Source of the DNA: Sphyrna mokarran
Lineage: Eukaryota
Reading direction: 5' to 3'
DNA length: 64,000 bases
NCBI GenBank assembly: GCA_024679065.1
Contig: JAGIQG010000003.1
Location: 28,334,001-28,398,000, forward strand
Both the position numbers and the translations under genes were made by a program. Under the pieces are notes generated by a model. The model was not told the DNA's origin and ran no database searches. It saw nothing but the letters and a program-made list of their open reading frames with translations. Position 1 is the stretch's first letter; the number at the start of each line of letters is the position of its first letter. This document shows, one piece after another, positions 1-64,000 of this stretch.

Positions 1-1255
1 ATAGAACACCAGGCGGGAAACTGGGCCAATCAGAAGAGTGGGTGTACTGGATGCAGAGCATCTTCAGTTGGAACTAGAGAGGTGCTTATGTTTGGTCAGA
101 TCCTTAATATCGTTATATTAGTTTAATAAACCCATTGTTTGGAACCACACGGAGTTGCCTCCAGTTATTCCAGTTTATTAAATAGCCTTTGAAAACAGAT
201 AATTGCTTTTGTTTCCTGGAGGTGTCTTACTTTTAGGTTATAACCAAGACTTGCAGATAAAAATTCCAGATCATGACAGAGACTGAATACTCAGATATAT
301 AGATGCTGGGAAGATCAGATGTATGAATTTCACTGGACCACCAAAGGATCTGGGCACAAACATATTAAGTGGATTGGTGGAGATATTAGATATTGGCAAA
401 ACACTTGCTCCCTTTTAGCAAATATGAGATATTCACAATTGGGCATGGTGACATGCTTCCTTTTGGATTATTAGCAGGCAACATAATTATTTACACCATA
501 AATGTGCAGAAGGAGAGTGTGTAGTGTTGTACAAACAAAATGGCACCATTTATTTTGATGTTGGCCTGGCACTCTCTATTAATCTATGTCAAGTCTTGTC
601 ATCTAGATTACTTAAGAGGAGAGAGACAACATAGGTATTTATTTAAAATCTAATTTTTAAAATATTTTTAAATCTTCAACAAAAAATTAAAGTGAAGGAA
701 TGAGATTCCACATTTATGAACATTATCTTTTAGTTTCACTGTAGTCACTTGATAGTAATTTAGATTTACCATGCCATTAAAATTTAATAACATTGGAATG
801 GACAAGCCCTAACTTTTTCTGATGAACTGTCATTTACTGCCTAAGTAAAGAAACTTCACATTCTTGTGTGTATTTCAATAGCACACCTCTTGACAAATGG
901 CAGCTTCAGGCAGAGCAGGGCAAGTTTGTCTGCAATTTCTTGATCTCCACATTTAGTGCTCATGTGTGGCCAGTGAAGATTGATTCCTATTTACACCTAA
1001 ATAACAATGAGTGCTGTTTGTCTCTGTTTTTTCAATAGCAAAATATAGTTGTCTGAATGTTCCCCAAAGTGAACTCTTGTAAAAAAAATTAATAGTTTTT
1101 CTTTCTTCAAGTTGTTGAGCTGTGATTATATTGAGATCTAATATTATAATCCTCAGTATATTAAATTTATTCTGCTAGATTAATAGTATTGCCCATTATA
1201 CTCAATATTGACTTATTTATTGGTGTTAAATATGTTAATGTTCAAATAGTGGTCA

Positions 1256-1580
1256 TGATGTAGAGATGCCGGCGTTGGACTGGGGTAGTAAGAACTCAGT
1301 AAGAATTTAGCAACACCAATTTTAAATCCAACCGATTTATTTGATAGTAAATTTGCGAGCTTTCGACACTCTGTGTCTTTGTCAGGCAGAAGAACATTCA
1401 GTAAGAATTTAGCAACACCAATTTTAAATCCAACCGATTTATTTGATAGTAAATTTGCGAGCTTTCGACACTCTGTGTCTTTGTCAGGCAAAGACACAGA
1501 GTGTCGAAAGCTCGCAAATTTACTATCAAATAAATTGGTTGGATTTAAAATTGGTGTTGCTAAATTCTTACTGAATGTTC
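1256..1580 (-). mobile_element. Penelope-like retroelement terminal fragment: tandem plus inverted repeat with hammerhead-like motifs
   Basis: End sequence TGATGTAGAGATGCCGGCGTTGGACTGGGGT; 93-bp direct repeat (1296-1388, 1398-1490); 92-bp inverted repeat (1392-1483 / 1489-1580, one mismatch); flanking AATGTTCAAATA duplicated at 1237-1248 and 1574-1585. Confidence 0.75.
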
Positions 1581-1666
1581 AAATACATAGACTGTACTTT
1601 TACAAAATATTAAAAATGTAATTTTCAACAACTGACATCAGACATAGAAGAAGTTATTATTTTTCT

Positions 1667-2020
1667 TTATTCTTTCATGGAGTGAAACTGCATAGAGTGT
1701 CACTGGTAAGGCCAGCATTTGTTGCCCATCCCTAATTCCCCTTGAAGTTCTTGTTAAGAGTCAACCACATTGTTGTGGTTTGAAGTCAAATGCAGACTAG
1801 ACAAAGTGAGGATGGCAGTTTACTTCCTTAACGGAGATTAATGGATTGGATATATTTTTGCAACAATTGGAAATAATTACCATTACTGAGACCAGTTTTC
1901 AATTCCTGACTTTTGCTCTTTAAAATTGAATTTAAATTCTACCAGTAGCCATACAGGGAGTTGAACCCATTTTCCAGAGACCTCTGGAGTACCAAGCTAG
2001 CTATATTACCACCATCACCC
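1667..2020 (-). mobile_element. tRNA-derived SINE with LINE-derived tail
   Basis: B-box-like GGGTTCAACTCCC on the - strand near 1957-1969. The tail ATTAGGGATGGGCAACAAATGCTGGCCTTACCAGTGA (- strand) matches the 3' end of the LINE fragment at about 6770-6810. Confidence 0.6.
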
Positions 2021-3384
2021 CAACATGGTTCTGGGAGATGAATTTAAGAAGAAAAGGATGTGCTGGATGCTGATGAGCATTGAACACATTGTCAGATTAA
2101 ATTGGCATTTGTCCAAATTGGTGCCTTCGTGAAGCTAACCCCGGAACTCTGTTTACTTTTGCAACCTACAATTGAAACCTGCAATTCAGGATTATTAAAC
2201 TGGATATCAGAGATTGTGTTGAGGTCAGTTTAGTATCAAACCAATCTCCACACGGCATTTCTAACCATGGCATTAGTTGTTTTAGAAATCAGCATTAAAT
2301 GGTGTGTCTCAAAAGTACAGAAATGTAACCTGGACAATGAAGCAGTTTTAGCAAAGTTCAGTGGAACCCTTGTGCTTTTTATGGTTGGATTTATTTAATT
2401 AACAATAAATCATTTTGACTTGCGTTATCAGCACCAAAATGAACACTGTGAAGGCAGTAAAAGTATGTTTAACTTATTTATGGTTTGGAGAGGTTAATTT
2501 AAAAACACAAATGTACAACATTAACAAAAATGATTTTGAGTAAATTTAGCTTCAATAAATTTACAATGACACTTAGGTATTTGTACTTTATTGTTATAAC
2601 AAATACCATTCAAAAAACAACCCTCCATCAATGTTCTCTTTGTGGGGCCTGCATCACTGACATTTTCAAGAACATGTCTGAGCAATGAGCTGAGTGCAAA
2701 CAGGTAGTAGTCGCTGTTTTGCTATTATCGCTCCATTTTATTGGTGCTGTCATTGGAACTTCTAACAGGTGTTCAATATTGTTATTTTATTTGCATTTAG
2801 GTAATTGGTAAAATAACTATGTTATAGTGACAGAGTTGAGCCAAGTGTGTCAATCATTATTACTTGGCAAATGTAATGCAGCAATAACTCTTTGGGCCTT
2901 TTATTGTGCATTCATTATTGAACCTATTTTTGCCTCCATGAATTTGTGTTTCCCTCTTATATTTGGCATCAGCTGCAGTTTGCACTCACTTAATGTTACA
3001 TTGACTTTACTGAAATGAATGATGTGATCCCAGTGGACTCTTACCATCCTGAAGTTATGATGCCATGGATTTACTAAGTTTTATTTATACTGTGAGAACC
3101 AATCAACAGCTTGAGAACTGCACATCTGTCTTTGGCTGTGGTCTTGTTGGGGGAAAGGTATTTTTGACCAACAGCAAATAGAATCTGTTCATAATATTGC
3201 AAAGAAATCACAATATCATTAATATACTTTGTTGAAGGAAATTATGCAATTGAATGTTTAAATATATCTCCTGTCTGTAAGAGCGATTAAATGACAATCC
3301 TCAAGCTTTATCCAATAAAGGTTCAAGCCTGAATGGACTAATTGGTGGATGGGCATTAAATGATCACTAATAGTTCTTGTAATA

Positions 3385-4295
3385 ATCCTTATACAGTGCC
3401 TTTAATGTAATAGAACATCACAAGGTGCTTCACAGGAGTGTTATGTAACAAAATTTGACATCAAACCATTTGATCATATATTAAGGCAGATGATCAAAAA
3501 GAGGACAGAGAGGTGAGAGGATTAGGGAGAGAATTTGAGAGATGAAACTTAGGCAGCTGAAGGCACACTTGCACCGAAGAAGTGATTAAAATTAGGTTGT
3601 GCAAGAAGTCAGAGTTGGACGAACACATAGATCCCTTAGAGGAGATTATAAAAATAAGCTGGATGGGTGGGGGTGGGGTTCAGATGAGACCATTGACGGA
3701 TTTTTAAATGTTAACGGGAACAATGTATGTCAGCAAGCATGGTGCTGATAGGTGAATTAGCCTTTTTGCGAGTTTGTGATTGGGAATTGGGCATGGGCCA
3801 CAGGTTTGCAGAGGCTAGAACAGGAATGCATTCTAACAGTTGAATCTAGAGATAAGAAAGGGATGCATAAACTGAGGGAGCAACAGAGTTGGGTGACACT
3901 GAAGAGGTGAAAATAGATGGTTGTGGTGATGCCATGAGTATACAAACATGTTTGCTTTGGTGTCAAATAGGATAGCAGGATGGCTTCAGCCTTTATGGTT
4001 TCCAAGAAAAGGAAATGAAGTTTGTGACAGAGGATAAAGACAATTACTTAATTCTTCCTAGTATTTAATTGGAGAAAAATTCAATTCATCCCGTATTGGG
4101 CAATCAAATAATTTAGAGACAGTGGGATGGCGTTGGAGTAGAGTTGGATGTCATCAACACACATGTGGAAACTTTTTACAGGTGATGTCACTGAGGGAAG
4201 TGAGTAGATGAGAGATGGAAGGAAGTTAAAGATTGATCCTAAAGACACTAGAGGTTGTGATGTAAGAAGAGGCAAGAGCTATTGCAACTGATTCT
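3385..4295 (-). mobile_element. L2-type LINE 3' fragment, decayed and internally deleted
   Basis: ORF 4081-4275 contains LGSIFNFLPSLIYSLP...SFHMCVDDIQLY, a decayed form of L2 RT QGSxLGPLLFxIYxLP...FHxYADDTQLY; L2-like 3' tail near 3390-3435. Confidence 0.7.
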
Positions 4296-5462
4296 CTGAT
4301 TAGTAAAAATTCAAAAAGAAAAAATTTGTTTGTATGGATTTCAAAAATTATTGAACCTTATTGACGAATGCAAGGGAAAGATACGAGATAATATTCCGGC
4401 TTTTGGCCATTAAAGTACATTAGTTAGCTATGCATTCCTTCACCTGGCATTCAAAATGGTGCCACAGCTTTTAAAATGCAGCAACGCAACTGGAACGAGA
4501 ACTGCCAATCAGAAATTATCTGCTGTTTCAAATCTCAGGAAAGTACTTTATGAATGTAACGTGACACCAGTGGTAGACAGGAATAACCACATTTCAAAAA
4601 TAGTTTGTAAAATATAAAATGCCTTTTTCAGGATGTAGCAACGTTATCTACTCCCAAAGAATCAAACTATTCACAAATTTCAACAAAAGTGATTAAAATG
4701 TTTAAAATATAGTGAATCCCATGGGATTGCAAGAAAGCATTAAAAGCTTTCAAAAGGTGGGAAGTAATATTTAATTAAGTACTCAAATGACAAAAGCAAC
4801 AGAAGAGTCTCAATTCCATTGAAGAAGATATTTGCATGCTTGAAGTAAACCATTTCAAAGCATTTCAAGTTAGCTCCTGAAGAGGAAACTTTATCCTTGG
4901 AGTCCCAACAAACGGGTTAAATATAATTTTTTTTTTCTATAATAAGCAATAAACAGGTACAGAAACTTAAATTGGAAACTGTGGGTATAATGTATTCTTT
5001 AAGAAGTAATAACATTAGCACTTCAAAAGGAATGAAAAAATAAAATTAGTAATGAGAAAAGGCCACTGAGTCCATTTAGTAATTTCCCTGCAGGCATTAA
5101 CTCTTTCTGTAATTATGTATTAATAGATAAATGAGCCACACTTTTCAGAACATAACTTTTAAATATTCCAGAACATCATGAAATATATTACTGTACATAC
5201 ATTTTGTCTCCATAGAGAAGCCACTTTTATCCAATGTATTGCATTCACCCCAAAAGTTATACCCAATCCAGCCACAGAAGAGTCATTGATTAGGAAAAGA
5301 ATGCATAATATGCTACTGATTGGTTGCATATTATCAGATCCAGCTAGGATTTTCTCTGAGATACACAATCATGTGGCAAAGGTGCAACACAAAACACAGA
5401 TAGCACAACTACAAAAGCAATTACTGATTTTTGGATCATAATTTCTCCCTTCAGTATCTCAG

Positions 5463-5890
5463 TATGTGTCAATCATTGGTAGCACTCTTACCTCTGAGTC
5501 AAGAGTGTGGGTTTAAGTCCCACTCTCAGACTTCAACAGAAAAGTTAAATGCTGAGGGTGTTCTACACTTTTGAAGATGTCGTATTTCGCATGTGATGTT
5601 AAACTGAAGTCCTGTTTGCTTTCTCAGGTAGATAAAAATTATCCCATGAAATAGCTTGTAAGAATAGAGTAAAAGAGAAGAGTTTTACTGGTGTCCTGAC
5701 CAATACTTATTCCTTAATCAACATCAAAAATATTATCTGCCCCCTATCACATTGTTGTTTGTGGCAATTCCCAGTGAGCAAATTGGCTGTCATGTTTCCT
5801 ACATTCCAACAGTGAGTAGACTTCAAAAATACTTCATTGGTTGAAAAGTACTTTAGAACATTTTATGATTCTGAATGGCACTGTATAATT
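5463..5890 (+). mobile_element. Deu-domain SINE (SacSINE1/AmnSINE-like), decayed
   Basis: tRNA-like head (GGTAGCACTC...GGGTTTAAGTCCCAC); Deu-like centre GTCGTATTTCGCATGTGATGTTAAAC...ATCCCATG...GGTGTCCTGACCAA; L2-like tail. Confidence 0.6.
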
Positions 5891-6005
5891 TAACACATTC
5901 AGTGAAATTTCTATTGTTGAATTCCCCATTATCAACATTCTTGGGGTTACCAGTGAGCAGAACCTTAATTTGACCAGCTGTATAAATACTGTGGCTACAA
6001 AAGCA

Positions 6006-6240
6006 TGATGTGGACGTGCTGGCGTTGGACTGGGGTAAACACAGCAAGAAGTCTGACAACACCAGGTTTAAGTCCAACCAATTTATTTGATAGTAAACTC
6101 ACAAGCTTTCGGGGTTTCTCCCTCCGTCAAGTGAATGGAGAGGTCTGGCCTCAGACAGAGCATATAACAGCACAGACAGTTTACAGATTACTGATTAGAA
6201 TGCGAGTCTTTACAACTAACCTGCTTTACAACTAACTTAC
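6006..6240 (-). mobile_element. Penelope-like element 3' fragment (related subfamily, no fold-back)
   Basis: TGATGTGGACGTGCTGGCGTTGGACTGGGGTAAACACAG...CAACACCAGGTTTAAGTCCAACC is homologous to the two elements above; degenerate hammerhead-like motif on the - strand at 6099-6134. Confidence 0.65.
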
Positions 6241-6249
6241 AAAAACAGC

Positions 6250-6828
6250 CAGAGACTTGGAATCCTGTGGCAAGTAGCTCACCTCCTGACTCCCCCATCT
6301 TCCCAAGGCCTGTTCGCCATCTACAAGGCACAAGTCAGGAGTGTAATGGATAGCCTCTACTTGCTTGGATGAATGTAACTCCAGCAACACTCAAGAAATT
6401 CAACACTGCACAGGGTAATGCAAACTGTTTGATTGGTACCCATCCACAAACATTCATTTCCTTCACTATCAATGCACAGCAGCACCATCTAAAAGATGCA
6501 CTGCAGGAATTCAACAAGACTCCTTAGATAGCATTTTCCAAATCCATGACTACTATCGTCTGGAAGGTCAAAAGCAGTAGATAGATGGGAACACTACCAC
6601 CTGAAAGTTCCCTTTCTAGCCATTCACCATCCTGACTTAGAACTATATCATTGTTCCTTCACTGTGGCTGGATCAAAATACTGGAATTCCCTTCCTAGCA
6701 GCACCATGGGTATACCTACAACTCATGGACTGCAGTGATTCAAGAGGGCAGCTGAAACCACCAAAGACGATTCGGGTTGGGCAATAAATACTGACCTAGC
6801 CAGCGATGGTCACATCCCATGAATACAT
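6250..6828 (+). mobile_element. CR1/L2-group LINE 3' end
   Basis: Decayed ORF2 end (ATCTACAAGGCACAAGTCAGGAGTGTAATGGA, reading IYKAQVRSVM) and 3' UTR ending GGGCAATAAATACTGACCTAGCCAGCGATGGTCACATCCCATGAAT. Confidence 0.7.
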
Positions 6829-7249
6829 TCTATAATTGAAGTTTTTTTCCTTCAGAAAAGGAAGGAATGCCTACATAAGCAGAACAATCTGGCCTAATCA
6901 CACTCAGATACAGTCTGCCATGCTGAGACTGAAAAATCTTGGAATAATGACAGTTTGATCAGATAGATTGGTTCTTGTGCGCCAATCTAGTGTGAAACCA
7001 ACATGCTAGTTTGTGTTGTTCTTAGGCATATCAATTGAAAGCTCTCAGTTTTCAAAAACACTTTTTCTGAGGTTAGTATCTCTCCAATCCAAAGTACCAC
7101 ACCGGGATGTGCTTCTCATGGATAGTACTTCCCAAGCTGAATAGCCAGTTTTTGAAATCAGTAAATATAAATAATCAAATTTAAGTTCTGTCATTATGTA
7201 TATACAAAAGAAAATAATTTTACACTTTTTTCACTGTTTACCTTATGAC

Positions 7250-8368
7250 AAACTCCCACATAAGAGATTAACATGTACAATTAAAGCACATGGGATTGGA
7301 AGTAGTGTATTGAGATTAATAGAAAGCTGTTTGTCAGACTAGAAACAAAGAGAATGATAACTAGGTCTTTTCCCAAATGGCAGACAGTAACCAATGGAGG
7401 TACAGGAAGGATCAATGCTAGGACCTCAGCAATTCACAATATATACATTAATGATTTAAGTGAGGGAACTACATGTAATGTCTCCAAATTTGTAGATGAC
7501 ACAAAGTTGGATAGGAGGGTTAGCTGTGAGGAGGATACACAGAAGCTTCAGAGCAATTTAGACAAGTTGAGTGAGGTGGTAAATTCATGGCAGATGCAAT
7601 GTAATAAATGTGAGGTATCCACTTTGGTAGCAACAACGGGCTTATTATTATTTAAACAGAAATAGATTGAGAGAAAGGCATGTGCAATGACACATTGGTG
7701 TCCTCATACAGCAGCCACTGAAGGTAAGCAAATGGTAAAGAAGGCAAATTGTATGTTAGCCTTCATCATGAGAGGATTCGAGAACAGGAGCAGGGATGTC
7801 TTCCTGCAATTATTCCTGGCTTTGGTGTGGCTCCACCCAGAATAGTGTGTGCAATTTTGGTCTCCTTATTTGAGGAGAGATATTCTTGCTATAGTGCAGT
7901 GAAAGTTTACCAGACTTATTCCTGGGATGGTGGGACTGATATATGAGGGGAGATTTTGGTTAGGATTATTTTTGCTGGAGTTCAGAAGAATCAAAGGGGA
8001 TCTCATGGAAACCATGTATGATTTTAACAAGATAGAATAGATACAGAAAGGATGTTCCTGATAGTGAGGATGTTCGGAACCAGAAGTCATAATCTAAGGA
8101 TATGGACTAAATCATTTAAGACTAAGATGAGGAAAAGTTTCTTCACCCAGAGAGTAGTGAGCCTGTGGAGTTCTCTACCATAGAAACAGTTGAAATCAAA
8201 GCATTGTAAGGAGGAGGTCTTGGGGCTAAAAGGATCAAAGGATATGGGCAGAAGGCTGAAACAGGCTATTGAGTTAGATGATCAGCCGCACTCATAATGA
8301 ATGACGGAGCAGGCTTGAAGGGTTGGATGGCTTATTCCTGCTCCTATTTTTTTGTTTCAATGTTATGT
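7250..8368 (+). mobile_element. CR1 LINE, 5'-truncated, pseudogenised RT
   Basis: ORF 7354-7665 IYINDLSEG...VSKFVDDTKL...LQSNLDKLSE..NSWQMQCNKC is CR1 RT (FADDTKL motif); CR1 3' tail at about 8300-8368. Confidence 0.9.
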
Positions 8369-10049
8369 ATGTACTATATTAATATACTATGGCAGATATT
8401 ACAAAATTACTGCTTTTGTATATATGACTGTCATTTGAGATTACTATTTCATACAAGTAATTTGGCATTATATTACTGCGCTATATTGATATTTTTCTAC
8501 CTGTAATATTTTCTAGTAAAGGCGACTTATTTTTCTCACTTATATATCCAGTGTCATCTTTGCCAAACCAGTGCAAATCTTTTGACCTCATTTTATAATT
8601 AGAGTTGATTCTTCGATATGTTGTTTGTTCACATAATTCTGTACAGATCCAGATTGTTTGGTCGCGTGTGACATATTTGTGCTTTCTAAATCTTCCGACA
8701 TGAATGTATTCATGCAAGGGTGTTTTAGCTTGTGCCAATTCAAACAGTGCTATAACGCATTTTTAACGTATCAACACATTATTTGAAAAATTACACTCAA
8801 AGCTAAGATGAATTCATGTTATGCCAAACCATTTTGTGATATGTTTAATTAATTTTCAAATCCACTCCTGCCATAGAACTTTGCCCTCTGAAGATAGTTA
8901 GCCTATTATTTTTTAATAATTAATTAATCTTTTGATAAATAACTAGATATATAGCTTTGAAAATGACAGAAGTGTGTAATTTCTCACTAACCAAAAAAAA
9001 AGTGATGTTAAGTGACTCTGAGGTAGCAAATATTACAATCTTCAATCAATTTGACAAGTTGCATTCCACAAGTGACTATTTAACTGCCACAGAAGAGTAG
9101 TTATAATGTTTGGCAAGTACTTAATCCTCTCAGTTTGTCCTTATCCTTACACCTGATATTTAATCAGGCTTTTTTCTTGTTTAAATATTAATCTGGTTAA
9201 TTTCCCAATAAGGAATAATATTTTAATTCATAATTTCCATTGAGGCTTGCTAAGTAGATTAAGCTATAGGACGAAAATTTTATGTGAAAAATAATCCCCC
9301 TTAGGTCTTGGAAAAATATATACAACAGTATTTACGCCTTTATGTTGCATACTTTAATTGATACCAAAAATAACCCTGAAGGAGACCTACCGTTGTGGAC
9401 GTTTTTTTCAGTCAAAATGATTATGTCACCTCTTGACACTACTAACCAGTAGGAAAAAAAACCCTCTTTAATGTTGAAATGCAATTCTTTACCCACACTA
9501 GAATGACCTCTAGGTAACCCACCATTGCATTTCCAGCTAAGTTACGAAAATCAGCAGAACATTGCAAATTTGAACTGTCTGTAAACAAAATGTGGCGAGA
9601 CAAATGGTATGCAGCATAAATAATCTTATTACCCAAAAAAGAACTGCTGGCAGAATCCAACCTGGATTTTAAAAAGCTATTGAAATATCTCCATTGCTGG
9701 AAAGTGCAGAAAAAATGGATCAGAGGCTACATGTGGTGTGAGGCAGCAATGTGCCCCAGTTAGGGGTAGGGCCTTCATGTCATCAGTCCTCAGTGGATAG
9801 TACTTGTGTAAACATGACATTAGAGGGTTCCTTACAACATCAGAGCTCTATTAATACCACAACCTGTCAAGCAAAGGCAGCAACAGCCCCAAAAGTATGA
9901 GGGAATAAATTCCGGAGGGGTGTGAATGGACTATTGTAAGCACTGAAGCTTTAGGAATAGGCAAAACGTGCTGTGCAATGAAGAAACCAAGGCCATTACT
10001 TGACTGTATCATGCAAGCATACCCACTTCCAGAAGGCAGGATATTGCAA

Positions 10050-12457
10050 CTGAATCACATCATCATGACAAAGGTTATTCCTACAGTGTAGAAACACTGG
10101 CGAATGGTCAAGCCTTGAAAATGGAGGTGGACATGAGGGTCTCAGTTTCTGTTATTGGGGAACAGACCCTACAAACACCTCCAAAATGGCACCCAACTCC
10201 TGAGCTTAGAAGACATGAAGACCAGACTAATAGCCTGCATGGGGGAAACCTTTACAAATTAAAGACCCAGTGACATACAGGCTCGTCTCTCACTCATTAT
10301 TGTATGGAGGCAAGAACCAAGTCTTATGGGAGAGATTGGCTCCAGCAAATCAGGTTGGGAGATCTTCAGGCTAGGGGTAGGGTAAGTGTATAAAGTAATC
10401 AGTAGATATTCTGGAGTTTTCCAAGAAGTACTAAGAAAAATAAAAGGGGCCAAAGCGAAGATCTATATCAATCCATATCATTGCTGGAAAGACAGGATGG
10501 AGAGGCCTATTACTTATGCATCCAGGATCCCGTCAGATGCCAAGTGGAGGAATTCTCAGATAGCAAAAGTAGGACTGGCAGTCGTACTTGTTGTGAAAAA
10601 ATTCCATCAATAAAGAAGGCTAAGAAAGATGAACTTGATGTTGAGGACGGGGTTATTCTGTGCAGTCCCAAGTTGTTCCTCATTCAGGGTGGTGTCTGAT
10701 ATTAATAGAACTATATAAGGTCACCCAGAATTTTCAAAAACGAAAATGCTGGCTAGGATCTATAACTGGAGATCCAGCCTTGACTCAGACATCACAGACT
10801 TGATGAAATGGTGAGTCTAATGCCAAGAAATTAAAACTCCCTCCCCCAACCTTACTGGGAATGACTTGGCAGGCCATGGATACGTGTACACTTGAGTCCT
10901 TTCTGCAGTCTATGTTTTAATCATGATAGATTCACACTGCAACTACTTAGAGGTGCACCATATGGGCTCCACAACTTCTCACACTACAATTGAGAAGTTA
11001 CAACAGTGTTTGTGCAAGCACAGAATACCAGATGTCCTGGTTTCTGATAACGGCGCAACCTTTACTAATAATGACTTCCAGAACTTTGTGCTCACTGATG
11101 GTATCCGAACATTATCCAACCATTTGGGACAGCATGGTAGCATACTGGTTAGCACTGCTGGCTCACATTGCCAGAGACTCAGGTTTGAGTCCTGGCTTGG
11201 GTGACTGTCTGTGCAGAGTTTGCACATTCTTCCCGTGTCTGTGTGGGTGCTCCGGTTTCCACCCACAGTCCAAAAGATGTACTGGTTAGATGTATTGGCC
11301 ATTCTAAATTATCCCTCGATGTACCTGAACAGACGCCAGAGTGCAGCGATGAGGGGATTTTGACAGTAACTTCATTGCAGTGTTAATGTAAACATACTTG
11401 TGACACTAATAAAATAAACTTAAAAACAACACATCTGGACTGCACCTTATCATCTATCATCAAATGGACTGGTGAAACAGTTAGTCCAAACTTTCAAAAA
11501 CACCATGAAGAAAGAAGCAGTGACATCCACAGAAAGCAAATCGGCATGATTATTGTTTGACTAAAGAACCATGCTTATTTCAACAACAGAAATTCTTTGA
11601 CAGAACTGCTCATGGGATGGAGGCTTTGCACAAGACTAAGTCTACTATTACCAAACCTAGTGGAGAGTGTGAAGATCTAATGAAAAAAGCCAGAAACAAA
11701 ATCATGATTCTGTAAGGCCAGAAAGAATATTTAAAACAGGTCACCTGGTTCATGGAAAGAAATTCGGAAATGGTCCCTGTTGGGTCCCTGGAACCATTAA
11801 GGAGAAAATGGGACTAGTATCTTATAAAGCTAAAGACCAGGGCAAAATCAGAAAGGGGCATCACAGGGGCAGATAGTCCATTCCCAATCAGGATTTACCA
11901 CCAGCCATGAAAGTGGCTGCCTTCCGTGTCTGCCCACAGCTTGAAACTGGGCCCACATTAGTCCCTCCGGATAACAAGAACACAGACTTAGAGATGAAGC
12001 TGAAGAGGAACCCAAGAAGGAACTCAAATCAATCACACTCTCTCACTTACTCTGGAAACGATGGCTTCCCATTCAGTTCACATCGCCAGAAACAATCCTG
12101 CCTTTGATGGACCTCAGACCAGATGCCAAGCAGCAGAAAGGAATTTCTCACAGCAGGGGTACTGGGGGAGAAATCGAACTAAGCGGGGAGGAATTTTATG
12201 ATGCCCATGATGGACACCAGGTATTGTCAATTGATCTCCTTGTGAGTTTTGTGAAGTAGGAACTCCCTTGTTGAGCAAGCAGAGGCTCGTCCAATAGGAA
12301 GTGAGCAGCCGGGGGCCAAAACCTGTTGCTTCAACCTAGATTGGTATTCTACAGGTCCCACATATTGACTTTCACGCTGTAAACCATGGGTGCAGCTCTT
12401 GTGTGCTCATTAAAGGATTTTTGCTGATTGAAGACTGGTCATGGTGGAATTATTACA
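10050..12457 (+). mobile_element. Decayed Gypsy/Ty3 LTR retrotransposon (protease, RNase H, integrase remnants, PPT, probable 3' LTR)
   Basis: Protease-like NGQALKMEVD...SVSVI near 10100-10160; RNase H RPITYASR...SQIAKVGLAVVLVVKKFHQ (ORF 10386-10613); integrase IDSH...TTIEKLQ...IPDVLVSDNGATFT (ORF 10923) resuming HIWTAPYH..SNG after a SINE; polypurine AAGCGGGGAGGAA 12181-12193; LTR-like segment ending ...TTACA at 12457. Left boundary uncertain. Confidence 0.85.
11126..11425 (+). mobile_element. V-SINE (HE1-like), nested in the Gypsy integrase
   Basis: tRNA head GGGACAGCATGGTAGCATACTGGTTAGCACTGCTG; V domain GTGCAGAGTTTGCACATTCTTCCCGTGTCTGTGTGGGTGCTCCGGTTTCC; tail ...GTGACACTAATAAAATAAAC. Confidence 0.9.
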
Positions 12458-13139
12458 GATCCTAATGCATATTGTTGGCTGAAGAACATGAGCACAAAAT
12501 TCATCAGCCAGACAAAGGGATCTAGATGTCCCAATGAGCCCACACTGTTGCTTCTAATGCAGGCAGCAGGCTAACTTCTGTGCTGTTGCTAGTTTGTATT
12601 ATTGCTGTGTGCAGTCTGTGTCAAATGCTGTTGAATCACTACGTGTCTCAGCAGGGAGACCAGATTTGTGTGACTTGAGCACCAATTCAAACTGGCCTGC
12701 ATTACTTAAAGTCAGCCTGCACATCCTAAAGAGGAGATGCATTCTAGCTGGATGCACCAACACAAAAAGTTCAACAACCTTAACGTAGTGCTCAAGATCA
12801 GTGGATATATCTATAAAAACTAAATCCTACTAATTGCACCATTAGCAATGCTGAATGCATCACATCTTCATTATTCAGCAGTGGACATTCTCTATCAATC
12901 ACAAATCACATTGGTCATTCATAACTGACACCAAGGAACTGTCACCTGGCCAGGTAGTGATAGAAGAACTAAATGATAATGATAATAAAAAAAATCTGTC
13001 ACTCAAATTCAGTCACCATTTCAGCTCCTAACACCGTATATAATTCAAAAGGTAGTTTAATGAGTGAGGTACATATGTGTGAGACACTGACCATAAATAG
13101 CCAATGACCAGAGAAAGGTGGAAGGATGCCTCTCTGTCA

Positions 13140-13262
13140 ATCATCTAGATTCAAAACGTTGGCCCTATTTTCTCTCCACAGATGCTGTCAGACTTGCTGA
13201 GATGTTCCATCATTTTCTGTTTCTGTTTCAAATTCCAGGATCCGCAGTATTTTGCTCTTATC
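13140..13262 (+). mobile_element. Short interspersed repeat, probably from an older Penelope-type family
   Basis: AAACGTTGGCCCTATTTTCTCTCCACAGATGCTGTCAGACTTGCTGAG...CCGCAGTATTTTGCT; homologous to 16065-16385 and 49530-49680. Confidence 0.55.
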
Positions 13263-14897
13263 TTGATAGCTGAAATTTCAACTTCCATTGCAGCACAAGT
13301 TGAAGGCACCCAATGTCTAACTCCTGTATTGGAGCTCAGACTGAAGTTATTCAATTAAGCTTGCTACTAAATACTCCCTGAGGACGACAGCAAATATCCT
13401 CCCACCTGACTTTTACAACTGCTACCAGAGTACTGCACATTGAGCAACATAATTCTGTATATAGGGTCACATACCAGAGTGACATTGAGAAAATAGAATC
13501 TCTTTTTAGTTGAGGATCATCTCAGAGTTGATGTGTCTGCAAAGCAGTGTGTGTATGCAGTCAATGGCATTCTGCATGATGGAAAAACCTGCAAAATCAC
13601 ATGTACTCATTCCACCTGCTGCAAGAGAGAATGAAATGTATTCAGTTCTCTTGCAATACAGAGCTTCAATGACCTCCTTTATATAGTAGTGAACAGAAAA
13701 CTAGGAGATATTGCATAAAAGTTCATAGTTGCGCCCATTTTCCCAGACACTGATAAGATTTCCCCATTGAATGGTTCTATTATGGATGTGTTGGACGAAC
13801 ACAGGCTCCAAAATAAAAATGGTACTGCCCATAATGCACTGCAGCAATGAAAAGGCACGGCAGTTGCCACAAGTGAACCTCAACAGCAGAGGAATTATTT
13901 GACTAGTGCTTTGTCTAAAGTTTAAATAGAACATTGAATGAGAGCAACAATGACTGCAGTGTGAAATTTTGCAGTGCACTTACGTATGTTCCTATTTGAG
14001 AATGTAAAGCTTATTGATGAAATTTGAATTTTGCATAGTTTTTGTGTAAAACACCAGATGACTATCTATACTATGGTACTAATAATATCATTCTCACCTT
14101 GCTCTGAGATTGCAGATGTGACTGCAGTAAGTGACAAATTTCAGTGAAGGTATCTTTACTGAAACACGGACATTTCATATATTATTCCTCATAGGAATTC
14201 CTCAGCTGGGAGAATTATCTTGAGGTGAATATAACCTCCTATCAAAAACCCTTCTGCCTTCTTACGTCTTTTGGTCTTATGGATGAAGTCTGTGGTTGTG
14301 GGGAATGTGACAGCGGGTTTGGGGTGAGAGGTTGGAGAAGTGGCTTTGTGTTGTTGAAGATTTGATGGTGTACTTTGAGAGCGATGTCATGTAGAGTGTT
14401 GGCAGATGAGATATGTTGTATTGCTGGTATTGGCTAATCATGTGTTAGAGTTGAAAGAGAGAGACATAGAGAGAGAGAAAAAGAGGGGTTAGAAACCATA
14501 CCTTGGAACAATATAAGTACTTTGTAATCTATTTAAAAATAGTACCAATAAACAAGTGTTTAGCAGACACCAGAATATGTCTATAGTCTGTCTATTAAAC
14601 AAATAATATATCTAGAGTCCACAGATAGGAGAAACATCTCAGAATTATGGCTCTGCCATAAGAAACCCTGAGATAATGGAAAGAACCAGAGGATAACGAC
14701 ACTATAGCTAGTACAAAAGAATAATGACCAAGGTGAGAACTCGCTTAGAAATACAAGGTGGGATTCTATGGCACCCCAATGAGTATAATGGGAGATGGGG
14801 CACATGGGTAATCAGGTGGGATAGTGAGTTGGTCATGAAAAGAGAAAAAAAAGTGAATAAATAGACAATAAGTGAAAGTTTGAAATTTGTAAATTTT

Positions 14898-15380
14898 ATT
14901 GATTTGATTTTGATTTGATTTGATTTATTATTGTCACGTATTTATATAGAGTGAAAAGTATTGTTTCTTGTGTGCTATACAGACAAAATATACTGTTCAT
15001 AGAGAAGAAAACAAGAGAGTGCAGAATGTAGTGTTATAATCATAGCTAGACTGTAGAGAAAGATCAACTTAATGCAAGATAAGTCCATTCAAAAGTCTGA
15101 CAGCAGCAGGGAAGAAGCTGTTCTTGAGTCGGTTGGTTCATGACCTCAAACTTCTGGCTCTTTTTCTTGAAGGAAAAAGCTGGAAGAGAGAATGTCTCGG
15201 GTACATCAAGTCCTTAATTATGCTGGCTGCTTTGCCAAGACAGTGGGTAGTGTAGACCGAATCAATGGATGGGAAGCTGGTTTGCGTAACACATTGGGCT
15301 ACATTCACGACCTTTTGTAATTCCTTGCAGTCTTGGGCAGATCGGGAGCCATACCAAGCTGTGATACGATTAGAAAGAAT
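14898..15380 (-). mobile_element. Rex1/Babar LINE 3' end
   Basis: The - strand translates to ITAWYGS...ELQKVVNVAQ...KAASIIKD...NRLKNSFFPAAVRLLN, typical of the Rex/Babar C-terminus; (ATCAA)n tail at about 14898-14925. Confidence 0.8.
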
Positions 15381-16064
15381 TGTTGTTTAACTTAACATTA
15401 ACCAATAGTATACTTAATGTTGTCTTAATTCATCATGTGTCTTACTGTGGATGAGCACAGTGTGTACTAGTGAACAACAATTATCTACAATATTTATATA
15501 AAGTAAAGAGCTATAATTCTGTATTGGGGATAAGAGATATGCATTCTATATTATGTGACCAGCAACAACAGTCACTTGTAGTTAATACTATTGTCACATA
15601 ATGCTAAAACAACACTACCAAGTGCACGATGTTACGCTAAATCTGCGGGCTGTTTTAAGGATAATGCTTACAATTCTAATAACTGTGGCCACAGGAAAAA
15701 GAAGCTTGAGTAAGCTGAAACTGATAAAGACATAATTAAGGCCTTCCACGACAGAAGATAAACTAAATTCTCTAGCAATTTTGGATGGACCTTTCAGCCA
15801 TTCATGGCAGTGGGATCTTCTAGCCCCATCGACAGTGCACATGCACTCTGGATTCCCCAGCAGCAAGGGGTGCATTCAACGGGAAACCCCCTTGAAAATG
15901 ATGGCACCAGAAGATCCCACTGCCAATGGTAGACTGTCTCTGTGGTTACGAGGAAAATGTTACCTTCGCGGAAATTTAAATATGGAAAGTACTATAAAAA
16001 ATTTGCAGATCTAACGTCGAGACAAAATGTAGTTAGGATAATGTAAGGATTTCTATGTCTGTTA

Positions 16065-16385
16065 GAAAAACTCAGCAGGTCTGACAACACCTATAAAGAG
16101 AGAAACAGAATTAATGTTCAGAGACGTAGGTGCAATGTTTGTCTGGATTCAAAATATTAACTCTCCCCATAGATGTTGTCAGACATGGTGGGTGGGATTT
16201 TACAGCCTCACTCATCCTGAAACTGTAAAATCCCACCCGAAGTCAATAGACCTTTCCATGGTCTGCCCCTCACTCACTCTGATTCCCTGGTGGGCGCAAT
16301 GGGAAAATTCTCGCTGCTGAGCTTTTCTAGCCTCTTTCTGTTTTAATTTTAGATTTCCAACATCAGCGGTATTTTACTTTTATTT
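16065..16385. mobile_element. Inverted pair of the older repeat family with a nested MITE-like insert (about 16187-16313)
   Basis: 16065-16120 is the reverse-complement counterpart of 16155-16185 plus 16314-16335; the insert contains the inverted repeat GGGTGGGATTTTACAG...CTGTAAAATCCCACCC. Confidence 0.55.
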
Positions 16386-16899
16386 GCATGTCTGTGATTG
16401 TGTTTAACTTAGCTTTGTCTTTCCTTTTTTTTTAACTTATTCGTACAGGGCAATAACTTAAATTTTCTTTTTGCACCCGTGAAGTTTACTATTGTGAAAC
16501 AATTCTTAAAATTGTAAAGGTCTTAAAGTTTCAATTTGAATAATGTACCTTTTGAATATCTGTTGCATTTGATTTTTTTAAAATCTATCTGTAATAAATT
16601 CTTTGTTGCTGTACTTATAGTTTACTTGTCATTGTGAAGTAAATGTGAAAATGGTCAAATGTCTTCAGGCTGCTGAAAGTTAATTTGCCCGGATTGCTAA
16701 CAAACCTCAAGCTGGTTCTCATCACTGCTGCTGCCTGGTTGCAGTCCCAGTAGTGGCCACTGAGCCCAATGTTAGCACTACTGGGACTGAAGAACTGACA
16801 GCCCCTTATTCAATGGAAGGATGAAAATTAAAACAGTTAATTGCTGAATGTAAAATCTAGTCAGAACCTCCTTAATCCACTAAGGCAGGTAAAACCAAT

Positions 16900-17200
16900 G
16901 GGCAGCACGGTGGCATAGTGATTAGCACAGCTGCCTCACAGCGCAAAGAATCCAGTTTCGATTCCCAGCCTGGGTAACTGCCTGTGTGGAGTTTGTATAT
17001 TCTTCCTGTGTTGATTTCCTCTGGATGCTCTGATTTCCTCCCACACTCCAGAGATGTGCAGGTTAGGTTGATTGGCCACGATAAATTAACCCTAATATGT
17101 CACATGGTTAGTAGGGTGAATAAGTAAGGTTGGGAGATTGTGGTCAGTGCAGACTCAATGGGTCAAATGGTCTCCTTCTGCATTGTAGGGGTTCTATTCT
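16900..17200 (+). mobile_element. V-SINE (HE1-like) with CR1-type tail
   Basis: GGGCAGCACGGTGGCATAGTGATTAGCACAGCTGCCTCACAGCGC head, V domain, tail TGGTCTCCTTCTGCATTGTAGGGGTTCTATTCT. Confidence 0.9.
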
Positions 17201-18759
17201 CTAATATCAGACCAAAGTGTTCAAGGACAGAGTACTAGAGAAAGCCTGATGGAGAGATACAAGTTCTTCACTGTAATGGGCACATCAAAAAGCACACTTG
17301 TGATCATTGGTTAATCCAGAGTTTTCAGAATGATCAATAATGTAGGAGATAGCAGCACCTGCTATAACTTTAGATAGCTACTTCTAATGTAAGCCTAATG
17401 TGACAGTAATTTTGAACAGTAAGAGTTATCACCTTTCTGCGAGGTGGGAACAAATTTTCAAGAAAAGGAAAAGCTAATTGAGAAACCGGCAAATATGGCA
17501 ACATTTGAAAACACCTATCTTGCATTCATGGGAATTATATTGTCTGAACTATCACTCTTGCTAAGATCCAGAGAATTGACAAGCTGGCAGACTAGCCAGA
17601 GGTAAAATTTAATGTTGTTCTAAACAGAATAGAGGATTGCAGGAAAGTTTTTTTTTCACAGAGGTATAACAATTTAATTTGAAAGATAAAAATGAGCCAA
17701 AAAAGACAGCTTTATCTGTAACAAAGCTAGCAACGGCACCTTCAGCACAGAAGAGGATAGGAAGGAGGATTCGCAGAAGTTACAAAAATTAGCTTTGGCA
17801 AGCGACCAGATGGAGCAGCTGCTGAGAGACAGAAAGATAATAGTTGATGCTTCTTTTGCATTTAAGAGCTTTAATCAAGGATTTACAGAAGTTACAAGTA
17901 AACATAAAATTGGCTCCGAATGCATTGGATTGATCAAGATGTGAAGTACAATATGCATTTTTATGAGAGATAGCAGAGCAGCGAACATGAGTGGAGCAAG
18001 ATTCAGTCCCAGATTAGATAGAAAAGGAAGAGTGGCCTACGAAACCTCTTCTGCTAGCTGAAAACACGTAACTGACTTCACTACCACAAATAGTAGGATC
18101 AAGAATGTAAAGGGAGAAGTCTGACCAAGCTGGATCAGCAAAAAATTCTTAACCAACATCCTAACCACTGACCAATCAAAAGAGAACTCAGCAGAAAACA
18201 GGCTTTTGTCAAGACATCAGTGATAGGGGGACAAGCATAATGTAGGAATTGTATTGGAAGAGAGGAAAGTATTTAGAAGGTTATCTGAGTTAATGTAGTG
18301 ATCAGAAATATGGAATAGGCTGATTGATGAATTGCTCAGGATCATCGGGACAATAGAAGCCTGTCATTAGCATGAAAATGTAGCAATTGCTGATGAAGAA
18401 GCAGATTTGAAGTTGAAAAGCAATTTAGCGAAGCCCAAAAAATAATATATGTAGTAGATGTACTAAATATGATAAAGGATAGAGAAATACTGCACAAGAA
18501 AATATGAAATGAAGAAAAAGTGTTTGACCTTTTCCTTCTACAGACCAAGTTGTAACTTGTGTCTACTTATTGTCCTGAGCAAAGCTTTTGCAAATTTCTG
18601 CCTTCTCCAGTTCCAAGAATACGTAACCCAGCTTACGTCCCAGTGTATTCATTCCTGACAAATTAGCTTCCTTGGCATGGCATTTTCAAAGTGTCAGCAA
18701 TTCAAAAAACGCCATGTTCTACTGTTCTACACAGCAGTTAATCTAAATGTCAATAATTA

Positions 18760-19268
18760 CATTATAACTCGTAAAAGCAATGCCTTTCAGAACAACAGAA
18801 TGCATTATTAAGAATATAATGCCCAGATTTACCATTCCTGAATATTGTGACAGTTCCGGCCACCACCTTTTAGGAAGGACATATTGGCCTTCGCAGGAGT
18901 AAGACTTGGGTTTACCAGAATGAAACCTAGACTCCAAGGGTTAAGACATAAGGAGAGATTACACAACTAAAATAGTAGTGTGGAATTTAGAACATTAGGT
19001 GTGATGCATCAAAGTTTTCAAGGTATTAAAGGGAAGAGATAGAATAGAGAGAAACTATTTCCTTAGAAACTAAGAGATAGAATAGAGAGAAAATAGGTCT
19101 AAGAGGCATTGTCAAAAAATTAACCTTGCAGGAGTAAAATTTGGAAATGTTTTCACACACACAAAATAAGTTAGGAACTCTCTTCAGCATATGACAATTG
19201 ATGCTAGATCAATTGTAAATTTTAAATCTGAGATTGGTAGATTCTTATTTTCCAAAATTATTAAGGGT
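18760..19268 (+). mobile_element. Old CR1 LINE 3' fragment
   Basis: CTGAATATTGTGACAGTTCCGGCCACCACCTTTTAGGAAGGACATATTGGCCTT resembles CR1 ORF2 LEYCxQFWxPxxRKDI; CR1-like downstream sequence. Confidence 0.6.
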
Positions 19269-19845
19269 TGAAACCTGGGAATCACTTCAAATAGCATTAA
19301 TGTTGGCAGTCTGACAGAATTCCTAGAAGTTTCATCAGAGAACCTCTAGTCTCTAATTGTTTCACTGAGTCACTTTTTTTCTTGCCACCTTCAATATTTT
19401 TTATAATTAATGAACAAACCTGTTCAAAGAAAATGCAAAGAAAAACTTTTTGTGCTCCCTTTCCCCTGGGTTGCTCACAGAAGTATTCAAGAAATTAATC
19501 TTTAACTCCAGGAAACTTCATTGAGAGATTGACAACTCTAACCCAGGCTGATGAGCATTGTTTTCCTCTTTTGAATCTAAAGATGATAAATCAAAGAAGT
19601 TTGGACAATCTTACTTTAGTTACTAGTGGACCTCATGATGCCATATTACAAACTGTTCAATATCAAACTCACTGAATTCAATCTTTAGAAATTGCTTTTG
19701 TGTGAAGGGGTAAATGATTAAAGTAGGTTTTACCTGCATCTGCCTGTGCTGTTATAAATCTGAGAGTTTGTGATATCTTCCTTTCAAAAAGCTAAAATTA
19801 TAGTATGAAATTTAACAAAAACTTAATAATGACTATAGAGAAAAT

Positions 19846-20037
19846 GATGTAAAGATGCCGGCGTTGGATTGGAGTGGTAAGAACTCAGTAAGAATTTAGC
19901 AACACCAATTATTAATCCAACCGATTTATTTGATAGTAAAATGGCGAGCTTTCAAAGACACGGGAGTGTTGAAAGCTCGCCATTTTACTATCAAATAAAT
20001 CGGTTGGATTAATAATTGGTGTTGCTAAATTCTTACT
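19846..20037 (-). mobile_element. Penelope-like terminal fragment, fold-back copy of the same family as 1256-1580
   Basis: Same end sequence; perfect 69-bp inverted repeat (19887-19955 / 19969-20037) with a 13-nt loop; 16-bp duplication ACTATAGAGAAAATGA at 19832-19847 and 20035-20050. Confidence 0.75.
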
Positions 20038-23000
20038 ATAGAGAAAATGACAGTGAAAAGAGAAATACTTGACAGTCAGTGAAATCCATTTTGTGAGTTA
20101 CTGCAATATTTCACTTTGACTTGTATTACCTGTACTTTCTTATTATTATCTCCCTTGTAATGGTCAGCTAGTCCTCATGAGAAGAACATATCATGGTTTG
20201 TCCTTCAATATAATTGAATGCAAGATATTTTAGTTGTGTCATTCCTCCCAAATCCATTGATGCATAAATACAATTCTAGTGTACTTGTGCCCATATCCAT
20301 ACTTAATCTGATTGTAGAACTTGAGCATAAAGGCAATAAGTTTAAATCTTGATCTTTCATCCATCATTTTCTGTTTAGTAATTCCTCTACCCATGTGCAA
20401 CTCCACACTAATAATGGTTCCACTTTACCCTGTATGAATGTTTTATGTTCAGATCTCTCTTGAAATTATGACCAGATGTTAAGGTGCAGCAATTTTTAGA
20501 GTATTTTATTTTTTAAAATATCCCCACGGAGATCCAAATGGTAATTTATGTTAATTTAAATAGATTTTATGGTATATCATATTAAAAATGGAAAAGCCAC
20601 CTGATTGTGGGGTTTCTTAAAGATATTGTGCCTAACATAAACAAAATATATTCCCACCTTTGCTTGGGCACTATTTTATTACACTGAATTATGCCCAGTT
20701 TATTCTGATGAGATTTGCTGGGAGTCTGAAATGATTTTGTCAGAACGGATGCACTTTTAGGTCTAACATTCAGGTTGTACCCAAGGAAGAAATTTCAGAC
20801 CAAGATTTCTAATTTTAAACATTGATTTTACATGAGAAATGCTTGTCTAAGAGAGGCCAGAAAGGAAGATTTCAAACCATTAACTAAATTGTGAATGTTA
20901 ATAATTATTATACAACTAAAACCAATTGTGGCTTTCCTTTTCATACACTGCAGTCGGGGCCTCAGCCATTGCATTCCACGTGAATCAAAAACCATCTATG
21001 ATGGTGGTCTGGAAACAGCAGTGTAGAGAAACAGTTTGGCAAACCTTGACCTTTGCATTGAAAACAGGTTTCACATGTCACGCTGTCGCAGTGCAACCGT
21101 GTTTGGAGGGCATTCTAATTACTTACACCATCTGTACCTGCAGAATTCTCAGCCTAAAGCACTTATTACACAATTAAGAACTGTCAAGAATCCGAATTGT
21201 TACATTGTAGCAAAATCATTTTACTTGCAGCAGCCACGGGATTTTTTTCTTCCTCCAGTATACTTTACATTGTTCGTTTAAAAATCATCCTAAGTACACT
21301 CACTATTTTACTTTTGATTATGTAATCATTAAATGAGACATAAAATCTAATTGTTTGTCTTTCGTTATTAATGAATTCAGTGAGGTAATTAGTCTTTTGT
21401 CCCACCCCATGTCAAATCGAGTTAGCTTCTCTTTCACCCCTCTTGTGTGATTAAGTATAGAAATCTATCACATTATCCATCCCTAATTTAATTTAAATAG
21501 TGCTATACAATCTTCTGAGTTATGGACAATCGTTTAGCAGCAGCAATTATAAAGAAAAGACTAAGATAAATTGTCAAGGATTATTTAGCATACTCCAGTG
21601 AAAGATAGCTGTTGAGATTATCTAATGTGATTAAATTGATCATTGATTTAACTTGTTTGATAGTTAATGTGATTAAAGTGTTCACTGGTTAATCTCTAAA
21701 GTAGATCAATGTGAGCAACCCTGAAATCGGCTTCTTCAAAAACTCATATAAGGGAAATGTATTGTATAGGGTCATACAAATTAGCTGACTATTTTCCTTT
21801 CTTCTTAATACTAGCAGTCACCTGTAGAAGGGATTATCTGTCCTAAGAGTGCTTATTACTTGGAAATGGCTCACATCATTCTTCATTATGTTTGAACATT
21901 TCAATGTTGCTCTGCCTCCTGATTGATAGTACAATAAATATTACAGAAACAAAATAACAGGTGCTGATCTTTAGGAAGCAGTGTGTTTGGGGAGCATGCG
22001 TAATACTCCAATTAGCTACATTAAAATATTTATTAGCTTAAAGGTAACAATATACTTTAGACAAGGGTTTCAAGGTGGAGCAGAGGTGGGGGGTGGGTAT
22101 GGGAGCATCACAGCCCAGCTATTATAATAAGTTTGAACAACAAGAAAACAATCACTTAAAATCTTGAGTACAATGTTTCAAATTCTTCCTTCACTATAAA
22201 AATCAATGAAATGCATATTTGTGCAATCCCATCATCTGTTAATTTGTGTTAATGCCATTTAGACTGATAAAATAATACAATAATTGAGCAAGTGAATGTC
22301 CATACGTGAACTTTCACAAACTCATTTAGCTTAGCTTTTTGATCTAATCTGATTTCATTCCTGTAAAACAACCCATCATTTTTTTGTTAAGCAAATAGAT
22401 CTTCTTTCAGAGATCACATCTGGTCATTATGATATACTGTAGTTGCAATAGAAGGCGTTTTGAGCTTAGGTATATTCTGCAAGAAAATTATAAGCTGAGA
22501 TGAGTAAAACATATACTGAAAAGAGTATGTCACCTTTTAAAGTTTGAATGTCATAGTAGTTGGATGACCTCCAGTGAAATAGAATAACTCAAAGCTGTGT
22601 GAGTTTAAGATCTCAAAGGAAAGGTTGTTAAAATCTCCTGGGAGAATGTCACTAATACCTACACTTCATTGTGAAAACTTAATTGGTATGAATTAAGTTA
22701 GGCAGAGTATTTAAAATCAACCATTTGAAGGGCTGGACTGAAAGATTGATATCAGCCTGAAAGATATTTTGTCCCATGATCAAATTAAGAATCCAAATCA
22801 TAGCTGCCGATCTATTGAATTGGGCTGGTCTCAAGGCTATTTATTTACAACCGTGAATTTATAATAAATAAAGTCTGTAAGAAAATTGTAATAAACTAGT
22901 TTTGCTGCTTGGGAAAATTAAGCAATTTTGTAAACTATTTTCGTATTATTTAAAAGCCTCGTAACCTTTATTAATGATTTTAAAATCCTTCTCATTTTCC

Positions 23001-49680: not shown

Positions 49681-51689
49681 CCTGTTGTTTATGTCAAGTA
49701 GTAAGTGTGGGAAACCTGTGGTAAAATAGAACAAACGTTTAAATGTCCCGAGGTTTTTAAAGTATTGGATATAGTTTAAGATGGTATCTTCTGAAATTCA
49801 CACACCGCTATTGCAAAGACAAGTTATAGCAAAACATAGGCTCAAATCCGAACTCACTATATTGAAAGCACGGAGAAAGGATATTAGGTGATGTCTGGTA
49901 AGTGTGAAAACGAGAGTTAGCACATGTGACTCCCCCACCCCCAGCGCCGTGCACTGGATTATTGGGGAATTGGTTGAGAATGATACTTCCTCTTTCTCTT
50001 CCAAGCGTTTTTTAGAATTTAAGTTTGGGATGGGAGGTAGGGAGGGGGAGGGGGTAAGTGTGGGACCCGTGTAAGGTTTTCAGCTCATTTTAGCTACTCT
50101 GAGTCCCAGGTTTTATTATAATGAATTCTGAATAGTATGAATAAGTAATGAGTATCTGGTGTCTCAGATATTTTCCTATCTTTTCCAAGCATCAGGGCTG
50201 CTGCGCGGGAAATCAGATTTCCGGTGTGATGGCAGCTTTTCAGCCATTAGGAAATAATACATCGAATCTGTACAATTATTTCATTGTTATTTCCTATAAA
50301 TTGTTGAAAACTTCTAAATCCATTGCAACGGAGGCCCATTTTGAAACAGAAGGAAGAACATCGTGGTTTTATTCCGAATGTATCCAATGATTTTTACATA
50401 CAACAGCACACATCTCTCTCTATGTAACTATTGAGAGTATCAGTCGAAGATTTGAGTGTGGGCATTAGCCTTCAATCCCATTCTGCGTGAAACCTTAAGT
50501 CACACAGTTTCTTTGCGAACTGGTCACCCGCGCATCTCAGAACTAAACCGAGACCATTCGTTTAATTGCATCGAGAGGAATTAACCGGTAGAGTCCGATG
50601 GAATGGGTGTTAGCGGTAAATTAAGTGTGCACTGGACTGCTGCTAAGTGATTATGAAATGGGCAAATGGTGTTTTCAACAGTGGGCAGGAAGAACAGATT
50701 CACCGTTGCACAGCGGACTCAGGTCCAATAAGGCGGAGATAGCCCAGTGTCAGCCTCGCTATAAACCTGTTAACAAGGAGGACCACAGGCTTTGCCACAT
50801 TGTACCCAGTACCCTGTACCCAGTGAACATCCAATGTGATTTTTAAGATCAGAACACAATTTGCTATTCAGCAGGGCGTGGGGGAGGGTAAGATAATATC
50901 CAGACAATGCCCGTTTTAATGTTAACGGATTGTTCAAACGCATGGAGAGAGTTTGCTCAGGGGAGCAAACAAGAGTGTGTTGTGACATTGGGTCCCAATG
51001 GAAACAGGAATGTCCCGGGCAATTAATAGTGTGATCTTAACTCTAGTGCTCAGTGTTTGTCTCGATCATCCTTAAACCCATTCAGCATGTGAACGGGGCA
51101 GATACCCAGCCCCCACCCCGCCCCATCCCCCTCCCTCCTTCCTCCCGCAGGTACACCTTCTCAGTCTGCCATCCGGATATTAATGCCGATCACTCTCAGC
51201 CTGTTTGATCGGGGACCTTTAAAAATCCTATAAAACTGCCTGTGACCAAATGCCAGACTAGTATTTTTTTCAAGCATGCCTCCAGGGCGCGTTCTTTTCA
51301 GCTCTGGAGGTCTGCTGGAGGTAGGGCAACCCTGTGCTGCGAGTGTATGAGGATGTCAGCTTTCACTCGGGATCAGGTTGCACGGTGCTGACCATTCAGC
51401 AAACATGAGACCAATACCTGCAGCTTTTGTTTTCTGTACGAGTTAAGATATTATTTGTGCCATTAGCCTTGACACTTCTTAATAACTGCACCGTTACTAA
51501 ACTATTGAAATATGTGTTGTGCCATAAATGTTGGAGACACTTCTTTAGTGTTGTGCTACTGATTAATATGCATGTCTGTGACGTTTGCATATTTCTTTGC
51601 CACTTCGCAATTGGACATTGTTCCAAATTACAAATTCTTCCAGTTACAAATCCACTGACAACTTTTCTGACGGAGCAACTTGAAATTAA

Positions 51690-51840
51690 TAGCAATAACA
51701 AATGAGGACAAACACTGTTCGAGCTAAGAGCACGCCTTGCTCACTCTAATTGTCCCCCCACTCTTTCAAAGGCTTACAAAAGGACGGTATCATCCTTAAC
51801 CCTTTGTTAAGCTGTCAATACCATGTTGATGTTCGTACTG
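51690..51840. promoter_or_regulatory. Candidate N1-like (Wnt/FGF-responsive) enhancer core
   Basis: About 16 kb downstream. Adjacent TCF/LEF-like sites TTCAAAG 51765-51771 and TACAAAAG 51775-51782, Sox/TCF-like CCTTTGTT 51801-51808 and TGTCA 51813-51817. Position and paired LEF sites fit N1; not aligned. Confidence 0.45.
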
Positions 51841-54800
51841 TTGCACATTTTTTTTTACAAAAAGCTAACCGAATTTTGCCAAGGAATTCTTAAACCGTTT
51901 TATTGAATGGGTTCTAAAAACTTTAATCAAATCGACTACTAGTAGCATATTAAACTCCACACGTGACTTTACTAGGAACAGCTGAATCGATGAAAGGGTT
52001 TGCACTGTCCATTTCTGCTAATCTATGTCACAAATCATATGTTCTAACTTTACAAAATGCAATTACCTATCTGTTTCAAAGTAAGTTGTGATGCGAAACT
52101 GTATGCATTTTGGAATAATTGCCAAATAATATATCGGCCCATTATAATACCAGATAATGGTCATGATCTGTATTCAGTGGGATTCGTTTAAACGGGGTCA
52201 AAATGGAAGCTTTTGGAAATTTGTTTTAGGACTTTTTTTTAAAGTTCGCCCCTATTTAATACGATGCAATCCCACTTCGCTTCAGAGCAACCGACGCGCT
52301 GCGAGTTGCAACGAGCTCAGATTTGCATACCCAAAGAAATTGGGGGAGCAGATAAAGATTGTTGTGAGACCACAGATCCAACCCGAAAAAGAAGCAGCAA
52401 TAGTTTGATATTATTAGTTGCGGCGTTTAAAACGTGCGTCTGAAAACTTTACTGCCCCACAAAATATCCCAATATCTCTGTCCCAGCACACGCAAAAAAA
52501 AATACCCATTCCCTGATACTGGGGACAGACTGCCACACAGAATTCCATATTAGCTTGCGTGCAGAGAAAGAGGAGATTCTACAACACCGGCCCCCATTGT
52601 TCTCCAGATCCCTCCCAATTTCAAGCTTGACTTACACATCCAAAGTTTGTTTGTTAATGACGCCGTTACCATCTGCCTCGTTCCGCTTTCCAAAATAGTA
52701 AATCTACCCTAAACTTGTCAACAATTGCAGGGGAAAAAACATTTTTTTATTTAAAACAACCTAAAACAAAGGAAACATTGGAATCTTTTCCTGATACTTG
52801 CGTGTTAAGCGTTAAACAATAGTATATTCCGCGGAAAGTAAATGGCATACAAAGTTCAGAAGTTAACGACAGTTCCGATTTTCAAATCATTGTTTTATTT
52901 TTTAAAAAAAAGTAACGGGTCGTAAATTAATGACCCCCCTCCCCCACCTCTCCCCCTTCCCTCTCCAGTCTCTGGGTATGACTTGAAACGGGAAAGTGAG
53001 TGAAGTAGCCATAAATTAGACAGGCAGTGGGGCAGACTGGGTGATCATTCAAGATACTAAATGAATACACCCAAGGAAAGGCTTGTCACTATTTTACCCT
53101 TCATCTTCGCACACACAAAAAAAGACCGAAATCTGTTCCCTCGCTTGCTGAAGCTACACGTCGTAGGAGATTCGCATTTTGCGTCTGTTTGCGAGTAATG
53201 TCATCTCAACGGTTCGGTGTCTCTTTTTTTGCATTGAAAAGCGATTGAGGTCTTGTGTGCTTTTCGCATAAAAGCTTGACAAAAGTTGAGATGGTTTATG
53301 TATTGGCCCCACAATGGGTCTATTTATCCGCTGCGCGCAGCCTGAGCCTTCAGTGAATTGGAAAACGGAGTCAAACTCAACCCCGATCGCGTGGTCTTGT
53401 TTACAACCCCCAGTAGTCCAGATAAAGCCATGAAAGAAATGAAAACGATGTACACGCCGAAAATGCATAGTTCATGTCTTTGTGCAAAAGTTAGAAAGAC
53501 TCCTTGGCAGCTTAATAGGGGAAGAGGGCAGTCAGATCCTATATTCATCAGCTTCGAAACAGATGGTATTTCGTGTTGCTTTTTCAGTTTCCCACTTGTT
53601 GATCTGCTACTGTTAGGAAGACCAGATCGATCTCGGCCCCCCGCCCCCTCCCCGGACCCCTCCGTTACAAATGTGCATAAATGCCGCACGATTTAAAACT
53701 GATACATTCTCAAATTAAGATGCAATTTCTGATAACTGTTGTAACCAACCAATGAAAAGGACGGATCTTGTGTGACAAGCTATGATTTCCCTTAAGAATT
53801 CAACAGTTGGTTTTAAGAATAAAATGTGCCATTTTTCAAAAGTTGCGACGATGTGATGAATTTTAGTGATTCCCGAATACCGTTAGAGCCAGTACAACAA
53901 TTTATGGCAATGTACTCATAGTCAGTCAGCAAAAACGTTATTTAAATTCCACCTGATCGATAGAATTCTTTCTTTGGCATTATTAACTTGACGTTAAAAA
54001 ACACACTAACCAGAAGAATTCAGAAACACTTAGCAAACATCCCTTAGTGCCAGGCACTGATAAGGAAAGGTTCGCAAACTGTGATATTACTTCACGTGTA
54101 ATGTGTAGTCAGAAATATTAATAGGGCAACTTAAGTCTGTTGTGCATGGAGTACCTGTCTCTCCATCAAAATTGATAATTAATTGTTAATTAATTATATT
54201 GCAGCGTGATTATTGAATTTGCACTTTTTTGCTGCAAATCTCTGTCAGATTCGGAACATTTTTTTAACTACATGAAGATTAAACATACATAAGTATCACT
54301 TGGGTCTATACATTTGATTTGTTTTTGATCATTATCTGAACTGCTGTACAATCTACGCGTATTTCGATATAAGAAGGTAAATCCATTTCTTATTAATCAC
54401 CATGGCTTGAATCTTAATGTTAAATTTACTCAATTATTCGCATGACTTCACTTAAACAGTAATTTCTGTTATCCAGCTGTCCACCTATTCTTTAACTGCT
54501 GCCAGAAGTTGAAACTCGATTATGTTGAATCTATAGTCTCCTTTAGTTTTTTCACGACCTGATTAATGCTTCCGTGTGGTCCCTATACAAGCACTGAATC
54601 ATATTCTTTTTCTGCCTTCTCTATCGCAAACAACACCGGACTGCATTGGGACTTTATCTTCTATTTATCCTAGAGATTGCTTTGGAACCCTGTCATCGAA
54701 GTACAGCATAATTGTAAACTCGTGCGTTGCACCGAACTATCTGTAGCCACACCACTGCCTGATAATTTAGCTTCAATAGCCCAATATATTACATGCAACT

Positions 54801-55013
54801 AACAAGGATGTGTTCTGAATTTGACTTATTACATAGGACATGTTTGTTCCCCCTGCATACTTCTTGCTAAGCTGAAAAGTTTGCCTACCAATTTATTTTG
54901 AAAATCCCCCTATCCCCACCCCGAAGGCCAATGGATCTTAGTTTTCCATTTGGACACATTTTAATGTTAAGGATGAACCATATAGGATATATTCTGGAAA
55001 TAATCAATACGTG

Positions 55014-55017
<4 letters not shown>

Positions 55018-55044
<27 letters not shown>
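55018..55044. repeat. (TA)n microsatellite
   Basis: Uninterrupted TA run. Confidence 0.95.
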
Positions 55045-58000
55045 CCCACAAATCTGTTCCGGAACATTTTGCCAGGCAGCTGACATTGTCAACATAATGG
55101 CTCTTTAAGTCTAACTAAAAATATTCCCTGTTTCTTGGTGAGTTTCAACCAATGCATGGAATATATTGGCTTACTGCACAATGTAGTGCACATTGTTTAC
55201 TGAAGGAAACTAGTAGGGGTTAAATAATGTCCTGGTCCTGTTTGTGTATCGTAATTAATCTCCATGATATTTTTTTCCAGTCCAGAGACTAGTGGGATTT
55301 GTCCAACCTGTAATAGAGGGGTACTGTGTCGGGATAATTGCCTTAAACATACTTTGCCAGAACTCACTACTCTTGGTCTCCCTCCTGCACACTAGCAAAC
55401 TGGATTAAGTAGCATCACTAGTGTTGAGCAAGCCCATCGAACTGGGCAACATCATCAAATTTCTCATTAATTTTTACAGGCAGCTGCTGCAGCACAACTT
55501 GAAGCTGGTCTTTCCGCTCTGAGCACGACTAGGAAGCTGATGGCCGAAATCTGTTGCAAGGAGACCGCCCTGCAGAAGCACATGCAATCGCTGCGATTCA
55601 GACATTGCACGTTATTGTAAATAACGCGGGTTCACACGCTTATCAAGTAACGGCAGAACAACCAAGCCATTTTAATCAAGCGGTTATCGTAACCATCATG
55701 GAGATCAGAGCGCTATCACTGTGGGGTTCGTCATTGTGCTTCGACTGAAATGACAGCTCTCTGACTAATGGGGACCAGTCAGTGGATGAGATTTCAGTCC
55801 CCTGGACTAAAATTCACGCATTACCATTTCATTAAAACACACAGAAAGAAAGCATTGCCTTTTAAGCAGTTATTAAGACTGATGCCTAATTGTGCAGCCT
55901 GGGTTCAAAAATAAATTGCAGAGAACTCCCCAAAGTCTTTTCCCGAATCTTCCCCAGTATTGGAAACTCACTGGAATCAAAGCTGCGTTCAACTTTTTTT
56001 TGAAACCGTTACTTTAATGATAACAGTATAAAAAATATTGTCTTTTTTAATATTCCACAGACGATGCCCGTTTTCGATGCTCCAGTCAGTTCCACCTGCC
56101 CGAGCATTTCAAAGATGACCCAAACTATATTTTCACACTGACTCATTCAGAATAAAGTACATTTCTGTTTATGATTACTTTTCCTCTGGTAAAACAGTTG
56201 CTGGCTCGCCTAGGTTTTGCTAGTTACCAAGTTGCCCTATGTTACAGCAGTTGAAATTACTGATAAAATGTTAACTGTAGTGTAGGTTTGATTTTTAAAT
56301 GTGTTTGAATTCAACTTTTTTATAGGATTACAAAAGGTATAGTCTGTGTTACTACAGGATGTAAAATGTTTGGCAGTGTCTATCTCAATCCCAGACACTG
56401 AAACTTGAATTCTTTAAAGTATCTAATCCTCAATGTTTTACTCAAGTGTTCCATTGTTACTTATAAAGGGTAGGTATTCACTTAAAACACCAATTGATCA
56501 AAAGGAGACATTCCCCATGTCATGAATAGGGTATTTTAAGCAAGTGCAACGTTTGTTTTTAAGTTCGAATTTGTTATGTATAACACAGTAACCAAAACAC
56601 TTTAAAGACAATATCGCATTACGTTTACTTGGGGGGAAAACTGACCGTACATTCTGCTCATTTCGTTTACATTCCATGTTCTTGAAGTGAATTAGAATGT
56701 GTCTATTTTCCATTTGGGGAAGGTTAGAAACAAGTTTCAAATTAGACTGACAAAAGCAATACTTCTCAAGACACATTTGTATTAGAGAACACAGGCAATT
56801 TTATACGCATTGTCATTTGAAGTTCACACACCAAATTATCCCAAACACTGAAACCCCAAACTTCCTCAAATGACAACTCACGTTATCATTTTAGGAAAAG
56901 GCGGGCTGAAGATCTGTGACAGCTGAGGCTCTCCCATCGATTATATGCCAGTCTGGGTCATTTACGGTGCTGTACGCGAAGAATTATAGATATCACACAA
57001 GACATCACCTTTCAGACACAATTTGAGATTAGAAACGAGCAAATTTGTCAAGGGACGGTGTATCAGATTTGCCTAACCGATATATCAGCTGGTTGCCCCT
57101 CTGGTCCACGCTTCACCATCTAACCCTGCTGGTGCAAGACAGCTTAAGGTAGAAATCTTCCCCACTTGAACTCTGTTAAGAAAATGCGCTGGTTGAAATT
57201 TTCTGTAATAGTTCTGTTAATCTTTCAAAGGTCGCTCCATCATTTGGCAGTAATGCGTACAAACAAAGAGAACACTGAAATGTTCTTATATTGATTATTT
57301 GTCACCGTGCATTTGTCACTTTCAATAACTTTTCCAGAAGTTTTACTTACGGGCACTTGAGCTTTTAGATTAGCTCAGCTCTTTGTATTTCGGAGTAGTT
57401 TTGCGCCAAAGGCTTAATTATACAGTGTCCTACTTCCGAGTGGCCAAATCCTGAAGCAGACCATTGTGATAGCCATCATAAAGCGAAAAGCATTAATATG
57501 TGGCACCATTAATCTGCTCTCAGTTCAAGTAATACCACCCTACAGCATTCTTCATCCAGATCGATACAAGTCTTTGCATAAACCGTTGTACTTCCAGTTT
57601 TATTACCTTAAAGTCTTACATTTGTCCTGCCTTTTTTTAAACTTTCCCTGTTTTATTTTCCCAACCATTTCCCAACCTCAGAAGCTTATTCCTTCTTTTA
57701 ATTTACTTAAAGCTAACAGTCCACTTCTCTTCAGCTCCCCTGGTTTTCTTTCGAATGTCTTTGTTTCAATGATCATGTCTGTGCGGGCACCGTGAACCAG
57801 CTCCTTCACCAATACAGGCGATTTTTTTTTAACACTGCCAGAAGTACCACATGAATAACAAATACAATTTTAGCATTTACCTGAGTCGTTCCAATCACCG
57901 ACAAGGAAGGAAGTTAGTGAAATGTAATTTTATGTTGGAAAAAGCAATTTGACTTTTAGTCTGAATGTGTCTCGTTAAATTACCAGGATTGGCAAGGTGT

Positions 58001-59405
58001 TTTCAAGTACTTGAAACGTGCTTAAAATACACACACATACACGGAAAAGAATGGGAATATCAGGTGGAAAAACAATGGAGAGCCGAAAGGCTAACGTGAA
58101 ATCCGGAATTTATCTGATGGATAGTTCACTGGCAACAACTAAGATGTGCGGATCATCTCCACTATAAGCCTGCATTGTCTATGGGAGGGACAGATAACCA
58201 TCAGGTGCCTGCAGTCATTTCTTAACTGCCCGATCCATTATCATTCAGTCCAAAGCTTGCAGGGCAGCAGGCAAAACTCATCAGTCTCAGATCTCGGTCA
58301 CCAGGGAACGGACCGGACTCTATTATGGCCCCAAACCACCTTTGAACTTGACAATTTAAAGTACTTTGCTGCACTTAATGTAACAACAAACCAATTAAGA
58401 ACTAGCACAAAGCCCTCTGATACTTACAATCCAGAAAGTGTGTTGACCACTTTGATTATTTTTCGGAATAAAACTTACTTTGTTCAAACTCTGCTTCTTA
58501 AATGTAAGAGTGTGATTGTATATACACACACACACACTTTTCTTTGGTCTCACTGCTATGTCTCTTGTCATTGTAAAGACTGTTGGTATAAGCAGGTGTG
58601 TGTCAGCTGGTGCAGGAAGGGGCAGGTTCCACACACTGCACTGGGGAAACTTTTAACAGGAGATGCCTTCACTTTATTACAGTGACGTTTATTAATAGAA
58701 GCGAAAATAAAGCTCGGGCATAAGCATCAAATCATTTGGTTACTGCACTGGATTTCCGAGAAAGCAGCTGCCGGAGACAGTATTGGGATGACGCTGGCGC
58801 TGCTCAGAATCATTACCACACGGTAGGTTGCAAAAACAAAAAAAAAATCTTTTCTCCTGCGTGTTTTTTTTATTGTGGTAACTAGGATAAGCTTGGGGTG
58901 CCCAGTCACCACGGTAACTGCCAGAAAAATTGTGCTGAAGTTTGAAGGGGTCAGGCGACAGGGTCAACAACTCTGGCCTCTTCCTGCGATAGCTTTGCCA
59001 CCTAATATCCCCGAGTGGCGATGGCAGGCCAAGCCGGGCCTGGCCCTGGGAGGTAAGGCCGCCAGAGCTCTGACAAAAATTGTCTGAGTCAGTTCACGGC
59101 CTGGGCTCTCCAGGTGGCCTGTGAAATCGATTTTGACCCCCGTGACCCTGTCTAGCAGAGGAATGGAAGCCAGCATAGCCGGGGATTTAGCTGGGCAAGA
59201 CAGATTTACATTCAGTATTTGGGGCAGCCTTCAAGCTTCTAGGAGAAAGAGGAAGGTGGCTTCACGTGACCTCGAAAAGAAGGTGCAGCTCTGCCGAGTC
59301 CCAGATATTTACAGCGACATTTCGATTTCTGGACAAATAGTACTTTGTGTTTGTCTTTTCATTAAGCCTAAAAGAAAAACTATTTTAGTAGGCTTGCAGT
59401 CCTCC

Positions 59406-59425
59406 TCCCCCCCCCCCCCCCCCCC
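59406..59425. repeat. Poly-C tract (another at 35062-35078 upstream of the promoter)
   Basis: Direct reading. Confidence 0.9.
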
Positions 59426-60098
59426 AGTACCTGCTTCTGATCTGGTTTGATGGTCAGTATTGAAGGTGAGCAGTCTTGCTTTGCTTACAATAGAATTAAA
59501 CAGGATTAAGAGAGTATTGTCTTCATGGGGAATAAATTGTTTAGCAAACCTTTCATATCACCATTGTGCAATATCATTGCTGAAAGGGATAAAGTTTATC
59601 ATGTACTTTACATGAACAACATTTTCTTAACGAGCCATTTTACATTGTGCAATGTGTAAATATATCCAATTTTAAAGAAAAATTACCTATAAAACTTTGA
59701 ACTTATCTTTTCTCAGCCTGAAACGTTTTACCAATTTTTACAAAATATAATTATAGTGAACAAAACTATACACAATAACTATAAGAAGATATAGGTAACA
59801 GCATAGAAGAGGGATATTCAGCCTCTTGCATCTATGGCAGCTCTCTGCAAGAGCAACTCAGCTAGTTACACACCCTCACCCTTCCCCTGTAAGCAGGCAA
59901 ATTGTTTCCATGCAGGTGCTTATCCAATTCCATCTTAAAAGCTGGGGTGGTATCTGCCTCCTGGGTACTCTCAGATCCTCTTCATTCACTGTGTATAAAA
60001 GGTTTCTCTCATGCTGCTAGTAATTCTTTTGCCGTATATTTTAAATCAGTGTCTTCCAGTTCTTGACCAGTTTCTCCCTTTCTGCTCCCTATCTGTCT

Positions 60099-60381
60099 GT
60101 GGTACGGTGGCACAGTGCTTAGTACTGCTACCTCTTAGTGCCAGGGACTCAGATTCGATTCCCAGCTTGGGTCACTGTCTGTGTGGAGTCTGCACGTTCT
60201 CACCATGATTGTGTGAGTTTCCTCCGGGTACTTCAGTTTCCTTCCACAGTCTGAAAAATGTGTTGGTTAGGTGGCCATGCTAAGTTCTCCCTCAGTGTAC
60301 CTGAACAGGCGCCAGAGTGTGGCAATTAGGGGATTTTCACAGTAACTTCATTGCAGCGTTAAAGTAAGCCTACTTATGACA
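60099..60381 (+). mobile_element. V-SINE (same tail type as 11126-11425)
   Basis: GGTACGGTGGCACAGTGCTTAGTACTGC head; tail GGGATTTTCACAGTAACTTCATTGCAGCGTTAAAGTAAGCCTACTTATGACA. Confidence 0.9.
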
Positions 60382-60407
60382 GGAAGACTTAACTGTCTAT
60401 CTTTACT

Positions 60408-60710
60408 ATGGTGGCACAGTGGTTAACACTGTACGTCACAGTACTAAGGGTTGATTCCAGCCTTGGGTGACATCTATGTAATACACATTCTCTCTGAGTC
60501 TGCCTAGGTTTTTCTCCTGGTGCTCCAGTTTCCTCCCACTCCAAAGATGTGCAGGTTAGGTTAAATGGTTACACTAAATTTGAACTTAGTGCCCCAAGAT
60601 GTATAGATTAGATGGATTAGCCATGGTAAATGTAAAGGGGGGAATAAGATCCTGGGTATGACTCAGTGGGCCAAAAGGCCACCTTCTGTAGGGATTCTAT
60701 GATTCTATGA
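60408..60710 (+). mobile_element. V-SINE with CR1-type tail
   Basis: TGGTGGCACAGTGGTTAACACTG head, V domain, tail CTGTAGGGATTCTATGATTCTATGA. Confidence 0.85.
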
Positions 60711-61699
60711 TGAGTTATCCTCATAACTGGTTTCAAGGATGAGAGACTTCATTCTTGTAAGTCCTCTCTGCACTCTCAACAAAGTCTCCTGTCCTTTCAA
60801 AATTGTGGTGCCCAGAACTAGACACAGTGCTGTAGTTGAGGCTGAACCAATGTTTTTTAAAGGTTTATCATAACATTTGTGCTTCTTTATACTATTCTTC
60901 TACTTACAAAGCCTAGAATCGCATATGCCACTTTAATGACAATCTTAACCTGCCCTGCCACTTTTAATGATTTGCACATATATACCCCCAGGTCAAAGAA
61001 ATTTGATGTATTTTTCAGGTACATGTATAGCATAATGATTTGTATTTTTTAGAAAAACGTCCATTTCTTTAGTAGAACCAGTTCCTTGTCAGCCTTTATT
61101 CTAACTTTGAATATAAAAGGTAATACTCAAAAAATCTTGTCGCCAAAAATTAATTATGTAAGATCTAGTGCAAACTAGAAATATAGCAAATTGTGGCATT
61201 ATCTGAACTGATTCTGGCTATATTATGGAACATTAATTCTTTAGAAGCATAATTATAAATACTGTAAGTAATGCTGTATGCATGGATAGCTATTTTTAAT
61301 TTCTTCATGGCCTGATGGGTAACTACATTGCCTGATCCAGGTATTGAGCCATTTGGGCCAGTAAGCTCCAAACTTTGATTCCTGTTCACTATAAATTATG
61401 TAATCTCAATTGGGGTTTTTGGAACAATTAGCCTCCGACCTTTTGATAATCAAAGGTAAAATCAGCCAGAATTTCCTCTCCTTATTGTCGTCAAATGATT
61501 CCTGTTATAATATGTGTATGCTTGCAAACTTCTGCTGAGGGATTCAGATTTGCCTGTGATATCTTGATATTTGAATAGCTGTCAACATTAACTGTTTAGT
61601 TTTGCACATGAGATTTAATTACTGGGTGAGATATCAGAGCTCCACTAGTGTCCATAGAACGGTACTTGCATGCATGTTGATCCTGTAAAAATATATAAA

Positions 61700-63950
61700 T
61701 ATAACCCGCCCCATCATTCAGTGCAATCATGGCTGATTTTCTACTTCAACACTATTTTCCTGTATTATCCCCATTTCCCTCAATGTTTTTAATATTTCAA
61801 AATCTCTCAATCTCAGTCTTGAACATACTCAATGACTGGATCTCCGCAGGCTTGGGCAACAGAGAATTTCAAAGGTTCATCACCCTCTGAGTGAAGAATT
61901 CCTCCTCATCTCAGCTTTAAATAGCCTGCCCCTTATTCTGAGATGATGCTGTCTAGTTCTAGAACCCCCACCAAGAGGAAACATCCTTCCTCCATCCATC
62001 TTGTCAAGCCCTGTAAGAATTTTGTATGTTTGAATGAGATCACTTCTTATTCTTCTAGATTCAAGACAATAAAGCCACAGTCTATTTAATCTTCCATTAT
62101 AGGATAATCCCTCCATCCCAGGAATTAAGTTAGTGAACCTTCATTTCTCTTTTGGCAAAAATATCTTAAGGAGATCAAAATTGTGTGTGATATTCCAGGT
62201 GTGCTCTCTCCAAGGCATTGCTGTAAGATATCTTTACTCCTATACTTAAATTCTCTTGTAAAAAAGCCGACTATCCATTTACTTCCTTAATTGCTTGATG
62301 TACCTACATGTTAGCTTTCAGTGACACATGAACAGGGACACCATTTAAAGTTCAACACTTCCCAGCCTTTTACCATTCACTATTTATATTTTTGTTTTTC
62401 CTACCAAAATGGATAACCTCGTATTTCTCCACATTGTATACCATTTGACAAATCTTTGACCACTTGCTTAGTCTCTCCAGAACACCTTGAATCATTTTTG
62501 CATTATTCTCACAAATCACTATTTGACCTAGTTTTGTGTCATCTGCAAATTTGGAAATATCACATTTAACTCTCATATGCAAATGATCAATACCAGTTGT
62601 GAACATCTGGGACCCAAGTACTGATCCTTATATTACCTCATTAGTCACAGCCAACCTGAAAATAACCTATCTATTCATAGCCTCTGTTTTCTATCCATTC
62701 ATCAGTTCTCAATCATGTCAGTATATTTACCCCAATACCACATGTTTTAATTTTGTTTACTAACCTCTTGTGTGGGACCTTATCAGAAACTTTCCAAAAA
62801 TCTAAATATACCATATCCATTTGTTCCCCCTTATCTCTTCTGCTAGTTACATCTGCAAAAATTTCAGCAGTTTGTTAAAACATAATTTTCCTTTCATAAA
62901 TCCACTCTGACTCTGCAAATTTTTTAGGTGTTGTGTTATCACATGCTTTATAATAGATTCTAACATTATTCCCACCATACTTGCCAGGCTAGCAGAGTTT
63001 GCTGTTTTCTCTTTTTATCCTTTCTTAAATCCTGGGATTTCATTTGCCACTTTCCAATCTGCAGGAACCATTCCAGAATTGATAGAATTTTGAAAGATGA
63101 CCATCAGTTATCTCTGCAGGCACCTCTTTCAACACTCAAGCACTGGGGCAACTCCTCAACGCGTAAGGGGAATTCCCTCAGTGGAGCTCCCAAGAGGTCT
63201 TGCCACTGGCAGTGTCCCCAAAGATGCCACCACAGCAGTGCCCAGGCATTTGTGGGCATGTCTTTCTCCTGCCAGGGGTTATACTTATCTGTGTGCCCTC
63301 AACGGCTTTCCCTTGACTGCTCTACGTATGTGAAATGCAATTGTAAACCTCACCAATGTGATATCACATTGCTGAGAGAGAGTTCCAAAGGTGGGAGATG
63401 AAATGGCGAGAAAGGCTGCTAATCATTAAAATGTTTAGAGCTGGCATTACATCATTACATCGCCAGTGAGGGGAGGAGAAAATCAGAAACTGAGATCTCA
63501 CTGGCAGGATTCTTATTTTCTGATTTGCAATATTTTGAATCCATGTCACTATTTGCACTTGCAGAGAATGTGGGTACAAAATCATGGCAAAAATATTAGT
63601 TTAGTTTCTCTGGCATTTAATTATTTCCCTTGTAAGTTCTGCTGACTCCACTTGTAATGGATCCACATTTGTTTTTGCTAATTTTTTAAACATATCTATA
63701 GAAGTTTTTACAGACAATTTTATATTTCTCACCAGCTTACTGTCATATACTTTTCCTTTCTCAAGCATTTTCTTGATCTTTCCTTGCAGAATTCTGAAAT
63801 ACTCTCAATCATTATGCTTAACATTTTTTTGACAATTTTATATGCCTCTTCCTTTGATCTAATGCAATCCTTGATTTCTTTCATTAGCCACAATTAGAAC
63901 ACATTCTTTGATGTGTTTTTTGTGTATTAGAGGAATATATTTTTGTTGTA
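61700..63950 (-). mobile_element. CR1 LINE, decayed, with an unrelated insert at about 63140-63588
   Basis: ORF 62370-62606 ISKFADDTKLG...LERLSKWSKICQMVYNVEKYEVIHFGRKN and ORF 61880-62116 LSYNGRLNRL.LYCLESRRIRSDLIQTYKIL are CR1 ORF2. Confidence 0.9.
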
Positions 63951-64000
63951 AACTATGGCAGAAATTTTCCAATCTCACCTGTGACTGGGATTCTCCAGTT

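Follow-up and report, generated by a model that had tools for sequence, protein, structure and literature searches.

The window analysed here is a stretch of 64,000 nucleotides of the Sphyrna mokarran genome (assembly GCA_024679065.1, contig JAGIQG010000003.1, positions 28,334,001 to 28,398,000). Near its start lies a 325-bp stub of a retrotransposon, inserted within a 12-bp target duplication (1237-1248 and 1574-1585) and carrying two copies of a hammerhead-like motif on the minus strand (Table 1). The stub contains a 92-bp inverted repeat with arms at 1392-1483 and 1489-1580, and in its right part the short 3' end occurs twice, as a hairpin with a few copied target bases. It has no open reading frame past the start codon, and the insertion itself is inert.

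Table 1. Features of the window insertion and of a second stub of the same family
Feature	Position	Strand	Details
Target-site duplication, left copy	1237..1248	+	12 bp, identical to 1574-1585
Tail: 5' UTR 3' of the hammerhead, to the ORF ATG (1256-1254) and a few codons; long 3' end	1249..1351	-	From full-length relatives
Hammerhead copy 1: core C3 U4 G5 A6 C7 A8 A9, A8 at 1380; 5-bp stem II; AGCU; stem I with one mismatch	1352..1390	-	
Inverted-repeat left arm: second copy of the short 3' end and a few copied target bases	1392..1483	-	99% complementary
Hammerhead copy 2, the motif of the earlier note, with A8 at 1482 and the predicted cut at 1459/1458; lies across the hairpin apex	1454..1492	-	
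Right arm: sense copy, from the core end through the short 3' end	1489..1573	+	
Target-site duplication, right copy	1574..1585	+	
Head-to-head stub, same family	19833..20049	.	14-bp target duplication 19833-19846 / 20036-20049; core cut off by the junction

Read on the minus strand from 1492 to 1454, the motif opens with stem I and the core CUGACAA; one extra A leads into a stem II of 5 bp, after which come GAA, AGCU, C and finally the 3' strand of stem I. The letters, the stems, the AGCU palindrome and the UC site, with a cut between 1459 and 1458, all agree with the description given in the earlier note. A 31-letter pattern of the motif had 1,891 exact matches in the genome and the reversed control had none, which is far beyond chance, and an Rfam search returned no hammerhead hit here at E<=10 and only hairpin-driven miRNA hits. 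The second copy that had been reported 102 bp away is present within a tandem repeat (TRF, 1296-1494, period 102, 98% matches), but its stem I reads UCUGC instead of UUUGC, a variant with only 11 exact matches genome-wide. The stem I described for copy 1454-1492 is real at the level of the family, in which unselected copies have AUUUGC/GCAAAU; in this copy, however, bases 1489-1492 belong to the opposite arm of the inverted repeat. Copy 1454-1492 thus spans the apex, and in its context the region is predicted to fold into one long hairpin and not into a hammerhead.

The 102-bp tandem is not the unit of the element, which is about 3,028 bp long, but a by-product formed at insertion, through template switches whose order we infer. 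Its two A8 positions are therefore not independent, and the dimer at about 1340-1500, which had been suggested for cleavage assays, is not a natural substrate. The second stub of the family, at 19833-20049, has markers that match the young CUGAUGA (G8) lineage. The CAAAGACAC at 19953-19961, earlier linked to the altered core, lies on the fold-back junction of this copy; because the copy carries young G8 markers, CAAAGACAC is a junction product and gives no evidence for A8. Elsewhere in the window, a sister subfamily is represented at 6004-6231 by an older copy, whose stem II differs and whose core has decayed. A further dispersed repeat, which we take to be SINE-like, has several copies, at 11134-11405, 16907-17087 and 60104-60632.

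The assignment to the minimal type I hammerheads of Penelope elements was borne out, as the motif sits in the end repeat of an element that encodes a reverse transcriptase (RT) and a GIY-YIG endonuclease. The stub has many near-identical relatives in the genome, and the longer ones extend upstream into the endonuclease and RT coding region. Full-length relatives measure about 3,028 bp from hammerhead to hammerhead and contain an 893-aa ORF, which opens at the tail-end ATG, 108 nt past the G of GAAA. In the ORF of one young copy (L159), Pfam detected RVT_1 (E=1.2e-9) and, weakly, GIY-YIG (E=4e-4, narrowly below the curated cut-off). The features expected of an endonuclease-bearing (EN+) Penelope-like element were all found: one ORF with RT followed by GIY-YIG, partial-tandem pLTRs, an inverted 5'-truncated copy and a one-sided tail of 30-40 bp; the long and short 3' ends are about 35 nt apart. 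According to the parts of PMC8557442 drawn on here, a Zn-finger-like CX2-5CxxC linker before the endonuclease marks Neptune, and Nematis is also given a linker motif. The shark protein (P0001) has such a linker, CHSNLCKTC, and this sequence suggests membership of the Neptune clade.

The motif has the stems I and II around the core and the palindromic 15.2-16.2 region of a minimal type I hammerhead. In place of a CUGANGA core with a 3-8 pair, C3 stands with A8 in both window copies and in 1,035 genome copies. The youngest lineage (L157, L158, L159, L169, L170 and L173) is less than 1% diverged and has the core CUGAUGA (G8), and four of its copies (L158, L159, L169 and L170) retain intact 893-aa ORFs. 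In the same lineage positions 10.1-11.1 form a G-U pair and stem I is weakened to about 2-3 pairs; to judge from these features, the ribozyme may be losing strength across the whole youngest branch. In six short insertions (L082, L212, L214, L215, L218 and L225) the initial 80-250 nt of the ORF are fused to the 3' UTR and hammerhead, and these insertions resemble mini-elements.

The earlier note proposed that a subfamily had spread with a G8-to-A core, and saw as the alternative that the consensus has G8 and the A8 copies are products of independent CpG decay. Across the family, G8 is indeed the main state at position 8 (19,442 G8 and 7,807 A8), and stem II varies in sequence across subfamilies and stays paired. 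Since G8 is within a CpG, decay should yield CA (A8) and TG (U7, with G8 kept) about equally. Among exact genome-wide matches with the GACAC stem II, 1,035 had CA and 114 had TG, of about 1,891 in total for a pattern one letter longer; these counts are of arms, not insertions, and exact matching passes over diverged copies. Canonical parent copies (C7-G8-C11.1) number 307, so that A8 outnumbers its parent about 3 to 1. By hand count, the first 100 matches listed for this stem II comprised 54 CA, 6 TG and 40 CG, whereas the first 100 listed for each of two sister subfamilies, one of which is a control with a single-base difference in loop II, gave CA:TG:CG ratios of 15:15:70 and 14:14:72 (Fisher p=5e-5 against the first). 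The adjacent CpG of A8 copies has decayed to TG and to CA at similar rates, with 14 TG and 11 CA in the first 100 matches listed, and by hand estimate A8:G8 is about 0.27 in copies outside the GACAC group, near the decay level. Thus the G8 consensus stood, independent decay did not (1,035 against 114), and the spread of an A8 subfamily was upheld by the excess over the mirror CpG change together with the symmetric controls.

Paired copies point the same way. The first 100 matches listed contain 15 opposed pairs, of which 7 are A8/A8, 3 G8/G8, 4 mixed and 1 U7/C7, and 4 of the 7 A8/A8 pairs are spaced 1.3-3.0 kb apart. Two elements (L219 and L239) have A8 in both hammerheads flanking the whole ORF region, and differ from each other in the upstream marker of the 3' repeat; they came from 52/53 junction matches, most of which had an incomplete or differently stemmed 5' hammerhead. 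From the CA and TG counts, the pairs and these A8/A8 elements, we estimate that about 900 of the 1,035 copies were born with A8. Read from genomic copies, these data show the inheritance of A8 and its linkage to a single stem II variant.

Three other readings of the excess were rejected. An excess of dead cores across subfamilies in general is not seen in the two control subfamilies, and an APOBEC-like or general strand bias does not fit the symmetry of the neighbouring CpG and of the same two subfamilies. The idea that each element has one G8 and one A8 hammerhead, with the stem I change marking the dead one, is not matched by unselected loci, and that variant has only the 11 matches given above. 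The loci behind this idea had been picked by a rare word of the query, for which reason the marker table, which covers 200 motifs, excludes L001-L030 and L076-L080.

A change of G8 to A alone is expected to cause a strong drop in hammerhead activity. Our literature search found no measured effect of G8A. In natural hammerheads C3 and G8 form a pair that covaries to U3-A8 (PMC3088659; PMC4209133, each in part; a core consensus is also given in the part of PMC7151607 used). In the anole Penelope hammerhead, which cleaves only with protein, single changes at position 3 or 8 abolish activity, and G8C abolishes cleavage and leaves insertion in vitro unaffected (PMC11167929, in part). On the other hand, some natural core variants retain activity (PMC3088659, in part). 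Among 18 shark copies with U3, 7 had A8 and 11 had G8 (p=0.23), which indicates that no compensated U3-A8 lineage arose. By comparison with this biochemistry, the A8 core is likely cleavage-dead. In one set of assembled contigs (X1), position 8 was 93% G8 by depth, contigs being unable to show RNA ends; two other sets (X16 and X2) each had one contig nearly identical to the A8 reference across position 8.

The ends of unselected copies form two clusters downstream of the GAAA box, one at about 55-85 nt and one at about 95-125 nt. The clusters are alike in A8 copies (12 and 15 of 28) and G8 copies (10 and 12 of 24), and head-to-head pairs usually combine one long and one short end. An inverted copy with a one-sided tail is known for these elements (PMC8557442, in part) and the anole element has two RT start sites (PMC11167929, in part); the anatomy of the window insertion fits both.

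In a tree of 82 arms over 640 nt with CpG columns removed, which is largely without resolution, A8 copies lie about 3% from the centre and form no clade. Like G8, A8 is combined with either state of two markers, an upstream indel (16/10) and a stem I variant (32/15), so that the A8 copies need not stem from a single clone. The ORFs of both full-length A8/A8 copies (L219 and L239) have stops or frameshifts today, so that such elements need not have been autonomous. G8 relatives, active in roughly the same period, could have assisted A8 copies in trans. Most subfamilies, the youngest intact one among them, retain G8, which indicates that the ribozyme matters in the long term.

Templates also appear to have mixed. 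By hand count, 6 of 21 distinct head-to-head insertions have arms that differ at at least 3 lineage-marker columns, and up to 8 (L068), in pairs with at least 300 nt in common, some of the columns being linked or possibly old CpGs. Four full-length elements (L222, L228, L229 and L236) have 5' and 3' hammerheads that differ in stem II or core state, which is hard to explain by the copying of one monomeric circle. From the differing arms and the differing end hammerheads it follows that templates mix, whether the partners are different RNAs or units within one tandem transcript. In five insertions (L068, L198, L076, L062 and L167) the arms share the markers near the hammerhead and differ at several upstream lineage markers, a pattern of sequence that points to two RNA templates per insertion.

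We propose that the window insertion is a truncated copy of an A8 sub-lineage which is likely cleavage-dead and reached about 1,000 copies in one past burst, cleavage being dispensable for copying; we give this reading a probability of roughly 60%. The motif lies between the 3' UTR of one ORF and the next start codon of the RT and GIY-YIG element, and the A8 linked to one stem II variant would have come from CpG deamination in a source element. The resulting C3-A8 mismatch would allow little or no cleavage, as expected from hammerhead biochemistry. The two sites downstream of the hammerhead at which copies end would be two RT starts, primed from two target nicks and giving head-to-head arms with a target duplication. 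As cleavage would not be needed, A8 sources could have kept copying, including full pLTR-ORF-pLTR units, and swapped flanking markers with G8 relatives. With A8 copies about 3% diverged and G8 kept in the youngest intact lineage, the A8 burst is probably over. The copies likely reached some 1,000 because reverse transcription takes uncut RNA, and the probably dead core would either have hitch-hiked or gained during the one burst. The dispensability of cleavage fits the insertion of hammerhead mutants in vitro (PMC11167929, in part) and the existence of clades without the motif (PMC8557442, in part). A bolder version, which we hold improbable, is that the Penelope hammerhead is both a brake and a pairing site: a core-dead mutant would have escaped self-cutting, out-copied its parent about 3:1 and exchanged sequence with G8 sisters in two-RNA particles, in which the core of the partner could cut the A8 site, before G8 returned.

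Another explanation, also improbable in our judgement, is that the G8 core of a sister RNA cuts the A8 site through a strand-swapped dimer, so that A8 is a cheater still in need of cleavage. Minimal hammerheads do act as dimers (PMC4209133, in part), the 6 of 21 insertions with arms differing at at least 3 markers indicate that two templates come together, some elements (L222, L228, L229 and L236) carry unlike hammerheads at their 5' and 3' ends, and 4 of the 15 opposed pairs in the first 100 matches listed are A8/G8. However, A8/A8 pairs (7 of 15) are more frequent than mixed ones, of which about 1-2 are expected from decay alone, and A8 exceeds the canonical parent about 3 to 1. The swapped dimer is disfavoured, at -19.7 kcal/mol against -21.4 kcal/mol for two monomers, energies that cannot separate A8 from G8, and a single tandem transcript could have supplied both templates as two of its units.

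Slightly less probable is that the C3-A8 core retains weak activity that is nevertheless enough, for instance with the protein of the element bound to it. The need of the anole hammerhead for protein (PMC11167929, in part) and the activity of certain natural core variants (PMC3088659, in part) would agree with this, and A8 copies have an intact stem II and GAAA box, both of which, however, the search patterns demanded. Against it, single changes at position 3 or 8 kill the anole hammerhead (PMC11167929, in part), the A8 excess occurs in only one of three subfamilies counted, and U3 compensation is absent.

The suggestion of the earlier note, that the fold is kept for RT binding or priming independently of catalysis, found no support, and we regard it as quite unlikely. 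While A8 copies keep their stems and copies end at fixed distances from the motif, a single burst is too brief to reveal selection on stems, and the ends lie 55-125 nt from the fold and are alike in A8 and G8. The youngest intact lineage has a weak stem I and a G-U pair at 10.1-11.1. Moreover, anole RNA cut back to +20, which by the numbering of that paper is without the 5' half of the hammerhead, still inserts and needs the ORF start instead (PMC11167929, in part).

For the window insertion taken alone, whose A8 positions are copies of one or two templates, decay may still be the source. Otherwise ordinary dead copies, with A8 from independent CpG decay after insertion, are very improbable: although G8 is in a CpG, A8 appears in about 14-15 of 100 copies listed for other subfamilies and about 114 of the 1,035 A8 copies would be decay, the nine-fold strand asymmetry at the position 8 site only, next to an about even neighbouring CpG, and the presence of A8/A8 pairs and A8/A8 full-length elements refute decay for the lineage.

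The shark motif resembles the pLTR hammerheads of metazoan Penelope elements (PMC4209133, Cervera and De la Pena 2014, in part) in its pLTR position, short stem I, additional base ahead of stem II, G10.1-C11.1, palindrome for stem III and many stem II families per genome. In that source, however, the position-8 variant is the compensated U3-A8, whereas here an uncompensated C3-A8 reached about 1,000 copies. Anole Poseidon PAc (Frangieh et al. 2024, PMC11167929, in part) shares the RT and GIY-YIG ORF and the two RT starts downstream of the hammerhead that yield a one-sided tail, and its hammerhead mutants still insert in vitro, whereas the present evidence is genomic and not biochemical. The ATG of PAc is inside the ribozyme, while here it lies about 100 nt past the cut site, and the start sites fall within the 5' UTR and on the ATG; the Cys-rich linker CHSNLCKTC, of the Neptune/Nematis kind, is a further difference. 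Naiad and Chlamys (Craig et al. 2021, PMC8557442, in part) likewise proliferate without a canonical hammerhead and have inverted 5'-truncated copies and a 30-40-bp tail, but they are without the motif altogether and have an N-terminal endonuclease, unlike the single point change seen here beside a G8 parent and sisters. Non-LTR retrozymes (bioRxiv 10.64898/2026.07.22.740005, in part) also have short tandem units with type I hammerheads from Penelope pLTRs. A retrozyme is a tandem repeat family in which every unit has a complete hammerhead; the 102-bp tandem, with its altered core, is a one-off junction product of two units in one stub. It was not observed to spread as a unit, and no other 102-bp tandem was found among the best genome matches.

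Penelope hammerheads and head-to-head stubs are thus known, and the amplified uncompensated C3-A8 lineage is apparently unreported. In the mainly open literature without supplements that was compared, which included parts of that preprint and of PMC6155905, we found no report of such a lineage or of shark Penelope hammerheads; numerous motif families are catalogued in the supplements of PMC4209133, and these could affect how new the lineage is.

In the part of PMC8557442 used, what the hammerhead does in endonuclease-bearing Penelope elements is described as 'unclear', the motif being perhaps a parasite of the element, and the only direct test of that role that we found was done in vitro (PMC11167929, in part). 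The Sphyrna mokarran genome offers a natural experiment, since it holds a core mutant, its G8 parent, weak-stem sisters and young intact-ORF copies that could supply the matching protein. If A8 is dead, cleavage would be dispensable for copying in the short term, seen here in a genome, and the long-term conservation of G8 would imply a separate role of the hammerhead. The pattern of copies suggests that Penelope elements can spread without a working ribozyme.
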